In this document: piece after piece, positions 1 to 64,000 of the stretch
How positions within the stretch are numbered: the first letter of the stretch is position 1
How the letters are laid out: the number at the start of each line of letters is the position of its first letter
NCBI GenBank assembly: GCA_001856825.1
Contig: ATMD01000001.1
Coordinates: 389,078-453,077 of the forward strand
Direction: 5' to 3'
Source: Thermoplasmatales archaeon I-plasma
Lineage (GTDB): Archaea > Thermoplasmatota > Thermoplasmata > Thermoplasmatales > GCA-001856825
DNA: 64,000 nt
Program-made: the position numbers and the translations under genes
The notes under the pieces: generated by a model
The model's database searches: none
Told to the model about the DNA's origin: nothing
The model's input: only the letters and a program-made list of their open reading frames with translations

Positions 1-558
1 TGTTCTGTGTTCACTTTAATCGGCTCTGGATTCCAGGCAGAGACGCAGCTTGAAGGAATTCTTAGCCTTTCTGATCCCATTGAAATAAGGGTGTATTCGA
101 GGACGGCATCTCACAGCAGGAATTTCGCCCAGAGAATGAGCAAGAAATTTGGCAGGGAAATTAAGGACTATAGTGACATAGGCAAGGCACTTTACGGTGC
201 AGATGTAATTACTTGCATTACTTCGTCCTACGAGCCTCTAATTAGTGACATTTCATTCTTGGAAAGGTACCACCTTAACATAGCCGGTTCTAACATCCTA
301 GCTAGAAGAGAGGTTTCTGAAGCAGTGATTAGGGATGCCAACCTTGTAGTAGTTGAGCACCTAGAACAGGCGTTTAGGGAGTCTTCAGAGATTTCAGACT
401 TCGTCAACGGAGGTGGTATGCCCATTGAGTTCAAGGAGGTAGTAGGTGAAAGTCAAAAATTCAGTCATTTTAGGAAGACAATTTTCAAGACGATGGGGAT
501 AGGGCTGGAGGACATCGCCTGCGCTTGGTACGTGCTGGATAGAATGAACCTGGTATGA
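1..558 (+). CDS. Ornithine cyclodeaminase/mu-crystallin/alanine dehydrogenase family protein (5'-truncated by window)
   Basis: Motifs IGSGFQA, YSRT, ADVITCITSS, FKTMGIGLEDIA; frame is open to position 1. Confidence 0.85.
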   Translation, partial: CSVFTLIGSGFQAETQLEGILSLSDPIEIRVYSRTASHSRNFAQRMSKKFGREIKDYSDIGKALYGADVITCITSSYEPLISDISFLERYHLNIAGSNILARREVSEAVIRDANLVVVEHLEQAFRESSEISDFVNGGGMPIEFKEVVGESQKFSHFRKTIFKTMGIGLEDIACAWYVLDRMNLV

Positions 559-626
559 CTGAGGGCAGCTATCCAATTAATCACCTTATTGATTCCTTAA
601 ATAATCGCACGCAATGCGTGGTGCAC

Positions 627-1893
627 ATGCAAAAGTACGATCTGTTGATCGTTGGGGCTGGCGTGACTGGTCTATCGTCAGCTTATCACATAAAGAAGGA
701 CAATCCTGACCTGAATATCTGTATTGTTGACAAATGGAGCACCTACGCCCCAGGGGAATACGGCAAAAAGCGATGCAGCATTCAGAGATGTTTTCACCTC
801 TGATACCAACTACAAACTAGCCTCCTCGTCAATATCGTTTTACAAATCTATCCAGGAAGGTGGATTCAATCTCGGGATGCATTTTAACGGCTACCTCTTT
901 CTAATGGATGAGAGGAATTTAAAATCGATGGCTGTACAAAGTCTCTTGAAGAGGGTGAAATCTAAGGTCATAAGCAGGGAGGAAATTTCTGAGTTAGGGA
1001 TTAAAACTGACACCGATCCAGAGGCAGCTAAAATAATGGGATTAAAGAATATAGATGGTGGCTTCGTAGGGGAGAACTGTGGTATAATGGAGCCTGACTT
1101 GCTTGCATCCTATTACGTCAGGGAGCTGGAGAATATGGGAGGAGTTGAATTCAGGTACAACACCAACGTAACAAGATTAAACCTCTCCCCGCGTACGAAG
1201 TTAAATTTCCCAGGTGAGCCATTCATTTGGCAGGATAAGATCATCGAGTCCATTGAGACAAAATCCAGTGAATTATTTGCTGATCATTTCCTGCTTGCAA
1301 CAGATGTCTGGACCAGCGACCTTACCAGTCCTCTAGGAATAGACCCATTCACTCAACCAAAGAAGGTACAGGTATTCCAGGTACAGAGTAATGGCATCGT
1401 TGAAATGATGAAGAAAAAAGTAACCGGTGAAGAAGACATATTCCCTTTCACGATCCTTCCAGGTCCGTCTATTGATCTCAGACCAGACCCTAAATCTAGG
1501 ACTTTCTGGGTCTCATATAGCGAGGGAATAGGAAGAGGATTCTCCCTGGAGGAGAACCCGATGGCTGAGGCAGACTATTACTCAAACAATCTATACCCAG
1601 TGCTAAGGGAATACATTCCCGCATTCGAGGATGCGAGGATCATGTCTAGTTGGGCCGGGTACTACTCAATGAACAACATGGACGGAACATATGTTCTTGA
1701 GAGGAACATGAACCTCTCAGTTGTAACTGGCAGCAGTGGCAGTGGTATTATGAAGGCAGATGCAGCAGGCAGACTTGCATCTTCACTTTACTCTGGAAAG
1801 GAAAAGGCGAAATTATACGGTGGTGCTGAAATCAGAGTTGCAGACTTAGGTATCACAACCAGAAGGGTGGATCAGGAAACTCTCATAATCTGA
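627..1893 (+). CDS. FAD-dependent amino-acid oxidoreductase (DAO/sarcosine oxidase beta/proline dehydrogenase-like), frameshifted
   Basis: N-terminal YDLLIVGAGVTG Rossmann motif lies in one frame and QGNTAKS...SWAGYY...GSGIMKADAAG in another; removing one C from CCCC at 748-751 joins them. Confidence 0.85.
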
Positions 1894-1940
1894 GAATCTA
1901 CATACCACAAAGGATATTCACATTACTGTCATTCGACGAT

Positions 1941-2924
1941 ATGCCATTATTGAATAGGAAGTTGCCTTTTGAAGTGAAGAAATTCACAATTAACGGCAGA
2001 AGCTTGAAGGGAAACTTACCCAATGATCCAGAGGAAAGAGAAGTCATCGTTCTGGAAAGGAACGTTAATGACAAAACCCCAGCACTTATAGGATTAGCAG
2101 GATTCTTCGGAAGTTCCGTGAGTTTTCTCAACAGGTCCTACAGCAGTCATGATTTTTTTCGTGCAATGGAAAGGATTTCTGAGAGGAAGTCTAGTTCATT
2201 CCTTATATTTCTGCCAGATACGATGACATCCTACTTCGGCAACCAGTATGTGAATTCGACTGCAGTAGGCAATTATGAGGATTTCATAGTTAAGGACGTG
2301 CTAAATTTCATAAACAGTAAATATGGTAGGAGAAAGGTTGGTCTGTTCGGGAAATCCTCGGGTGGCTTTGGATCATACAATCTCGCATCAAGACATCCCG
2401 AAATTTTCGACGGTTTCATAGATGTTTCTGGCGATTCAGGGTTTGAGTACTGCTATCTTAAGGACTTTCCAGATGCTATCTCTCAGCTGGAAGGTACGAC
2501 AATCAAAAAATTTATGAAACATTTCAATGAAAAACCACGCCCAAACAATTCTGAACTTGGTACGATGAATACGATTGCGATGTCTGCCTTCTATTCTCCA
2601 AATGGAAGTAAAGGAGTAGGGTTCGACCTTCCATTCAGCACTAAGTACCATACATTTAGAGAAGATATCTGGAGGAAGTGGTTGGAATTTGATCCGTTAA
2701 GGAACATAGAAGAAAGGATTGAAAACATTAGGGACCAGAAAGTGATACTTCAGGTAGGAAAGAGGGACGAATTTTCCATTAACATTGGCATGAAAGGGAT
2801 GAGCAAGCTCTTGACAAAGAATAAGATTAGGCACGAATACAAGGAGTATGACGAAGGACATTTTGGAATAGAGTATCTCTATGAGGAATCCATACCATCA
2901 TTGATAGATGCACTTCTAGACTGA
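1941..2924 (+). CDS. Alpha/beta hydrolase (enterochelin esterase-like putative esterase)
   Basis: GKSSGG nucleophile elbow, GKRDE, EGH; YVNS..GNYEDFI motif. Confidence 0.8.
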   Translation: MPLLNRKLPFEVKKFTINGRSLKGNLPNDPEEREVIVLERNVNDKTPALIGLAGFFGSSVSFLNRSYSSHDFFRAMERISERKSSSFLIFLPDTMTSYFGNQYVNSTAVGNYEDFIVKDVLNFINSKYGRRKVGLFGKSSGGFGSYNLASRHPEIFDGFIDVSGDSGFEYCYLKDFPDAISQLEGTTIKKFMKHFNEKPRPNNSELGTMNTIAMSAFYSPNGSKGVGFDLPFSTKYHTFREDIWRKWLEFDPLRNIEERIENIRDQKVILQVGKRDEFSINIGMKGMSKLLTKNKIRHEYKEYDEGHFGIEYLYEESIPSLIDALLD

Positions 2925-2954
2925 TTGTGTTTGCGGAAGGTATCAAGTCAATAA

Positions 2955-3389
2955 TCACGAATATTTGTCCATCAGTTCATTGAGTTTTTTCAGCGTTTCT
3001 TTCAGTTCAGTAAGGTCTTCTTTAGTCATATTCCTGAATAAAGATTCGATGCTCCTGTTCTTCAGTTTTTCCATCTCCCTGCACTTTTCCATTCCCTTTG
3101 CAGTAAGATTGACCACGTAGCTCCTCCTGTCTGGTCCCCTCTTCCTCTTTACCAATTTGAGGTCCTCAAGAATGTCTACGGAAGCCGTTATTAATGCATT
3201 TGATAAACCTGTGGAGTCAGAAAGGTCACTCATTGTCTGTTCACCTGAGCTCTCACAGATCTTGTTCAGGACGTAGAATTCACTTGATTTTAGATCCTTC
3301 AGGTTCGCATTGATCTCTTCCAGTATCTTTCTCCTCAGTTTTCTGAGCGACGTCAGCTGGTCAAGTATCATCGCGTATTCGTTCTTCAT
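2955..3389 (-). CDS. MarR family transcriptional regulator
   Basis: wHTH with DRRSYVVNLTAKG signature; overlaps the stop of the MFS gene. Confidence 0.9.
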   Translation of the reverse strand: MKNEYAMILDQLTSLRKLRRKILEEINANLKDLKSSEFYVLNKICESSGEQTMSDLSDSTGLSNALITASVDILEDLKLVKRKRGPDRRSYVVNLTAKGMEKCREMEKLKNRSIESLFRNMTKEDLTELKETLKKLNELMDKYS

Positions 3390-5131
3390 TACTTGCTCCC
3401 ATGGCCAGGTGATGGATCATTGCTTGGGCTTTCGACGTTTTTCTTAATGTCCTTCTTAATAGCTTCCTTACCGTTAGTGTACCCCTCACCATGGACATAT
3501 CTTCCGCCACTGAGGGCAGAAAGAATTGCCCCTGCCACTGACATCGCTATGGCGACGTAAAGCGAATCCCTTAGACCAATAATGAACGATGGCCCTATGG
3601 AATTTGGGAAGAACGTAAGTGACATCAGGGATTTTAGTGCAGCTGGAGGTATCAGGTTCAGCATGGATGCAGGGAAACTGGCAGCAGGATTAATTCCTAG
3701 AAATGCAGCAAACAAGGCTCCGGAAGGGGGAATCTGGGATATTGCTGAAGCTATTGATTGAGGCAGACCTATAGATAAAGATGTTTGATAAAGCGATGCA
3801 GGAAGTTTGTCTGAGAATATTGTTATGGCTATTGAGAAGAATACGGCCATACTTATTGTCTGTCCTATGTTATTGAATGTAGTCCTCATACCGCTCCCTG
3901 CTCCTCTGCTCTCTTCGGGAAGTGAATTCATTACAGCGGTCGTATTGGGTGCTGCGAACAAGCCGCTTCCTATACCATTCAATAGCAGTATTAGTTCAAA
4001 CTGCCACAAATTGAAATTGAAAGGAAGCGTTGTCAGGAGATATAGAGAAATGGCAACGATGATCATACCTACGGTTGCAAAAGTACGCGCTCCGTATTTA
4101 TCCGTAAGTATTCCACCTATTGGTCCCAGTGCAATGAACCCGGCCATCATGGGAACCATGTATATCCCAGCCCAGAAAGGGGTTGAAGAATATGATATTC
4201 CGTGGAGGGGAAGGTATATCCCCTGGAGCCAGATAATTACCAGAAACATTATTGCTCCCCTCCCAAGTGATGACATGAAATTCGCCATGTTCCCATAATT
4301 GAATGCCCTGATCCTAAAAAGACTAAGATTGAAAAGTGGATATTTTACTCTCATCTCGATAAAAATGAAGGCAACGAGAAGAATTATTCCAGCAATGAAA
4401 GACGCTATGACCCAAGGGTTGTACCATCCCATTGCGGATGCTTTGTAGGGCACAAGAGCATAGGTAAAGCCTAAACTTATAAGGACTAGTCCTCCTCCAA
4501 GCCCTATGTTTCCCGCTATGTCCATAGGAACCTTCTCCCTCTTCCTTATTTGTTTGAGCTTGAAGACAGACCATAAGGACCCAGCCACAGCAAATGGGAT
4601 GTTTACAATGAATACAAGGTGCCAGTTGGCGGAGGCCAACAGTCCACCTGCAATGAGACCTATCAGCGACCCCGTTATGAAAGAAATCTGGTTGATTCCA
4701 AGTGCCCTTCCCCTCTCAGTTGGTCCAAAGGAATCAGTTATGAGCGCAGTGCTGTTTACCATAAGAAGTCCTCCGCCAACTGCCTGAACCATCCTGAATC
4801 CAATTAGCATCAATGCGCCAGTATTACCGGAATTATCTGGTATGATCGACAACAGGATAGAGCCAGCGGTAAATATGAGAAAACCAAGTGTGTACAGTCT
4901 CGTCCTACCATAAATGTCTGAAAGACGCCCAAATGTCACAAGGAGCGTGGCTAAAACAATACTGTAACCCATCATGACCCAGAGGAGCATAATGAATTCC
5001 CCTGAGGCCGTAGGGTCAATGTTCAATCCGCGAAAGATTGTTGGGAGTGAAATTAGAACAATCGTCATGTTAATTGAGGCCATCAGGCCACCAAGAGTAG
5101 TATTAACGAGGACTGTCCACTTGTATTCCAT
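3389..5131 (-). CDS. MFS drug-resistance transporter (DHA2, 14-TM type)
   Basis: GRLSDIYGR motif A, FRMVQAVGGG, many TM segments. Confidence 0.9.
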   Translation of the reverse strand: MEYKWTVLVNTTLGGLMASINMTIVLISLPTIFRGLNIDPTASGEFIMLLWVMMGYSIVLATLLVTFGRLSDIYGRTRLYTLGFLIFTAGSILLSIIPDNSGNTGALMLIGFRMVQAVGGGLLMVNSTALITDSFGPTERGRALGINQISFITGSLIGLIAGGLLASANWHLVFIVNIPFAVAGSLWSVFKLKQIRKREKVPMDIAGNIGLGGGLVLISLGFTYALVPYKASAMGWYNPWVIASFIAGIILLVAFIFIEMRVKYPLFNLSLFRIRAFNYGNMANFMSSLGRGAIMFLVIIWLQGIYLPLHGISYSSTPFWAGIYMVPMMAGFIALGPIGGILTDKYGARTFATVGMIIVAISLYLLTTLPFNFNLWQFELILLLNGIGSGLFAAPNTTAVMNSLPEESRGAGSGMRTTFNNIGQTISMAVFFSIAITIFSDKLPASLYQTSLSIGLPQSIASAISQIPPSGALFAAFLGINPAASFPASMLNLIPPAALKSLMSLTFFPNSIGPSFIIGLRDSLYVAIAMSVAGAILSALSGGRYVHGEGYTNGKEAIKKDIKKNVESPSNDPSPGHGSK

Positions 5132-5274
5132 TTACACGAAAGTTATTTCAGTAATAAAAGTTTTAGTGTTGAAGTATTTAAGGAGCCCGTAAAAGCTATG
5201 GCTGAATATGAGGGAAACAAGAGTTATATCTGCAATTTTGAAAGATATTATTTCATGGTGCGCAATATCCTGTC

Positions 5275-6090
5275 ATGGAGGATGTCCAGAAGACAATCTC
5301 GCAGCTTAGGGGTGATTACATTCACGGTTCTTCGTGGTACTTTGAAAAAATCGCCAATCTGATTGTTGGGATCACCAAAGGGGACTTAAAGTACCTAGTA
5401 GATTCAATACACTCAATTCGTCCGGGGATGGCCAGCATCTCAAACATTGAGCTCGTTTTGAAGACTACTAGTATACACTCAGATGAAGATTTGAGGAGGA
5501 TCGGTAGATTATTGCTAGACTATAAGAACAGGGCAAAGGAACGCTTGATTTCTGAGGTCAGGAAGGTCAAAATTAGGAGGGCGATAAGTATAAGCTACAG
5601 CAGCGCAGTAAGAACCTTTATCGAGGGTACTGGATTGGAGGAATTGGTGCTGCTTGAATCCAGGCCGGGTCATGAGTACAAAGCAGCCAAGCAGGATTAT
5701 GGAGAAATCTGCAATGTTACTGTGATACCGGACAGTGCCGCATATGCTTTTGCAAATTCGGTTGAAGCTGCTGTCCTAGGATTCGATGGTTTGTATTCAA
5801 ACGGTTACTTGGTCAACAAAGTAGGTTCAGTTCCTTTATGTCTATCAGCTAAAGAAGCTGGAATTGGGGTCTATGCCATAGGAGAATCATTCAAGGCCTC
5901 AAAAGATTATGTCGGGAGTATGAAGGAAAGAGAGACTAGAGGGAAGATTCCATCTAAAATTCAAACATTCGAGCGAGTTCCCCTCTCATTCATTGATAAA
6001 TTGATTACCGACACAGGCACATTTAGGAGACCCAGAAAGGAGACTGTCGGATTAATTCAGGCAGTATTTATTGACGGATTTTCTATCTAG
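5275..6090 (+). CDS. eIF-2B alpha/beta/delta-like protein (R15P isomerase superfamily)
   Basis: HGSS, RPGMA, ESRPGHE, GFDG, NKVGS, FE.VP...ITDTG motifs. Confidence 0.85.
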   Translation: MEDVQKTISQLRGDYIHGSSWYFEKIANLIVGITKGDLKYLVDSIHSIRPGMASISNIELVLKTTSIHSDEDLRRIGRLLLDYKNRAKERLISEVRKVKIRRAISISYSSAVRTFIEGTGLEELVLLESRPGHEYKAAKQDYGEICNVTVIPDSAAYAFANSVEAAVLGFDGLYSNGYLVNKVGSVPLCLSAKEAGIGVYAIGESFKASKDYVGSMKERETRGKIPSKIQTFERVPLSFIDKLITDTGTFRRPRKETVGLIQAVFIDGFSI

Positions 6091-6154
6091 GAATATATGA
6101 AGAAGGAGAATGCTAGAAGGAAACGAATAAGACTCAGTCTGCACTGCCATACAC

Positions 6155-6923
6155 ATGAAAGCGTGCGTCCTAACGATCGGAAATGAAATACTTAAAGGAA
6201 AGACAGTGAATACAAACGCAGCAGAGATTGGTAGAATGCTTTACTTTGCTGGATATGAGGTGTATCGAGGACTTGTTGTTCCGGACGTAAAAGAGGAGAT
6301 CGGTCAGGCCTTCAGGTCCCTTGTAGGCATCTGTGATGTAATCGTGTCGACAGGAGGCCTTGGACCAACTTTCGATGATATGACCATATCGTCATTTGCA
6401 GATGAATTCAACATCCCTTTGGAATTGAATGAGGATGTTTACAAGGAGATAAGAGCTAGGACGGAAAGGAGCGGAATGGAAATGACGAAGGAACGTGAAA
6501 AGATGGCTCTAGTCCCCAAAGGGTTCAATAATACTGAAGAACGACGTAGGGACTGCTCCTGGTATTGAGTACAAAATGGGGTCCACACGTATCTTTCTTA
6601 CTCCAGGTGTCCCATCTGAAATGAGGTCTATGCTGAGTTTGATAGAGAGAGAAATTAAGCTTAAGGACAGTTTCTATTTCGAAGACTCAGTAGTTATAGT
6701 GGGGATCTATGAGGCTTCGCTGGCTCCATACATCACGAAGCTCATGAACGAATACGGTGGTACTGTGTACATAAAGTCGCACCCTAGTATTAAAGATGGG
6801 AGGGAATCATCACTTGAAGTAGAAGTGTCTGCAAAGTCTGATACCTTGGATAACTCAAGGAGGGTAGTTCTAGAAGTGCTGGATAAGATAAGATCAATAG
6901 AACGAGAAATAAAGTCTCATTGA
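6155..6923 (+). CDS. CinA-like molybdopterin-binding (MocF) domain protein, frameshifted
   Basis: IGNEILKG..VNTN, TGGLGPTFDDMT, PGVPSEM, YIKSHP. One extra base in CCCCAAAGGG at 6514-6523 breaks the expected PKGS..N.VGTAPG. Confidence 0.85.
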
Positions 6924-7018
6924 GTGCCTCATTTCCCATCCCGTAGTTAGACAACAGTCTTTCAAACGGTCTAAGACCTATAGAACCGTATATCTAACAA
7001 CTTACATCGCAAGAGAAT

Positions 7019-7453
7019 TCACACATCATCCGGGACATCATAGTTGCAGTATACGTCTTCGTCTTTATTTGTTTCAAGCAAGGAGATAGCCCTATCAATT
7101 AATATCAACTTTCTTCCTGTCACCACTGAATCAATGGTCTCCTCATTTTCGGAAATTGCACTTGCAAGTATGGAATATCTCTTTTTCTCCAATTCACTTA
7201 TTAGTACAGACTTGGCTCTGTCTTTTGCCGTTTCAAAGTCATTACCTGCAGTTACCTTCTTTATATACAAGAGGTATAGCAGGTTAGAGAAGAAAATGTC
7301 CCTAGCTACTTCAAAATACCCATTGGTCTTCTTCGAGAACTCTATGCTATGCAACGATATTAGTAGCCTAGAATCTTCATCGCTCGGGTAGATCCCCTTT
7401 CTATATTCCTTCATTAATCTCTCTTTTGAAGCTAATTCCTGAGACGTTGTCAT
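7019..7453 (-). CDS. Hypothetical protein (144 aa, helical, acidic C-terminus)
   Basis: Long ORF in AT-rich DNA; GGAGGGG RBS at the end of the upstream ORF, 1-nt gap. Confidence 0.65.
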   Translation of the reverse strand: MTTSQELASKERLMKEYRKGIYPSDEDSRLLISLHSIEFSKKTNGYFEVARDIFFSNLLYLLYIKKVTAGNDFETAKDRAKSVLISELEKKRYSILASAISENEETIDSVVTGRKLILIDRAISLLETNKDEDVYCNYDVPDDV

Positions 7454-7454
7454 T

Positions 7455-7877
7455 TCAAATTGCCCCTCCTTTTCCTTTAAGTGACATTATTTCACCAAAA
7501 ATATTAAAATTTTTATCAAACTCAAAAATGGAATTTTGTCTAGACAATGAATTATTCGGTATTCCTAATGTCAGTTTAGATTTTAAATCCCATTTATCGG
7601 CTAAACCGAGAATATCATATCCTTTACTGCCGGTGAACCAGTTCAACGTTGTAACTGACAGTCCAACTTTGTCGGCTCTGCAAGGAGAAGAGAGGCTATT
7701 GTAGGGGGCAGGCTCCTCAACTGAAGAGGGGGATACATTCTTCAGGGGGAATCCCTTCCTCTGCCACAGCCAATTTTCTCCAGCTTCCGATATGTCATCG
7801 CCGTTTACCGATATTACGAAGTACTGTGAAGGGTTACTTCGCATCGCCCACACAGGACTTGTATATTCAGTTTTCAT
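7455..7877 (-). CDS. Hypothetical protein (about 140 aa)
   Basis: Long ORF, coupled to 7019-7453; ATG at 7877 preferred; no recognised motif. Confidence 0.55.
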   Translation of the reverse strand: MKTEYTSPVWAMRSNPSQYFVISVNGDDISEAGENWLWQRKGFPLKNVSPSSVEEPAPYNSLSSPCRADKVGLSVTTLNWFTGSKGYDILGLADKWDLKSKLTLGIPNNSLSRQNSIFEFDKNFNIFGEIMSLKGKGGAI

Positions 7878-7922
7878 TTTATTTCCAATCAAGTAATCGA
7901 TGGGGGGTATTCAATAGTATGA

Positions 7923-7949
7923 TAAAGTTAGAAAATTTTTCTAACTTTA
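7923..7949. promoter_or_regulatory. Perfect 27-bp palindrome TAAAGTTAGAAAA-T-TTTTCTAACTTTA, putative operator
   Basis: 13-bp perfect inverted arms, centred at 7936 between divergent starts at 7877 and 7997. Confidence 0.7.
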
Positions 7950-7996
7950 CAGTAGTATCGAAATACCAGTTAATTATAGAATCTCGGGGGATTAGA

Positions 7997-8092
7997 ATGT
8001 TTGACATAATTGCAATGGTGCTTTCCCTAAGTGCATTCACTTTCTTCGCAATTGTGAAGTCACTTGGTGGAGCCTTTATGGGAAGCGGATAG
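7997..8092 (+). CDS. Small hydrophobic peptide, 31 aa (MFDIIAMVLSLSAFTFFAIVKSLGGAFMGSG)
   Basis: ATG preceded by GGGGGA (7986-7991) and a TATA-like TAATTATA (7971-7978); one hydrophobic helix plus a Gly-rich tail. Confidence 0.55.
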   Translation: MFDIIAMVLSLSAFTFFAIVKSLGGAFMGSG

Positions 8093-8116
8093 GCATATAT
8101 TGCCCTTTTAATCTAC

Positions 8117-8142
8117 TTTCTAACTTTTTTATACTTTATATT
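8117..8142 (+). promoter_or_regulatory. Operator half-site TTTCTAACTTT abutting TATA-like boxes upstream of 8154
   Basis: 11-bp identity to the right arm of the 7923-7949 palindrome, followed by TTTATA twice. Confidence 0.5.
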
Positions 8143-8153
8143 ATTCCAACATA

Positions 8154-9110
8154 ATGGTTTTAGGTCAGAAGGAAGGCGTCTGTCCCGTTTGCGGAGAAAA
8201 GGCGAAGGTTACAAACAAATGGGTCTTGAATAGGTATGGGAAGCGCTATGATTATTTTCTGTACCATCACGATGGATTTATCCATTATTCAAACCAAAAT
8301 TTTAGAAATTCAAAATATTTCCGTAAGGGCCAATTGGAAAATATACTTATAGAAACAATTAACTCTCAAGATTTCAAATTAGGCTCCTTCAGAATAAATG
8401 ACCTAAGAAATATTCTCGTCAAAGATTACCCAGAGGTTGGGTTCAGTTCGATTAAGGTTAGTTTAAATAGACTTGCGTTGGTTGGCATTATAGAGAAGCA
8501 GAAGAAGGGAAGAAGCCTATTCTACGTTAACACAGTTTCCAAAGAAAGGCTCAGCTATATAATCGAGAGCATTAATGTGTCACTTGATGATGTAAATGAT
8601 GATAATATGTTCACGAGGCATTTATTTTATTATAAGATTAGAAATGATCACTCTTGGCCATTATTTTATGTTCCTTTTAGGGCAGTAGGGGATGTAGAAG
8701 CAGAGTTTGAAAATTTATTAATGAAAGCAAAAGATCCTACTAGCTCTAAGGACATAAGGTTGATGGTAATAGAAGATACTGATAATGATAAGCGGATTTT
8801 GTTAAAACTACCCACACCGTTACTTCCAAATGAAGATAGGAAAATTGCTATAGAATACCAATGGCCCGAGCCGAAACAGCTGTTTGTATATTCATCAGCT
8901 ACTAAAATGAATAATTTCAACTTTTCAATCTCAGGTAATAGACCAATAAAGCTTAGCGTCTCTCTAACTAGCGCATCTAGAAACGAGACCCTTGACCTAA
9001 CGAAGGAAGTTAGTGAAAGTTCTTCAGAGAATAGGAAATATATCTGTAGCATTGTACTAAAAGACGTAGAACCATTTTCAGTACTTCAGTTAAGGTGGAA
9101 GCAAAATTGA
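8154..9110 (+). CDS. Putative DNA-binding protein: Zn-finger (CPVC...HH.GFIH), winged helix, beta-rich C-terminal domain
   Basis: CxxC plus His pair; central wHTH-like SIKVSLNRLALVGIIEKQKKGRSLFY; alternating beta-strand pattern ending LQLRW. Confidence 0.75.
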   Translation: MVLGQKEGVCPVCGEKAKVTNKWVLNRYGKRYDYFLYHHDGFIHYSNQNFRNSKYFRKGQLENILIETINSQDFKLGSFRINDLRNILVKDYPEVGFSSIKVSLNRLALVGIIEKQKKGRSLFYVNTVSKERLSYIIESINVSLDDVNDDNMFTRHLFYYKIRNDHSWPLFYVPFRAVGDVEAEFENLLMKAKDPTSSKDIRLMVIEDTDNDKRILLKLPTPLLPNEDRKIAIEYQWPEPKQLFVYSSATKMNNFNFSISGNRPIKLSVSLTSASRNETLDLTKEVSESSSENRKYICSIVLKDVEPFSVLQLRWKQN

Positions 9111-9169
9111 GATGATGTCTGGCAGAACATACAGAAATTTGAATACCTAAGTATACAATTGTGGATTTA

Positions 9170-10138
9170 ATGGGAAGGAACTCGGTTTTAGAAGTTTGCA
9201 AAGTGTGCGGAAGACAGGCCAAGAAGATAAACTACTCATCAAGAGCAAAAGGAAGGACCTACCGATATTATAAATTCGTTCATCAGAATGGAGTGACGCA
9301 CTATTTTAGAATAAGTGATGACCTAATCTCACAAAATGCACATTTAATTGAACCTAGTACATCCTACCTTGGCTTACTTGAAGACATATTGAATAAGAGT
9401 GTGCCCGGGAAGGGATTAACTTTCTCAGAAATTAAATCTGCACTCGATGAAAGGTATGGACGATTGGTTAGCACTGCCACTGTTTACAGAAATATTAATA
9501 AAATGCTGAAACTTGATTTGATAATCAAGCAGGAAGATGGAAATAAGATACTTTATAGTAAGAAAACTCAGTCAAATTCTACAGAAGGTACTATAATAGT
9601 TAGTATGTCAATAGGTTTTGATTTTACAGAAGGAACGGTATTTGTGACCCAATTTATTCACATTAATAATCTTGGGCTTCAGTTGATTAATAATTTTCCT
9701 GTATCTCTGCCGGTAGGAGTGATTGATTCTCCAGGCCAAATTAGCTTGATTGCATTTGACAGTATTAGAAAAATTCCTCTCAAAAAGGAATGTATTACAT
9801 ATTCCTATGCCGACCAAACAGGAATTTTAATTACCCTAAATAAGGCATTACGAAAGTCTGAAGAAGAAACAATTTTTCTACATTATAGTTTAAATTCAGA
9901 AGAAAGGCCTATTAACATTTTCGTGCCGTCTGATTTCAAATCTATAAAAGTTAATTGCGAAATCGATAAGGGGAAGGATATTTTGATAAAGAAAAAATTG
10001 GGAGATGGACTTAAAGAAATAGAACCGGTGCTTGTGAGAAGAACCGGAACAGATTTAGGGCACGTTATTGTGGAAGCAGAGTTCGAGAACACTTTCAGAG
10101 GGGACACTCTAGTCATAGCACATGGCAAATCTATGTAG
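9170..10138 (+). CDS. Paralogous Zn-finger/winged-helix/beta-domain protein
   Basis: CKVC...YRYYKFVHQNGVTHY; ATVYRNINKMLKLDLIIKQEDGNKILY (Fur/ArsR-like wHTH); same architecture as 8154-9110; alternative GTG start at 9161. Confidence 0.75.
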   Translation: MGRNSVLEVCKVCGRQAKKINYSSRAKGRTYRYYKFVHQNGVTHYFRISDDLISQNAHLIEPSTSYLGLLEDILNKSVPGKGLTFSEIKSALDERYGRLVSTATVYRNINKMLKLDLIIKQEDGNKILYSKKTQSNSTEGTIIVSMSIGFDFTEGTVFVTQFIHINNLGLQLINNFPVSLPVGVIDSPGQISLIAFDSIRKIPLKKECITYSYADQTGILITLNKALRKSEEETIFLHYSLNSEERPINIFVPSDFKSIKVNCEIDKGKDILIKKKLGDGLKEIEPVLVRRTGTDLGHVIVEAEFENTFRGDTLVIAHGKSM

Positions 10139-10167
10139 CAATTAAAGTCAATGACACTTATAATAAG

Positions 10168-10242
10168 CGCCCGAGCTGGGATTCGAACCCAGGTCTGAGG
10201 CTCCGCAGGCCTCTAGGATAATCCAAACTACCCCACTCGGGC
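10168..10242 (-). tRNA. tRNA-Arg(GCG)
   Basis: Cloverleaf GCCCGAG...CTCGGGCG, anticodon arm GAGGC-CT-GCG-GA-GCCTC, TTCGAAT loop; no intron or CCA. Confidence 0.97.
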
Positions 10243-10437
10243 TTATAGGCTTTCAGAAACTCTCTCTAGAAAGATTATAGATTCTAGAAATTCATTTAAA
10301 GTCTTTCTAACATCGTTCGCATTGCCATTCACGGAACACATGAACCCATTCCTCGTCTTCCTGCAACTTATGTACTTGCTGTGGTCCGCCTTTAAGGCCC
10401 GGATTATGTTGTCAGATCCGGCACCACTAATTTTCAA
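10243..10437 (-). CDS. KEOPS complex subunit Pcc1-like small protein
   Basis: 64 aa; I.RALK.D and VRKTLNEFLESI resemble the Pcc1 pattern (LRAxxNSxL). Confidence 0.55.
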   Translation of the reverse strand: MKISGAGSDNIIRALKADHSKYISCRKTRNGFMCSVNGNANDVRKTLNEFLESIIFLERVSESL

Positions 10438-10444
10438 TTTTGCC

Positions 10445-11365
10445 TCAATTTCCAGGCTTCCCAGCTCCTATCACTCTCGGACTTGAATTCAGGGAAGTTA
10501 TAGAGAATATTTCATCAATAATTGGTACTTTCTTGTCGACATCTATCAAGTATTTACCTTCTGAAATGTCTGATATTTCTGCATTTATATTATTGAACAG
10601 GAAATTCAGTTGTATTTTTTCACCAACAGTTGGAGCGACCTTTACATTCGGGTTGGTTCTTACATTAAGTTGTATGCTCTCAGCAAATTCTTTCCCTTCC
10701 TGTGAATAGAGAATTGTTCCTTTGGGGACGTCTTCAACTTCTGCGCTCCTGTAAGCAAGTCCAACCCGTGAAAATGGGCTAGCAGTATCCATATCTACGT
10801 CCATTATCTGGATGCTCTTTATATCGACGCTCTTTCCAGAGGGGTAAGCTTTCATTATCATGTGCTTCTTTATTTGGCCTCCAATAACAAATCCTAGGCT
10901 TACCGTCCCAACTCCCTTTACCTGGAAGCTCTGGTCCAGCACAACCATATTATCTTGCTTAGCAGTCCCGACTGGAATCTGTGCAAACTTTTCCAAATCC
11001 TCATACTTTGGATTTAGGGGATAGACTGATATTCCCATTCCGCTCGTTATTTTCTTTATTTGTGCTACCACGGCTTGGTCAGCAACAACACCTAGTGTTG
11101 TTATCCTGTGGTAATCAAGTGTTAGCAGGAATTCCCCTATGCTCTTGTCAAGTTCTCCCACGGTCAGAATAGCCTTGTTTGCAACAGATGCCGCATTAAG
11201 CAAGGTTTGGATTCTTTCAGGAAATTTGAATGGGTAAAGAAAGGTTATTTCATCCCCGGAAATCTTCGTGTTGTAATACCTGATATCTGTCTCGGACCCC
11301 TTTTTTGCAAGGTCCTTCAGTATTTCTTCATCTCCGAAGAACAGGATAGTCTGGTTCACCATCAA
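10445..11365 (-). CDS. Archaeal SelB-like (EF-Tu domain II/III) protein with degenerate G domain
   Basis: LAKKGSETDI, P.KFPERIQ, DQSFQVKGVGTVSLG, IKSIQ, RVGLA; no GxxxxGK[ST] P-loop. Confidence 0.85.
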   Translation of the reverse strand: MMVNQTILFFGDEEILKDLAKKGSETDIRYYNTKISGDEITFLYPFKFPERIQTLLNAASVANKAILTVGELDKSIGEFLLTLDYHRITTLGVVADQAVVAQIKKITSGMGISVYPLNPKYEDLEKFAQIPVGTAKQDNMVVLDQSFQVKGVGTVSLGFVIGGQIKKHMIMKAYPSGKSVDIKSIQIMDVDMDTASPFSRVGLAYRSAEVEDVPKGTILYSQEGKEFAESIQLNVRTNPNVKVAPTVGEKIQLNFLFNNINAEISDISEGKYLIDVDKKVPIIDEIFSITSLNSSPRVIGAGKPGN

Positions 11366-11421
11366 TGATTGACTGCTTTTATAAAAAGTGTTTTGATTCT
11401 GCAGATAAACTGATTGGAATT

Positions 11422-11805
11422 TCAGATGGACTTGTTCGTGATATGTTCTTCCTTCTCCTTGTCTGGAAGAGAGTGGACAAACTGAATTATTTCTCTTATG
11501 GAGTCCATAGCAGGCTCAAGAATTCTTGACTGGTTTACCAGGTATTTTCTTCCTTCATTGCTTATCTCGTAATATTTTCTTTTGCTATCCTTCTCCTGTC
11601 CGGTCCTCTTATGAATGAGCCCCCTAATCTCGAGGTTTCTAAGAACTGAATAAATTTCACCATTAGAGAGCTTTTGACCGAGGCACCTGTTCACTTCCTT
11701 CTCTAGGACGTAGCCGTAGTTAGGTCCATTCCAGAGATTGCGCAATATTACAAGGGAAATTATCCCCTTGAATGTCCTGCCTCTCCTCTCTACTATCATC
11801 CGCAC
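11422..11805 (-). CDS. PadR family transcriptional regulator
   Basis: YGY.L, GEIYSVLRNLE, RKYYEISNEG. Confidence 0.9.
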   Translation of the reverse strand: MRMIVERRGRTFKGIISLVILRNLWNGPNYGYVLEKEVNRCLGQKLSNGEIYSVLRNLEIRGLIHKRTGQEKDSKRKYYEISNEGRKYLVNQSRILEPAMDSIREIIQFVHSLPDKEKEEHITNKSI

Positions 11806-11856
11806 TTAGAACTCAATTATCTGTTGTATTTAAGCTTGAATTGTTAAAGCGGACAG

Positions 11857-12609
11857 TTATATCTCCCGCCACCTTGACCTTTTCAGGGCCAGGTACGTCA
11901 GGACAGTTGTTATGGCTATGAGCACTAACCAGGCAGTCGCAAATCCTGAGGTACTCAGGGCGTAGTAACCTGTCTGGCTTTGAGCAATCTCAGATGCGTA
12001 AGTGGTTGGAGACAGGTATGCCAAATACCTGAAAGGGTAGGGGATGTAACTGATTGGGTAATAAACAGGAGGAATGGTGGTAAGCAATGGAGATAGAATA
12101 CCGGAGAACCCCCACGACTGGATTATGTCAGATGTGAAAGTGGAGAGGAAGAAGCCGAGTGAAATGGAGAATGTGAATATGGTCGCCATATCTAGGAAAA
12201 GAATGAATGCGCCGAGAACTGTGATCTTGACGAAGATGATGTTCAGTATAATGAGGAAGGCCAACGTGGGTATTGAATAGACGATCTCAGATATCGCCAT
12301 TCCTATTATGTATATGAAAGAAGACGTTGGCGAGCTCACTATCATGTCCTGAAGCCTCATATCATTCTTGAGATGTGAAAGGTCCTGCTGAAGTGATGTG
12401 CCGCTGGATACCATGTTCATGATGAGCGCTCCTACTGCAGCCACAGGTAGCAACGTTCCCTTGCTTGCAAACGTCACGACTGCAAGTATTGCTAGAGGTG
12501 CCAGGAGTGTATTGATGAGTACCACCGGGTAGTTTATCATAGCATAAATGGAATTCACCAGAATGGAGGCCATTATCTGGCTACCAATCTTCCTCTTCAT
12601 TTTCCTCAT
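11857..12609 (-). CDS. ABC-2 type exporter permease
   Basis: About six TM helices, PPVYYPI...PTTY motif; start uncertain (12609 or 12600). Confidence 0.85.
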   Translation of the reverse strand: MRKMKRKIGSQIMASILVNSIYAMINYPVVLINTLLAPLAILAVVTFASKGTLLPVAAVGALIMNMVSSGTSLQQDLSHLKNDMRLQDMIVSSPTSSFIYIIGMAISEIVYSIPTLAFLIILNIIFVKITVLGAFILFLDMATIFTFSISLGFFLSTFTSDIIQSWGFSGILSPLLTTIPPVYYPISYIPYPFRYLAYLSPTTYASEIAQSQTGYYALSTSGFATAWLVLIAITTVLTYLALKRSRWREI

Positions 12610-13498
12610 CCTCCGCACTGCCCAGGTACTGCTCAAATATGTTGCTGAGGGATGCTTCCTCAACAGTAAATTTCATCTTGTTGGTGACTAAATAAGGGAT
12701 CAGCCCATATATCTTGGATGCGGACCCGTAAACAAAAGTCTCTCTTTCAGAAACGGGGTGGACCTGTACGTCATCGTCCTCCAATTTGAAATTTTCCGCA
12801 TAGACCTTGAGCACGTACGGTAGTTTGACCTTGTTTCTCAGGTTGTCTATAGTCCCTAAGTCCACGAGCTTTCCGTGATCAATGATCATAATCTGATCCC
12901 CTAGTATCTCTGCCTCTTCGAGATAATGAGTTGTGAGAATTATGAGACGGTCCTTCTTCATCCTTGATAGAAGCTGCCAGAGCTCCTTTCTCGAAAGGTA
13001 ATCCAACCCTGTTGTAGGCTCATCAAGGAAAACTATGTGTGCTTCACTAGATATGACTGTCGCAGCCATCAGTTTGCGTTTCTGCCCCCCAGAAAGTTTC
13101 CTGCTCTTCTCGTTTTCCTTGCCTTCCAGGCCAAGTTCCCGCAAGGCTTCCTTCCCCTTCTCGTTTGCCTCCCTATAAGAGTATCCCCTCCACATAAGGT
13201 AGGAGCTTACAGTCTGTAAGGGCGTCAACCATGGCAATGGTCTTGCTTCCTGCGGTACAACTGCAATATCCTGCCGAACTGCATCTGCCTGGTCTACAAC
13301 GTCCATTTCGTTAATGTACCCTCTCCCTGAAGTCGGCAATAATTCTGTGGACATAATCCGGACGAATGTTGTCTTCCCAGCACCATTCCTCCCTATGACC
13401 GAAAATATCCCGTTCATGTTTACGTCTATTGAAAGACTCTCCAGAGCCCTGTGCTTCCTATCGTACGTCTTCGAGAGTTCTTCAGTCCGAATTCTCAT
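12581..13498 (-). CDS. ABC transporter ATP-binding protein
   Basis: GRNGAGKTT, LSGGQ, FLDEPTTGLD, TTHY. Confidence 0.93.
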   Translation of the reverse strand: MRIRTEELSKTYDRKHRALESLSIDVNMNGIFSVIGRNGAGKTTFVRIMSTELLPTSGRGYINEMDVVDQADAVRQDIAVVPQEARPLPWLTPLQTVSSYLMWRGYSYREANEKGKEALRELGLEGKENEKSRKLSGGQKRKLMAATVISSEAHIVFLDEPTTGLDYLSRKELWQLLSRMKKDRLIILTTHYLEEAEILGDQIMIIDHGKLVDLGTIDNLRNKVKLPYVLKVYAENFKLEDDDVQVHPVSERETFVYGSASKIYGLIPYLVTNKMKFTVEEASLSNIFEQYLGSAEDEENEEEDW

Positions 13499-13530
13499 GC
13501 TCAGTCTCTTTTGCCTCTTTAGTTGCAGCA

Positions 13531-14394
13531 CTAACCCTGCTTCTTTACGACCCCTGGGAATGCCAGTATCCTGTCTACTATATTTCTAAAACTCTTTGAG
13601 CTGTTGCTCTCAGGGTGGGAGACAACCATCGGTGTCCCATCGTCCCCGTCCTCGACTACTGTTGATTCCATTGGAATCGATCCCAGGAAATTAATTCCGA
13701 ATTCCTTCGATATCTTTTCCCCTGTTCCGCTTTTGAAGATGTATGTTGTCTTACCGCAGTAGGGGCAGACGAAGCCGCTCATGTTTTCTATCAGCCCAAT
13801 AACTGGTGCATTGAGCTGCTTCGCGAAGTTTATCGCCTTCTTAACATCCAGCATTGCAACCTCTTGCGGTGTTCCAACTATGACAAATCCCGTGATCTTC
13901 GGAATGATCTGGATTATGGAAAGGGGCTCGTCACCAGTACCGGGAGGGAGGTCGAAAATCAGGAAATCAAGAGTTCCCCAGGCTATATCCTTTATGAACT
14001 GTTCAATCATCTTGTGCTTGAGTGCACCACGCCAGATGACAGGGGTATCCCTTGACGGAAGGAAATACTCAATAGAGATTACCTTAAGGTTATTGCTGTA
14101 CCTCACGGGGACTATCTTCTTGTCTTCATCCATAACAGGCTTGTCGTCAACCAGCCCAAGCATTTGTGGTATGTCAGGACCGTGCATGTCTGCATCAACC
14201 AGGCCCACCTGGAATCCCCTTTGGGAAAGTTCAACTGCAAGGTTAGCTGATACTGTTGACTTTCCTACGCCCCCTTTGCCACTCATCACAACTACAACAT
14301 TGCTGATGTTCTTGATTGTCTCATTTTCAGGACTTAACTTGAAATCGACTGGGGGTCGTGGAGGAGGTTGGTTAACTTTTATATTTCCAGGCAC
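13531..14394 (-). CDS. mrp: Mrp/NBP35 (ApbC) Fe-S cluster carrier ATPase
   Basis: SGKGGVGKSTV, DLPPGTGDE, ENMSGFVCPYC. Confidence 0.93.
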   Translation of the reverse strand: MPGNIKVNQPPPRPPVDFKLSPENETIKNISNVVVVMSGKGGVGKSTVSANLAVELSQRGFQVGLVDADMHGPDIPQMLGLVDDKPVMDEDKKIVPVRYSNNLKVISIEYFLPSRDTPVIWRGALKHKMIEQFIKDIAWGTLDFLIFDLPPGTGDEPLSIIQIIPKITGFVIVGTPQEVAMLDVKKAINFAKQLNAPVIGLIENMSGFVCPYCGKTTYIFKSGTGEKISKEFGINFLGSIPMESTVVEDGDDGTPMVVSHPESNSSKSFRNIVDRILAFPGVVKKQG

Positions 14395-14497
14395 AATATC
14401 ACCTTCACCGTTATCTGCGCAATGAATAATAACTCTTCTCAGACTGATTCGAATTTTGTATCAAACAGCTTTAATATGGAAGTATAATCTAAAATAT

Positions 14498-15979
14498 ATG
14501 AAGTACCCTGCCGTTGCCATATTGCTAGCGATAATGGTAATGGGCTCTACCATGGCTTTTGCAAGCGCAGCACAGGGGAATCAAAGTTCGGGATATGGTG
14601 TTTACAATTTCGATCAGAACGGTATCTCAAATTTCACTGTCCATGTTAATAATCAGTTTATCGAGGTATTCAGGTACTTCAATATATCCGGTCCAACCCA
14701 GTTCCTTAATATGCCAAATATTAACGAGAATAAGATGGTACCTATTTACTGGCATGGATTCGGCAACGTTTCCATAGTTCCAGCGGTTCAATTCTCGGGT
14801 GCCGGATCATTTAATTATTCTTCATTTCAACTGCAGTACGTCTATCTCCATAGCACTAATTATCTGGGTATGATTCTAACAACGGGCACGATCTCAGAAT
14901 CCGGGGGGGAAATTATAATAAAGGCCATCAGTCCCCTCGTAGAAAATTCTGTAGAGCTCATTAATTCCCCTTTGTCAGATTATAACTTTACACAGGGAAG
15001 TTACAAGGTAAGTGGACATTCTTATCTGGGAAACTACTCCAGTTTCTCCTACGTTGGAAGCCTAAGTGACTACGCTTTAGTCAACAGAGAGGCGTCAGTT
15101 CAAGTGATATCTAGCATCTCTAGTCCCAATGGTCTTTACTTCTCGATGAATACTGCGGGCTTGTCAACTCCAGATGAAAATGGCATTTTTGTATCTGACG
15201 GTCTGTTCCCTATCATTTACGTGAACGGATTTGATACATCAATAAACGTCACTCTTTCGAACGGATTCCAGTTCGGAACTTCCGGTGAAAGAGTACAGAA
15301 CGGGGGTGATGGGAATGGAAATAATGCACCAAGAGAAGATCGCTCAGGTATTGGTTCAATACAAATGCCTGAGGAGCACATATTCAAGATCATGAACGGT
15401 CACAGGACCGTGGGTTACATCGATGTTTATGGCAGTACAACGATCAACAACACAACTCTTACAGTCAATTCCCCTCTGAGCTTTGTCATAGTGAGATTCC
15501 TGCCGTCATTTCAGTCCGCTGGGGTCGCAAATCACAGCAATGATGACCTGGAGAACGCAACCACCGAGATTTATGTGGATAATGAGGCATACTTTGTTCC
15601 TTTTTCCCCGAATGTAACCTCTCAGAACCTGTCATTCAGCCAGAACACGTTGAGCTTCGATTTCATTCAGAATGGAACCCAGAACTTCGTGATTGTTATT
15701 CAGGGTAACTTTAACGTATCAGCCTTCTCCTTCCACGGACCAGGACAGAACAATTCTCATTACTCAGTTACCAAAACGTCAAATCAGACGATAATTTCAT
15801 TCACCACAAATGGAAGCGGGCAGGGCTCGCTAGCTCTCTCAGTGACGCCAGGGCTTGTCCAATCAAGTAGCCTTCCCCTTATTGTATTGGTAATATCGGC
15901 AACCATGATTGTAGTTGTTTCCGGTTCCCTTATAATTTACTCCAGGAAGAGATGGATAAGGGAGCTTGAAAAAGAATAA
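14498..15979 (+). CDS. Secreted, C-terminally membrane-anchored surface glycoprotein of unknown function
   Basis: Signal peptide MKYPAVAILLAIMVMGSTMAFA, S/N/G-rich beta content, many NxS/T sequons, C-terminal TM followed by RKR. Confidence 0.8.
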   Translation: MKYPAVAILLAIMVMGSTMAFASAAQGNQSSGYGVYNFDQNGISNFTVHVNNQFIEVFRYFNISGPTQFLNMPNINENKMVPIYWHGFGNVSIVPAVQFSGAGSFNYSSFQLQYVYLHSTNYLGMILTTGTISESGGEIIIKAISPLVENSVELINSPLSDYNFTQGSYKVSGHSYLGNYSSFSYVGSLSDYALVNREASVQVISSISSPNGLYFSMNTAGLSTPDENGIFVSDGLFPIIYVNGFDTSINVTLSNGFQFGTSGERVQNGGDGNGNNAPREDRSGIGSIQMPEEHIFKIMNGHRTVGYIDVYGSTTINNTTLTVNSPLSFVIVRFLPSFQSAGVANHSNDDLENATTEIYVDNEAYFVPFSPNVTSQNLSFSQNTLSFDFIQNGTQNFVIVIQGNFNVSAFSFHGPGQNNSHYSVTKTSNQTIISFTTNGSGQGSLALSVTPGLVQSSSLPLIVLVISATMIVVVSGSLIIYSRKRWIRELEKE

Positions 15980-16002
15980 TTAGGTATTATCCCTGAGGTA
16001 TT

Positions 16003-16290
16003 ATGGACGTTTACAAGATACCTGTAGCCAAGAAACCTGATATGGAGAAGATACTGTCTATGGACCAGGTGTTTAGGCTATCAATAACAATCAAGGATTC
16101 TTCCATACTTGGAGAGGAAGGATTTCAGTACCTGATACTCGAAGGGACGGAAGACAGACTGAAGGTGGCAAGGGAAGAACTGTCAAAAATATCTGAAAAA
16201 TTGGATCCAGATAAAGCGAGGAAGGTACAGGAACTAATTGAGAAGGAGAGACAGAACGTTAACGACAGCTTCGGCTCCATTTTTGGTTAG
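16003..16290 (+). CDS. Small conserved-type archaeal hypothetical protein
   Basis: RBS GAGGT; charged 95 aa ending FGSIFG; abuts the next gene. Confidence 0.75.
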   Translation: MDVYKIPVAKKPDMEKILSMDQVFRLSITIKDSSILGEEGFQYLILEGTEDRLKVAREELSKISEKLDPDKARKVQELIEKERQNVNDSFGSIFG

Positions 16291-16896
16291 ATGTTTATCA
16301 TCCTTGCAGATGCGGAACTTGAACTTGTGCCAGAAGAGATGAAAGGGGAAGATGAAATAAGGTCGATACTTAAAGCACACGGGAAGGAAAACACACTACT
16401 GGATAACAGCAAGATGAGGTCATCAATCGCTAAACACTATCCTAAGTACATCAACAGGATGGGCTTCCCTCACATAGCATACATATTCACGAGACTTAAT
16501 GAGGAGTCAATCTTGAATGAAACAATCAAACTGGATTATGCAATTCACACAAAACATGACGTGATCATAGAGAAAGGTGACCTCGCAGGTATCGGGGCTG
16601 GATATACCGAATTCGCAGAAAGGGTGGAGATGTTGCTTCAGAAGAAAACAGTGAAGAGGAAACTAGTTGAATATGTGGAGGAGATAGGGACTCCCGGGAA
16701 TACAGTTGTTCTACACCCTAATGGAAAATCTGGGCTAGTTGTTAACGATCAATTCAATTACATCATAGGAGGTTTCCCAGAGGGGGACTTCAGGTCCAAT
16801 CTCCTGACATTGAGGAAATTCGCAATTCACGACAAGGAAATTACCGTGCCAAGCGTACTGGAGCTGCTGCATTTCAAGCTTTTTGAGACATTATAA
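16291..16896 (+). CDS. Nep1/Emg1-like SPOUT RNA methyltransferase (divergent)
   Basis: IILADAELELVP, LLD, IHT, IIGGFPEGDF SAM-binding knot. Confidence 0.7.
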   Translation: MFIILADAELELVPEEMKGEDEIRSILKAHGKENTLLDNSKMRSSIAKHYPKYINRMGFPHIAYIFTRLNEESILNETIKLDYAIHTKHDVIIEKGDLAGIGAGYTEFAERVEMLLQKKTVKRKLVEYVEEIGTPGNTVVLHPNGKSGLVVNDQFNYIIGGFPEGDFRSNLLTLRKFAIHDKEITVPSVLELLHFKLFETL

Positions 16897-18187
16897 TCTT
16901 CATAGCCCTCTTTTTCCTTTCAATTGATTTCCCAGTTCCAATATCGTTTCTCATCTCATATTCCCCCTTTATCAGTGATGATATATTTGAGAATCTGCTG
17001 TTGACTTCTTCAATGTCACTGCCTTCAGACATCAAGGCAACCGACCGGGAGGTCGTCTGTCTAATCCTATTGCCATCTTGATTAACAGAAGCATAGAAAA
17101 TCCTCAGCCCCTTCACCATTACCTTCTCCTCATCAATCTCTAGTACTGAAGGAGCGGGTTTGGTTCCATATCCCCTCGGAACAAGATACCTTATCACGTT
17201 TATCCTATCCCTTAGCTCCGGTTTGATTTGCAACCCGAGAAGCATTCCTGCTGCAACCTCCATAATAGAAGTTTCCATCAGTGATAGGACGTTCATCGCC
17301 TCAGGATCCCCAAGTCTCGCATTTATTTCAAGCAGTTTGGGACCGTCGTGAGTGGCTATAAAACCCCCGTAAATTGGGCCTACATAGCTCGTCACTTTCC
17401 TGTTGAACTTCCTTACTAGATCCTCAAGTATATCTTTAGCCTTATCTACTATTCCCTTGTCTATAAATGGCAGCCCTCTTTCTGAGAAGCATACTGATCC
17501 CATGCCACCAGTGTTCGGGCCTCTGTCACCTTCGAACGCCCTCTTATAATCTTGGACGATTGGCAGGAAGGAAATCCTTGACCCCTTAACAAACCCCTGA
17601 AGGCTGAACTCCTCGCCGACCACCTTCTTCTCCACCAACAGTTTTGCCTTTCCTGTTGCAAGATATTCCCTTGCAATCCCGATGCCTTCTTCCCTTGATT
17701 TGAAATGCACACCCTGAACAACCACCCCCTTGCCTCCAGTGAGCCCGTCTGGCTTAAGGACAAAATCATAGTCTATGTCTCTTATGAATCGTTCTGCCTT
17801 ATCAGGATCAGAGAAGGGCGTGCTCTCAATATTCCCCTTCACTTGATTTTCAGACATGAACTTCCTGCAGAATGCCTTTGAAGTCTCTAGTTTTGCTGCT
17901 TCCGAAGATGGGGCGAACACTTTGAATCCATTGTCCAGCAGGATGTCTGAAACGCCGTGAGCTACAGGCGATTCCGGCCCTATGAACACATAATCTGGCT
18001 TCAGTTTAGTTGCGTTGCGTAGTACCCATTTTCCATTATTCTCGTCGCCAATTATCACTTTCTTGGCAATCCTCATCAATCCTGGATTCTCGTTTGGTGA
18101 TATGACTGCAAGCTCAGTCCCTGACTTGACTATAGAGAGCCCTATCGCGTGTTCTCTTCCTCCACCGCCAATCAGCAGTGCCCTCAA
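16874..18187 (-). CDS. purD: Phosphoribosylamine--glycine ligase
   Basis: GGGGREHA, GPE.P, KPDGLTGGKGV, QDYKR...GPNTGGMG, E.NARLGDPE. Confidence 0.95.
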   Translation of the reverse strand: MRALLIGGGGREHAIGLSIVKSGTELAVISPNENPGLMRIAKKVIIGDENNGKWVLRNATKLKPDYVFIGPESPVAHGVSDILLDNGFKVFAPSSEAAKLETSKAFCRKFMSENQVKGNIESTPFSDPDKAERFIRDIDYDFVLKPDGLTGGKGVVVQGVHFKSREEGIGIAREYLATGKAKLLVEKKVVGEEFSLQGFVKGSRISFLPIVQDYKRAFEGDRGPNTGGMGSVCFSERGLPFIDKGIVDKAKDILEDLVRKFNRKVTSYVGPIYGGFIATHDGPKLLEINARLGDPEAMNVLSLMETSIMEVAAGMLLGLQIKPELRDRINVIRYLVPRGYGTKPAPSVLEIDEEKVMVKGLRIFYASVNQDGNRIRQTTSRSVALMSEGSDIEEVNSRFSNISSLIKGEYEMRNDIGTGKSIERKKRAMKIIMSQKA

Positions 18188-18669
18188 TCGGTCACCTGCT
18201 CTTCCTGTTTCACTCTCTCCTTAAGCTCCTTCCCATACTTCGTGAAAAAATTCCTCGTGAGCTTCACTATTCTTCTCCTTCCCCTAGGTATTACCTCCAC
18301 AAGATTCAGCTTGCTCAGATGTTCTATTTCTTCCTCTGCTCTCTTACCTCTGAGTTTCTCTATGTGGGAAATGTAAGTTTTTCCCTTTCTGAAAAGAAGG
18401 CCGATTATCTCCAATTCTCCCTTGTTCATCTCGCTTTCTGAATACTTGAATGCAACCTCGCTGTATCTGTCCCTAACTCCAATCTTATACTTCCTTCCTA
18501 TCATCTTCAGTTCCAAGGCTGTGTTTTCGTATCTCTTCTTCAATAGTCGCAATGATCTTGCCACATCCTTTTGATCAACCGCAAGTGCCGCGGAAATTTC
18601 GTTCTTGGCCAGTGGGTTAACTGTTGCAATCAGGAGTGCCTCAGTTCTATTAGGGACATCGTCTTCCAT
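18184..18669 (-). CDS. scpB: Segregation and condensation protein B-like
   Basis: EALL...PL, tandem wHTH, I..LRG, T..F pattern. Confidence 0.7.
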   Translation of the reverse strand: MEDDVPNRTEALLIATVNPLAKNEISAALAVDQKDVARSLRLLKKRYENTALELKMIGRKYKIGVRDRYSEVAFKYSESEMNKGELEIIGLLFRKGKTYISHIEKLRGKRAEEEIEHLSKLNLVEVIPRGRRRIVKLTRNFFTKYGKELKERVKQEEQVTD

Positions 18670-18742
18670 TGCACAATTATGTTATGAGAAATAATAAAAC
18701 TTACGTAGAAAACTGGAAATCCCATTTATCTCATTGAAAGTT

Positions 18743-19039
18743 GGGTTGTCCCGAGTAAGCCTCCTTCTGTTAGCCCTTTCGGGTTGATGGCATTTGACTA
18801 GTGCGCTCTACCCGTTCCTCTGATAGCTGTCATAGGAACCGCTTGAGTTTGCTCCGATCCCTCCTCCTCTGTCTCATCACATTTTCGGGAACGTCCCCTT
18901 CAGAAGGTTCACTCTTCACCGAAACTGTGTCATTTCTTTTGAGGAGAAGCAGGTCTCTCGACCAGGGTTTTATCCAGATTGCTACCCGGAGGGAGGACTT
19001 TCCTCACCATTTCTGGCGACGGCCATCCTGGGACTACCC
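18743..19039 (-). ncRNA. rnpB: RNase P RNA
   Basis: Minus strand has GAGGAAAGTCC near the 5' end and AACAGAAGGAGGCTTACT near the 3' end; termini GGGTAGTCCC/GGGACAACCC form P1. Confidence 0.95.
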
Positions 19040-19094
19040 TTTCTCAATCTGTTCTCAGTATTTATGATTCACTAACTGTGCCTCTCTTTCAGCA

Positions 19095-19685
19095 TCAAAT
19101 AGTCACTATGTCCCTCACAACTTCAGTGTTACCTCCTGAAAACTTCACAATGAAGTTTGAACAATTTGTGAACCTAATGCCGTCAGAATTTCCGACATAC
19201 ATTTCGTAGAAAGACCTAATGAAAGCGCCGTGAGTTATCACGATTAATCTCTTACCGCTGAAGACATCCATTGCAGTGCTCACAAAATCTCTTACTCTTC
19301 CCATAACGGAGCTTACGGCTTCTGTAGAGTCAATGTCGTCTATCTCACGGGAAAGGGACTTCATTTCTATTCCATATTTGTCTCGAATCTGTTCGGTCGT
19401 GAGTCCCTCTAGTTGACCGTACTCCCTGTCTCTAAGCGTCGAATGATGCCCTAATACAGGTATGTTCAGTGTTTTGGAAACTATCATGGCAGTCTCGATT
19501 GCACGTCTCTTGTCGCTTGATAATACGAAATCGAATTTGAAATCTGAAAGTGACTGTGCCAGCTCAACTGCCTGTTTTTTACCCGTGTCATTGAGAGGGT
19601 CGTCACCGCTGCCCACCCATAATCCTCTCGCGTTTGAGTCTGTCTGGCCATGACGTGCAACTGCTATTAGCAGATCGGAAACCAT
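19095..19685 (-). CDS. Histidine phosphatase (phosphoglycerate mutase family)
   Basis: RHGQT, SSD..RA.ET, E.G.LEG, THGAFI. Confidence 0.9.
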   Translation of the reverse strand: MVSDLLIAVARHGQTDSNARGLWVGSGDDPLNDTGKKQAVELAQSLSDFKFDFVLSSDKRRAIETAMIVSKTLNIPVLGHHSTLRDREYGQLEGLTTEQIRDKYGIEMKSLSREIDDIDSTEAVSSVMGRVRDFVSTAMDVFSGKRLIVITHGAFIRSFYEMYVGNSDGIRFTNCSNFIVKFSGGNTEVVRDIVTI

Positions 19686-19810
19686 CAGACCGGTATACAA
19701 CAAACATTAAAAAGGAAGCTATTAGAAGAAGAGTGGAGATGAGCTAGTAAAGGTTACAAATGTTGAGAAAAAATAATAACGGCCTAGTGATTGCCATAGG
19801 AATCTGCAAT

Positions 19811-19885
19811 GGGCCCGTGGCCTAGTCTGGATAAGGCATTGGCCTTCTAAGCCAATGATCCGGGGTTCAAATCCCCGCGGGCCCG
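19811..19885 (+). tRNA. tRNA-Arg(TCT)
   Basis: GGGCCCG...CGGGCCCG, anticodon arm TTGGC-CT-TCT-AA-GCCAA, TTCAAAT loop. Confidence 0.97.
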
Positions 19886-20044
19886 TCTATTATTCAGCGA
19901 TTAAGTATTCTACTGAGAGCGAACCCATGCCCTTATTTATCAGGGTGTAGTAATTTCTGGGTAGCTTCTTCCATTATACTTCTGGAATTTCGATGCCCCA
20001 TTTTTAATTGTAAAAATCCTTATCTTTTGAATCCCTTCTAGATT

Positions 20045-21427
20045 ATGAGAAGAGGGGCGCTAATCTTAGTTACGACTTCTCTTGCTGCTTTCCTCACTCC
20101 TTTCATTTCAAGCTCTATTTCATTCGTAGTTCCTAGGATCGGGCAGGAATTGAATCTAACATTTTACCAAGCTGCATTGCTTCCCTTGGTGATACTAATA
20201 CCTTTGGCCTCATTCATTCTCTTATTTGGGAGGCTATCAGATCACCTTGGAAGAATTTTGCTATTCAGGATAGGGCTTATAGTATTCTCATTAGGATCTA
20301 TAGTGGCTCTATTTTCTCAGGATTTTCAAATACTGGTCGCATCATTGTTCATTTTAGGGGTCGGGGCGTCAATAATGAGCGCCAATTCAACTGCAATTGT
20401 CAGTACAATTTTCAAGGATGGGAGAGGCTTCGCACTTGGGATAAATGCAATGTCAGTATATCTTGGCCTTACAATTGCACCATTCATCAGTGGCATAGTT
20501 GTAGAATTCTCAAGCTGGCGGTTACTTTTCCTCATTGCAGTTCCAATTGCACTAGTTGGTTTCCTGCTATCATTCCTCACGCTTCGAACTGAGTTAAAGG
20601 GTGGAAAGGGGATGGAGATATATGGATCACTTCTCTTTGCAATTCTTCTGGTTTCAATTTCCCTATACCTGTCACTTGGCTACATTTATGGATTTGTAAG
20701 ATTACTGCCGCTTTTAATACTCTTCACAGTGTCAGTTTTACTCTTCTTACTAGAAGAGAGAAGATCCACAAGGCCACTTATTTCCAAGAAGATGATGGAG
20801 TTGAGAAGGACGTTCGTTGCATCTAATCTAGCAGCCTTGCTCAATTATCTTGGAACGTTCTCAATTGTTTTTGTCTTCTCAATATACCTTCAGGTTACAC
20901 TTCACGTATCCCCGTTTCTATCTGGTCTGTATTTACTTCCAGAGCCAGTTCTGATGGTCCTAATGTCCCCCATTTCGGGAACACTCTCCGACAAGATAGG
21001 TTCAAGAAAGATAGCCTCGGCGGGAATGGTCATAATCGGCCTATCATTCCTGATATTCTTCGTTCTGGGCCAACCATCCGTCATTCAGGTTTTGATAATC
21101 CTTGCTGTTCTAGGAGCCGGATTTGGCTTCTTTTCTGCTCCAAATACTAATTCAGTCATGGGCTCAATTAAAATGGAGTATTCTGGATTTGCATCCGGTT
21201 TTCTAGGGACAATGAGATTCATCGGACAGCTTGCCAGCATCATCGTTGCCACTTATATTTTCTCGCTTGAAATTCCAAGGAATGTGATGGTTGGCATTTT
21301 TTCTGGATTGTACGTTTCAATAGGGCAACTTTATTTCAACGACTTTGTGATTGGATTCAAACAGGTAATGCTTCTCTCTTCAATTATCAGCTTTGCCGGA
21401 GCAATTTCGTCCATGATGAGAGGCTGA
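20045..21427 (+). CDS. MFS transporter (DHA2-like)
   Basis: GRLSDHLGR, G.ALGIN, FSAPNTNSVM; highly hydrophobic. Confidence 0.9.
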   Translation: MRRGALILVTTSLAAFLTPFISSSISFVVPRIGQELNLTFYQAALLPLVILIPLASFILLFGRLSDHLGRILLFRIGLIVFSLGSIVALFSQDFQILVASLFILGVGASIMSANSTAIVSTIFKDGRGFALGINAMSVYLGLTIAPFISGIVVEFSSWRLLFLIAVPIALVGFLLSFLTLRTELKGGKGMEIYGSLLFAILLVSISLYLSLGYIYGFVRLLPLLILFTVSVLLFLLEERRSTRPLISKKMMELRRTFVASNLAALLNYLGTFSIVFVFSIYLQVTLHVSPFLSGLYLLPEPVLMVLMSPISGTLSDKIGSRKIASAGMVIIGLSFLIFFVLGQPSVIQVLIILAVLGAGFGFFSAPNTNSVMGSIKMEYSGFASGFLGTMRFIGQLASIIVATYIFSLEIPRNVMVGIFSGLYVSIGQLYFNDFVIGFKQVMLLSSIISFAGAISSMMRG

Positions 21428-21465
21428 GCAGGAAATGTTCTCATCTATTCTTTCCATAAAACTCC

Positions 21466-22476
21466 ATGAAGTACAAGAAACTGGGATGGTCAGGGCTTCT
21501 TGTCAGTGAACTCTGTCTGGGGGCCATGACATTCGGATGGCACGCAGATGAGGAAACTAGCCATAAGATTATGAATAAATTTGAGGAATATGGAGGCAAC
21601 TTTATTGACACAGCAAATGTATATTCGGAAGGAAAGTCAGAGGAGATAGTTGGGAAATGGATGAAAGGAAGAAAAAGAGAAGATTTTGTCGTGGCGACTA
21701 AGGTCAGGTTCCGGACAGGGAAGGGCGTAAATTCTGTCGGTCTTTCCAGGAAACACATTCTTCATTCGGTCAATGAGAGTTTAAGAAGGCTTGGTCTGGA
21801 TTACCTGGATATCCTGCAACTTCATGCTTGGGACCCGCTAACTTCATTGGAGGAAACATTGGGCACAATGAATTACCTAGTTGAAGAAGGATTGATAAGA
21901 TATGTAGGGCTGAGCAACTTCAGGGGTTGGCAAATTCAGAAGGGGGTGGATATCTGTGAGAAGAATGGCTGGGAAAAGCCAGTAAGCATACAATCACAAT
22001 ACAACCTAATAGCAAGGGGAACAGAATTCGAAATCTTGCCAGTTGCATCTTACAATAATCTGGGCGTCCTTCCATGGAGCCCGCTTGCGGGGGGATTCCT
22101 TACGGGCAAATATGAATCAGGTATAGCATCAGCACCAAAGGGAACCAGAATAGGTGAATCACAGAACAAAGAATATTATGAGAAACTGGAGAACGAACGA
22201 GTAAAGCACATCTTAGACGCACTAAAGGGAGTTGCTGAAGAAACAGGGAGATTAATTGGTGATATAGCCCTTAATTGGCTTCTAAATAACAATATCGTAA
22301 CATCACCAATAATTGGAGCAAGGAATGAAACACAACTCGTGGAAAATATTGGGGCTACTGAGTGGAGGCTGACAACCGAACAGATGGCTCTTCTAAACGA
22401 TGCAAGTCGCCTTGAAGTAACTTATCCATACGATCAAAGGGCGGAAGACCAGCAGAGGAGGGATAGGGTAATCTAA
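21466..22476 (+). CDS. Aldo/keto reductase
   Basis: LCLGAMTFG, FIDTANVY, ATK, GLSN, WSPLAGGFLTGKY. Confidence 0.95.
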   Translation: MKYKKLGWSGLLVSELCLGAMTFGWHADEETSHKIMNKFEEYGGNFIDTANVYSEGKSEEIVGKWMKGRKREDFVVATKVRFRTGKGVNSVGLSRKHILHSVNESLRRLGLDYLDILQLHAWDPLTSLEETLGTMNYLVEEGLIRYVGLSNFRGWQIQKGVDICEKNGWEKPVSIQSQYNLIARGTEFEILPVASYNNLGVLPWSPLAGGFLTGKYESGIASAPKGTRIGESQNKEYYEKLENERVKHILDALKGVAEETGRLIGDIALNWLLNNNIVTSPIIGARNETQLVENIGATEWRLTTEQMALLNDASRLEVTYPYDQRAEDQQRRDRVI

Positions 22477-22682
22477 ATTCATCCTCTAGATCACATCAAA
22501 GGGGAGGGTTCAAAGAAAGTAGAGAAGCATTTGAGATTTAATAAATTTCAATTTCAAAACGGAAGATATTCAAAAATAATTAAGTTAAGTTTCAAATGAT
22601 CCAAGGTGAATTATTCAGGCTAGCGGGATTGAAACCATCCTTTCATTTGGTGGTATTAAGGAAGAGAAATGAGTGAATGGAT

Positions 22683-24689
22683 TCACCATATGGTGATTAC
22701 TTCTTTTGCCTTCTTATTCTCATTATCTGTACTGCCGAAGTGTTCATGGAATTTTAAGTGGATCACCGCAGGTATCTCCCCCCTGAAACGGTCAGGAGAA
22801 TGCGGATCGTTGGAGACCTGCCACTTAATTGCCTCTTCCCTTACGTTTGCTCTCCAGCTTTGTGACCAACTAATATAGAATCTCTGTTCAGGGGTTAGGC
22901 CATCTATATTCTTCCTTAATCCTGGATTTCTAGCCAGTTTTTTCTGTAGCGCCTCGTATGCAATGCTAACACCACCCATGTCAGCTATGTTTTCGCCTAG
23001 AGTAAGCTCTCCATTTACATGAAGACCTGGAAGTGCTTCAAGCTGCCCGTACAGATTGACAACGCTCTTGGCCCTTTTCTCAAATTCATCGGCATCAACC
23101 TTCGACCACCAGTCCTTAAGATTACCATCCTTGTCGTATTTTCTGCCTTCGTCATCAAAGCCGTGTGTCATTTCGTGTGCGATTATTCCTCCAGTAGCAC
23201 CATAATTTACCGCATCGTCCATTGTAGGGTCAAAGAAAGGTGGTTGCAGTATACCTGCTGGGAAAACAATTTCATTCTTTGTCGGGGAGAAATATGCATT
23301 GACAGTAGGTGGAGACATTTCCCAGAGTTCCTTGTCAACAGGAGTATTGACTCTCCTTATCTTCCTCATAGTCTCAAATTCGTTGGTTCTCAAAATATTG
23401 CCAAAGAAGTCACTAGGTGATATATCTATGGAAGAATAATCTATGAACTTCTTGGGAAAGCCTATCTTCGCATTGAACTTCGAGAACTTTTCAAGGGCCG
23501 TCTTCTTTGTCTCCTCACTCATCCAATCCAGTTTTTTGAGTTTTTCCCTGAATGCGTCTTTCAGGTCAGACACCATTTCTTCCATCTTACGCTTAGATTC
23601 CTCAGTGAATTCTCTTTCTACATACAGCTTCCCAAGTGCTTCTCCCATCTGTCCATCTATCAATTGAACTACCTGCTTCCATCTCTTCTCTGGTTTTTTA
23701 CGTCCCAGCAGTTTCCTTTCATAAAAATCAAAGTATTCTTTCATCACTTCTTCATGTAAAAATGGAGACGCGAAGTGCAGCAGCTTCCAGGTAAGATATG
23801 TTTTCCATTCCGATAATGAAATTGAATCGAGCATTTTGCCGAGATTTTCAAAGAATTCAGGTTGTCTTATAACGATGTGATTTACATCTGGGAGGCCAAT
23901 TTCTGAGAGATATCTCCTTATTCCAATTGACGGTATAGTTCTGTCAAGATCTTCATATATGAACCTGTTGTAATTTCTTTCCGGGTCCCTTAGTTCAACA
24001 GGCGTCCTACTAGATTTTGCCAGTTGGAGCTCAATCTTGAAGACTGTTTCAGCAGACCTTTCTGCATCTTGTAAGGACTGGCCGTAGAGGGAAAATAAAT
24101 TTGCAACGTGCCTTTTGTAATACCCCCTTATATTCTCAAACGAATCAAGCAAGTAATAATCCCTGTTCGGAAGGGAAAGTCCTCCTTGCTCGAGATAATA
24201 CGCGTATATAGAGCTATTTTTTTCGTCAGAGTCTGAGGAATATGAAAACATTGCATCCATGCCGTGCCTATGGAATTCTGAGATCAGGGAGATTAGTTCA
24301 TTCTTGTCCTTTATTTCATCAATTTTTCTTGCCCATTCTTTTATTGGCTCAAATTTCAATTCATCTATTTTCTCTGTGTTCATGGCTGAAAGATAGAAAG
24401 AACCTAGCTGTTGAATTGTCTTATTGTCCCATCGTTCACTAAATGCACATTCTTCCAGAATTTTACCCAGCACATATCTATTTCTTTCTGCAATCTCCAT
24501 AAATGCTCCCCAGCGTATCTTGTCCTCCGGTATAGGATGGGTAGCAATCCAGTTACCGTTACTGTAATAATAGAAATTTGATATCGGATCCTCATTTGGT
24601 GCCATGTAGCTTACTGAAAACTTAGGAAATTCTGGTTTTTCCATATCGCTAATTCTTTCGATTCTCTTCTTAATTTCATCTACTTGCAT
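22683..24689 (-). CDS. M13 family zinc endopeptidase (PepO/neprilysin-like), cytoplasmic
   Basis: VNAY, HEMTHGFDD, GENIAD, DPHSP; no signal peptide. Confidence 0.95.
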   Translation of the reverse strand: MQVDEIKKRIERISDMEKPEFPKFSVSYMAPNEDPISNFYYYSNGNWIATHPIPEDKIRWGAFMEIAERNRYVLGKILEECAFSERWDNKTIQQLGSFYLSAMNTEKIDELKFEPIKEWARKIDEIKDKNELISLISEFHRHGMDAMFSYSSDSDEKNSSIYAYYLEQGGLSLPNRDYYLLDSFENIRGYYKRHVANLFSLYGQSLQDAERSAETVFKIELQLAKSSRTPVELRDPERNYNRFIYEDLDRTIPSIGIRRYLSEIGLPDVNHIVIRQPEFFENLGKMLDSISLSEWKTYLTWKLLHFASPFLHEEVMKEYFDFYERKLLGRKKPEKRWKQVVQLIDGQMGEALGKLYVEREFTEESKRKMEEMVSDLKDAFREKLKKLDWMSEETKKTALEKFSKFNAKIGFPKKFIDYSSIDISPSDFFGNILRTNEFETMRKIRRVNTPVDKELWEMSPPTVNAYFSPTKNEIVFPAGILQPPFFDPTMDDAVNYGATGGIIAHEMTHGFDDEGRKYDKDGNLKDWWSKVDADEFEKRAKSVVNLYGQLEALPGLHVNGELTLGENIADMGGVSIAYEALQKKLARNPGLRKNIDGLTPEQRFYISWSQSWRANVREEAIKWQVSNDPHSPDRFRGEIPAVIHLKFHEHFGSTDNENKKAKEVITIW

Positions 24690-24896
24690 ATTTATCAATA
24701 ATCTAACTAGATTAAGTTATTTTCCATGTATAGATGTGGCTGATCCAAGAAGAGGGAAAATTTTCCATCTTCTCCGACTTTTGCTAAATATCGGAATATT
24801 GGTAGTATTCATATTGCCACCCGTTTCCAGTGATGTGGGCATTTAGTTTTTCTAACTCGTGTAATTTGAATCAGTTTTGAGTTTTAGGAATTCATC

Positions 24897-25907
24897 TCAA
24901 TTCATGTTTAATGTATCTCTTACTTTGTTGTACCAGTAGATTGCTGCAATTGGAGGTCCTTGAGACCATGGGCTGAATGAATTGTTCTTGATGGAGACAT
25001 AATAAGAATAATTGCCAGAAAGAGTGTCTTCACTCACTCGATTGAAGAGGCCGTCCTTGGTGAATGACTTAAGCGTTGCGTTCATCGCCAAGGATATGTT
25101 TTCTTTAATATCACTTTTTATTAGCCCTAGGGAGATAGCTTGTGCCCCTACTATTACAAAGAAGGGAGCTATTGACTTTTCTATGGGAGAACCTTCCTCG
25201 TCAATTACGGTGTTCCAGTTTCCGTCTTTATTCTGGAGACTGGAAACGGCTATGATGCACTTTTCAAAATTTGACACTAAAGTTTGCCTAATTGTGTATT
25301 TCTTAGGTAATAATTTAATTGTTTCTAAAAGGCCGACCAAAGCCCACCCCTGTCCCCTTCCCCAATGAACATTGTTTGATGTTTCTTTAATGATGTCGTA
25401 AGTATGTGAAAATAATCCGCTTTTATCCTGAAGCAACTCAACATAACCCATCGCAAGTCTTGAAGCGATATCATAAAATTCCTGCTTGTAAACGCCTAAC
25501 CCAGCAATCATAGGCGGATGGATACTCATTGTGTCAACCCAGATAAGATCAGGATAATCATCGTCTGTCAAATAGACTCCCTTAAATTTTCTGTGCCCAA
25601 TGATCCAATTAACGTGTTCTTCAATTGAACCAAGTAAGTCCATATCCGCGTGTTTCGTTGCAAGTCTTATTGCTTCAATCCCCGGCAGTGTTTGGTCATA
25701 TTTTACCCTAGGGTATCTTCTGGCGTTCCAGCCTTTGAGCATTCCTAGTGCATAATTACTATACTCAGCTGTGTTAAGTAAATAATCTGCTGCTTCTAGT
25801 CCCATAAAACCAGCGTTGTCACCAAAGTACCAAACCCTCCAGTTTAATTTGAGAAGGAGGCTAGATGCTCTTGAAATTAATTCTTTTGATATTCTTGTAA
25901 TAGGCAC
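24897..25907 (-). CDS. Glycoside hydrolase GH88/GH105 family (unsaturated uronyl hydrolase, YteR-like)
   Basis: WVDTM, GLFSH, WGRGQGW, Q..DG.W..VID motifs. Confidence 0.8.
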   Translation of the reverse strand: MPITRISKELISRASSLLLKLNWRVWYFGDNAGFMGLEAADYLLNTAEYSNYALGMLKGWNARRYPRVKYDQTLPGIEAIRLATKHADMDLLGSIEEHVNWIIGHRKFKGVYLTDDDYPDLIWVDTMSIHPPMIAGLGVYKQEFYDIASRLAMGYVELLQDKSGLFSHTYDIIKETSNNVHWGRGQGWALVGLLETIKLLPKKYTIRQTLVSNFEKCIIAVSSLQNKDGNWNTVIDEEGSPIEKSIAPFFVIVGAQAISLGLIKSDIKENISLAMNATLKSFTKDGLFNRVSEDTLSGNYSYYVSIKNNSFSPWSQGPPIAAIYWYNKVRDTLNMN

Positions 25908-26022
25908 TACTTTGTCATCATAAAGGGCAATTTAACTGTTAATGTCACTGAAGACCTTTTTATAGGTAGTACAAGTTATTCAAAAACTAATAATTCTACA
26001 ATTACATTATTACCAGATCATA

Positions 26023-27676
26023 ATGGCTACTGAAATTCATGCACCTACTGGTGAAAAACTAAATACCAAAGGATGGGAACAAGAAGCCGCTTTAAGGTTG
26101 CTTATGAACAATCTTGACCCCATGGTTGCAAAGGATCCTTCAAATCTTATAGTTTATGGGGGGAAGGGGAAGGCCGCTAGAAACTGGGAAGCTTTCCATA
26201 AGATTGTCGATGCATTGAAAGGCCTGGAAGATGACGAAACCCTCCTGATCCAGTCTGGAAAACCTGTTGGAATTTTCAAGACGTTCAAGAACTCCCCTAG
26301 GGTATTGATTGTAAATGCACAGATTGTACCAAGGTGGGCAACGGACGACATATTTTGGGACCTAGAGGCTAGAGGATTGACTATGTTTGGGCAGATGACA
26401 GCAGGCTCCTGGATATATATAGGCACTCAGGGCGTTCTACAAGGTACATATGAGACCCTGTCGGCACTTGCGAGGAAGGAATTTCATACAGATTCCCTGA
26501 AGGGCAAATGGGTGTTATCAAGTGGACTCGGTGAAATGGGAGGCGCTCAGCCTCTTGCTATAAAGATGAACGGAGGTGTTGCCATCGTTGTAGAGGTAGA
26601 TATGGAAAAGATCAACAGGAGGCTCAGGGACAAGTACCTAGACAGGTGGACCGACTCACTGGATGAAGCACTGAAGTGGAAGGACGAATTCATTTCCGCG
26701 GGTACTGACGAGTCCATAGGTTTGCTGGGAAATGCTGCAACAGTATATGATGACCTAGTCAAAAGAAGCGTAATTCCAGACATTGTGACAGACCAGACCG
26801 CAGCACACGACCTAAACGTTGGTTACATACCTGAGGGATATTCAGTAAAGTCTGCTGATGATTTCAGGAAGAAAAACCCCGAAGAGTATAAGGAGAGGGT
26901 TTATGAGAGCATTAGTCAAAGAAGTGAAGGCAATTGTCTGGTTCAAGGAAAAGGGTGCAAAGACATTCGATTACGGAAATAACCTTAGAACAAGGGCAAA
27001 GGAACACGGCTACGACAGGGCATTCGAAATTCCAGGTTACGTACCTGCGTATTTGAGGGACCTATTTGCAATTGGCTCCGGTCCCTTTCGATGGGTTGCA
27101 CTTTCTGGGGAACCTGACGACATATTTGCAATAGATGATGCGATAATTTCTAAATTCAAGGACGATGAACACCTTGTGAAGTGGATCAAACTGGCAAAGA
27201 ACCAGGTCCATTTCCAGGGACTACCTGCAAGGATATGTTATGCAAAATATGGGCAGAGGGAAGAGATAGGGCTGTTAATAAACGACATGGTTAGGGAAGG
27301 CAGACTGACAGCCCCTGTAGCAATTGGGAGAGACCACCACGACACCGGTTCAGTTGCTTCCCCATTCAGGGAGACGGAGAGGATGAAGGATGGAAGCGAT
27401 GCAATTGCTGACTGGCCAATCCTCAACGCACTCTTGAACGCGGTATCTGGCGCATCATGGGTAAGTGTTCATCATGGAGGCGGTGTTGGCATAGGTAATA
27501 GCATTCATTCTGGCTTGGTAATAGTGGCAGATGGGACAAGGGATGCAGAGGAGAGAATTAGAAGAGTACTGAATGCAGACCCCGGTTCCGGTGTCATTAG
27601 GCATGCAGATGCTGGATATGAGGATTCCATTAAACTTATCAAGAAAGGAGTCAAGTTCAAGACTCCGTATTTCTGA
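26023..27676 (+). CDS. hutU: Urocanate hydratase, frameshifted
   Basis: [57 protein letters not shown]; one extra base near 26912 (ESI|VKEV). Confidence 0.95.
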
Positions 27677-27700
27677 TATCAATTCCGTAGGTATTTGTAA

Positions 27701-28669
27701 ATGTCACAGCATTTGAAGAACTGGAAATTCGAGAAAAGTAAATACATGGATATTTTCCGTGACCCTAACTCTTCTTATATCACTGAAATGGTCAATGACT
27801 CATTTAAGAGTCCAGATGTATCACTGTTAGGATTTCCTTATGACGGAGGAATACTGTCCCACAGGAGAGGTGCAAGATTAGCCCCAGATTTTATCAGGAA
27901 ATCATTCTACAATTTTACAAACTACTGCTCGACTCATGAGACAGAATTATCAGGTCTAAAAGTTAAGGACTTTGGAAATCTGGATTTAAATGGTGAAGGC
28001 TCCCATATTTATGATCTAATCCAAAGTGATGTAGAAAGACTCTATAAATTCGGTAAAGTGGAAATAATACTGGGTGGAGACCATTCCATTACCCTACCTT
28101 CCTTTAAAGGTTTAAGAAGATCAGTAGGGAATGGTAATCGTAATGTAAACCTAGTGGTAATAGACCAGCACTACGACGTAAGAGATTACAATTTCGTAAA
28201 TTCCGGGTCTTGGTTAAGGCATCTATTATTGGACAAGAATGACAAGCCAGATTCCACCGTGATTTTGGGGTCACACGGATTCAGGTATCCTGGATATTAC
28301 GCAGAATTCCTCAAGGACAAGGGGGTAAAGACGGTAAGTGGACATTATATTCACACCTACGGAATCCGGGAAACTGTCAAGGAAGTAGCCAATATTCTAG
28401 GTGGTAGAGGTCATACATATCTTAGTGTTGATATCGATGCCGTCGACCAGGCGTTTGCTCCCGCCTGCAGCGGAAGCTCCCCGGGAGGGTTAATGCCATA
28501 CGAACTCCTTGAATTAGTTAGGGAATTGGTCAAAAATTTGAATTTGGATGGGGTAGACATTACTGAATATTCTCCCCCATTCGATATCGGGGATATCACA
28601 CAGAAACTCGCAGCCTCAGTGATAATGGAGGTCTTATGCGGTGTCAAGTCAAAAAATGGAGTTAAATAG
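27701..28669 (+). CDS. Ureohydrolase (formiminoglutamase HutG/agmatinase family)
   Basis: GGDHSI, DQHYD, SVDIDAVD.AFAP, PGGL, E.SPPFD; directly downstream of hutU. Confidence 0.85.
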   Translation: MSQHLKNWKFEKSKYMDIFRDPNSSYITEMVNDSFKSPDVSLLGFPYDGGILSHRRGARLAPDFIRKSFYNFTNYCSTHETELSGLKVKDFGNLDLNGEGSHIYDLIQSDVERLYKFGKVEIILGGDHSITLPSFKGLRRSVGNGNRNVNLVVIDQHYDVRDYNFVNSGSWLRHLLLDKNDKPDSTVILGSHGFRYPGYYAEFLKDKGVKTVSGHYIHTYGIRETVKEVANILGGRGHTYLSVDIDAVDQAFAPACSGSSPGGLMPYELLELVRELVKNLNLDGVDITEYSPPFDIGDITQKLAASVIMEVLCGVKSKNGVK

Positions 28670-28684
28670 AAGTCACTGGATTGG

Positions 28685-29119
28685 TTACTTGTTTTCCGCT
28701 CCAGGTTCAATGAGGGTCAATTCTTTCCTTTGGCAGTTCAGGTCCAATGAGCCACCTCTCTTTGTCAAAGACATAAATTCGTCACTTACACCTGTCACAA
28801 TGGGTACGTCGCATATAATGGCAGCAGAAACGATTACGGGATCAGGATCCCTTACGACTATCATTGAAGGTTGATTGTCGTGTGTTAAGAGTTGGTAAAG
28901 ACCATCGAGTTGTACGACTGAGCTGCCCTTTCCTGACGGAATTACAAGGGCCTTTCCCTTGACTTTAACACCTTTCAGCGGATGGTCGTCCTCTAGAATT
29001 TCTGAGGTAAGCGGATCCACTAAATAGAAATTAACAGACCTTTCCGAGAAAAGAACTTCTCCTTCAGTGTCTCTATTGCAAGCAGCTTTTACTTTTTGTA
29101 TATAAGATTTGACGCTCAT
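28685..29119 (-). CDS. Aconitase X small (swivel, DUF126) subunit
   Basis: VDPLT.EI...HPLKG, GKGSSV, D....AII.DVP. Confidence 0.88.
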   Translation of the reverse strand: MSVKSYIQKVKAACNRDTEGEVLFSERSVNFYLVDPLTSEILEDDHPLKGVKVKGKALVIPSGKGSSVVQLDGLYQLLTHDNQPSMIVVRDPDPVIVSAAIICDVPIVTGVSDEFMSLTKRGGSLDLNCQRKELTLIEPGAENK

Positions 29120-30330
29120 ATGTAACCCCTCACAGCAGCTTCCACAAGATTTTCAATATTCGTAACCACAAATTCCTGATTCCTCCTCTTTCGGTAGTAA
29201 GCAGCCTTAAGGGAATTTGTAGCTCCAAGTCCACCTTCAGTGAACTTGAAGACCGGTTCATCAACACAGCTGTCCTGCATTACGTAAACCCCTTTAGACG
29301 CAAGTTTCTTCACGTTCTCTCCAAGAATCTTGATGTTTGTAGCCGACGTAAATATCAGGAATTTAACTTCATCATTCACCTTTCTTCCATCAAGCAAGCG
29401 GTTTACCTTCATCACTTCCGGTATTGTGGAATGCGGGCAGCCTATGTATACTGAATTTATCTTCCCCCTCTTGTCTGTAAATTTTTTTCTTACTTTTTCC
29501 ACGTCTTCGGATGTCACTGTTATTCTTTCCCTGCTAGATACCCATGAAGACGTATCTGAAATTCCTTTGACCTCTGGAGTGACACCTTCCAGGTGAAACA
29601 GGGAAACTGCACCTGATGTATTCATCATTGCACCGAAATCTCTGAGCCCTTCTTCTGTCATTTCTATCTTAAGTCCCTTTATTAAAGGTACATCATCAGG
29701 CTTCAATATCTCCCCAAGATGCCATCCGAGTAAACCCATGTCAAAATCATCCTTTATTTGGGCCGAAACATTAACAGTTATGTTTGGAATTCTGTTCTCG
29801 TCCAAATGAAGACCGTAATTTGGTGTTTTACCTATTACCCCAGCAGCAAGTGCACTCGATGAGCTTTCTCTGTTGGTTCTAGCACCATATACTGAATTAA
29901 TGTAGGGAGTGGCACTAGATTCAGAGAAGGCAGCGTGCTCTCCGAACGAAGGTACATCCTTGTAAAGATATGGAGTACAGTTGAAGCTCTTTATTACGCC
30001 GAGCTTGTCTGATACCTCAATAGTCCTGTCCAAGAGAGACCTTTCATAGTCATCTATATCCACGTGAAATAAGTTTGAGAGGGTCGAATCCCATGCGGGA
30101 TTCGTCGTAGTAACTACAGATACTCGTGCACCGGAATTAGCCAACTTTTCCGCAAAAAATAAGTCTCCTTCCTGGCCGCTAACCGCCCAGTGAGCCCTCT
30201 TAATCGGGATGAGTTTATCCGCATCAAACATTTCCCCGAGCGAAACTAACAATTTCATCGCATTAGATTTGCCCATTCCATATTTTCCGTTCAGGACATT
30301 CTCTTCCTCAGTGGTCAGGTACATAGACAA
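29116..30330 (-). CDS. Aconitase X large (Fe-S, DUF521) subunit
   Basis: MYLT.EE...L.G, CTPY, SESSA..Y.NSV.GARTNRE, G.TP.YGLHL, GCPH, DSC. Confidence 0.92.
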   Translation of the reverse strand: MSMYLTTEEENVLNGKYGMGKSNAMKLLVSLGEMFDADKLIPIKRAHWAVSGQEGDLFFAEKLANSGARVSVVTTTNPAWDSTLSNLFHVDIDDYERSLLDRTIEVSDKLGVIKSFNCTPYLYKDVPSFGEHAAFSESSATPYINSVYGARTNRESSSSALAAGVIGKTPNYGLHLDENRIPNITVNVSAQIKDDFDMGLLGWHLGEILKPDDVPLIKGLKIEMTEEGLRDFGAMMNTSGAVSLFHLEGVTPEVKGISDTSSWVSSRERITVTSEDVEKVRKKFTDKRGKINSVYIGCPHSTIPEVMKVNRLLDGRKVNDEVKFLIFTSATNIKILGENVKKLASKGVYVMQDSCVDEPVFKFTEGGLGATNSLKAAYYRKRRNQEFVVTNIENLVEAAVRGYI

Positions 30331-30493
30331 CTATACGAACAAGGTTCTTTATTTTTTAGTTACTGTTTGCTTAGGTCACTTAAGTCCTTATTTTTCCTGC
30401 TTATGCCTAGGTTGGCATTTTTGTCCAATTCAAATTTGAATACTCCAAACGTAATTTTCATTATCCATTCTTTACTTGTGAATCCTCTAGAAC

Positions 30494-31489
30494 CTACTGG
30501 CAATTCACACAACCTTCTGGTTTTCCATTACTCAACATGCTGATAAGATTATTGGTTGCAAGATACTTCAAATCCATTATTGACTTATCTGAGATGTAGA
30601 TTGAATGTGGGGTGACGAATACTCTATCCATGTTAAGCAAAGGATTGTCAATATTAAGTGGTTCTGATGAGAATACATCTAGAGCCGCACCCCTTAACTT
30701 CCCTTCTTTCAGAGCGCTGATTAAGGCACTCTCCTCAATGATTTTGCCTCTAGCAGCATTTATTATGTATGCAGTTTTTTTAATATAAGAAATGTTTTTC
30801 GAATTCAACAGGGAAAATGATGAATCGTTTAATGAAGCAGTAATTGCTATAAAATCGGCACGTTTAAGGCCATCTTCAAGGGTCACTTTACCTTCGACAT
30901 TGCCAGTAGTAGGAATGTTTGGGTCATAATACAAAACCCTCATGCCGAGGGCAGTAGCCTTTCTGCCAACCAATTCTCCAATTCTTCCATATCCAATTAT
31001 GAAAAGTGTCGATCCGTGGACCCGCTGTGGGAGTATGTCCATCTCTTCAACGGACCATTCATCTATTGGAATATTTGATATCGCCTTTGCTCCCCAATAG
31101 CCCTGCCTTGCGCGCTTGTTCAAGTACGTGAGCTTCTTTGCGAAGTTTAATATCATGGCTATTACGTACTCCGCTACTTCGTGGTTACAGTAGTTTGGTG
31201 ACCTTGAAATTTTTATTCCTAGAGCAGTTGCAGATTTTACGTCAATATTGTTATAACCTCCGCCATAAACGGAAATAGCCCTCAAAGCTGGAAACTGGTC
31301 CATGAACTTTTTATCGATTTGGAAATCGATTTGAACCAAAATTCCAATCACTCCTTCTCTGTGCTTTAAGATTTCTTCCATAGAATAATTTAATTCAATT
31401 ATCTCGATATCCTCCAGTTCACGTTCTAAAATTTCTCTCTCAATTTTGTGTTGATTAAATTCTTCGTCGATTATCAGAATTTTCCTCAT
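30494..31489 (-). CDS. D-isomer-specific 2-hydroxyacid dehydrogenase
   Basis: VAEY, GYGRIG, INAARG, AALDVF..EPL, TPH. Confidence 0.92.
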   Translation of the reverse strand: MRKILIIDEEFNQHKIEREILERELEDIEIIELNYSMEEILKHREGVIGILVQIDFQIDKKFMDQFPALRAISVYGGGYNNIDVKSATALGIKISRSPNYCNHEVAEYVIAMILNFAKKLTYLNKRARQGYWGAKAISNIPIDEWSVEEMDILPQRVHGSTLFIIGYGRIGELVGRKATALGMRVLYYDPNIPTTGNVEGKVTLEDGLKRADFIAITASLNDSSFSLLNSKNISYIKKTAYIINAARGKIIEESALISALKEGKLRGAALDVFSSEPLNIDNPLLNMDRVFVTPHSIYISDKSIMDLKYLATNNLISMLSNGKPEGCVNCQ

Positions 31490-31639
31490 GAATATCTCAC
31501 TCCGTGTACGGTCATTAGATGGGAAGTGTATAAGAACGTTTACCTAAGAATGAGAAAATTTTTTTGAGAGTCTATAAACTGATTCCTGAATTAAAAGATG
31601 AAAATATTTTAGAATCAAAAAAAGAAAAAATTGAAATTT

Positions 31640-33070
31640 TTATAGAGTGAAATCACCGATCTTCTTGAGTTTTTCTGGGTTTTTACTTTTGTAGTAGAAA
31701 TATGTGACTATCACAAATAACGCGTATATCCCAGCAACCCATGCAGAATATCTCAGTGGAGCTGGAGGTGCTGGATAAACCACATAGATTATTGCAATGA
31801 AAATCATAATCGCAGTAACCCATGGTATGACAACGTGTCTAAATACTTTAAGGGTTTTATTCCTGTGGTGATATACAGACAGTTCTAGACCAGCTAGCGC
31901 ATGGTTAAAAAAGCTAAAGACGGAGTTGCTTAATATTAGGAATATACTTGCAGTAAAAGGTCCCATTATTATTCCTGCAGCAATGGCTATGACCAGAGAA
32001 AATACACCCGTAAAAATAACAACATTCCCAGGGACTTTATGTTTGTTTATTTTCGTGAATGATTTAGGGAAAAATACTCCATCTCTGGCATATCCGTAAA
32101 CAGTTCTAATGGTACTTGTTTCAAATGATACCCCAGAAGTGTTGAAGCTGTTTATTACGAAAATTATCAGGAGTACACCGCCTGCTAGGCCGAGATATTT
32201 AAGGTAGAGGGTTACCCCTGGATCAGGCAAGGTAGCATAATTAAACATGTTGTTTATACCAAATAAGATAGTTTGGGAGTATGAATTCAAAAGTAAAGTG
32301 AATCCTACTATCGAAGCTAAGGTGACCAGGGCTATAGGTATATTCCTTTTGGGATTCTTAGTTTCCTCAGCAACAGGCACTATACTATTTATTCCTCCAA
32401 AAGTTGCAATACCCAGCATCATAGCTACGAATATCAACGTAAAGTTGTTTCCAACAGGCAGCGCTGTAAATACAACCCCAGTGTTCTTTCCTCCTCCTAG
32501 AATTATCATTATAATTGACGTAATCACAAGGAATATTACTTCTGCCATCCCCGTATAAAGAATATATCTCATTGAGATTTTAATTCCAAAATATGCGAGG
32601 GCAGTTGTCTCCGCAATAACTACTGTAATTATCGGAATCCATAGCCAAGGATATTGAGAAGTTACGGAAGGAAAGAGTACGTAAAGGAATGACGACAGGC
32701 CAAGCATTGCGAATCCCGTGTATCCTAGCAGATAATAATACCAGTAGGTCAATCCACCAAAGTAAGAAAAGAAACCTCCCAGCCGTTTAAATCCCCTTTT
32801 GTGAAAGGCTGCCCAAGAATATGCTGATGCAACTTCCTTAGACCATTCATAGGTTATAAGAGTCATCCCGGCGTAAATCAAAAAGGCTAAAATGAGAACA
32901 AATGGAAGGCTGGCACCAACCAGTCCTGCTATGCTCACAAAGAAAAGAGCGGTAACAGCAGCAGGACCATTTGTTCCAAGACCTTGTGCAAAGGCTTCCC
33001 ACATGCTTAAGGTTCCAACAGCCAATCCAGATTTTTTAGGTTCGTCAACTTTTTCATTGCCGTCAGCCAT
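31640..33070 (-). CDS. APC family amino acid permease
   Basis: About 12 TM, AEETKNPKRNIP, R.VYGYARDG. Confidence 0.9.
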   Translation of the reverse strand: MADGNEKVDEPKKSGLAVGTLSMWEAFAQGLGTNGPAAVTALFFVSIAGLVGASLPFVLILAFLIYAGMTLITYEWSKEVASAYSWAAFHKRGFKRLGGFFSYFGGLTYWYYYLLGYTGFAMLGLSSFLYVLFPSVTSQYPWLWIPIITVVIAETTALAYFGIKISMRYILYTGMAEVIFLVITSIIMIILGGGKNTGVVFTALPVGNNFTLIFVAMMLGIATFGGINSIVPVAEETKNPKRNIPIALVTLASIVGFTLLLNSYSQTILFGINNMFNYATLPDPGVTLYLKYLGLAGGVLLIIFVINSFNTSGVSFETSTIRTVYGYARDGVFFPKSFTKINKHKVPGNVVIFTGVFSLVIAIAAGIIMGPFTASIFLILSNSVFSFFNHALAGLELSVYHHRNKTLKVFRHVVIPWVTAIMIFIAIIYVVYPAPPAPLRYSAWVAGIYALFVIVTYFYYKSKNPEKLKKIGDFTL

Positions 33071-33384
33071 AAAAGAAGATATGTTGCTCAGGATATATAA
33101 GTATTACTAACTGAAACGAAGTAAAATCAATGCTCGGGAGGGCTTTAATCTATCTAAAATATTTTTATTTTAATAATAGGAATAATAGTCTTGCTGATTA
33201 TTTTGGAAAAAATTCAATGAAGTGAAACTGATGTTCCTAGTTACGTTAAAGATTCACTTTATGATGGGATATTTATAAGTTAGAGATTGCTAATGAGTAA
33301 TTTACGTACCGGCACTCCCATCTAATTCAACATTTGCAACTTGTATTGTTTTTACTTCTTATTTGCGACTATTTCTGGAACAAG

Positions 33385-34680
33385 TCATTTTATTGAGATC
33401 GACTTTGTAGCCTTTAGAAATCGTTCCACTTCTGCCAAAGAATTATAATGCAGGAAGGTCGCCCTTAGCATTGATGGGTTTGAGAAATAGTCGTGTGAGA
33501 GATTCCAGTGGCTACCGCCAACTGTAGTAATTCCAAATTTTTTCCAGTAAATTTCCTCTGCTTTTTTATCGGTCACATTCTTGAAATTGAATGAGAAAGT
33601 AGTGCCCCTTTCGCTTAGCCGCTTAGAATCTGATATGCCGTAGAGGATAACATTCTTCATTGATGACAGTCCCTCTGTCTCTTCCGTCCCATCCAGGACG
33701 AGCCTGCTCAGCTCTTTGTGGTAGTTCTCAACCCTTTCCATCCCCTTCCTTACACCATTTCTTCTATTCCTTGGTAACTTTCTACCCTTGAATCGTAAAA
33801 TGTCCAGTGAAAGGGAAGAAATGTAATCTACCACCGAATTCATTGCTGAAAATATGGCCTGGTCTCTCGTTCCAATTTCGAAATAAGAACTGCAACCCGG
33901 TCCGGCCTCCCTATCCACGTAGAATGGTCTTATAGTATCCATAGCCCTATCGCTCATGTACACGAAACTACCTCGGGGACCAAATATCTTGTAGGCTGAG
34001 AACACAAAGAAGTCACAGCCCATTTTCTTAATGTCCGAGCACCCCTGTGGAGCGAAGTGCACTCCATCCACTAGCAAGAAGGCTTCATTTTCGACTGCGA
34101 TCTTTGATACCTCGGGAATGTTGACTTTATTCCCTAGAAGATTGCTCTCTGCAGTAATTGCTATTATCTTTGTTCTCCTGTTAACTAGAGAGGCAAGATG
34201 GTCTAAGTCCACTGTACCATCCTCTTTGTTCAGTTTCGCAAGCCTAAGCTCTGAAATCTTATTGTTCTTCTTCATTTCTATATATGGTGAAACGTTTGCA
34301 TAATGTTCGGCATATGATGAAACAACGTTACTGTCTCTGTTGAAAATTCCTCTTAATGCATATGAAATTCTGAAAAATAAGTCAGAAGCGGACTCTCCCT
34401 GATAGATGTTCAGCTCACTAGGGGCATTAAGGAGATCTGCGACTGCCCTTCTTCCTTCCATCAAGATATGTTCGTTTGCCTTAGATTCGCTATAGATTGC
34501 ATCCGTGTTAGCACTGTAATCTATTCTACTTTTGGTCTCTGACTTTAGTGCATCACCAAGGACTAGACTCCCCGCTCCATTGTCCACAAAGATTCTCTTC
34601 CTCCCTGTAAAGTCTTTCTCTATCCTGGGAAATCTCTTTCTGATTTCCTTGATGAAGCTTTCATCGAAGGATGTTTGCAT
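33385..34680 (-). CDS. Class V PLP enzyme (cysteine desulfurase-like, no catalytic Cys)
   Basis: EH.AN, VDGVH, SAYKIFGP (PLP Lys), LRA...HYN. Confidence 0.85.
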   Translation of the reverse strand: MQTSFDESFIKEIRKRFPRIEKDFTGRKRIFVDNGAGSLVLGDALKSETKSRIDYSANTDAIYSESKANEHILMEGRRAVADLLNAPSELNIYQGESASDLFFRISYALRGIFNRDSNVVSSYAEHYANVSPYIEMKKNNKISELRLAKLNKEDGTVDLDHLASLVNRRTKIIAITAESNLLGNKVNIPEVSKIAVENEAFLLVDGVHFAPQGCSDIKKMGCDFFVFSAYKIFGPRGSFVYMSDRAMDTIRPFYVDREAGPGCSSYFEIGTRDQAIFSAMNSVVDYISSLSLDILRFKGRKLPRNRRNGVRKGMERVENYHKELSRLVLDGTEETEGLSSMKNVILYGISDSKRLSERGTTFSFNFKNVTDKKAEEIYWKKFGITTVGGSHWNLSHDYFSNPSMLRATFLHYNSLAEVERFLKATKSISIK

Positions 34681-34810
34681 AAACATAGATGGATGATTGA
34701 TATAAAACAACTACACCGAATTTGCAGAATATAGACTTAGGTGTATTTAACGCAGGTTCGCATCTCGATGCATGCTAGCTCTACCCAGATAGCTTGCTTC
34801 AGGAGCAGGC

Positions 34811-36241
34811 TTACTCTTCCTTCAGAAATTCGTATAGGAGTCTTACGCCGAATCCAGTGGCTCCAGCCGGTAAATAAGCTCTCTGCGAATTGTTTTTCTG
34901 CGTCCACGCCGTTCCAGCTATATCAAGATGAACCCAAGGAATATCCCCAACAAACCTGCTGAGGAAAGCTCCTGCCGTTTCTGCACCACCCTCTCTCCCA
35001 CCAGTATTTTTTATGTCAGCCACTTTGCTCTTAATCTGATCTTGGAAATCTTCGTCCAGGGGAAGTTCCCAAACATTTTCCCAGGTTTTCTCAGACGCAG
35101 ATTTAATTTTTTTCTTTAATTTATCATCATTTCCCATCATTCCTGCATAATTGTTGCCAAGCGCTACAACGCAAGCACCCGTGAGAGTGGCCATATCAAT
35201 TACGGCCGATGGCTTGAAATTCTTTGTTCCATAGCTAAGAGCGTCAGCAAGCACAAGTCTGCCCTCGGCATCTGTCGAAAGCACCTCCGATGTAACACCG
35301 TTGTAATGTGTAAGAATATCACCTGGTTTGTATGCATTTCCTCCAGGCAGGTTCTCCGTGAGGGGCGTCATTCCTATCACGTGTTTGTTCAGTTTTAGGT
35401 CGGAAATTAATTTCATTGTCCCGATTACTGCAGATGCACCACACTTGTCAAACTTCATCTGGTCCATTCCATCTGCAGGTTTTATTGATATGCCTCCGCT
35501 GTCGAATGTAATTCCTTTTCCCACAATAAGAACAGGTTTCTTGTTCTTCGGGCCATATTCAAGTATCAACAGCTTAGCTGCTTCTCTGGCAGCTCTAGAA
35601 ACACCTTCAAGTCCGCCCATTCCCATCTTAATAAAGTCTTCCCTGTCGAATGCCCTGACTGTTAAACCTCTGACCTTTCTTGCAGTTTTTTCAAAAAGAG
35701 AAGGTGTTCCTATAGAAGGAGGTAAATTTGCTATATTCCTCGTGAAATTGACCGCTTCAGCAATGACCCTCCCCTCATCTATAAGTTTTTCATCTGAATT
35801 AGTCGTAATTAGCACCTTCTCCACTTTAGTCTTGCTCTTGTCACTCCTGTATTTATCAAAATCGTAGGCTGCAAGGGCGATCGCAAATGTGGCCTCCTTA
35901 GGTTCATTTGAAGATAATCCAGGAAGAATGACTTGTACAACCCCCTTTGGTATGGACCTGAGGGAGTTAAATGCTGACGAATATGCCCTCCTGAGTTTTT
36001 CATCATCGAATTCCTTCCTATGTCCAAGTCCTATGAGCAATACCCTCTTTTCCAGCTTTGCATCGAAAATATCAAAAGTTTCTCCCCTCTTTCCGATGAA
36101 TCCGGATTTTCTTGCACTTTCCAGAACTTTTGAACCAGACATCATCTTTGTTGTATCCACTGGTTTAAAATCTTCAAAAATAGGTACAATTAATGCGTTA
36201 ACATTGCGAGAGTCACTGCCGGAATACTTCAAAAACTCCAT
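34811..36241 (-). CDS. pepA: Leucyl aminopeptidase (M17)
   Basis: GKGITFDSGG, MKFD, TDAEGRL.LAD, ATLTGAC, HLDIAG. Confidence 0.95.
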   Translation of the reverse strand: MEFLKYSGSDSRNVNALIVPIFEDFKPVDTTKMMSGSKVLESARKSGFIGKRGETFDIFDAKLEKRVLLIGLGHRKEFDDEKLRRAYSSAFNSLRSIPKGVVQVILPGLSSNEPKEATFAIALAAYDFDKYRSDKSKTKVEKVLITTNSDEKLIDEGRVIAEAVNFTRNIANLPPSIGTPSLFEKTARKVRGLTVRAFDREDFIKMGMGGLEGVSRAAREAAKLLILEYGPKNKKPVLIVGKGITFDSGGISIKPADGMDQMKFDKCGASAVIGTMKLISDLKLNKHVIGMTPLTENLPGGNAYKPGDILTHYNGVTSEVLSTDAEGRLVLADALSYGTKNFKPSAVIDMATLTGACVVALGNNYAGMMGNDDKLKKKIKSASEKTWENVWELPLDEDFQDQIKSKVADIKNTGGREGGAETAGAFLSRFVGDIPWVHLDIAGTAWTQKNNSQRAYLPAGATGFGVRLLYEFLKEE

Positions 36242-36448
36242 TTTCTCCCATAGTACGCTCAAAAATAAAAGTTGCGCATTTAGGAATATTAAGTGAAAGC
36301 CAGTAAATGTACTGAAATGGAAATTGTATAAGTCTCCCAAATTTCAAACCTCTTGTGTAAGGTAAAGACCGTAAGACGTATAACTCTGACATTTGTATGA
36401 CATTAAGCAGACAAATATTTATACTGGTATAATATGTAATTAATTGCT

Positions 36449-36922
36449 ATGGGAACAATATTGTCTGACGGATTTAGCAATAGTGTTATAAAGCAGAAAT
36501 TGTCTGTTAAGACTTCAAGAGATGCGATTTTCATAATCACACTGGTTGATTTGGTACTGATCGTACCGTCAGTTGTTCTTTTCTCTCTGTTAAACTTCAG
36601 GGAGCTCAGCAGCTATGGCCTAGTCTTTTCAATCGTGGTTTTAGCTTTTCTGTCATATCTTCCCCTTTCAATTATATGGGCATCAATGGTCTTGTCAGGC
36701 AAAAGGGTAGATGGTAGGGCATCAGTCACAAATGAAAAGGTAGTACCAATAGTGCTCTTTCTCCTCCTGACATTTTCCATGCTTGGTATCTATATCCCAT
36801 CTATTCAGAAACTGACATCAATTATGCCTTCATTTGGGGCACTTAACATTGTTGGCTTTACAATCATAGTATTGAACTTGATGTTTGTAATGAAGAACTT
36901 CTCGCTTATAACTGGAAATTAA
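36449..36922 (+). CDS. Hypothetical 4-TM membrane protein
   Basis: Four hydrophobic segments; TTTATA about 30 nt upstream. Confidence 0.7.
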   Translation: MGTILSDGFSNSVIKQKLSVKTSRDAIFIITLVDLVLIVPSVVLFSLLNFRELSSYGLVFSIVVLAFLSYLPLSIIWASMVLSGKRVDGRASVTNEKVVPIVLFLLLTFSMLGIYIPSIQKLTSIMPSFGALNIVGFTIIVLNLMFVMKNFSLITGN

Positions 36923-37057
36923 TGTCATTGCCTTGTCTGACAAAATAAGAAGGTGAACATAGACCTGTAAGACTTTAACACGCTGAGAGCCAATTCTAAG
37001 CAGTCTGTAGTCAAAATTGACAAAAAGTGTTATAATAGAGATGAGGCTGTTGAAGAG

Positions 37058-38305
37058 TTGATAACTACTGATGAGCTCCTACTGCTCTTGGCAGGGATCA
37101 TGCTTCTCGGTTTCATAGGTGAGATAGCCTTCAGGAAGAAGCGAATCCCGGATATGTTACTGCTATTGCTGATAGGGATACTCATTCATTACTCAGGAAT
37201 AATTCCGACTGTTTATATCTCTATACTTAAATCATTCCTTAGTTTTGTTGGCATAATTGCTCTTATACTGATAGTATTTGGAGGCCTCCTAAGACTCGAT
37301 CTTCAAAAGTACGGTCATTCAGTTTCAAAAGGTATATGGATTGCAGTCGCCGATCTTGCGTTCGCTATTGGGTTGATGACTCCTTTATTGTACTACATTT
37401 TCCACATACCGCTTATCATTTCCCTATTGATATCCACCATTCTCAGTGAAACTGCTGCACCGTTTATAATTCCCCTCCTTGCAAGGATAAAGATGAATGA
37501 GGGCATCGCCCATTCCATAGAAGTAGAGACCATTTTCAATTCTGTTCTCAACGTAATAGGTGCACTTCTCATCCTAAGCATCATAAATCAACAAGTTACT
37601 TTTGTAAGCCTAACAAGTTTTCTCTTTGGCAGCATATCTGAGGCAATCGTTCTGGGCGGCGTCATTGGAATCGTCTGGCTTATAGTTTTAAAGCAGGCAT
37701 CCGCCCCTCACTATTATATTGCAACCATTGCGGTTCTCTTCGTTATCTGGGGGGTTTCTGACTATATAGGTGCATCTGCAATACTTGCGGTATTTATCTT
37801 CTCCATTATAATAGCGAACTCCCTTACCATATCTAAAATAGTCAAAATATCTGGAACTATAGACACCTCCCAGCTGAATTTCTTTAATCAGGAAATTACA
37901 TTCATTGTACTGACTATATTCTATGTGTACATCGGTATTCTTGTCAATATATTCGATTTCAGGGCACTTCTGCTGGCTTCCGTCTTTATTACTGCACTAG
38001 TTGCAATTCGATTCCTGGAAATATTCACTTTGAATGGAACGACCAAGTGGTTCGGTAAGGATACCTTGCTTGTATCGTCCTTCGTACATAGGGGGCCCAC
38101 AGTCATAGTTCTCCTGGGCATTGTTCTCGCCTCAGACCCTTCAATTTTCAGCAATTACGGCAACACGATATTCTACGTGGTAATACTCAGCATTCTTGTA
38201 GGCTCAATTGGATTTGCTGCGATAACCAGAAGATATTCGACTAGCACAGTGCCAACACAAACTGTGCCTGCAGAACAAACATCTACGGATGTGAAACCTC
38301 CGTAG
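37058..38305 (+). CDS. Cation:proton antiporter (CPA family)
   Basis: IPD.LLLLLIG, F.GGL.LD, E...N, RG motif near the C-terminus; TTG start. Confidence 0.85.
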   Translation: MITTDELLLLLAGIMLLGFIGEIAFRKKRIPDMLLLLLIGILIHYSGIIPTVYISILKSFLSFVGIIALILIVFGGLLRLDLQKYGHSVSKGIWIAVADLAFAIGLMTPLLYYIFHIPLIISLLISTILSETAAPFIIPLLARIKMNEGIAHSIEVETIFNSVLNVIGALLILSIINQQVTFVSLTSFLFGSISEAIVLGGVIGIVWLIVLKQASAPHYYIATIAVLFVIWGVSDYIGASAILAVFIFSIIIANSLTISKIVKISGTIDTSQLNFFNQEITFIVLTIFYVYIGILVNIFDFRALLLASVFITALVAIRFLEIFTLNGTTKWFGKDTLLVSSFVHRGPTVIVLLGIVLASDPSIFSNYGNTIFYVVILSILVGSIGFAAITRRYSTSTVPTQTVPAEQTSTDVKPP

Positions 38306-38547
38306 TAAATTCAATATGACGCGTTTAGTCTGATATCAATTGTCGACGTACTTCATTAAAGATTCTATGTGCTGTCTCCACAATGAAATGAAGTGGCATC
38401 AACTTTAAGGCATTGGTTTGGCCACAATTTGTCCGGGGGTTAAACGAACCAGGTTGTGGGTAAATATGTAAGAAGACCAAAGAGGAAAAGGGTATTGGCT
38501 TTAACTGATCGGCAATCAGTTCATTGTAAATATGGGTCAGTGCAATC

Positions 38548-39648
38548 TCATTTCTGCTTCCAGCTGAATAATTTCACTGCTATCGCGAACAGTATTGCCG
38601 ATCCCAATAATAGCCAGACAATCTGAATGGCTACTGTAGAGATGTTCCCATAGTCCAATACAGAGATGAGTGAATTTATGAAGTAAGTGAGGGGCAGGAA
38701 CTTTGAGATGGTTACCAGGTATGCAGGGGCGAAGGTTAACGGGAAGAATACTCCTGACAGGAACATCATGGGGAACATTACCAGGTTGCCGACAACAGAA
38801 ACCGTTTCCTCATTATCTGATACTAGACCTGCTAGTATTCCTACGCTTGTGAAGAAGAATAGCCCTCCAAAAATAATCAATGCAGACGTAAGGATAGTTT
38901 CAACGTTCAGTGTGAGTGAAGCGCCAAATACGTATATTCCAATAGCAACGAGTATCACATCCGAAAGTACGAGCATTAGGAACGAGAACAGCATGTTCGC
39001 AGTTATCCATTCTGATTTTGTCAGACCGCTGAAGGATAGCTGCCTAAATAATCTCTCCCTCCTGTAGTTTGGGACGGTATAGACCATGTTGAACATCGTG
39101 CTCAGTACAGTGAAACCGATAAGACCTGGAACGTAGTAATCAATTGTCTTGCCCGTGTTACCTATGGCGACTTGCGACGAAAGGACAAGTTTCTGAGTCG
39201 TGTTGCTTGCCCTGAAGTTTATTTGGGTAAGTATGCCGTTGAGTGTCTGGTAGTCAGCGCTTGCAACAGTGGGGTTTGTGTGTCCCTTAAGTACAACGAA
39301 TCCCAATCCACCAGAGTACAGGTTAGAAGTGAAGTTAGATGGTATAAGCAGGGCAGCCTGGACTGAATTGGCAGCAATGTAGTTAGACAGGTTTTCATTC
39401 TGTGGAATCAGTTGTACCTTGAAAAGACCAGAGCTGTTTATTGCATCTACCACTCCCCATGATACGGAGGAAGGGCTTTCATTTTGGATCACAAGGGTGG
39501 ATGGGGAGTATGATGAACCAGAGAATATTGCGCCGAAGAGAAGTATCAATATTATTGGGAATGCAATCTGAAAGAAAAGTGCAGATCTTGACCTCAGGTA
39601 TGACCTAGCATGAAGGGAAAAATATGCACTTACTCTACTCAGTTTCAT
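38548..39648 (-). CDS. ABC-2 exporter permease with extracellular domain
   Basis: FPIILILLFG, Y.VPGLIG, PMMFLSGVFFP, PLTY. Confidence 0.88.
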   Translation of the reverse strand: MKLSRVSAYFSLHARSYLRSRSALFFQIAFPIILILLFGAIFSGSSYSPSTLVIQNESPSSVSWGVVDAINSSGLFKVQLIPQNENLSNYIAANSVQAALLIPSNFTSNLYSGGLGFVVLKGHTNPTVASADYQTLNGILTQINFRASNTTQKLVLSSQVAIGNTGKTIDYYVPGLIGFTVLSTMFNMVYTVPNYRRERLFRQLSFSGLTKSEWITANMLFSFLMLVLSDVILVAIGIYVFGASLTLNVETILTSALIIFGGLFFFTSVGILAGLVSDNEETVSVVGNLVMFPMMFLSGVFFPLTFAPAYLVTISKFLPLTYFINSLISVLDYGNISTVAIQIVWLLLGSAILFAIAVKLFSWKQK

Positions 39649-40549
39649 CTTCCTCGATCTCCCCAACCATTCTTATGAAAACATCCTCCAGGCTTTCTCT
39701 CTTCAGCGTAAAATCTTCGAACTTTGTCTTATGTTCAGACAAGTAATTTATTATGCTTGTTGCATCCCTTATGTTCTTCAAACGAAGCTTGATGTATGAA
39801 CCGTCCCTCTCGAACTGGAATCCTCCTTCGGCCAAATCCTTCTCCACCTGTCCGTCCCCCCTGATAATGAGATTGTCATCCTCGTGATGTCTTTCGACTA
39901 TCTCCATTGGGGTGCCTGAATCTATTATCTTGCCCTTATTCATGATTGCAACCCTGTCAGCTAGGAGCTCCGCTTCTTCCAGATAATGGGTTGTCAGGAG
40001 GATGCTCTTCCCGCGTTCCTTCAGCGTCTTTATAACATTCCATATGTTCCTCCTTGCTCTTGGGTCCAGACCCGACGTTGGTTCATCAAGGAAGAGGACT
40101 TCAGGATCGTTCACCAGAGAGAGCGCAAGGCCAAGTTTCTGTTTTTGACCTCCAGAGAGTTTCTGGAATGGTGTTGTTGCCTTATCACCCAGCTCTACCA
40201 TCTCCAATATTTCCTGAATGTCGCCAGATGCCCTTAGGGTGTGCTTGTAGAATGTAAGCGCTTCCTTTGGCGTGCTGTTGTAAATGAAAGAGAAATCCTG
40301 TGGTAGAATTCCAAGCTTGAATGTCAGTGTTCTACTTTTTTCCGGATCCTCGTTCAGAACCCTAACGTCTCCTGACGTCCTGTTCCTCACGCCTTCAAGA
40401 ATTTCAACCGTAGTTGTCTTTCCTGCACCGTTTGGGCCCAGTAGACTGAATACCTCCCCCCTCTTTATGGAGAATGAGATTCCATCAACTGCGCGAAGGT
40501 CTGAATAACTCTTGACAAGGTTGGATACGTCAATAACTGTTTCAGGCAT
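39635..40549 (-). CDS. ABC transporter ATP-binding protein
   Basis: GPNGAGKTT, LSGGQ, FLDEPTSGLD, TTHY. Confidence 0.93.
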   Translation of the reverse strand: MPETVIDVSNLVKSYSDLRAVDGISFSIKRGEVFSLLGPNGAGKTTTVEILEGVRNRTSGDVRVLNEDPEKSRTLTFKLGILPQDFSFIYNSTPKEALTFYKHTLRASGDIQEILEMVELGDKATTPFQKLSGGQKQKLGLALSLVNDPEVLFLDEPTSGLDPRARRNIWNVIKTLKERGKSILLTTHYLEEAELLADRVAIMNKGKIIDSGTPMEIVERHHEDDNLIIRGDGQVEKDLAEGGFQFERDGSYIKLRLKNIRDATSIINYLSEHKTKFEDFTLKRESLEDVFIRMVGEIEEDETE

Positions 40550-40644
40550 CTGCCACTTCAGTAGACTCAAATATTTAAGTACTCTTTATTTGATTCCGTT
40601 GGCCCTCCCAAGGTCTTGGGAAATATCATTAAATTTTAGGGATA

Positions 40645-41340
40645 CTACGCTCTCACGGAAAGTCCTTCCCAGAACTCCTTCTCCGAGTCAAGCATACCTG
40701 ATGCACCCTTCGTGAATTTCTCCCTCGCAACTCTATCATTGATGTGCTCCCCAAGAACGTTTGCCATTTCTTCCTCGTGGTGTTCCTCAAGTTCCCTGTG
40801 GAATGTGAAATATTCTATGTCCATCGACCTCAGGTTTGGGAATTTCATTCTTGCCTTCTCCAGGCCTGGTAGAAGTTTATCCCACATGGGAATTGCCATA
40901 TTCTCAAGTCCATATTCTGCCCCAAGGGCGGTGAAATGGTCGCTCGAGAAGTATTCCCTCATCTTGTCAAGCCACTGCTTCGTACTGGGCAGCTGCTTTC
41001 TGAAGATTAGCTCCTCGGGAGAGATACCGATGCTTCTCAGATACTTCCTGTAAAGCAATTCGTGTCTTTTCTTTGGATCCATATCCCCTAACTCGGAAAC
41101 TAGTATTCTTGTCAGGGACTCTGCGTCATTCTCATTAGGCGTGTTCACCAGAAGGACAGATAGTATTGAAACCCACTCCCTGGTGAAATGATAGAATTCT
41201 ACTGAGAAGTTCATGAACTCATCGTAGCTGATGTCACCCCTCGCGAATCTGTCGATGAATTCGTTGTTTGTTGCCGGGTGTTTTTTTACCATTGAGTATA
41301 TTTCCTGGTAGAACGAGTTTTCGGCATTTTTAAGTGCCAT
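40645..41340 (-). CDS. Heme-oxygenase-like diiron oxidase (PqqC/CADD/iron-containing redox enzyme family)
   Basis: SELG....RHE.LY, GAEYGLE, YF.FH...EEHH, FW motif pattern. Confidence 0.8.
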   Translation of the reverse strand: MALKNAENSFYQEIYSMVKKHPATNNEFIDRFARGDISYDEFMNFSVEFYHFTREWVSILSVLLVNTPNENDAESLTRILVSELGDMDPKKRHELLYRKYLRSIGISPEELIFRKQLPSTKQWLDKMREYFSSDHFTALGAEYGLENMAIPMWDKLLPGLEKARMKFPNLRSMDIEYFTFHRELEEHHEEEMANVLGEHINDRVAREKFTKGASGMLDSEKEFWEGLSVRA

Positions 41341-41426
41341 ATTAAAGTTAAAGGAAAACTAAATTTAAACTTTTTCAAAGTAGCTGCGGGTATTACAGTA
41401 TTTCCATCGCAAAGGGTATGGTACCC

Positions 41427-42140
41427 TTAGAGGCCTATTCCAGAATCAACGTTTATTGACTGGCCATTAATTCCGACGGATAGGTCGCTGAGGAGGAACA
41501 ATGCAACGTACGCTACCTCCAGCGTTGATACATCCTTTCTTCCGTCAAGCCCCTTGAAATTGAACGGAAGAAGATCCTCTATTTCCTTCGTTGCGTCAAC
41601 GCTGCCGGGCATCAGGGCATTGACCCTAATATTCCTCTTTCTGAGCATTGATGCAAGCTTCCTTGTCATCTCTTCAACGCCCCTCTTAGAGACTGCATAT
41701 TCAAGCGAACTGAAGCGGAATATCGCGGGGGATGCACCCACATTAACAATGCTTCCACCGCTCTCCATCAATGGAGATATGGCCTCTACTGTATTGATTG
41801 AGGATACAACATTCCGATTGAATGATTCTAATGCGTCCTTTCCGTGGAACTCTTCGCTTTTTGGCGAATATAGACCGTGATTATTGTAAAGGAAGTTGAT
41901 CTTTCCAAACTTCCCCTTAAGGAAATTACCTATTGTTGCTAGGGAAGATGGGTCTGTTGAATCACCTTTCATTAATATGAGATTTTCGTGTTTAATGTCC
42001 GGCTTATTCCCGCTCCTCGAAAATGCAACAACAGTTGCCCCTTTCTCAAGGAGAAGCTTCGCTACTGCCTTGCCCTGTCCGTTTCCTGCACCTGAAATGA
42101 GTCCAACCTTGCCTTCAAAAGATTTTGCGAAATAATCCAT
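41427..42140 (-). CDS. Short-chain dehydrogenase/reductase
   Basis: SGAGNGQG, YAVSK, IRVNALMPG, GQSINVD.G. Confidence 0.92.
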   Translation of the reverse strand: MDYFAKSFEGKVGLISGAGNGQGKAVAKLLLEKGATVVAFSRSGNKPDIKHENLILMKGDSTDPSSLATIGNFLKGKFGKINFLYNNHGLYSPKSEEFHGKDALESFNRNVVSSINTVEAISPLMESGGSIVNVGASPAIFRFSSLEYAVSKRGVEEMTRKLASMLRKRNIRVNALMPGSVDATKEIEDLLPFNFKGLDGRKDVSTLEVAYVALFLLSDLSVGINGQSINVDSGIGL

Positions 42141-42218
42141 GCCTGCCTATCGTAAAAGTGCCTTAAGGTTTTTTCTCTGGAAATCTGATGGAGATATAGG
42201 ACTTATCAGGCACTTCTT

Positions 42219-43865
42219 CTATTCCCCAAATATCACCCTTCTATAGATTGCAAGTGCTATTCCCGAGAATATCAGGACAGTTCCAAGTGCCATGCCAACT
42301 ACCATTGCATCTGACGTAGGATTCAGCTTCAGTGAAAGTCCTAGAAGAACCCAGGACATAAGCGTCAGCAGCCCTATTGAAACATAAGCTCCAAGCGGTA
42401 TCTTGTTCAGCTTCTTGTCTGGAAGTTGCTCAGCAGTTCTTGCTGTACCGATTGCAAGGAATCCAAGAGCAGTTCCTGATATGGCAACCTTGCCGAGTGC
42501 TAGCACGGAGAAATGTGTTATGAAGTAAGTGAATGAATATCCAGTAAGAATGACGGTTATTACCAGTCCTATGATGAAAATGAAGAAGGATGTGGTTGTC
42601 GTCTTTCCGCCTATCTTCAGCTTACCTTTCTTCCAGAGCTTTGAGATACCGAAAATTGCGATGAACGTTATTATGGCAGGAGGAAGGAGCACAAGTGCTA
42701 CTGTGGGGGAAGGGATGATCACTCCAGGCTCGAAAGCTCCCCACACGCTGAGGAGTATCAGGTATACTATGCTAATTATTCCTAGGGAGGTGGTAATGGG
42801 CCTGTCCAGAGGATGAAGGGAATTTCCGCTATCGAGGAACGGGATTAAGAGGAAATAGATCAGTGGGAGTAGGCCGAACACTATTGATGCATTGAGCGGC
42901 CCCATGGCATTTGTGAACATGCCGAAGTCAACGGCCTTGTAAAGGAACAACAGGAACCAGGGAGGATATGCAGGAATAAGTGCTGCAGCAGCACTGGTGG
43001 GAGAAGGTCCTGGGAAAGGAGATATCAGAATAGGTGTGTTCGGGATGAGACCTACGAAGCTTGGTATAAGAATTATGAAGCCTATCGTGAGGAGGCCGAG
43101 TTCTACAAGATAAAGAAGGTTTGAAGGGTACCAGGGCTTCATTTCATGTGTTTCAGGCGTGGTGGCAGGTGCCTTGTACTTGCTGATTTTAGAAGATGGA
43201 AGCATTGTATTTGCCTCCGCAAGGTAGAAGTGGTACCCAAATAGAAGGGCAATCAATGCAGCCATTATTATATGATATCCAAGGAACTTCGAGAACAGGC
43301 TCGCGGCAGTACCATTCCCGAACCCTACCGCGGCTAGCCACTGTCCTATGCCTGGAATGAGGCTTGCAATGCCTCTCCCAACGTCTTGGGCATCGTATGA
43401 AAGGACGTCCCCAGTAAGAGAATAACCAAAGTATCCTGCCCCTATTGTCAGTGCGAGAAGTATGACGCCTATTATCCATTGCAGTTCCCTTGGCTTCTTG
43501 TACGCACCAACAAAGTAATTCCTGAACATATGCACATATACCAGTATAATCATAGCATATGCTCCGTATAGGTGCGTTGAGAGAATGAGTTTCCCGAATG
43601 GAACTGAATCAAGTATGTAGGTAGTGGACGTATATGGGCTGGATGGATTGTAGTAGAGAAGGAGTATGAGACCAGTCAGGACTTCGTATGTGAATGCGAT
43701 GGTTATTAGGGCTCCTGTCCAGTACCATTTGCCACCCCATTTCCTCATGTAGTCTGGTGTTTTCCTGAGGGGTAATTTCTCCAGTTGTGTTCTGTCAATC
43801 AGCCACTCGCTTGCTCCGCTTCCCTTCAGTTTTGCCTTCTCAATTCTCTCTTTAATTGACGACAT
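42219..43865 (-). CDS. Cytochrome b of Rieske/cyt b complex (long archaeal SoxC/SoxN-like form)
   Basis: Heme His pairs (STHLYGA, YVHMFR, GYHII, GYHFY), KPRELQW, YPPWF Qo motif, extra C-terminal TMs. Confidence 0.92.
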   Translation of the reverse strand: MSSIKERIEKAKLKGSGASEWLIDRTQLEKLPLRKTPDYMRKWGGKWYWTGALITIAFTYEVLTGLILLLYYNPSSPYTSTTYILDSVPFGKLILSTHLYGAYAMIILVYVHMFRNYFVGAYKKPRELQWIIGVILLALTIGAGYFGYSLTGDVLSYDAQDVGRGIASLIPGIGQWLAAVGFGNGTAASLFSKFLGYHIIMAALIALLFGYHFYLAEANTMLPSSKISKYKAPATTPETHEMKPWYPSNLLYLVELGLLTIGFIILIPSFVGLIPNTPILISPFPGPSPTSAAAALIPAYPPWFLLFLYKAVDFGMFTNAMGPLNASIVFGLLPLIYFLLIPFLDSGNSLHPLDRPITTSLGIISIVYLILLSVWGAFEPGVIIPSPTVALVLLPPAIITFIAIFGISKLWKKGKLKIGGKTTTTSFFIFIIGLVITVILTGYSFTYFITHFSVLALGKVAISGTALGFLAIGTARTAEQLPDKKLNKIPLGAYVSIGLLTLMSWVLLGLSLKLNPTSDAMVVGMALGTVLIFSGIALAIYRRVIFGE

Positions 43866-43874
43866 TTATTAACC

Positions 43875-44600
43875 TCATATCGTAAACGGGTTTCCAAGAT
43901 TGGTAACTTCAGTTGTTGTGCCTGGTATCGGCGACTCACCAGTAAGGTCCGAAGCCCTTCCATATATAGTCGGGCCTACCATATTTGAAACATAAAGTTC
44001 ATCTGTGGTGGAATCCCAGACAAGCTTAACCATTGGAAGAGGGTGCGTGGTTGGGCCAGTCAGCACTGCGGCTCCGGCTGTCGGATCGTAAGTACTTCCG
44101 TGGCACAGGCAGTGAAAGACTCCTGTGTAGGTCTTCCCCTGCAGAGTTATTGATTCCACCCCATTCGGATAGAATCTCAGTTCTGGAAAGATGCAACCAA
44201 GATGTTGGCAGATGCCGCTGAATGCTACTATTGACCCATACTTCCCTACTCCAGCATATGATTCGTACGTAGTACCATCCGCCGGAATCGTCACCTTTGT
44301 TGCTGGAATATTTATGGGGTTCCCACTTGCATCACCAAGATTTACTATGTTGTTGGGCGTACTTTGGAGCGGATAGTTGAACTGCATTGCAGAAGGATTG
44401 TTAACAGCCAGGTTCGAGGCAAGGATCGGGCTTCCTGAAGAGTCAACAAGTTGAAGATTTGGGAAGCTGGAAATGCCAAGTGCGGGTGGAGCCAATGCAC
44501 GTACAACAACCCCCAGCGAGAGACCTGCCCCCGCAACGATAGACGCGGTAACCATAAGCTTCAGGAAATTTCGCTTATTTTCATCTATCCCCTCATTCAT
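43875..44600 (-). CDS. Rieske [2Fe-2S] protein (SoxL/SoxF-like)
   Basis: Tat-like KRNFLK, CQHLGC and CLCHGSTYD boxes, GP...PL. Confidence 0.95.
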   Translation of the reverse strand: MNEGIDENKRNFLKLMVTASIVAGAGLSLGVVVRALAPPALGISSFPNLQLVDSSGSPILASNLAVNNPSAMQFNYPLQSTPNNIVNLGDASGNPINIPATKVTIPADGTTYESYAGVGKYGSIVAFSGICQHLGCIFPELRFYPNGVESITLQGKTYTGVFHCLCHGSTYDPTAGAAVLTGPTTHPLPMVKLVWDSTTDELYVSNMVGPTIYGRASDLTGESPIPGTTTEVTNLGNPFTI

Positions 44601-44673
44601 TTGATTTCCAAATTAAGAATACTATTTTAACCTTTTTAGTAAAGTTATAAATTTTAGGTATGACTAAGGAAAG

Positions 44674-45285
44674 GTGTCCCGTCTAGGACTTACTGTTCTT
44701 TCAATGATGTTTGTCATCTTTTTTGCGCTGAGCTACACGTTCAGCCTGACGGGCAACAGCTCCTTCTATTGGGCCAGTGTTTTGTTTGGCATTCTCACGA
44801 TTCCAGCGGCCGCAGCACTTAATGGTAAAGAGATGATGCAAGATTTTTCTGTGTCGGTGCTTTACTTTATAACGCTAATCTCTGTATTGGTGGCGCTCAC
44901 TTTTTTCATTTCCATTGTTGACTATAGATGGGGCACCACTATACCCCTGATATTTATAACTCCAGTAATTGTCGAGGAATTTAATTTCAGATATCTCCTA
45001 CAGCGTGTCTTCCTCAAGAAGTTTTCACCCTATATTGCATTGTCTCTTCAGGCAGTTCTATATTCACTGTACTATGCAAGGTATGCAATAGCAGCAGGAG
45101 GGGTTGCCTATCCTTTTCCTTACAACATCGTTCTCGTAACATCGATGTTCGGAATGGGTCTTGTTTACGGAATTCTTGCAAAGCTCTCAAAAAACTTCTT
45201 CCTTCCTGCAACCGTTCATCTCATTCTCTGGTCACTTTTTCCCTGGCTGCCAGCTGCAATTGCCTCTACAATTCTTCCGGCGTGA
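44674..45285 (+). CDS. CPBP (CAAX/Abi) family intramembrane metalloprotease-like protein
   Basis: P.VEEFNFR motif 1, VHLILW motif; the usual FxxxH motif reads YSLYY. Confidence 0.7.
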   Translation: MSRLGLTVLSMMFVIFFALSYTFSLTGNSSFYWASVLFGILTIPAAAALNGKEMMQDFSVSVLYFITLISVLVALTFFISIVDYRWGTTIPLIFITPVIVEEFNFRYLLQRVFLKKFSPYIALSLQAVLYSLYYARYAIAAGGVAYPFPYNIVLVTSMFGMGLVYGILAKLSKNFFLPATVHLILWSLFPWLPAAIASTILPA

Positions 45286-45336
45286 TGAATGTCAGCAGTG
45301 ACGGAATTTTATAATAGAATCTAACATTGCTCCTCA

Positions 45337-47298
45337 ATGGACCTGGGGTCTGTCATTTCCATTGCAGTAATTTCATCGATGATAACCATCATCGTGTTCA
45401 CGGAATACGTTGTTTCCTCGGGAAAAGTGACCAGACTCAGGAAATATGCACTCTATTTCATCCTCTTCATGATGGCAACAATGTTCATCGGAGTTGGCTG
45501 GTATCTTTCTGTTCCCCCTGGATTCCTTTCCGCAATAATTGCGATAAACATCGTCATGATCCCGATGATCGCCTTTCTTGTCCTTCTCTTCTTTTTCTAC
45601 TCAATGGAAAGCCCGCCCAAGGGAAATTTTGACAGGTTCATTTTCCCAGCATTCTTCCTGCTCAACGAGTTCTTCATGACGTATTTTGTCTTCATAATTC
45701 TGGGTATGAAGTTCTCATCATCCCTTATGGCAGAAATACCGCAGATGGTCAATTCGTTCGTATTCGTTGTTCCAATGGAAGTGGAAATGGTATTTTCAAT
45801 CGTTCTTTTCAAGATGAAGGGAACGACAAGATACCTTCTCATTGCACTGGCTATGATGGATTTCCTCTCTCCTGCCCTCTTTGGTCAGCACGCCTTCCTT
45901 CTTACAGTTACTAACGCTCTGATAATGGTAGGTGGAATGATAATTCTCCTCGAAGAGGTATCGTCCTCCAAGTCCAAGATAATAGCAGACAAGAGGAGGA
46001 TAATAGATATCTCTGTTGTTATCTACCTTCTGAATTCATTCGGTTTCTTCGTGGAGTATTCAACTGGACATAATATGGAGGCTGACTGGTTCGTGTACTC
46101 TGCTTCCGTCCTGATTGGGATGTTCCTCTACTTCTTCTTCATCTTCAGCGGAAGGAACAACAGGACGCTGGAAAGCTGGGTCAGCAGGCGGTGGTGGCTA
46201 TTCTTCATACTGCTAAGCACATTCGTCACTGAACTTTTGATGAGCATCCCACTTGATATATTCACAGGTATATTCCCTACAAGCGGTACGGGTATCAGCT
46301 CCATAGCGTACCTGGTAACAAATGCGGGCGGAAGTGCAGGTGTTATCCACTTAGGCGGAAACGTCCTCCTCTCAATAGTTCCCTTCATAGCAATAGTCGC
46401 AAATGCACCCATGTTCCTTCTTCTCATGGGGCTTGAGATGGGTGCCTTGGTAGTATTCAGGATGAAGAAGATCAAGTGGCTGGAGAAGAGGGTTAATCTA
46501 TCATTCGCCCTGATTGCTTATTTCACCTACACGCTGTATGGGCCCAACTACATCCTAGGATGGTCAAAATTACCCCTTTGGGCAAATGTAGGTGCGTTGG
46601 GTCCAGTACGCACTAGCCTCATAATACCCTTGATACTGTCGTATGTGGTGTATGCTGTCCTAGCACTGTTCTTTGGTAGAAGGTCATACTGCGGTACCCT
46701 TTGCCCCTCCGCAGTGATGTACGGTGGAACGCTCGGTCAGGAAATGATTTCGTTGAACTACAAATCCAGGACTAGCAAGAAGAATATAGGGAGCAGATAT
46801 TCCTCCTTTATCCAGAAGATCATCGCTGGAAGCTGGATATTCATGCTTGCATCTGCAATGGCAAGTTTTGCCATATCCATCAAGGTCATTAATTTGCCGT
46901 TCGATCCTGCTATTCTTTACTCCTACCTGATATGGAATTTGCTCTGGTATGTCTTTTTCATATCTATCCCGTTTGTGGGAATGAGTCCTTGCAGGAGATA
47001 TGGGTGGTGCACGACGGGAACGTTCGTCGGATTTTTCAGCAAGCTTGGCTTCTTCAAGATCAAGGCTGTGGATCCAAACGTGTGCTTCAGGTGCCCTACG
47101 AAGGACTGCGTCACTGCATGTGAGGTAGGTCTCGGAGACCTGCCAGCTCAGTTCATCAAGAATGGATATTTCAAAAGCCAGAAGTGCGTCGGTTCTGGAT
47201 CCTGTATAGAAGCCTGTCCTTATGACAACATCTACTTCTACGATATAAGGAATGTACTGAAAGAAAGGCTAGCTTCCAAAGGTCCTCACACTGAGTAG
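45337..47298 (+). CDS. Polytopic membrane protein with NapH/CcoG-type CxxxCP motif and C-terminal 4Fe-4S domain
   Basis: RRSYCGTLCPS, CRRYGWC, CFRCPTKDCVTAC, CVGSGSCIEACP. Confidence 0.85.
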   Translation: MDLGSVISIAVISSMITIIVFTEYVVSSGKVTRLRKYALYFILFMMATMFIGVGWYLSVPPGFLSAIIAINIVMIPMIAFLVLLFFFYSMESPPKGNFDRFIFPAFFLLNEFFMTYFVFIILGMKFSSSLMAEIPQMVNSFVFVVPMEVEMVFSIVLFKMKGTTRYLLIALAMMDFLSPALFGQHAFLLTVTNALIMVGGMIILLEEVSSSKSKIIADKRRIIDISVVIYLLNSFGFFVEYSTGHNMEADWFVYSASVLIGMFLYFFFIFSGRNNRTLESWVSRRWWLFFILLSTFVTELLMSIPLDIFTGIFPTSGTGISSIAYLVTNAGGSAGVIHLGGNVLLSIVPFIAIVANAPMFLLLMGLEMGALVVFRMKKIKWLEKRVNLSFALIAYFTYTLYGPNYILGWSKLPLWANVGALGPVRTSLIIPLILSYVVYAVLALFFGRRSYCGTLCPSAVMYGGTLGQEMISLNYKSRTSKKNIGSRYSSFIQKIIAGSWIFMLASAMASFAISIKVINLPFDPAILYSYLIWNLLWYVFFISIPFVGMSPCRRYGWCTTGTFVGFFSKLGFFKIKAVDPNVCFRCPTKDCVTACEVGLGDLPAQFIKNGYFKSQKCVGSGSCIEACPYDNIYFYDIRNVLKERLASKGPHTE

Positions 47299-48624
47299 GT
47301 AGATGTTGGAGAACCACATTACCGGGAGGCTGAGTATTAAAATGAAGACTGAGAAATTTATTACAGCGATTTCAGAAAAGCCAGTGAAAATTGAAATGGA
47401 GAACAGTGTTATATAAAGGAAGACCGCAGTTATCATCGTCTCCATCGAGAATATCAGTTCAATCAAACCGACCTTCGTTATCGTTCTCCTGTTCTTGAAT
47501 GAAAGCGATAGTATGAGGCCGGCAATGAGGCCCGCAAAATTGTATGCCTCGAAAATGTAAGGAACAGTAAGTGCCTCATTTATGAGGTGGGGCCAGAACA
47601 TTATTGCCTGAATTGCGAATGCCACTACGATGGAGAACATCGGGAGGCTCCTCTTTACCGGTATGGCAAATCCTAGCAGGAAGCCAGATATTATAGAGAG
47701 GAATGATACTAATCCGAAAAGTGCAAGATCGTAAACAAGACCAGTTGAAACGATATAGAATTCCAACGTCAGTATTATTACAAAGATGCTTACGACCATC
47801 CAGGGTCTGAACTTTGGGAACTTCATCCTGATGGGGTTGTGAAGGTAGATGTTCGTTAAGATTAGAAGGCCTGCGGACAGGAATATGAAAAATGGGAGAA
47901 TAGAAAGAGCAAGGGAGGATACCGTTCCAGATAGAACCCCTATTGTGTTCTCACATTGGCAGGCTAATGCTGCCACTACTGCCCCGGTGGCGGATGCCGT
48001 ACTCCCTGAATTGGACCCCTTGAGTATAAGCATTGTATTGTCTGCAGTCAGGTACGAAATGACAGGGAATAAGACTGCCGTGAGGGGAGAGAATGAAAGT
48101 GTTGCTCCCCTAAGGCCTATAACTATTCCGTATGCATATGTGAATGGAATCCCTAGTGGGGAGGAGTTATCGTATATGGAAAATGCGTAACCAGTGGAAT
48201 TTAATGGGTTTATGGGTGTTGCTGCAAACCTCAGACTGGTGGAAAGCAATATGATGACCATGAAAACAAGGAAGGCTATGGTTCCAGTAGAAAAATCCAG
48301 TCTTTTCCTGTTTGATACAAAAAACCTGATGGATAATAAGACGGCGATTGCATAAAAGAATGCAAATCTCCACAGCCCAGTTGAAATCATGATGATTAAG
48401 ATCGCTATGGAAATGTAGGACGTGATAAGATAGAGTCGTCCCATCCTCCCTCTAAGCAGGGAGACCATCAAAATCCCACCAAAAATGGCCACTTCAGTTA
48501 CAATAAGTTCCAGCAGCACGTCCCTTTCAACTATGATGCCCTTCAGGATGAAAGGCGCATTCCAAAGCAACACAACAGCAATGAATGGAAGCGCAATCAG
48601 GACTTTGTTGTTCTTCAGATTCAT
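47269..48624 (-). CDS. Uncharacterised polytopic membrane protein with CQC motif
   Basis: About 12 TM; ALACQCE; overlaps the heme O synthase stop. Confidence 0.8.
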   Translation of the reverse strand: MNLKNNKVLIALPFIAVVLLWNAPFILKGIIVERDVLLELIVTEVAIFGGILMVSLLRGRMGRLYLITSYISIAILIIMISTGLWRFAFFYAIAVLLSIRFFVSNRKRLDFSTGTIAFLVFMVIILLSTSLRFAATPINPLNSTGYAFSIYDNSSPLGIPFTYAYGIVIGLRGATLSFSPLTAVLFPVISYLTADNTMLILKGSNSGSTASATGAVVAALACQCENTIGVLSGTVSSLALSILPFFIFLSAGLLILTNIYLHNPIRMKFPKFRPWMVVSIFVIILTLEFYIVSTGLVYDLALFGLVSFLSIISGFLLGFAIPVKRSLPMFSIVVAFAIQAIMFWPHLINEALTVPYIFEAYNFAGLIAGLILSLSFKNRRTITKVGLIELIFSMETMITAVFLYITLFSISIFTGFSEIAVINFSVFILILSLPVMWFSNIYLLSVRTFGS

Positions 48625-49490
48625 ATTATCCTGAACAATGAACCAGCAAGCAGTATTGCCAGGATTGCAGTGAGGTAGTAGTTTGTCGACAGGAATGTCT
48701 TGATTGCCCTGGCTTCAATTCTGCCTGATTTCCCGAACTTCAATATGACAACCCTTGCAATAAGGTATGCTGAGAATGGTATCAACAGATACCTGTAGAG
48801 TACGGGAAGACCAATGTTCATGAACAACGGAAGGAAGGAGAAGGCGATCAACAAACCTGTGCTCAAGACGATTGCATTAATCGATTTTGCTTCGTTTGTC
48901 ACAGCTGGAAGCATTGGTACACCTGCAGCCTTGTAATCGTCCTTGTATTTCAGAGCCAATGACCAGAAATGCGGAGGGGTCCATAGGAACACTATGAGTG
49001 CAACGAATAACGATGCGCCTGACCATGCAGACCCAACAGCTGACCAACCGGCCAACGCAGGGAAGCTTCCTGCTATTCCACCTATCACAATGTTCCATGA
49101 AGTTCTTCTCTTCAGTACAACTGTGTAAAGCACGGAATAGCTAAGGAATCCTAGTGAGATCCAGACGGTAGTTGCGATATTTAGAAATAGTATGGAAATA
49201 GAAAGGGCGGCTGCAAGGAGGGCTGGTATTGAAATAATGTACCCGATGCTCGTTGCTGACCCTAATCTCCACCTCGTCCTCTTCATCTTCGAATCAAGAT
49301 CTCTGTCCAGGAAATTGTTCGCCAGGGAGGAAGAAAATGATGCAAGCGTTCCCGCAACAAGTAGCGGGACGAGCTTCCACACGAGAGAAAAATTCTTCAG
49401 CGCCAGGAAGAAGGTTGTCACTGCTACGAGATCAAGCAGAACAGCTATCCCAGGTTTTGTGAGCTTGAATGCGCTACCAAACCTGCTCAT
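48621..49490 (-). CDS. ctaB: Heme O synthase (protoheme IX farnesyltransferase)
   Basis: LTKP, NN.LDRDLD.KM.RT..R, YT..LKRR, GG.AG, WTPPHFWSLA, DY.AAGVPMLP. Confidence 0.95.
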   Translation of the reverse strand: MSRFGSAFKLTKPGIAVLLDLVAVTTFFLALKNFSLVWKLVPLLVAGTLASFSSSLANNFLDRDLDSKMKRTRWRLGSATSIGYIISIPALLAAALSISILFLNIATTVWISLGFLSYSVLYTVVLKRRTSWNIVIGGIAGSFPALAGWSAVGSAWSGASLFVALIVFLWTPPHFWSLALKYKDDYKAAGVPMLPAVTNEAKSINAIVLSTGLLIAFSFLPLFMNIGLPVLYRYLLIPFSAYLIARVVILKFGKSGRIEARAIKTFLSTNYYLTAILAILLAGSLFRII

Positions 49491-50049
49491 TGCTATCAGC
49501 CATCTCATAAGTCCCGGAGTTCTGGTGTTGAATAATTGAAGTTAACAAGCCACTACTTGGGGCCTGCACCGCAGACGGGCTCGGGGACGAGGAAGTGGAA
49601 TTCGCAGTTCCGTTCACATAGAGCTTTCCAACCATTGTGTACGGGTGAACGGTGCACCAATAGGTATATAGCCCAGGGTTGGCAAAAGACCAGTTCACCC
49701 ATGTAATGCTACCTACAGTTGTTGGTATCACTACATTGACAATCCAGTCATTTGAGTTTGTTGTCTCGTTAGGACCAGCTGCTATCGTTAGGGTGTGCGG
49801 GAGACCGTCCTGCTCAATTACCTTGAACTCAAGAAGCGTATGAAGTTTCTCATTTAACGTTGGATTTGGGTTGGATGAATTGTAGTTCCAGCCCTGCGCA
49901 TTGGCATAGAGAACTATTACCTGTGTAGAGTTGTAACTTCCCTGCTGGTAACTTATGCCTCCTCCAGGTACACTCAAAAACCAAGCAAAAGAGCCTCCTG
50001 CTACAATCAGTACAACGACCAGAAGGACTATTGGAGTAGCCTTATTCAT
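49474..50049 (-). CDS. Membrane-anchored type-1 blue copper protein (cupredoxin)
   Basis: N-terminal TM, NPT, PHT, PG.Y.YWCTVHPYTM.G (His, Cys, His, Met ligands). Confidence 0.88.
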   Translation of the reverse strand: MNKATPIVLLVVVLIVAGGSFAWFLSVPGGGISYQQGSYNSTQVIVLYANAQGWNYNSSNPNPTLNEKLHTLLEFKVIEQDGLPHTLTIAAGPNETTNSNDWIVNVVIPTTVGSITWVNWSFANPGLYTYWCTVHPYTMVGKLYVNGTANSTSSSPSPSAVQAPSSGLLTSIIQHQNSGTYEMADSNEQVW

Positions 50050-51689
50050 ATTGCCTGCACCTCATCCTCAAGCGGATTTGTAACATCTACCTTCGCTGGA
50101 AGGTATGCGGAATATGCGAAATTCACCAGGAAAATCAGGAATCCAATGCCAAGTATGACCCCGCCAATAGCTGCCACATCTTGATACGTTTGGAAAATAC
50201 CGAAATATCCTGCCACTCTCCTCGGCATCCCAGCGAATCCGCCTACAAGCCAGAAGCCCGACATCAGTATAGTTCCAACGGAGTTAAGGTAGAAGTGAAC
50301 TTTTGCGAGTGGAACGTTATACGTCCTTCCACCAGTCAGCGTTGGGAATAGGATGTAAATTGCCCCAAATCCAATTCCTGCCGTCAGCCCGATGAATATC
50401 CAGTGGAAGTGAGATGTGATTGCGTATGTTCCGTGGATAAAGGCGTTCAATCCAACATCTGCGGAATACACGCCAACTATGCCGCCTATAATGAAATCTA
50501 CTATTCCGTTAAGGACAAAGAGCATAGGGACAGTCAACCTAATGTGCTTTGCAGTCCATAGCGTTGCTATCCAGTTGAAAACTGACATTGCAGACGGGAT
50601 AACTACAAGGAATGAAGTGGTTGAGAAAAGAAGATCCCATACAGTTCCGAGACCGCTGTTGAATAGGTGGTGGCCCCAGACAACCGCGCTGAATATCATG
50701 AGCAGTAAAAGGGAGAACACTCCCGCTCTATAACTGAAAATCGGGACTCCAGCGTATTTTGGCAACATTTCGTAAATTAGTCCAAATGCAGGCAATATGG
50801 CTATGTATACCAGTGGATGCCCCCAGAACCAGAACATTATTGCGTACCCGAGGACAGCGCCGTTTGACGCCTGGAAAAACACTGGATTGATCAGGTCGTA
50901 AATGAGGAATCCGTTTGCTATCATTGAAACTGGTGCTGAAGTGATTACTAGGACAGCAGCTGAGACGATTGACCAAGAAAACATTGAAATCTTTGAGAGC
51001 GGTATTGACTTGCTCCTGTCAAGAAATACCATCTTGAGGAATATAACGGAAGATACCGTGGTGGCAAGTAATATCAGCGTTACACCTATCAGAGTCGCAA
51101 AGGAGTATGTTCCTCCTCCGGCCTCAGTCAGTTGGTCAACAAGTGGGTAGTAGAAGTACCAGGTGGCAGTGCTCTTAGAGAATATTATGAATACTGCCCC
51201 TATTAGGAACAGCCAGTACATTATTGACTTGACAACTCCTAAGGTATCCTTTTCTATCTTGTTTGCAGATGGGAGCAGATAATAACCGAATCCTAGTATA
51301 GTCCCGATAGCAAAACCGTACAGCATTATATTCCCGTGTGCGGTCAGGAGAATGTTGTACTGGTCTGGTGTCAGGAAGGATGGATTTGGGAACCAGAGAG
51401 ATATTCTCATCCCAACTCCAGCAAGTCCACCTATGAAGAATAGGACAATGCTTGTTATTAGGTATCTTACCCCAATTGACTTGCTGTCGTCCATGAAGAA
51501 AGCAGAGAAGCTTATCTCCCTTCTCATTTTCGAGAGGAGCAGGTTAGACTCTTCCTTAGAAAGGCTGGATGCGCTCTCCCCCAGGAGATTCCTCCTGTAA
51601 TCCATCGTGAAGTAATACAAAAGGAAGACCATTGCAATCAAGGCCGCTATAGTGGAACCAAACACCATCAGTTCAAATGAAAATCCCAT
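50046..51689 (-). CDS. Heme-copper terminal oxidase subunit I
   Basis: TAHG, WFWGHPLVY, WGHH, SHFH, GMPRR; ATG at 51689 overlaps the subunit II stop (TAATG). Confidence 0.95.
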   Translation of the reverse strand: MGFSFELMVFGSTIAALIAMVFLLYYFTMDYRRNLLGESASSLSKEESNLLLSKMRREISFSAFFMDDSKSIGVRYLITSIVLFFIGGLAGVGMRISLWFPNPSFLTPDQYNILLTAHGNIMLYGFAIGTILGFGYYLLPSANKIEKDTLGVVKSIMYWLFLIGAVFIIFSKSTATWYFYYPLVDQLTEAGGGTYSFATLIGVTLILLATTVSSVIFLKMVFLDRSKSIPLSKISMFSWSIVSAAVLVITSAPVSMIANGFLIYDLINPVFFQASNGAVLGYAIMFWFWGHPLVYIAILPAFGLIYEMLPKYAGVPIFSYRAGVFSLLLLMIFSAVVWGHHLFNSGLGTVWDLLFSTTSFLVVIPSAMSVFNWIATLWTAKHIRLTVPMLFVLNGIVDFIIGGIVGVYSADVGLNAFIHGTYAITSHFHWIFIGLTAGIGFGAIYILFPTLTGGRTYNVPLAKVHFYLNSVGTILMSGFWLVGGFAGMPRRVAGYFGIFQTYQDVAAIGGVILGIGFLIFLVNFAYSAYLPAKVDVTNPLEDEVQAI

Positions 51690-52138
51690 TAAGTGACCAC
51701 CACCGTTCCCCTCATTTCGTAATGGTATTCTCCGCAGTATTCTACACATTCAAATATGAAAGTGCCTGTTTTCTTCGGCTCAATCGTTACTTGGTTTGGG
51801 TGACCAGGGACAGCGTAGGATTGTACCCCGAACTGTGGAATATACAGATCGTGAATCACGTCCTTGCTTGTTATGACGAGGGTATAGGTCTGATTTACTT
51901 CAAGCACAAGTTTATCCGTAGTTATTGTTCCATTTGGGTACTCAAAAGCCCAAGCCCACTGGTAACCCGTTACGTTAATCACTATCCCTACAGGGTCACT
52001 GTTAGCGGGATTTGAAATGGCATTTTGGTTTGTTTCCAGGTATGAGGCGTTGGAAACAGCTGCCCACGACAGTATCGCAATTACCGCAACAATCCAGATT
52101 ATTTCTACCAATAACTTATTCTTCAACTGGCTCACCAA
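51689..52138 (-). CDS. Heme-copper oxidase subunit II (CuA)
   Basis: Single TM, GYQWAW, DVIH, CVEYCGEYHYEM. Confidence 0.95.
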   Translation of the reverse strand: MVSQLKNKLLVEIIWIVAVIAILSWAAVSNASYLETNQNAISNPANSDPVGIVINVTGYQWAWAFEYPNGTITTDKLVLEVNQTYTLVITSKDVIHDLYIPQFGVQSYAVPGHPNQVTIEPKKTGTFIFECVEYCGEYHYEMRGTVVVT

Positions 52139-52367
52139 CCTCTTTGTATTTTAGGACGGGATAGATCATCAGTGCAATGGTGGTGAAGCCTACCGCAATT
52201 CCGACGGAGATATAGGAAATTGCAAACGGAAGTTCACCAACTGCCGGTTCACCAACATAGAAGGAACGGAAGATCGGTCCTATGACGAGATAAACCATTA
52301 TGAGGTAAACGATAACCCCCTCTATAAAAATCGAGACCACAGCCCTAAACCTCTTGTCGATGTTCAC
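52116..52367 (-). CDS. Small 2-TM membrane protein, probable oxidase accessory subunit
   Basis: Overlaps the subunit II start; first gene of the oxidase operon. Confidence 0.65.
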   Translation of the reverse strand: MNIDKRFRAVVSIFIEGVIVYLIMVYLVIGPIFRSFYVGEPAVGELPFAISYISVGIAVGFTTIALMIYPVLKYKEVGEPVEE

Positions 52368-52454
52368 TAAAGACCGATAGAAGTTAAGTTTATTAAATCT
52401 TTCTTAGGATAGTAAAGTTATTGGCTCTGATTTTTACCGTGCCAATCGAGAAAA

Positions 52455-53210
52455 CTATAGCTTTATTAAAAGCAAGGAGATGTTGTCGCTTCCGTCCCTT
52501 TCGTTTGCAATATTCGCTAGTTCCTCCACGAGATTTTGGACAGGAATATTACTTGCAATATAACTCCCGATTTCAAGGTCACTCATTGAATCCCAGTAAC
52601 CGTCTGAACAGAGCAGTATCGAATATCCTCTTTCGACTTTCATACTGTAGAAATCCGGCATGCATTCCTCATCAATTCCTATGGACCTCGTAAGCTGGTT
52701 CCTCCTCGGGTCAGTCCTTCCTTCCCTTGGCGAAACCTCACCTGCGTCTATTAGCTCCTGAACATAAGAGTGGTCTCGTGTAACAAATTTCATCGAACCA
52801 GTTGAGTCGAAGATATAAGTTCTAGAATCACCAATGTTACCTATAGTGGCATCATTCCCGCATATGAAAATTGAGGTGGCAGTTGTACCCATAAGGTTGA
52901 TACCGTGAATCTTCGAATAGCTTTGAATATCTGTATTTGCCTTCTCATAGCTCTTCCTGAGGAGTTCTCCAATTCCCTTAGAATTGCATTTACCCTTTAT
53001 AATAAGCTCATCTGCAGTGTTCATCAAACTTTTGATTGCAATCTTGCTGGCTACTTCGCCGTATTCTCCTCCTCCCATTCCATCAGCTACTGCCCCAAGA
53101 AATCTTTCGTCCGCTTTTCCTTCCAGAGTCTCTACGAAGTGCAGTGCGAGTACGGAATCCTGATTCTTGTCCCTAACCTTTCCAGTGATGCTCGTGTAGC
53201 CGAAATCCAT
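52455..53210 (-). CDS. PP2C/PPM family protein phosphatase
   Basis: R..NQD, VADGMGG, GTT, NIGDSR, LCSDG, DNIS. Confidence 0.93.
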   Translation of the reverse strand: MDFGYTSITGKVRDKNQDSVLALHFVETLEGKADERFLGAVADGMGGGEYGEVASKIAIKSLMNTADELIIKGKCNSKGIGELLRKSYEKANTDIQSYSKIHGINLMGTTATSIFICGNDATIGNIGDSRTYIFDSTGSMKFVTRDHSYVQELIDAGEVSPREGRTDPRRNQLTRSIGIDEECMPDFYSMKVERGYSILLCSDGYWDSMSDLEIGSYIASNIPVQNLVEELANIANERDGSDNISLLLIKL

Positions 53211-53431
53211 ATGGACCTAAATGTAGATAGTACAATAAAATGCTTGTGAGAATAGAAATAGAAGAGTTCTTTCCAAATGAAGGTTGAATGTCGCCTCCTA
53301 GGCATTAATTCCAACTTGACTCTGCTGTAAATGTGCATAAGCAATTTCTACCGTACAAATACGGGAGGTGATGTCACTGAAAATTCGAATGAAAATGAGA
53401 TAATTAAAAATAAAAAAAATGAAAATACGGA

Positions 53432-55909
53432 CTAGTCGGTTACAGTAATGGACGTAGATGCACCGCTCACAGTGACTGTTTGGTGATAGTTGAAGTAGAA
53501 CTGTCCGTTTGTCACAACTACTACGTAATAGGTTCCGTTATAAACCTGAAGTGTCACCGATGAACCTCCGGACATCTCGAATAGATACTGATAGGAGCTA
53601 TTCTGAACCAGATAGACGTTTGCAGTCTGTCCAGAAACTGCGGGACTTAATGTAACGGTTACGTTGTAGAGGTTTGGCAGAACTGGTGAATAGTCATATC
53701 CGCTTGCAACGAATCCAGAATCATTGTAAGGTACTCCAGGAATCTCATCCCAGTAGACATTTCCTGAAACATATCCGTTGTTCACTACGCTACCTGTTAG
53801 CGCCTGTCCATTGAACATTACTTTGGCTGAAGCAGGTTGAGATGTCACGTTCCATGTGTTGTTGTAGAGTTGTGAGGCACCATTATATATGTTGTAGGCT
53901 GGGGACAGGGTCGTTATGAGGACATTGAAGTTGTTGTTGTATATGGTGTTGTTGGATGAATATATAGTCAGTCCTATCGGGTCTAGTCCGAATGCAAATG
54001 CGCTTGGAGGAGCAATGCTAACACTCTGCTCAAAATTGTTTCCGAAGATCATGTTTCCTGTACCACCGTATATTGTCACTGAAGCTCCCATTGACAGGAA
54101 GTTGTTATATGCTATAAGTATGGACGACGAATTCCACGTCAAGATATTACCAATTACTGGATAGCCGTAAGTGGACTGGAAGTTTGAGAAGAACCATCCT
54201 TGATAAACGCTATTTACTATGGATACGTGGGACGCGTTGTAAAGTTCAGTAGGCATAAAGTTGAATGTCGGGAGACTGTAGTACTGAAGTACTCCGTAGG
54301 TGAATGACGGATAATCTATAATGAAGGGAGCAGCATGCGAAATGAGGACGTACGCATTCGTATTTACCAATAGTATTCCAGAAAATACCGGGAATAAATA
54401 ATCGTTGAATTCCCAGAACAGAGGATTGACTGTATAATACTGGTTGTTCTCAATTACGTACGGGTTGCTTTGCGTTCCAGTTCCGCTGGAAGAAATAGAC
54501 TGGAGCTGCTGATTGTCCATTGCAATGAGGGGGGTATAGATACCCCTTGCCACATTCTTCACCATAGATACAGTCAGGGATTCAGTTGAATTGAATGTGA
54601 AGTTCATTGGGTTGTAATCGCTCATCAGTATCTCCCCTGAGTAGGAACCCTTAGGGAGTTCGTAGTGGAAAGAACCGTCGCTTGATACCGGTGCCCATCC
54701 TGCGTAGAACGGGTTGAAAGTACCGTTGCTTATGAATATGAAAGAGTTAGATGGCGTTACCGTTCCTGATAAAGTCTGGTAGCCGGAATCAGAAGTAAGG
54801 TTCCACATTCCTGAAAGAATAGAAGGCCCTGTTCCCAGGTGGACTGTATTTCCAGACCACCATTCTGCAATTCCTGATGATGTTTCCCCTGTATCAGAAC
54901 CGAAATTATATGCAGACGGCACAGACAGATATTGCTTGGATGTAGTACCGGAAGGCAGGTACGTTAGCGTCATGCTTCCGTTGATGGAGAGAATATTTGT
55001 CTGGCTACCTCCGCCAGGACCGCCTATCATGAGCTCAGCGTCATAAGGAATGTAACCAGTAGGTGTTAGGTTGAACCCGTTTATTTGGTAGTACGCTGGT
55101 TTTGTCTTGAAGGTGGAGGGCATTCCATAAGTGCTGTTGAATATCACCCTGTCGTAAGAACCTGAATACGTGCTTGAAGATGTGACAACTGAGTAATTGA
55201 AGAAGACAGCATCCCTATTGTCTATGATCGTGGAATTGAGGAAGAGATGTAGTGTAAAGGGATAAGTGACATTGAGAGAGGGGCCAACCGCATAGTAATA
55301 CACGGGTGCCACTATGTTGCCATCATAACTGTAGAAGGTGTTGTTGGTCATCAGGAAAGAATTGCTCGAGAAGTTCCATATGTTGTCTTCGAATGCCAGG
55401 GTATGATTGTGTGCAGTGTACAGCACAACATTCTGGTTCCAGAAGACGAAACTTGAATTTCCGAAGAGCGTTACGTTCCTCAGTATTGTGTTGAGTTGCA
55501 TTGTATATTGATCAGGACCTGCATTAGTTAAATCAAGCGTTGTGAGGTTGTTCAGGACTGCAGTACCCTCGAAACTGGATGCATTAAGGACATAGCCTGT
55601 CATTGTTCCTGAGGTGTTCATAATTCCATATGAGCCTATGCCCATAGGGGCGGGATTATTTACATAAGACGGTGATATTACTCCGTTTATCTCAGTTGTT
55701 TTGGCGTGGAAGTTCGGCGGGAAATAGTGTCTTGATACATTTGAGCTACTGAGGTGGTTGATTCCGCTCGAAGCAACAGGCGAGGTGGAAGTGATGGATG
55801 GAATGGCTACCGCAGGCGGTGTGCTCGAATTTTGGAATATAGTTAAGCCCGGGATAAGCATTGCAAGGGAAATCACTAACACCAGAAAAATAAGCAATTT
55901 CCGTGTCAT
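53432..55909 (-). CDS. Thermopsin family (A5) acid protease precursor
   Basis: Signal peptide, PAPMGIGSYG, QLN, W.QNV, DNIWN, DAEL..GGPGGGS, G.DTGETS; NosD-like beta-helix repeats C-terminally. Confidence 0.92.
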   Translation of the reverse strand: MTRKLLIFLVLVISLAMLIPGLTIFQNSSTPPAVAIPSITSTSPVASSGINHLSSSNVSRHYFPPNFHAKTTEINGVISPSYVNNPAPMGIGSYGIMNTSGTMTGYVLNASSFEGTAVLNNLTTLDLTNAGPDQYTMQLNTILRNVTLFGNSSFVFWNQNVVLYTAHNHTLAFEDNIWNFSSNSFLMTNNTFYSYDGNIVAPVYYYAVGPSLNVTYPFTLHLFLNSTIIDNRDAVFFNYSVVTSSSTYSGSYDRVIFNSTYGMPSTFKTKPAYYQINGFNLTPTGYIPYDAELMIGGPGGGSQTNILSINGSMTLTYLPSGTTSKQYLSVPSAYNFGSDTGETSSGIAEWWSGNTVHLGTGPSILSGMWNLTSDSGYQTLSGTVTPSNSFIFISNGTFNPFYAGWAPVSSDGSFHYELPKGSYSGEILMSDYNPMNFTFNSTESLTVSMVKNVARGIYTPLIAMDNQQLQSISSSGTGTQSNPYVIENNQYYTVNPLFWEFNDYLFPVFSGILLVNTNAYVLISHAAPFIIDYPSFTYGVLQYYSLPTFNFMPTELYNASHVSIVNSVYQGWFFSNFQSTYGYPVIGNILTWNSSSILIAYNNFLSMGASVTIYGGTGNMIFGNNFEQSVSIAPPSAFAFGLDPIGLTIYSSNNTIYNNNFNVLITTLSPAYNIYNGASQLYNNTWNVTSQPASAKVMFNGQALTGSVVNNGYVSGNVYWDEIPGVPYNDSGFVASGYDYSPVLPNLYNVTVTLSPAVSGQTANVYLVQNSSYQYLFEMSGGSSVTLQVYNGTYYVVVVTNGQFYFNYHQTVTVSGASTSITVTD

Positions 55910-56110
55910 GAAAAGTCATGATAGATACGATATTTAATTCTTGGCGTCAAGAATTATGATATTTCCTGCTTCCAAAATATGAAAAATCTAGATATTCATA
56001 TTGGTCAGAAGTCCTCTGAGGAAGATTATCAATGCTAGCACAACGATACCAAAAAGTAATATTTATTGTGACAATCAAGAAAGTTATAAGATGGGGAGTA
56101 TGGCTTCATA

Positions 56111-57838
56111 ATGGCAGTTGAATCTTCTGGTAGCAGGGGGAAAAGAGTATCGTTATTGGGGGTGCTTGAACCAGTCCTGTTTGCTAGACCGTACCTGAAG
56201 AAAAGTGGTCTCTCTTTTTCAATTGTTATTGCTGCTGGAATAATATCAAACTTCACTCTGTTGCTTGTACCCGTGTTCATAGGAGACGCGGTATCTGCAG
56301 TAGAATATGGAATTTACTCATCCATTCCGCGCATAGCGTTACTGATAGTATTGGCCTATTCAATATCCGCTGCCGCAACTTTTTCCCTGAACTACGGAGG
56401 TCAATATATCAGCCAGACCTATGCATATAATCTGAGAAAGGATTTCGTTTCTCACCTTGTGAGGAAGAGATTCCTTTTCTTCGAGACGCAGACCTCAGGC
56501 GATTTGCTTTCCAGGGGATCAATGGATATAGAGGCAACAAGGAATTTTAACCTTAACATGTTTACAAGCCTCTTCCCCACCGTTTTTCTTATCATAGAAG
56601 CATTCATTCTGCTGTTCATTATATCACCATTTTTCTCACTCTTGCTTGCACTCGCAGTTCCGGTGTTGATCTTTCTCGGTATTGTTTCCTCAAGGAGACA
56701 GAGGCCGATTTGGAGGAAGATCAGGGATACATACGGTAAGCTTGGGGAAACACTGCAAGAGAACATTGTAGGTCAAAGGGTTGTCAGAGGACTGGCTTCG
56801 GAGGAGAAGGAAGTTGACAAATATGCTGCAATGACCAAACAGTATTACGACGAGAATTATGAAGTGGTCAAGGTAAGGGTCACATTCAACAACCTCATGC
56901 CTCTCACTGTTGCAGCAGTCACTAGTGCTATAATAGGCATAGGCGGTTACCTGGACCTAATAAGCAAGGCTAGTGTAGGAGGACTGGTTGCTGCAGTGAC
57001 GATATTTGCGATGCTCACAAATCCAGTGTCATTTCTTGGTAGAATGATAGTGTTCTCTGAGAATTCTAGGGCTGCTATTGGCAGGATCCAGGAAATTACC
57101 GCATCAGGAGGGGAGGAGGATGTTGAACCATCAGATCAATCCCTTCAACCAGGGCCTCTAGTTTTCGACCACGTAAAATTTTCAAGGGGCGAGAATGTTA
57201 TATTGAGGGATGTCACTTTCAGGGCTCACCCAGGTGAATTCATCGGCATAACGGGCAAGACTGGTGCAGGAAAATCTTCATTGGTAAATCTCATAACAAG
57301 ATATTACGACGCTGACACCGGTACCATATCCCTGGGACAAAAGAATACAAAGGATATACCGCTGAGCATACTAAGGAGCAGAATATCCATTGTACCTCAG
57401 GAAATCACTCTTCTTTCAGGTACGATCAGGGAAAACATACTCTTCGGAATGGATGTATCGGATGAAAGGATAAAGGAGGCGGCAAGGATTGCATCCATTT
57501 CAGATTTCATAGATTCACTGCCCCAGAAATACGAAACGATGATAGGTGAAAGAGGCATAACACTTTCAGGGGGTCAGAGGCAGAGAATCGCGATAGCAAG
57601 GGCCGTACTCAGAAACCCCCTGATTCTCATCCTTGACGATGCGACCTCAAGCGTGGATCCAGATACAGAAATAAACATTTTCAACAACCTGAAAGAATAC
57701 ATGAAGAATACAATCATAATAATGATCAGCTTAAGGGCTTCTGCCCTATCATTTGCAGACAAAGTGCTTCTGCTTGAGGAAGGGGAACTAAGAGAGGACC
57801 TTCCCGGCGAGGAGGGGGGAAATGTCAACAGGATATGA
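56111..57838 (+). CDS. ABC exporter half-transporter (TMD-NBD), degenerate-site subunit
   Basis: GKTGAGKS, LSGGQ, Walker B ILDD (E to D), H-loop ISLR (H to L). Confidence 0.92.
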   Translation: MAVESSGSRGKRVSLLGVLEPVLFARPYLKKSGLSFSIVIAAGIISNFTLLLVPVFIGDAVSAVEYGIYSSIPRIALLIVLAYSISAAATFSLNYGGQYISQTYAYNLRKDFVSHLVRKRFLFFETQTSGDLLSRGSMDIEATRNFNLNMFTSLFPTVFLIIEAFILLFIISPFFSLLLALAVPVLIFLGIVSSRRQRPIWRKIRDTYGKLGETLQENIVGQRVVRGLASEEKEVDKYAAMTKQYYDENYEVVKVRVTFNNLMPLTVAAVTSAIIGIGGYLDLISKASVGGLVAAVTIFAMLTNPVSFLGRMIVFSENSRAAIGRIQEITASGGEEDVEPSDQSLQPGPLVFDHVKFSRGENVILRDVTFRAHPGEFIGITGKTGAGKSSLVNLITRYYDADTGTISLGQKNTKDIPLSILRSRISIVPQEITLLSGTIRENILFGMDVSDERIKEAARIASISDFIDSLPQKYETMIGERGITLSGGQRQRIAIARAVLRNPLILILDDATSSVDPDTEINIFNNLKEYMKNTIIIMISLRASALSFADKVLLLEEGELREDLPGEEGGNVNRI

Positions 57839-59609
57839 TGCAATAGAAGACCAGTTCCTCAAGCCGGAGAAAGGCAGAAGGACAATACTGAGGATGGTCA
57901 AGGACATACTGTACTGGAGACGAGATTCTGCAGTTTTTACAACCTCAGTAGTTATAACCGCTATAGCTGGAGTGCTATACCCCCTTGCACTTGGACTAGC
58001 TGTAAATTCAATACTCTCCAGGAACGTTGGTTCCCTCACAATTTACTCAGTACTCTTCTTCCTCATTTACTTCGTCCAATTCTTCAGCAACAGAACTATG
58101 TCCCTCAGCTCAACAAAGGTTGCTCAGGGGGTCATCAAAAGAATGAGGGATAGGGCATTCTACAATCTTCAGAAGGTTCCTCTGGAATTCTTCAGCAAGG
58201 TAAAGGCTGGATACCTGATCAGCAGGATTGAGAATGACTCTGAGTCCATATCAGACTTCCTTACTTATCAGCTTCCCCAGGTGATTTCCGGTGTAACTAC
58301 AATCATCATTGCAGCGGGCATAATGTTCTACCTTGATACCACTTTGGCTCTTTACAGTCTCCTTGTAATGCCTATACTTGGTCTTTTCACCCTTGTTATC
58401 CAGACAAAGGTAAGGGCAAACTACCTGAGAACGAGAAGGGCAATAGCTGCTATAACAGGGAATCTAGCAGAAACTATAGCTGCAATAAGGACAGTAAAGG
58501 CATTCAATGCAGAGTCGCAAATTGAGGACAGGTTCAAATTGTTGAACTCAGAAAACTTTGATGCAAACATGAAGGCGACCAGACTATCTTCGTCCTACAG
58601 TTCTGCCATTAGGGTAATAGAGGCAGTAGGAATCGTCCTGGTCATTTATGAGGGTTCAATAGCTCTGCTGAACGGTCAGATTAGCCTTGGTATCCTTGTC
58701 TCGTTCATAGCTTATGTGCAGCAATTCTTCAATCCCATTGTACAGCTCTCCCAGCTCTATAACACATATCAGAATTCAATGGTTGGTGCTTCCCGTATTT
58801 ACAGCATTATAGACAGCAGTCCAGAAAAAGACAGTGGAAACGTTGACATACAGAAATTCACGACTTCAATTGTTGGGAGAGGGATGAGAGTCACATACGA
58901 TGGGAGTGTGGCTCTCGACAGGGTGACAGTGGAAATAGACAAGGGAGAGTGCGTTGCCATCGTTGGGAGAACGGGTGCAGGAAAAACAACACTAACGAAC
59001 GTCATCTTAAAGTTCAAGTACCCCGACGAAGGGGATATTGCAATAGACTTAAAGGCATTGAATACGATAGATACAAAGGCCTATAGGAAATTGATAGTTC
59101 CTGTGCTCCAGGAACCTTTCTTATTTAATGGCTCAATATTTGATAACATTGAATATTCTAAAAAAGGCATAACGAAGGATGAGGTTCAATCCTTCATAAA
59201 CAATTATGGGATGAGTGAGATCTTCAGAACTCTTCCAAATGGTCTGGACTCGCCGGTCGGAGAGATGGGTAGGAATCTTTCAGAAGGTCAAAGGCAGGCG
59301 GTATCCATTCTTCGCGCTTTTGTCAGGAACCCAGACATAATAATAATGGACGAAGCAACCGCCCAGATTGATTCAAAGTCTGAAAAGAATATTATAACTG
59401 CCATGAGGAATTATGCGAAGAATGGGACTCTGATACTCATATCTCACCGTTTTTCACTGATCACCCTGTCAGACAGGATCATAGTTCTTGAAAAGGGGAA
59501 CATAGTTCAGGAGGGGAAGCTCGAAGTACTTGCAAATCGGGAGGGGGTTTTCAAAGACCTCTATAAGAGAAGCGTATCTGCCTACGTCCACGTCACAGGG
59601 GGTAGTTGA
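57822..59609 (+). CDS. ABC exporter half-transporter, partner subunit
   Basis: GRTGAGKT, degenerate LSEGQ, intact MDE and SHR; TM287/288-type asymmetric heterodimer. Confidence 0.92.
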   Translation: MSTGYDAIEDQFLKPEKGRRTILRMVKDILYWRRDSAVFTTSVVITAIAGVLYPLALGLAVNSILSRNVGSLTIYSVLFFLIYFVQFFSNRTMSLSSTKVAQGVIKRMRDRAFYNLQKVPLEFFSKVKAGYLISRIENDSESISDFLTYQLPQVISGVTTIIIAAGIMFYLDTTLALYSLLVMPILGLFTLVIQTKVRANYLRTRRAIAAITGNLAETIAAIRTVKAFNAESQIEDRFKLLNSENFDANMKATRLSSSYSSAIRVIEAVGIVLVIYEGSIALLNGQISLGILVSFIAYVQQFFNPIVQLSQLYNTYQNSMVGASRIYSIIDSSPEKDSGNVDIQKFTTSIVGRGMRVTYDGSVALDRVTVEIDKGECVAIVGRTGAGKTTLTNVILKFKYPDEGDIAIDLKALNTIDTKAYRKLIVPVLQEPFLFNGSIFDNIEYSKKGITKDEVQSFINNYGMSEIFRTLPNGLDSPVGEMGRNLSEGQRQAVSILRAFVRNPDIIIMDEATAQIDSKSEKNIITAMRNYAKNGTLILISHRFSLITLSDRIIVLEKGNIVQEGKLEVLANREGVFKDLYKRSVSAYVHVTGGS

Positions 59610-59698
59610 ACGGTTATCGTCATATCACCTCATTTTGATGCCAGTTCAGGGAATAGAAACGAAAAAGACATTCAGCAGGTAATATTATAGGATTAACA

Positions 59699-60814
59699 AT
59701 GCTGGAAAGAGCAAATATAGTGATCATAGGTGGAGGGGTTGTAGGACTTGCGGTCGCGGCCGAACTGTCAAAGGACAACGAGGGGGTGTTTGTATTTGAG
59801 AAGAACAAGAGATTAGGACAAGAAGTTAGCAGTCATAACAGCGGCGTTGTGCACTCTGGGATTCACTATCCAAAGAACTCATTTAAGGCAAAGCTGTGCG
59901 TTGCAGGGAATAAAATGATCTATGACATATGCACGAAGAGAGGATTACCATTCAAGAGGCTTGGAAAGCTTACGGTAGCGAATAGTGAAAACGAATTTAG
60001 GCAGATTGAATTGCTGAAGAAACAGGGGAAAGAAAACGGGGTGGATGGGCTGGAAGTGCTTGACTCAGAAGAGGTGAGGAAAATGGAGCCAGCAATTAGG
60101 GCAGAACAAGCATTATACTCTCCATCTTCCGGAATAATTGAGCCTGACTATCTTTTGGAATATTACAAATCACTTACCAGAATTAATGGGGGTGTTATTG
60201 TTCCGGATACTGAAGTGAAATCTGTCAAGAACAGGGATACGGGATATGAAATAGGAGGGCGTAATGGAGGAAGTAATTTTAGTTTGATGGCAAACACAAT
60301 CATCAACTCTGCAGGATTGGGCGCAGACAGAATAGCAGAAATTGCTGGGATGGACATAGAAGCACTGGGATATAGGCTCCATTTCTGTAAGGGGGACTAT
60401 TTCAGAATAGCAGACAGGCCACCGGTAAGCCATCTCGTGTACCCCGTGCCAGATGGACCGGGATTGGGTATTCACCTTACTCCTGACCTCTCTGGTTCCG
60501 TGAAAATGGGACCTAATGCATATTATGTTTCCAATTTAGATTATAGGGTTGAATCAGGCAAGGAAGATTTTCGGAAAGACGTCAGCAGATACCTTCCTTC
60601 TATAGTCAACATGCGTATAGAAGAGGATTCGTCTGGGATAAGACCCAAGCTGCAGGGACCAGGAGAGGGGTTCAGGGATTTCGTCATAAGGGAAGAGGGG
60701 AATCAGGGCTTTCCAGGATTTTTCAATTTAATAGGCATTGAGTCGCCAGGTCTTACAGCGTCACCAGCAATTGCAAGCTACGTATCCACACTTTATTCTG
60801 AGTGGAGAAAATGA
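59699..60814 (+). CDS. L-2-hydroxyglutarate oxidase-like FAD-dependent oxidoreductase
   Basis: IIGGGVVG, SSHNSGVVHSGI.Y, KGDYF, GLGIHLT, GIRPK, GIESPGLT. Confidence 0.88.
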   Translation: MLERANIVIIGGGVVGLAVAAELSKDNEGVFVFEKNKRLGQEVSSHNSGVVHSGIHYPKNSFKAKLCVAGNKMIYDICTKRGLPFKRLGKLTVANSENEFRQIELLKKQGKENGVDGLEVLDSEEVRKMEPAIRAEQALYSPSSGIIEPDYLLEYYKSLTRINGGVIVPDTEVKSVKNRDTGYEIGGRNGGSNFSLMANTIINSAGLGADRIAEIAGMDIEALGYRLHFCKGDYFRIADRPPVSHLVYPVPDGPGLGIHLTPDLSGSVKMGPNAYYVSNLDYRVESGKEDFRKDVSRYLPSIVNMRIEEDSSGIRPKLQGPGEGFRDFVIREEGNQGFPGFFNLIGIESPGLTASPAIASYVSTLYSEWRK

Positions 60815-60894
60815 TGAACAGTATGATTAGGTAGTAGTGACAGCGTTTCTCGTGTTGTACTTCTTATCGCATCATTTACAGCGAAGGCGGTGCA

Positions 60895-61332
60895 TTATTG
60901 TGAGTTTATTGGAGGTGGATGCCTTGCACTTTTCTCCAGAGAGTCTCGAATTTTCACATACGCAATTATTAGAAGTATCCCAGGGATTACACCTGCCAAG
61001 ATAAGCTGAATAATCCCAAGAATCAGTGAAGGCACTTCGGATTCCTTGACTTTCTCATGGGCGAGGTTCTTGTAGACTAGAAAGTAATCAAGCAGTATCC
61101 ACAGGAGGCCAATTAGAAAGAATATTGAGAAAACAGCAAGTATTATCAACGGAGCTGAAGAATTTACGGTAGTAGTTGTAACCACTCCTCCTGAACTTGT
61201 CACAACCCTCCCAACCGAAAAGTAAGCAGCAACACCAACTATTGCAACCGCACCAATTGCAAAAAACACTAATTGGAGTATTATCGCAACAAGCGTTAAT
61301 GTCTTGGCTGTGGAAGCGTCGCTATCTAACAT
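60895..61332 (-). CDS. Hypothetical 3-TM membrane protein
   Basis: Hydrophobic helices, LILGII...IPGILLIIA pattern. Confidence 0.75.
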   Translation of the reverse strand: MLDSDASTAKTLTLVAIILQLVFFAIGAVAIVGVAAYFSVGRVVTSSGGVVTTTTVNSSAPLIILAVFSIFFLIGLLWILLDYFLVYKNLAHEKVKESEVPSLILGIIQLILAGVIPGILLIIAYVKIRDSLEKSARHPPPINSQ

Positions 61333-61465
61333 GCTAGGGGTATTAAAGGATGAGATATAAAGTCCTAGGTATTATCATTTTGAGGGTCAGAACTCTGTTT
61401 GCAGAGGTCAGGCGGGTTCCATCTACCAGTGACCACACCTTCAATCAGCCAACCTAACAATGTCA

Positions 61466-62020
61466 TTAATTCGAAGTGTGAATTACGATCCATCCCTCTT
61501 CTGGAATGCCTATTATTGGGGGTTTACAGTGTTCATTCAATCTGTTTTGCCCGAGATTAGAATGTACCTCGATATTCAAATCGATTATTCCGAAGCCTTT
61601 GTATAATACTCCACCCGCATAACCACAATTGGCTAGTATTATTGCCCCCGCTGAATTTCCTATTACAACGCCACCAAAATCAGATATCTTTTCCTGTAAT
61701 GATTTTTTCTCAATTTCCCTCTTTAGAATCACGGGGTCTCCACCTGGCAAGTAGAGTATATCAGATTTCATGAACTTCTCCTCAATTTCAGTCTCAGTAT
61801 CACCCCTTTCTATGAATTCAATGGTCTGGAAACCGGCGTCTCTGAAATAGCTTAAATAAATCTCCCTGTATTTGTATTCCTTGTCCAGGGAATCAGTAGT
61901 CCAGGGAATGATGAGAATGCTGCTCACACTGGCGTTAGAGACTAGCTCCCTAAACAAATTACTCTGGTTCCTGATCTTTACATTCTCCCCCCCTTGAAGA
62001 ATAATTGTACGTGGGGTCAT
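61466..62020 (-). CDS. Peptidase S51 (dipeptidase E)-like class I glutamine amidotransferase-fold protein
   Basis: GGGE, LYLPGGD, GNSAGA nucleophile Ser, EVH, GIPE. Confidence 0.8.
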   Translation of the reverse strand: MTPRTIILQGGENVKIRNQSNLFRELVSNASVSSILIIPWTTDSLDKEYKYREIYLSYFRDAGFQTIEFIERGDTETEIEEKFMKSDILYLPGGDPVILKREIEKKSLQEKISDFGGVVIGNSAGAIILANCGYAGGVLYKGFGIIDLNIEVHSNLGQNRLNEHCKPPIIGIPEEGWIVIHTSN

Positions 62021-62235
62021 GTTAGGGTCATTCTCTTCAGGGAAAATAACGTTACCTCATTGAAGAACCAGACAATTCTTAATTTACCCCTTAGGTCCTT
62101 GAAGAACTTTAGTTTATAACTCCACATAAGCATTGATGACCACGGAAGGTACTATCAATCAATTAATCGAATCTTTTTGTATTTACAACACAGTGCGTCT
62201 TCATTCTGGAAAATTACGGCTACGCAAAATCACTA

Positions 62236-62308
62236 TAGCCCCGAGCAGATTCGAACTGCTGTCAACGGGTCCAGAGCCCGCTATGCTTGGCCACTACACC
62301 ACGGGGCT
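62236..62308 (-). tRNA. tRNA-Gln(CTG)
   Basis: AGCCCCG...CGGGGCTA, anticodon loop CT-CTG-GA, TTCGAAT loop; A1-U72 pair typical of archaeal tRNA-Gln. Confidence 0.96.
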
Positions 62309-62477
62309 AACGCATGTGATTACGAAGTAGTAGATAAAAATAGGCTATATTTGTTATCACTTTAAATTGGAGTGAAACTTATGTCCTTAAAATTCTAGAA
62401 TCTGCGAATCTAGATGCCCATGATATATTCCTAGCATTTTTATAGTTTTGATTGTTATGGAAGAAAGAGTGGAGTAC

Positions 62478-63248
62478 ATGGAAAAAGGAGACTTCATCAA
62501 ACTGCAATTCGACACCTATACCGAGGATGGCAAGCTAGTTGAAACCACGGACGAGAAAAAGGCAAAGGATAATGGAATCTATGATGAGCATTCATCTTAT
62601 AAACCAATTGTAACCATATTGGGTTCAGGAAGACTCCTCAAGGACCTTGAAGAAGATATCCAGAAAGCCAATGTCGGCGAGGAGAAGGAAATAGTGCTTC
62701 CCCCCGAAAAGGCATTTGGCGTAAGAGATTCAAATTCAGTAAAGGTTAGTTCCTACAGGGAAGTGGAAAGGGCCCTGATTGAAGAGGAAAAGAGAGCAGG
62801 AAGAAGTGGTAAGGACGTTTTTCCAGAGCCAGGAAAGATGGTCAGGATTGGGGGCAAGTACGGCAAGATAATGACGGTAACTGCAGGAAGGGTAGTTGTA
62901 GATTTCAATCACCCCCTAGCAGGTAAATCCATAAAGTACAGCTACAAAGTACTAGAGAAGATCGAAGGTGAACAGAACAAGGTGGCTGCAATAATAGAGA
63001 TCAATTTTTCAAGAGACTCCGACAAGTTCAAGATTGAAACAGGAGAAGAACTGACAATCACTATACCGGACTCTGCTAAGATAGACGATTCCTGGCCGCT
63101 GGCAAAGTTTGCTATTGTTGGTGCCATAAGGGAATATGTTGCAAACAAGACGGTAATCTTCAAAGAAATTTTCGAGAAGAGAGTTGAAGAGAAGAAGGAA
63201 GAAGAAAAAGCATCGGAACCTAAGGAAGAAGCCAAATCAACCAGTTGA
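62478..63248 (+). CDS. Archaeal long-type FKBP peptidyl-prolyl isomerase
   Basis: GDFI, DG...ETT, PPEKAFG.RD, VDFNHPLAGK; alternative start at 62457. Confidence 0.93.
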   Translation: MEKGDFIKLQFDTYTEDGKLVETTDEKKAKDNGIYDEHSSYKPIVTILGSGRLLKDLEEDIQKANVGEEKEIVLPPEKAFGVRDSNSVKVSSYREVERALIEEEKRAGRSGKDVFPEPGKMVRIGGKYGKIMTVTAGRVVVDFNHPLAGKSIKYSYKVLEKIEGEQNKVAAIIEINFSRDSDKFKIETGEELTITIPDSAKIDDSWPLAKFAIVGAIREYVANKTVIFKEIFEKRVEEKKEEEKASEPKEEAKSTS

Positions 63249-63257
63249 CGGGGAGAG

Positions 63258-64000
63258 ATGTCGGGACTAGAACAGAATAAGAAGGATATTGAAAAATCTT
63301 TAAGGGAGTATCAGTTCAAAAAATACATAGACGAAATCAGAAAACTAGAGGGGAGAGGGACCGAGTTGATCTCTGTTTACATCCCCCCAGAAAGGCAAAT
63401 AAGCGATGTAGTGAGCTACCTCAGGGACGAGTATTCAACATCCAGCAACATAAAGAGCAAAACGACAAGGAAGAATGTTACAACTGCAATTGAGAGCATC
63501 ATGAGCAAACTAAGGTACTACAAGAGCCCCCCTGAACACGGTCTAGCGATATTTGTAGGGTATGTCCCTACTAGAGGGGATAAGAGTGACATGGTAAGCT
63601 ATTTCATCGAGCCACCTCAATCAGTAACGAGCTTCCTTTACAGGTGTGATTCAAAGTTCTATCTGGAGCCAATACTCCCGATGCTAGAGAAGAAGGAAGT
63701 TTACGGCCTGATCGTGATAGACCGAGCGGAAGCGACAATAGGACTACTTAGAGGTTCACGTATAGAAATTATAGAAAACAAGGATTCACAGGTACCCAGC
63801 AAGCACCATCAGGGGGGCCAGAGTTCAAGAAGGTACGAAAGACTGATAGAAATAGCTGCACATGAATTCTTCACGAAGATAGGCGAGATTGCATCCAATG
63901 CATTTTTAAGAGAACCCAGTCTGAAGGGGGTTTTGATTGGTGGACCAGGGTCAACCAAGGAGTTCTTCTACAAGCACGGGTACCTGCATTACCAGATCCA
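63258..64000 (+). CDS. prf1: Peptide chain release factor aRF1 (3'-truncated by window; absent from ORF track)
   Basis: Manual translation MSGLEQNKK...[13 protein letters not shown]...NIKS...YRCDSKF...KHHQGGQS. Confidence 0.96.

Follow-up and report, generated by a model that had tools for sequence, protein, structure and literature searches.

Is the AT-rich block that lies between a MoCF gene and a tRNA gene in the genome of Thermoplasmatales archaeon I-plasma a recently acquired switch, or does it belong to the lineage that carries it? A first-pass annotation of the stretch analysed here (64 kb, hereafter the window) had proposed an acquired, autoregulated cassette, possibly used for peptide signalling or defence control. 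How archaea transduce signals is poorly known, above all in the Thermoplasmata, which are wall-less and extremely acidophilic, and functional micro-proteins are among the least annotated of all genes. The explanation that we favour, with a probability of roughly 0.55, is a vertically inherited, lineage-specific module in which two paralogous proteins, ZA and ZB, would act as an autoregulating transcription factor pair with a membrane peptide as their partner.

Anatomy of the locus

The gene order of this Thermoplasmata cassette is MoCF–orfX–orfY–peptide–ZA–ZB, and each feature listed by the first-pass annotation was recovered in its place. orfX (7019-7453, reverse strand; 144 aa, as in the list of open reading frames) and orfY (7455-7877, reverse strand; 140 aa) are separated by 1 nt. 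For orfY we used the ATG at 7877, which is the start conserved in the type-1 loci compared, instead of the TTG at 7892 given in the list. On the forward strand, the peptide gene (7997-8092) corresponds to the last 31 codons of a longer reading frame (7826-8092) and encodes MFDIIAMVLSLSAFTFFAIVKSLGGAFMGSG. It is followed by ZA (8154-9110, forward strand, 318 aa) and ZB (9170-10138, forward strand, 322 aa); the likely start of ZB is the ATG at 9170 rather than the listed GTG at 9161, because database relatives align from residue 4. A tRNA-Arg(GCG) gene (10167-10242, reverse strand), whose 3' end is 28 nt from the ZB stop codon, marks the edge of the cassette as a neighbour with no functional part in it.

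The divergent pair is conserved to different degrees. orfX is a lineage-restricted protein with 17 database relatives, none of them named; its paralogues or orthologues are transcribed divergently from ZA-type pairs at the second locus and in two other genera. The orfX model (pLDDT 73.8) contains beta hairpins and two long helices, and the best match in the fold search (Z 7.5) was at noise level. orfY, coupled to orfX by the 1-nt gap, is fast-evolving: its position holds an intact ORF of 137-142 aa in 12/12 type-1 loci, sharing only short motifs, and a tblastn search with the orfY of the window returned 32-54% identity in five of the ten relatives' loci that hold orfX and fell below detection (E 1e-3) in the other five.

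The cassette is conserved in one family and has been duplicated

Searching relatives for the same gene order, as the first-pass annotation had suggested, we recovered it at 10 of the 11 loci compared in other members of the genus, the eleventh stopping at a contig edge. Identities across these loci were 47-88% for ZA, 41-83% for ZB and 45-92% for orfX (10 loci), a divergence like that of a core locus. A ZA-type gene was present in 17/18 other genomes of the genus and in 20/24 genomes of the family. Six other families of the order, represented by 16 genomes, yielded none, and among 300 other genomes of the class one had it. The ZA/ZB family is almost confined to one uncultured, acidophilic family of Thermoplasmata.

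The palindrome, half-site, peptide ORF and ZA/ZB pair recur together in paralogous copies and in other genera, which bears out the earlier view that they form one cassette. Judging from sequence comparison, the cassette has been duplicated repeatedly as a whole unit and represents an old inherited module, and the A/B pair itself probably arose before this duplication. The daughter cassettes have distinct neighbours. Type-2 cassettes (seven genomes) have a Pilin_N gene ahead of them and, after them, genes for a membrane protein of 97 aa and for another Pilin_N protein. Of seven type-3 cassettes examined from the same genus, four (L040, L042, L044 and L047) face genes for Ser/Thr/Asn-rich proteins, and at L041 such a gene is found at a distance of ~570 nt, on the strand that also carries the ZA/ZB pair; these proteins have N-terminal hydrophobic, signal-like segments. 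Type-1 cassettes are without an adjoining envelope gene.

ZA and ZB appear to be an undescribed protein family

The structure model of ZA (pLDDT 79.9) comprises a C2H2 Zn-ribbon (C10, C13, H39 and H44, invariant in 22 sequences), a winged helix-turn-helix (wHTH; about residues 57-130) and a beta-sandwich (131-318). ZB is 24% identical to ZA over the N-terminal ~150 aa (E 3e-7), aligns over its full length with B-type relatives and has its own C13, C16, H41 and H47 invariant in 19 sequences; this paralogy and full-length alignment suggest the same three-domain layout. The first-pass description of twin three-domain DNA-binding paralogues therefore stands for the paralogy and for the domains of ZA, with the layout of ZB and DNA binding by either protein being predictions. 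Neither sequence contains a signal peptide or a membrane segment.

In the model, the ZA wHTH matches Fur, PerR, Zur, MecI and PadR with Z 8.6-9.8; its superposition on the Fur/PerR/Zur and BlaI/MecI/CopY repressors extends over about 70 aa (Z 8.7-9.8, rmsd 1.7-3.0). Unlike Fur and BlaI, ZA is without their dimerisation/sensor domain, and only the wHTH (57-130) aligns to Fur. ZA also differs from Fur/MecI-type repressors in its N-terminal Zn-ribbon and 190-aa beta-sandwich, and in that ZA and ZB occur as an obligatory tandem A/B pair. Membership of these families was examined and rejected: ZA scored 17.7 bits against Penicillinase_R (PF03965; gathering cut-off 22.6), in spite of a fold similarity to MecI of Z 8.7, and 14 bits against TIGR02698 (cut-off 121.95), while ZB scored 15.4 bits against FUR (PF01475; cut-off 23.1). 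All the weak Pfam wHTH matches (Penicillinase_R, FUR and HTH_20) were under their curated cut-offs.

The beta domain of ZA has the fold seen in M1 aminopeptidases (LTA4H, ERAP1 and tricorn factor F3), ribophorin I/OST1 and TAF2. It matched the LTA4H N-domain (5fwq_A; Z 13.7, rmsd 3.0, 164 residues aligned), OST1/ribophorin I (6c26_1, Z 13.3; 6s7o_E, Z 13.2), TAF2 (5fur_I, Z 11.0) and 1z1w_A (Z 10.9). Foldseek, a check that the first-pass annotation had recommended, was run on ZA and returned M1 N-domain/ribophorin-like folds with E 1e-6 to 1e-5. In contrast to those proteins, the ZA domain shares its chain with a Zn-ribbon and a wHTH, has no membrane anchor and no Pfam match, and is only 6-12% identical to them. 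An M1 peptidase was also considered and rejected: the beta-saddle fold is there, but ZA ends at residue 318 and has no HEXXH catalytic domain. Pfam searches with the five products gave neither a Peptidase_M1 match nor a TPR family. A conserved patch in the beta domain (H156, N164, P169, G179, D180, K213, R214, E239 and P240) points to a possible binding site. Sharing a fold is in itself no proof of function, and to our knowledge this one has no known role in transcription factor signalling.

Taken as a whole, ZA and ZB appear to be an undescribed, lineage-specific family with an unprecedented combination of domains. This agrees with the earlier remark that the cassette is not any described system, as Pfam, NCBIfam, PADLOC and PHROGs yielded no match to a known family.

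A palindrome unique to ZA loci is a presumed operator

Between the divergent genes lies a perfect palindrome with 12-nt arms around a single nucleotide (7924-7948; AAAGTTAGAAAA-T-TTTTCTAACTTT, core GTTAG-N9-CTAAC), which we presume to be an operator. It lies within an extended imperfect inverted repeat (7910-7962; 26-nt arms, 81% complementary) containing TATA-like elements in both orientations, one beyond each dyad arm; from archaeal promoter geometry, we infer a back-to-back divergent promoter. A dyad operator overlapping the promoter region of its own regulator would be a feature shared with Fur/MecI-type repressors. In an alignment of 12 genomes, no other non-coding part of the locus was as conserved as 7910-7962, with its near-invariant columns, and the outer 8-bp arms of the palindrome were symmetric in 96/96 cells. 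Two palindrome positions are altered on both arms in a single clade (G002/G007/G008), in which the predicted recognition helices of ZA and ZB differ as well; since the helix changes sit among 27-28 clade-specific columns per protein, co-evolution of operator and recognition helix is a hint only.

Two features of the dyad count against the operator reading. Across relatives, it takes the form GTTAG-N8-10-CTAAC, and such variation in spacer length (8-10 nt) is not usual in rigid dimer sites; in addition, a hairpin would fit the symmetric, compensatory arm changes equally well. In an Rfam scan, the tRNA alone passed; the palindrome region scored no better than chance (21.2 bits, gathering score 86).

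A third copy of the half-site, TTTCTAAC (8117-8124), is directly followed by the T-rich, TATA-like box TTTTTTATAC. The whole element (8117-8134, forward strand) lies ~25 nt ahead of the ZA ATG and its columns are invariant in the 12 genomes. The same arrangement of half-site and abutting TATA-like box directly precedes ZA in type-1 and ZA' in type-2 cassettes, and presumably represents an autoregulated, near-leaderless promoter. Within the 1.69-Mb genome, TTAGAA-N1-7-TTCTAA occurs twice, each time ~220 nt upstream of a ZA-type gene, and the combination of dyad motif and half-site is confined to these two ZA loci. TTTCTAAC alone is not enriched (21 and 22 genome copies against ~40 expected per strand).

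These observations weigh on an alternative that we consider unlikely, in which ZA and ZB are Zn-ribbon/wHTH proteins with another role, for instance one in which they and the micropeptide assemble or quality-check membrane or surface proteins, and the dyad is mere shared architecture of two back-to-back promoters. The TATA-like element after each dyad arm would fit such a role, and so would the wHTH matches to Stn1, Vps25, cullin and histone H5 (Z 8.3-9.2), which are not transcription factors, the likeness of the beta domain to ribophorin I/OST1 and M1 N-domains, which handle polypeptides, and the pilins, membrane and secreted proteins encoded nearby. However, general promoter elements would be expected genome-wide, yet the half-site is not enriched and the full arrangement is unique to ZA loci; moreover, the top wHTH matches are DNA-binding repressors, and the lack of any signal peptide or membrane segment in the pair counts against this role.

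The cassette encodes a predicted membrane micro-protein

The 31-aa peptide consists of one hydrophobic helix, a basic residue and a Gly-rich tail. Its ORF stands ahead of the ZA/ZB pair in 25 of 29 cassettes (intact in 12/12 type-1, 5/7 type-2 and 8/10 others), down to 23% ZA identity and across three genera. Length is conserved at 30-37 aa, the tail motifs are conserved within each cassette type, and variable columns number 21, 15 and 27 of 31 at the three codon positions, a third-position excess. A Shine-Dalgarno-like GGGGGAT (7986-7992, forward strand) lies 5-11 nt ahead of the ATG; a G-rich motif holds this place in 12/12 type-1 loci, and GGAGGTGAT-like motifs are found in paralogous cassettes. 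On comparative grounds, the peptide is most probably a real, translated gene tied to the ZA/ZB pair. Pfam returned no family for it, and it has no positively charged signal-peptide start; it looks like a single-pass membrane micro-protein with a retained helix rather than a secreted precursor. The peptide is absent or degenerate in 4/29 cassettes, including the second cassette of this very genome, and is therefore dispensable for ZA/ZB.

The first-pass annotation had compared the cassette with peptide-plus-regulator switches such as Rgg/SHP and arbitrium. In an archaeal quorum-type switch of this kind, the peptide would be exported or processed as a diffusible signal sensed by ZA/ZB. As in Rgg/SHP, PlcR/PapR and AimR/AimP, a very short hydrophobic peptide gene lies beside a presumed regulator and operator, directly upstream of the pair in most cassettes, and the type-specific tails are what cognate signal-receptor pairs would show; in addition, the relative G018 has an ABC permease pair next to ZB. 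Receptors in those systems combine HTH and TPR domains, whereas the ZA model shows a Zn-ribbon, a wHTH and an all-beta domain with no TPR-type peptide receptor. Furthermore, the peptide is little more than a hydrophobic helix and about 10 residues, predicted to stay in the membrane, and no exporter, protease or importer is conserved in the cassette (ABC genes in 1/12 loci only), which here sits in a chromosomal core context of an archaeal host. We therefore regard a diffusible signal as improbable. For the broader idea of a secreted signalling peptide or a defence-control role, there is no support either way: PADLOC gave no family at E <= 0.01, the lone listed match being Csx19 (E 0.027, 0 accepted stretches), and a PHROGs scan of the products gave no match.

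Less probable again is a membrane-damaging toxin of the ~30-aa type I or holin-like kind, silenced by ZA/ZB, with the cassette working as a stress or addiction module. In its size and its one hydrophobic helix the peptide is like small membrane toxins, the presumed operator is ~10 nt upstream of the TATA-like element of the peptide promoter, and orfY evolves very fast. Nevertheless, the cassettes occupy fixed chromosomal positions with synteny across the genus and match nothing in PADLOC or PHROGs, while the strong Shine-Dalgarno-like motif and the conservation of the Gly-rich tail suggest that the peptide is made routinely and has a specific partner. Two genomes that lost the peptide from their type-2 cassettes retained ZA'/ZB', the opposite of what addiction predicts.

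A proposed autoregulatory module

Under the favoured reading of an inherited transcription factor pair with a membrane partner, the winged helices of ZA and ZB would recognise GTTAG/CTAAC half-sites. One dyad would sit between two back-to-back promoters, serving orfY-orfX in one direction and the peptide gene in the other, and a further half-site would abut the TATA box of the ZA-ZB promoter; with this arrangement the pair would regulate itself, the peptide and the divergent genes. The basic residue and Gly-rich tail of the peptide are predicted to face the cytoplasm, where the peptide may act as a membrane-side partner that holds or releases ZA/ZB via their beta-sandwich domains, a contact that would link transcription to the condition of the cell envelope. 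Daughter cassettes now stand beside type IV pilin and secreted surface-protein genes.

A further-reading extension, which we offer tentatively and think rather doubtful, is a new form of archaeal signal transduction in which a 30-37-aa micro-protein serves as sensor or anchor for a heteromeric Zn-ribbon/wHTH pair controlling surface genes. The cytoplasmic Gly-rich tail would dock into the M1-N/ribophorin-like beta-sandwiches; depending on the envelope state, ZA and ZB would stay tethered to the membrane or be freed to reach their GTTAG/CTAAC operator. In these wall-less acidophiles, pilins and surface glycoproteins would come under the control of duplicated cassettes. Bacteria are known to have small membrane proteins that modulate a regulator (MgrB-PhoQ), and ArnR of the Sulfolobales is a membrane-associated wHTH regulator of archaeal surface structures. 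The parallel lies in the proposed control of a transcription regulator by a membrane element and in the nearby pilin and surface genes; in contrast to those systems, a free-standing 31-aa protein forms the membrane element here and soluble paralogous pairs form the regulators, with no sequence or fold relation found.

Defined by comparative genomics, the locus is a compact system that combines one unique operator with a micro-protein and a pair of paralogous regulators, and its small size would allow reconstitution in vitro. Such a system could reveal the way in which a micro-protein in the membrane communicates with a transcription factor, and the course that diversification by duplication takes when operator, peptide tail and recognition helix co-evolve. 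Even with the link to the peptide proved false, ZA/ZB would still be a new lineage-specific transcription factor family.

Base composition and the tRNA junction

A GC profile confirmed that the block is AT-rich: its GC content is 36.5% (35.6% for ZA+ZB) against 44.3% for the genome, and only 0.3% of 2-kb genome windows are as GC-poor. ZA/ZB orthologues are equally low in GC in 8/8 relatives, so that this is a stable property of the genes. The proposed acquisition at the tRNA 3' end did not hold up. Pfam, NCBIfam and PHROGs scans revealed no integrase or transposase domain in the five products. With up to 3 mismatches allowed, the 23-nt 3' part of the tRNA has a single occurrence in the window, so there is no att-type repeat, and a repeat search found chance-level repeats only. 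With the block in the same order in 10/11 genus loci, no empty site was seen among relatives.

The remnant of a mobile element or provirus integrated at tRNA-Arg(GCG), with ZA/ZB as its regulators, is the least likely of the readings: the adjoining tRNA 3' end, the extreme GC content, the narrow, fast-evolving gene families and a tRNA–ZB junction that varies in G018, G009 and G006 would suit it, but the missing mobile-element domains and second tRNA copy, the synteny with core-like divergence and the shared low GC of orthologues all oppose it. Any acquisition may have predated the radiation of the family. The tRNA adjoins the cassette in 9 of 12 loci scanned, at a spacing from ZB that differs between genomes, and further cassettes occupy other conserved chromosomal positions that are free of tRNA genes.

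Anatomy of the cassette

The best-supported reading of the cassette is an autoregulated pair of transcription factors with its own dyad operator, coupled to a micro-protein. In this reading, the ZA/ZB pair would regulate itself through the dyad, its partner would be a micro-protein that is translated and sits in the membrane, and the cassette would have diversified through duplication towards envelope genes. All features listed by the first-pass annotation (an orphan pair, a palindrome, a half-site, a peptide ORF, twin proteins, a tRNA neighbour and AT-richness) were present. On the minus strand, ORF calling gave orfX (7019-7453, 144 aa) and orfY (7455-7892, or 7455-7877 in the orthologue comparison), separated by a single base. 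The plus strand carries the hydrophobic peptide, which corresponds to the last 31 codons (7997-8092) of an ORF ending at 8092, followed by ZA (8154-9110, 318 aa) and ZB (9161-10138), whose stop lies 28 nt from the 3' end of the minus-strand tRNA-Arg(GCG) (10167-10242). A perfect 12+1+12 palindrome (7924-7948) sits between the divergent genes within a longer imperfect inverted repeat (7910-7962), and its right arm is repeated as TTTCTAAC (8117-8124), joined to TTTTTTATAC, some 25 nt upstream of the start of ZA. Rfam returned only the tRNA between 6800 and 10400. ZA is a paralogue of ZB (E 3e-7, with 24% of ~150 aligned residues identical). The GC content of the block is 36.5%, and that of ZA and ZB together 35.6%, against 44.3% for the genome, in which 0.3% of 2-kb windows are equally low.

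Predicted folds of the cassette proteins

The model of ZA (mean pLDDT 79.9) consists of a Zn-ribbon (6-46), a winged helix (~57-130) and an all-beta domain (131-318). The putative zinc ligands are invariant in both proteins (C10, C13, H39 and H44 in ZA; C13, C16, H41 and H47 in ZB). In fold, the winged helix matches Fur, PerR, Zur, MecI and PadR (Z 8.6-9.8), and the all-beta domain resembles the N-terminal domain of M1 aminopeptidases and ribophorin I/OST1 (Z 13.2-13.7, rmsd ~3 Å over ~160 residues), with a further match to TAF2 (Z 11.0). ZB probably shares this three-domain layout, as suggested by its paralogy with ZA and by full-length alignment with B-type relatives. Both proteins would be expected to bind DNA, and any sign of regulation is likewise putative; a rival explanation is that ZA and ZB have a non-transcriptional role. 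Although the modelled winged helix of ZA resembles that of Fur and BlaI-type repressors, the cassette proteins fall outside both families in score and in domain content. Complex prediction for ZA with ZB, fed with alignments A1 and A2, gave scores of 0.33, 0.01 and 0.01, where the mark was 0.32, and weighs neither way on a heterodimer.

For the five products, Pfam and NCBIfam gave only winged-helix matches, all below threshold, and nothing usable came from PADLOC, PHROGs or NCBIfam. The orfX model shows beta hairpins and two long helices; its best fold match (Z 7.5) was within noise, the alignment searched against PDB profiles gave E values of at least 0.015, and in the ESM Atlas orfX had no usable match, the ZA beta domain none beyond unnamed clusters. 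An intact orfY of 137-142 aa occupies the same position in 12/12 loci and is extremely divergent. It evolves far faster than its neighbours (54% identity to its orthologue in the related genome G010, versus 92% for orfX and 88% for ZA), and what its orthologues have in common is limited to short motifs, SPS and GLADK..KSK among them.

A conserved dyad upstream of the ZA genes

The sequence TTAGAA-N1-7-TTCTAA occurs twice in the genome, and both copies have a ZA gene downstream. When the whole genome was scanned, GTTAG-N7-11-CTAAC matched at three sites, located in the cassette, upstream of an unrelated winged-helix regulator gene and inside a long ORF, with no sign of a wider regulon, and the TTTCTAAC half-site alone was not enriched in the genome. 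Across 12 genomes, the outer 8-bp arms of the dyad are symmetric in 96/96 cells, the spacer measures 8 to 10 nt, and the 60-nt region at the dyad is more strongly conserved than the flanking coding sequence. In the clade formed by G002, G007 and G008, two positions are altered on both arms; because this is one lineage, these changes represent at most two events. The predicted recognition helices of ZA and ZB also differ in this clade, among 27-28 clade-specific columns per protein. A TATA-like element follows each arm, and the third half-site abuts, by position, the TATA-like box of ZA; archaeal promoter geometry suggests these as the likely promoters. In an RNA library (X20), contigs fell on orfX (7027-7443) and ZB (9484-9639) only, a presence that is no proof of transcription, and the gap over the peptide and ZA is no evidence about either gene.

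Inheritance of the cassette at the tRNA

The window belongs to a genome of 1.69 Mb in six contigs; twelve loci of relatives, all but one from within the genus, served for comparison. The order MoCF–orfX–(orfY)–peptide–ZA–ZB was held in 10/11 same-genus loci, the remaining one stopping at a contig edge, and on the far side eight loci carry a 64-aa ORF, an EF-Tu-domain-2 protein and PadR. Identity to the window proteins was 47-88% for ZA, 41-83% for ZB and 45-92% for orfX, and 79-95% for the flanking EF-Tu-like protein. The tRNA-Arg(GCG) adjoins the cassette in nine of the 12 loci scanned. Searches of Pfam, NCBIfam and PHROGs revealed no integrase-like domain in the five products, and no repeat of the 3' part of the tRNA was found in the window. 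Low GC appears to be a stable property of the ZA/ZB genes, since the orthologues are GC-poorer than their own flanks in 8/8 relatives. The earlier proposal that the cassette was acquired at the tRNA 3' end is not supported, given the conserved order, the lack of an integrase and of a tRNA repeat, and the shared low GC; judging from these sequence comparisons, the block is not a recent insertion. A rival account takes the cassette for an ancient mobile element, and it may have been acquired before the family radiated.

If there is an insertion hotspot, it would lie at the junction between the tRNA and ZB and not around the cassette. In G018 (L028 556-3805), this variable junction spans 3.2 kb and encodes three membrane proteins, two of them ABC-permease-like and one of 204 aa; it measures 1.25 kb in G009 (L035 4524-5779), where it includes a 262-aa ORF, and 0.8 kb in G006 (L032 2662-3459). 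The 64-aa ORF of the window (10243-10437, minus strand) is conserved (59-91% identity in 8 relatives); a single base lies between its start and the 5' end of the tRNA-Arg, and 5 nt between its end and the stop of the EF-Tu-domain-2 gene, so that the three are tightly packed. The MoCF/CinA-like gene next to orfX (6155-6923) is interrupted and reads as two ORFs, 6155-6568 and 6576-6923. The break comes from a run of C near 6514 that is one base longer than in G010, where the gene is intact (255 aa); it is a true frameshift or else a fault of the assembly.

The peptide and paralogous cassettes

A second pair, ZA'/ZB', is found in the same genome ~10 kb off and outside the window (42% identity between ZA' and ZA, 29% between ZB' and ZB). 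This second cassette (G000:C1:384981-387142; L007 6979-9146) is located ~2-4 kb ahead of the window and carries a dyad as well; two archaeal Pilin_N proteins, together with membrane proteins, are encoded on its flanks. Among relatives the number of pairs reaches four, and since the A type precedes the B type without exception, the A/B split predates the cassette duplications. The type-2 layout is that of type-1, the type of the window cassette: the dyad stands ~220 nt upstream, a TATA-like box and an SD-like motif come next with a peptide (33 aa, hydrophobic, with a Gly-rich tail), then a half-site and a TATA-like box between the peptide and ZA'. In type-3 cassettes and in two other genera, a peptide ORF of 30-37 aa precedes the ZA-type gene by ~140-160 nt, and a GGAGGTGAT-like motif stands at the peptide in the seven such cassettes found by the SD scan.

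The peptide ORF is intact in 25/29 cassettes (12/12 type-1, 5/7 type-2 and 8/10 others), the four misses being the second cassettes of G000 and G010, a 12-aa remnant and a cassette preceded by an IS element. In type-1 peptides, 21, 15 and 27 of the 31 columns vary at codon positions 1, 2 and 3, respectively; the tails follow type-specific patterns, and Pfam gave no match for six peptides. We infer a topology that would place the basic residue and the tail in the cytoplasm, where the peptide might contact the regulators. The gene layout resembles that of peptide-regulator cassettes, but the receptor type and the peptide type differ here; rival explanations are that the peptide is a secreted signal, or that it is toxic and held under repression. 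Under the preferred reading of an autoregulated pair coupled to a micro-protein, we rate the cassette as a variant of autoregulated winged-helix cassettes, otherwise a known type of system, and consider a new kind of membrane-micropeptide signalling unlikely.

In seven genomes, a Pilin_N protein comes before the type-2 pair, and after it come a 97-aa membrane protein, another archaeal Pilin_N protein and a second membrane protein, of 197 aa. Seven type-3 cassettes of the same genus were examined: four face genes whose products are rich in Ser/Thr/Asn, 376-528 aa long and hydrophobic at the N-terminus, and near a fifth a gene of this kind (396 aa) lies ~570 nt off on the strand of the pair; we read these as probable secreted or surface proteins. 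The divergent gene next to the pair is an orfX homologue in type-1 cassettes, in part of the type-2 cassettes and in two further genera. Both the type-2 peptide ORF and orfX' are decayed in G000 and G010 and intact in five other genomes. The second cassette of G012 (L031 17358-18412) is seemingly broken: downstream of orfX' lie two ZB'-like fragments whose frames differ, and ZA' was not detected. In G007:C18 (L039 8202-9231), an IS element (a DDE_3 transposase and an HTH protein) lies directly upstream of the type-3 ZA/ZB pair, and this is the sole type-3 cassette without any peptide ORF.

Novelty and distribution

The first-pass annotation had recognised no described system, and this was borne out in Pfam, NCBIfam, PADLOC, PHROGs and Rfam, none of which has a family combining a Zn-ribbon, a winged helix and an M1-N/ribophorin-like beta-sandwich in a tandem A/B pair after a micro-protein gene. 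Titles and abstracts of the literature searched yielded no paper on the ZA/ZB family, and the matched passages of PMC4158269 do not concern this module.

A ZA-type gene is present in 17/18 other genomes of the genus and 20/24 of the family, and was detected in none of 16 genomes from six other families of the order. Relatives of ZA numbered 33 among 5.8 billion protein clusters, those named being Thermoplasmata; those of ZB numbered 21 among 1.84 billion representatives, and orfX had 17, none of them named. At least 79% of the words sampled from the stretch were present in 19 DNA runs (X1-X19) from 10 studies, all metagenomes, of mine drainage, mine tailings, sediment and hot springs. The ZB profile, run against 300 other genomes of the class, gave one match, the sole one outside the family: it lies on a 1.6-kb contig in a genome from another family (L049, G200:C11:573-1466), and either gene transfer or mis-binning of the contig could account for it.

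What the first reader, a model, noticed from the sequence alone, without database searches (positions are those of the whole stretch)
8154..10138. Tandem paralogues with an unusual Zn-finger + winged helix + beta-sandwich architecture
Seen: both proteins (318 and about 322 aa) share C-x2-C, a basic G[KR].Y.Y hairpin and H-x4/5-H-Y. Each then has a wHTH and about 180 aa of beta-rich sequence with matching landmarks (I.N, [KR]D/FD, L..[PA]L...E.....L/I.Y). They are otherwise highly diverged, implying an old duplication. Inference: two DNA-binding modules plus a ligand- or peptide-sensing domain, possibly acting as a heterodimer or an activator/repressor pair. The N-terminal module is reminiscent of small beta-sheet DNA-binding domains of archaeal mobile elements.
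Basis: partly seen in the sequence, partly recalled or inferred. Interest (0 to 1): 0.7.

Follow-up and report, generated by a model that had tools for sequence, protein, structure and literature searches.

The report
Paired archaeal regulators with small peptide
Two neighbouring, anciently duplicated genes of an acid-loving archaeon encode probable DNA-binding regulators built from a zinc module, a winged helix and an unnamed beta-sandwich domain, and they travel together with a tiny membrane-peptide gene and a palindromic DNA site.

Summary
A (8154-9110, 318 aa) and B (9170-10138, 322 aa) are diverged paralogues (24% identity over the first ~150 aa; profile-profile E 9.7e-13). AlphaFold models (pLDDT 81 and 80) both show a four-stranded CxxC...HxnH zinc-ribbon-like module, a winged helix (Z 9-10 to Fur, MecI) and a ~185-aa beta-sandwich of the M1-aminopeptidase-N / ribophorin-I fold (Z 14.2 and 13.0).

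No Pfam or NCBIfam model reaches threshold. The full architecture was found in only one Thermoplasmata family (21 of 26 genomes), always as an A-then-B pair, with one to four pairs per genome.

- The unit has three genes. A 31-codon gene for a hydrophobic, Gly-tailed peptide precedes A in 15 of 19 loci.
- A perfect 25-bp palindrome (7924-7948) lies upstream. Its core occurs only twice in the 1.69-Mb genome, once before each of the two pairs.
- The beta-sandwich is an unnamed domain family that is also fused to class III nucleotide cyclases, a caspase and TPR repeats, mostly in Nitrososphaerota.

My reading is a pair of autoregulated one-component-type transcription regulators whose beta-sandwich is the sensing or dimerising input. 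Heterodimer formation and peptide binding remain untested.

The parts
7924..7948 (.). Perfect 12+1+12 bp palindrome (AAAGTTAGAAAA-T-TTTTCTAACTTT). Candidate operator in the 104-bp divergent intergenic region.
   Evidence: Read from the sequence. The core TTAGAA-N5-TTCTAA has only 2 sites in the 1.69-Mb genome, each ~220 bp upstream of one of the two A genes; the control pattern has 1 site. It is conserved in 10 of 11 aligned upstream regions from paralogue groups whose A proteins are ~42% identical, and the 11th (G203 pair 2) keeps only the outer GTTAG/CTAAC. One lineage has changed both arms to TTCGAA.
7952..7967 (+). Conserved A/T-rich block (GTAGTATCGAAATACC), promoter/TATA-like, upstream of the peptide gene.
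   Evidence: Conserved columns in the alignment of 11 upstream regions. Promoter function is inferred.
7986..7991 (+). G-rich Shine-Dalgarno-like element (GGGGGA), 6 nt before the peptide ATG.
   Evidence: A G-rich element was scored present in the 16 nt before the peptide ATG in 11 of the 15 peptide-bearing loci.
7997..8092 (+). sP: 31-codon ORF for a small peptide with one hydrophobic helix and a Gly-rich C-terminal tail.
   Evidence: A peptide of this type (30-37 aa, hydrophobic helix, tail ending in GG..GG(G) or S[FL]GN) lies upstream of A in 15 of 19 distinct loci, with the frame kept throughout. There is a single copy in the genome. No Pfam or NCBIfam match.
8117..8134 (+). Half-site TTTCTAACT (8117-8125) abutting a TATA-like box TTTTTTATAC (8125-8134), about 24 nt before the A start codon. 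Probable promoter of a leaderless A(-B) transcript.
   Evidence: TTTCTAACT occurs 4 times in the 64-kb window against 1.09 expected, and 3 of the 4 lie within 7926-8125. TTCTAA sits 25-36 nt upstream of A in 10 of 19 loci, and at -30/-31 in three more, two of which also carry a copy at -51. Promoter function is inferred.
8154..9110 (+). Gene A, 318 aa. Zn-ribbon-like beta module aa 6-46 (8169-8291), wHTH aa 57-132 (8322-8549), beta-sandwich aa 133-318 (8550-9107).
   Evidence: ORF. AF2 pLDDT 80.9. wHTH Z 9.0-9.6 to Fur/PerR; beta domain Z 14.2, rmsd 2.6 Å over 164 aa, to ribophorin I chain 6s7o_E. 33 homologues.
9170..10138 (+). Gene B, 322 aa (alternative GTG start at 9161). Zn-ribbon-like module aa 6-48 (9185-9313), wHTH aa 63-135 (9356-9574), beta-sandwich aa 140-321 (9587-10132).
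   Evidence: ORF. AF2 pLDDT 80.0. wHTH Z ~10 to histone H5 globular domain, Fur and MecI; beta domain Z 13.0 to 6s7o_E. 17 homologues.

Best explanation
Window 7924-10138 holds a lineage-specific cassette of three genes: sP, A and B.

I read A and B as paralogous one-component-type transcription regulators. Each has three parts:
- The winged helix is the DNA-binding output.
- The N-terminal CxxC...HxnH four-stranded module is a structural zinc ribbon-like element. Zinc binding is inferred.
- The C-terminal ~185-aa beta-sandwich (M1-aminopeptidase-N / ribophorin-I fold) is the input and/or dimerisation domain.

The most likely DNA targets are the 25-bp palindrome at 7924-7948 and the TTTCTAACT half-site beside the TATA-like box of A. 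This would make the cassette autoregulated. It may also control the divergent genes at 7019-7892.

The same beta-sandwich family is fused to class III nucleotide cyclase and caspase domains in other archaea. Those outputs, like a wHTH on a palindrome, work as dimers (general knowledge). I therefore infer that the domain switches the output by signal-dependent self-association.

The small membrane peptide sP has a Gly-rich tail. The charge pattern flanking its helix predicts that the tail is cytoplasmic. sP is the best candidate for the signal or membrane anchor that the domain recognises.

Shown here: the architecture, the homology, the conserved gene order, the conserved cis elements and the phyletic range. 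Inferred: DNA binding, autoregulation, sensing, and any A-B or sP contact.
For: wHTH:
- Both models show it, with Z 9-10 to the DNA-binding domains of Fur, PerR, MecI and RosR.
- Sequence hits are sub-threshold: Penicillinase_R, FUR and HTH_20 in Pfam, and BlaI at E 0.0034 by sequence against the PDB.

Zn ligand set:
- C10/C13 are at least 90% conserved and H39/H44 are invariant across the 32 A and B sequences.
- They sit at the turns of the predicted strands.

Fixed A-then-B pairing:
- In all 19 distinct pairs found in the fetched loci, B follows A on the same strand within 150 nt.
- The A tree and the B tree recover the same three major clades, so pairs were duplicated as units.

Cis elements:
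- The palindrome core has only 2 sites in the genome, both ~220 bp upstream of an A gene.
- It is kept between paralogue groups at ~42% protein identity, while flanking sequence has diverged.
- One lineage has a two-arm change, TTAGAA/TTCTAA to TTCGAA/TTCGAA.
- A TTCTAA half-site abuts the TATA-like box of A.
- More distant pair types have different recognition helices and different upstream repeats.

sP:
- Present in 15 of 19 upstream regions, 11 of them scored with an SD-like element.

Input-domain argument:
- The profile search found the C-domain alone (profile positions ~130-280) in proteins of other architectures.
- Of 36 of those hits scanned, 20 carry Guanylate_cyc, 1 carries Peptidase_C14 and 2 carry TPR.
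- hhalign of the A family against the cyclase fusions gives 98.7% probability, E 1.9e-16, over 137 columns.
- The two groups share the motifs ..HH...W..N and EY.W.EP.
Against: - No experiment or expression data bears on any of the functional claims.
- Winged helices also occur in proteins that are not transcription factors. Linker histone H5, cullin, Stn1 and MCM are among the fold matches.
- No Pfam or NCBIfam model reaches its cut-off.
- A symmetric palindrome suits a homodimer better than a heterodimer of two proteins with different recognition helices. The pairing may therefore mean two separate regulators.
- The genome-wide count of the palindrome (2 sites, against 1 for the reversed control) is not in itself an enrichment. 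The argument rests on position and conservation.
- The palindrome in this form is seen in only 10 of the 19 upstream regions.
- The same sequence could act as an RNA hairpin in a 5' leader. It folds, but with z = -1.70, and 12 of 200 shuffles fold as well.
- sP is missing or degraded at 4 of 19 loci while A and B stay intact. This includes the second pair of this very genome. sP is therefore not obligatory.
- No sP-like peptide gene lies next to the cyclase fusions. Only 9 of 74 have any hydrophobic small ORF, and none is of the sP type.
Confidence: 0.55

Rival explanations
1. A and B are two independent homodimeric regulators, for example an activator and a repressor acting on the same control region. 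They would be kept adjacent only because they share a regulon, not because they form a heterodimer. The beta-sandwich would be only a dimerisation scaffold with no ligand.
For: The operator candidate is a symmetric palindrome, while the recognition helices of A and B differ in every pair type. There are two separate promoter-like boxes, each with a TTCTAAC element.
Against: A and B have been co-duplicated and have co-diverged as a unit, in 19 of 19 pairs and with matching tree clades. That is more than a shared regulon would require. The C-domain family recurs on signalling outputs in other archaea, which suggests more than a passive scaffold.
Confidence: 0.2
2. The cassette is a selfish or conflict module of toxin-antitoxin type. 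sP would be a small membrane-damaging peptide, and A/B would be DNA-binding neutralisers that autoregulate the operon.
For: sP looks like a short single-helix hydrophobic peptide. There are one to four copies per genome. Some copies sit next to IS630-like transposase ORFs. An autoregulatory palindrome is typical of such modules (general knowledge). C-domain relatives are fused to caspase and cyclase modules, an architecture often seen in conflict systems (general knowledge).
Against: A and B have no significant PADLOC match; the only hit is B to Csx19 at E 0.027. Positions are syntenic across at least seven genomes of the genus. sP has been lost at 4 of 19 loci while A and B remain intact, which is the opposite of what an addiction module predicts. 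sP is first in the cassette and has its own SD-like element.
Confidence: 0.1
3. A and B are not transcription factors. They would use the wHTH and Zn module for protein or RNA contacts, in a cell-surface or pilus-related process.
For: The second pair in this genome and its orthologues lie between archaeal Pilin_N genes and small membrane proteins on the same strand. Other pair types neighbour Ser/Asn-rich secreted or anchored proteins. The closest folds of the C-domain (ribophorin I, M1-N, VIT) belong to proteins that handle peptides or sit outside the cytoplasm.
Against: A and B have no signal peptide or transmembrane segment in their sequences. The pair in the window has no such neighbours. 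The conserved palindrome and half-site argue for sequence-specific DNA binding. The surface-gene neighbourhood was not tested against a background rate.
Confidence: 0.1

Closest known systems
BlaI/MecI/CopY repressors (Pfam Penicillinase_R, PF03965)
   Same: This is the best sequence-level match to the wHTH: A scores 17.7 bits against a 22.6-bit cut-off, and BlaI 1sd4 gives E 0.0034. MecI 1okr gives Z 8.5 with A and 10.1 with B. NCBI names one homologue (P0029) this way. Both are dimeric regulators tied to a membrane component (recalled for BlaI-BlaR1).
   Different: The match is below the family threshold. There is an extra N-terminal Zn module. The C-terminal domain is a 185-aa beta-sandwich rather than a short helical dimerisation domain. 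No BlaR1-type sensor-protease lies nearby.
Fur/PerR/Zur family (PF01475)
   Same: wHTH fold match at Z 9-10. Sub-threshold Pfam hits of 13.0 and 15.4 bits against a 23.1-bit cut-off. JGI names one homologue (P0032) 'Fe2+ or Zn2+ uptake regulation protein'.
   Different: There is no Fur-type C-terminal metal-binding dimerisation domain. The Cys/His ligands here lie in a separate N-terminal beta module.
N-terminal beta domain of M1 aminopeptidases / LTA4 hydrolase, the C-terminal luminal domain of ribophorin I (Ost1), and the VIT domain of ITIH1
   Same: Same fold for the C-domains of both A and B. 6s7o_E gives Z 14.2 (rmsd 2.6 Å, 164 aa) for A and 13.0 for B. 5fwq_A gives 13.1 and 12.6, and 3qnf_A gives 13.0 and 12.3. 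Foldseek E-values reach 6e-7. Stand-alone relatives give sub-threshold Ribophorin_I (E 1.9e-4) and DUF3857 (E 0.019) hits.
   Different: A and B themselves have no sequence-family match at E up to 10. Here the domain is cytoplasmic and attached to a wHTH, not to a peptidase or a membrane glycosylation complex. A shared fold shows no function.
Class III nucleotide cyclase proteins of Nitrososphaerota with an unnamed C-terminal domain (metagenomic, uncharacterised)
   Same: True sequence homologues of the C-domain. hhalign gives 98.7% probability, E 1.9e-16. The hmmsearch E-value reaches 5e-26 among 74 ORFs. Some also occur as tandem pairs (L099, L106).
   Different: The output domain is a cyclase rather than Zn module + wHTH. 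There is no sP-like peptide gene beside them. They belong to a different phylum: 78 of 79 loci are titled Thaumarchaeota or Nitrososphaerota lineages and 1 is Aenigmatarchaeota.
Regulators controlled by small membrane proteins or membrane sequestration (e.g. Mlc-PtsG, MgrB-PhoQ; recalled, not tested)
   Same: A conceptual parallel only: a soluble or sensor regulator whose activity depends on contact with a membrane protein encoded with it or controlled by it.
   Different: There is no homology, and no contact between sP and A or B has been shown.

Membership tests
BlaI/MecI/CopY (PF03965) | wHTH matching the family model above the gathering score | tested here: not met
   A scores 17.7 bits and B 12.3 bits against a 22.6-bit cut-off. 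CopY_TcrY scores 14 bits against 121.95.
BlaI/MecI/CopY (PF03965) | Short helical C-terminal dimerisation domain and a cognate BlaR1/MecR1-type sensor gene | tested here: not met
   The C-terminal 185 aa are all-beta. None of the 14 neighbouring proteins scanned has such a family.
Fur family (PF01475) | Family model above the gathering score, plus the C-terminal metal-binding dimerisation domain | tested here: not met
   A scores 13.0 bits and B 15.4 bits against a 23.1-bit cut-off. The C-terminal domain has a different fold.
Zinc ribbon | Four metal ligands on two knuckles flanking a small antiparallel beta sheet | tested here: inconclusive
   CxxC plus Hx4-5H are conserved (C10/C13 at least 90%, H39/H44 invariant) and four strands are predicted. 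Ligand geometry could not be measured. The module was not folded or searched alone. Only knuckle-level hits were found, to Nop10 and L37Ae at E of 0.14 or worse.
Winged helix-turn-helix DNA-binding domain (fold level) | Three helices followed by a beta-hairpin wing, superposing on known DNA-binding wHTH domains | tested here: met
   A aa 57-132: Z 9.0-9.6, rmsd 1.7-2.6 Å, to Fur/PerR. B aa 63-135: Z ~10 to the H5 globular domain, Fur and MecI.
M1-aminopeptidase-N / ribophorin I beta-sandwich (fold level) | Superposition over most of the domain, with Z well above background | tested here: met
   Z 14.2 for A and 13.0 for B over 164-166 aa to 6s7o_E. Z 12-13 to LTA4H, ERAP1 and the Deinococcus M1 peptidase.
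Pfam Peptidase_M1_N / Ribophorin_I (sequence families) | Match to the family HMM | tested here: not met
   The C-domains of A and B scanned alone gave 0 families at E up to 10.
AGS-C sensor domain of cyclases / SMODS | The domain as described for DncV, a mainly alpha-helical structure | tested here: not met
   Passages of PMC7288161 describe AGS-C as mainly alpha-helical, whereas the domain here is all-beta. The cyclase fusions gave no AGS_C Pfam hit at E up to 0.01.
One-component transcription regulator | Input domain and DNA-binding output in one cytoplasmic polypeptide, with ligand-dependent DNA binding | tested here: inconclusive
   The architecture fits, and the input-type domain recurs on other outputs. 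Ligand and DNA binding cannot be tested with these tools.
Known anti-phage defence / toxin-antitoxin systems (PADLOC) | Match to a PADLOC model | tested here: inconclusive
   A had no match. B had only Csx19 at E 0.027. A library blank does not exclude an undescribed system.

The most novel reading that the evidence does not exclude
The C-terminal beta-sandwich defines a previously unnamed archaeal signalling-input domain, a distant relative of the ribophorin-I / M1-N fold. Evolution has plugged it into three outputs that work as dimers: wHTH, class III nucleotide cyclase and caspase. In these Thermoplasmata it would read the cytoplasmic Gly-rich tail of a co-encoded 31-aa membrane peptide. 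The sP-A-B cassette would then be a membrane-peptide-gated pair of transcription factors, a regulatory principle not described in archaea.
Probability: 0.15. Interest if true: 0.75.

Novelty: new variant of a known kind. Interest (0 to 1): 0.5.

Why it matters
Archaeal transcription regulators are mostly bacterial-type one-component systems, and few of their input domains are understood. This family would add three things:
- An unnamed input or dimerisation domain with a clear structural relative (ribophorin I / M1-N), combined with several signalling outputs across two archaeal phyla.
- A compact cassette that can be tested directly: a peptide gene, two regulators, and a unique palindrome that gives an obvious binding assay.
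- A case of obligate co-duplication of a regulator pair.

If the peptide link holds, it would be an entry point to small-protein signalling in archaea. If it does not, this is still a well-delimited new lineage-specific regulator family, of modest general importance.

Tried and rejected
**Steps that gave no usable answer**
- Complex prediction of A (alignment A1) with B (alignment A2) returned 'no answer' (score 0.00, mark 0.32). The controls were not run. This is no evidence either way.
- The look-up of sequencing runs listed no RNA holder of the stretch. When three coded metatranscriptome runs were laid on 7700-10300, one 157-nt contig covered 9484-9639 inside B, and one contig of another origin covered the tRNA. 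This does not establish expression.
- The protein atlas returned only the protein's own unnamed cluster: 55 members, Archaea 75%, commonest phylum Thermoplasmatota.

**Ideas considered and rejected**
- AGS-C identity for the C-domain was rejected, because AGS-C is described as mainly alpha-helical.
- A phage or mobile-element origin was not supported. PHROGs gave nothing better than E 0.02. BFVD hits were only M1-like and ITI-like giant-virus proteins.
- PADLOC gave nothing significant for A or B.
- The low G+C of 8001-10000 (0.349, the lowest 2-kb bin of the window) and the adjacent tRNA-Arg suggested an integrated island. I rejected this because the position is syntenic across the genus.
- I tried to tell which paralogue binds the palindrome by comparing recognition helices in the TTCGAA-variant lineage. 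Both A and B differ there, so the comparison is uninformative.
- RNA-hairpin reading of the palindrome: it folds, but z = -1.70, so it is neither supported nor excluded.

**Searches with nothing relevant**
- An sP-like peptide gene next to the thaumarchaeal cyclase fusions was not found.
- Six literature searches of the held library found no paper on this family or domain. Passages of PMC4158269 and PMC13692203 were not relevant to the family. This library lacks most subscription journals.
- The first genome-contig query, with a 21-sequence alignment, had no stretch conserved enough to search with. A 7-sequence alignment was used instead.
Full report
**What is there**

Two same-strand ORFs occupy the stated interval. 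A is 8154-9110 (318 aa). B is 9161(GTG)/9170(ATG)-10138. The alignment of the B family begins at the ATG in all 18 rows, and the window's own cluster representative is 322 aa, so I take 9170 as the start. The interval is the most A+T-rich 2-kb bin of the window: G+C is 0.349, against 0.38-0.47 elsewhere.

**Are A and B paralogues?**

- BLASTP aligns only the first ~150 residues: 36/149 identical, E 3e-7.
- Profiles built from 34 A-type and 18 B-type sequences align over 234 columns, A 1-240 to B 1-244, with 97.8% probability and E 9.7e-13. Homology therefore reaches well into the C-terminal domain.
- In a joint alignment of 32 sequences, the only invariant positions are M1, Y32, Y34, H39, H44, Y45 and N164. 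C10, C13 and L223 are at least 90% conserved.

**Architecture**

AlphaFold2 with these alignments gave mean pLDDT 80.9 for A and 80.0 for B. Both models have three parts.

1. *N-terminal beta module.* Four strands (A 6-46, B 6-48) carry CxxC at the first turn and HxnH at the last. I call it zinc-ribbon-like. It was not folded or searched on its own. Sequence searches gave only knuckle-level similarity to Nop10 and L37Ae (E 0.14 or worse) and a sub-threshold DUF7837 hit.
2. *Winged helix.* It spans A 57-132 and B 63-135. VIA-align gives Z 9.0-9.6 for A against Fur and PerR, and about 10 for B against the H5 globular domain, Fur and MecI.
3. *All-beta C-terminal domain.* It spans A 133-318 and B 140-321.
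   - Its best matches are the C-terminal luminal domain of ribophorin I/Ost1. 6s7o_E gives Z 14.2, rmsd 2.6 Å, 164 aa for A, and Z 13.0 for B.
   - The N-terminal domain of M1-family enzymes follows: LTA4H 13.1/12.6 and ERAP1 13.0/12.3.
   - TAF2 and the VIT domain of ITIH1 also match.
   - Both paralogues hit the same chains over the same ranges, so the shared C-terminal fold is confirmed.

**Is it a named family?**

No.
- Pfam and NCBIfam give only sub-threshold wHTH hits: Penicillinase_R 17.7 bits against 22.6, FUR, HTH_20.
- The C-domains scanned alone give nothing at E up to 10.
- Source annotations of homologues are inconsistent and generic: 'hypothetical protein', 'helix-turn-helix domain-containing protein', 'BlaI/MecI/CopY family', 'Fe2+ or Zn2+ uptake regulation protein'.
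- PADLOC and PHROGs give nothing significant.

**Distribution**

- The word-index search found 33 A-type and 17 B-type proteins. Every one that carries a name comes from Thermoplasmata or Thermoplasmatota MAGs.
- In a sample of 201 genomes of the class, only the window's own genome has full-length matches. The two other 'matches' are 27-aa and 67-aa stretches.
- Within the window's own family, 21 of 26 genomes have matches: genus g1 17 of 18 besides G000, g78 2 of 3, g79 0 of 3, g80 1 of 1. There are one to four pairs per genome.
- The window's genome has a second pair about 10 kb away on the other strand, at C1:384981-386924. A' is 42% identical to A and B' is 29% identical to B.
- The divergent two-pair arrangement recurs in at least seven genomes.
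- In the fetched loci, all 19 distinct A genes are followed by a B gene within 150 nt on the same strand. The A tree and the B tree recover the same three major clades plus two distant pairs. The A/B split is therefore older than the family, and pairs were later duplicated as units.

The 300 bp upstream of A are strikingly conserved across paralogue groups. In the window the order of elements is as follows:
- A perfect 12+1+12 palindrome at 7924-7948.
- A conserved A/T-rich block at 7952-7967.
- A GGGGGA element at 7986-7991.
- A 31-codon ORF (sP) at 7997-8092. It encodes one hydrophobic helix followed by a basic residue and a Gly-rich tail.
- TTTCTAACT at 8117-8125, abutting a TATA-like TTTTTTATAC about 24 nt before the A start.

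Evidence for sP and the cis elements:
- An sP-type ORF (30-37 codons) is present in 15 of 19 distinct upstream regions. It is absent or degraded at 4, including this genome's second pair.
- sP has no Pfam or NCBIfam match and only one copy in the genome.
- The palindrome core TTAGAA-N5-TTCTAA has just two sites in the 1.69-Mb genome, one about 220 bp upstream of each A gene. The reversed control pattern has one site.
- One lineage (G205 and G210) has changed both arms to TTCGAA.
- TTTCTAACT occurs four times in the window against 1.09 expected, and three of those lie in this locus.
- More distant pair types have different recognition helices and different upstream repeats.
- The palindrome lies in the 104-bp gap between sP and the divergent genes 7455-7892 and 7019-7453. 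Relatives of the latter sit in the same divergent position at 8 of 19 pairs.

**What the C-domain is related to**

A profile of A and B was run against 1.84 billion representative proteins. It found 126 proteins at E of 0.001 or better.
- The 40 best (E of 1e-30 or better) match most or all of the profile. Most are 300-346 aa; some are shorter fragments.
- From about E 1e-19 downward, the hits match only profile positions ~130-280 and occur in other architectures.
- I scanned 36 of these hits. 20 carry a class III cyclase domain N-terminal to the match, 1 a caspase domain, 2 TPR repeats, 1 various Ig-like domains, 1 a weak TBPIP wHTH, and 11 nothing.
- Two of the unmatched ones have sub-threshold cyclase hits. 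Stand-alone forms give sub-threshold Ribophorin_I and DUF3857 hits.
- The motifs ..HH...W..N and EY.W.EP are shared with A.
- hhalign of the A family against seven cyclase fusions gives 98.7% probability, E 1.9e-16, over 137 columns.
- In species-representative genomes the cyclase fusions have 258 relatives. Of the 79 loci kept, 78 are titled as Thaumarchaeota or Nitrososphaerota lineages and 1 as Aenigmatarchaeota.
- 74 ORFs in those loci match the A+B profile, down to E 5e-26. Two loci hold tandem pairs.
- The domain is not AGS-C, which is described as mainly alpha-helical (passages of PMC7288161).

**Interpretation**

A domain that recurs C-terminal to a wHTH, a nucleotide cyclase and a caspase behaves like a regulatory input or oligomerisation module. 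All three outputs act as dimers (general knowledge). I therefore read A and B as one-component-type regulators. In this reading the beta-sandwich controls self-association, and the wHTH binds the palindrome and half-site of the cassette itself.

sP is the obvious candidate partner. It has an acidic N-terminus and a basic residue after its helix, which suggests a cytoplasmic tail. However, it is dispensable at some loci and absent from the cyclase loci.

A symmetric palindrome argues for a homodimer at that site, so the heterodimer idea is open rather than favoured. An RNA-hairpin role for the palindrome cannot be excluded.

The main rivals are two independent regulators, a toxin-antitoxin-like module, and a non-transcriptional role tied to surface proteins. 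They are listed with their evidence in the Rival explanations section.

**Verdict**

This is a well-delimited, unnamed, lineage-specific regulator family with a new domain combination. It sits in a three-gene cassette with a candidate operator, and its C-domain links it to an uncharacterised set of archaeal signalling proteins. No function has been demonstrated.

Noticed in passing
G000:C1:384981-386924 (L005 1498-3444, minus strand), about 2-4 kb before the window start: A second A'-B' pair in the same genome. On the same strand it is followed by a 97-aa membrane protein, a 269-aa archaeal Pilin_N protein, a 197-aa multi-pass membrane protein, a small wHTH protein, an Lrp-like protein and a UPF-like protein. 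Another pilin-like gene lies divergently upstream. This order recurs in G203, G205, G206 and G210. Here the sP gene is degraded but the palindrome is kept.
   Followed up: partly
window 7019-7453 (-) and 7455-7892 (-): Two conserved genes of unknown function (144 and 145 aa, no Pfam match) are transcribed divergently from the cassette and share the 104-bp control region with it. Relatives of the 144-aa protein occupy the same divergent position at 8 of 19 A-B pairs, from three paralogue groups. It may be a fourth member or a target of the system.
   Followed up: partly
window 6155-6568 and 6576-6923 (+): The CinA/MoCF_biosynth-like gene is split into 137-aa and 115-aa ORFs here, whereas orthologues in related genomes are single ORFs of 255 aa. 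This could be a frameshift, an in-frame stop, or an assembly error.
   Followed up: no
window 10167-10242 (-): tRNA-Arg(GCG) lies 29 nt downstream of B on the opposite strand. A metatranscriptome contig of another origin matches it with unlike flanks.
   Followed up: partly
L040 9202-10231 and 12708-13409; L042 14180-15195: IS630-like transposase / HTH ORF fragments sit next to two of the extra A-B pairs in genome G205. At L040 they replace the usual sP-bearing upstream region.
   Followed up: no
L041, L042, L046, L048 (extra pairs in G205, G206, G210): The third type of A-B pair is flanked by Ser/Asn-rich proteins with N-terminal signal or anchor segments (212-624 aa), some in several copies. 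This association with surface proteins was not tested against a background rate.
   Followed up: no
L071, L072, L073, L082 (Nitrosotalea and related loci), 40-180 nt upstream of the cyclase fusion gene: A conserved 34-36 codon ORF with a GGGGGNLVA motif and a C-terminal DAWD..L.Y lies just upstream of the cyclase + beta-sandwich gene in four loci. It is unlike sP and not hydrophobic overall.
   Followed up: no
L099 1833-4767 and L106 3971-6904: Tandem pairs of cyclase + beta-sandwich genes in Nitrososphaerota echo the tandem arrangement of A and B.
   Followed up: no
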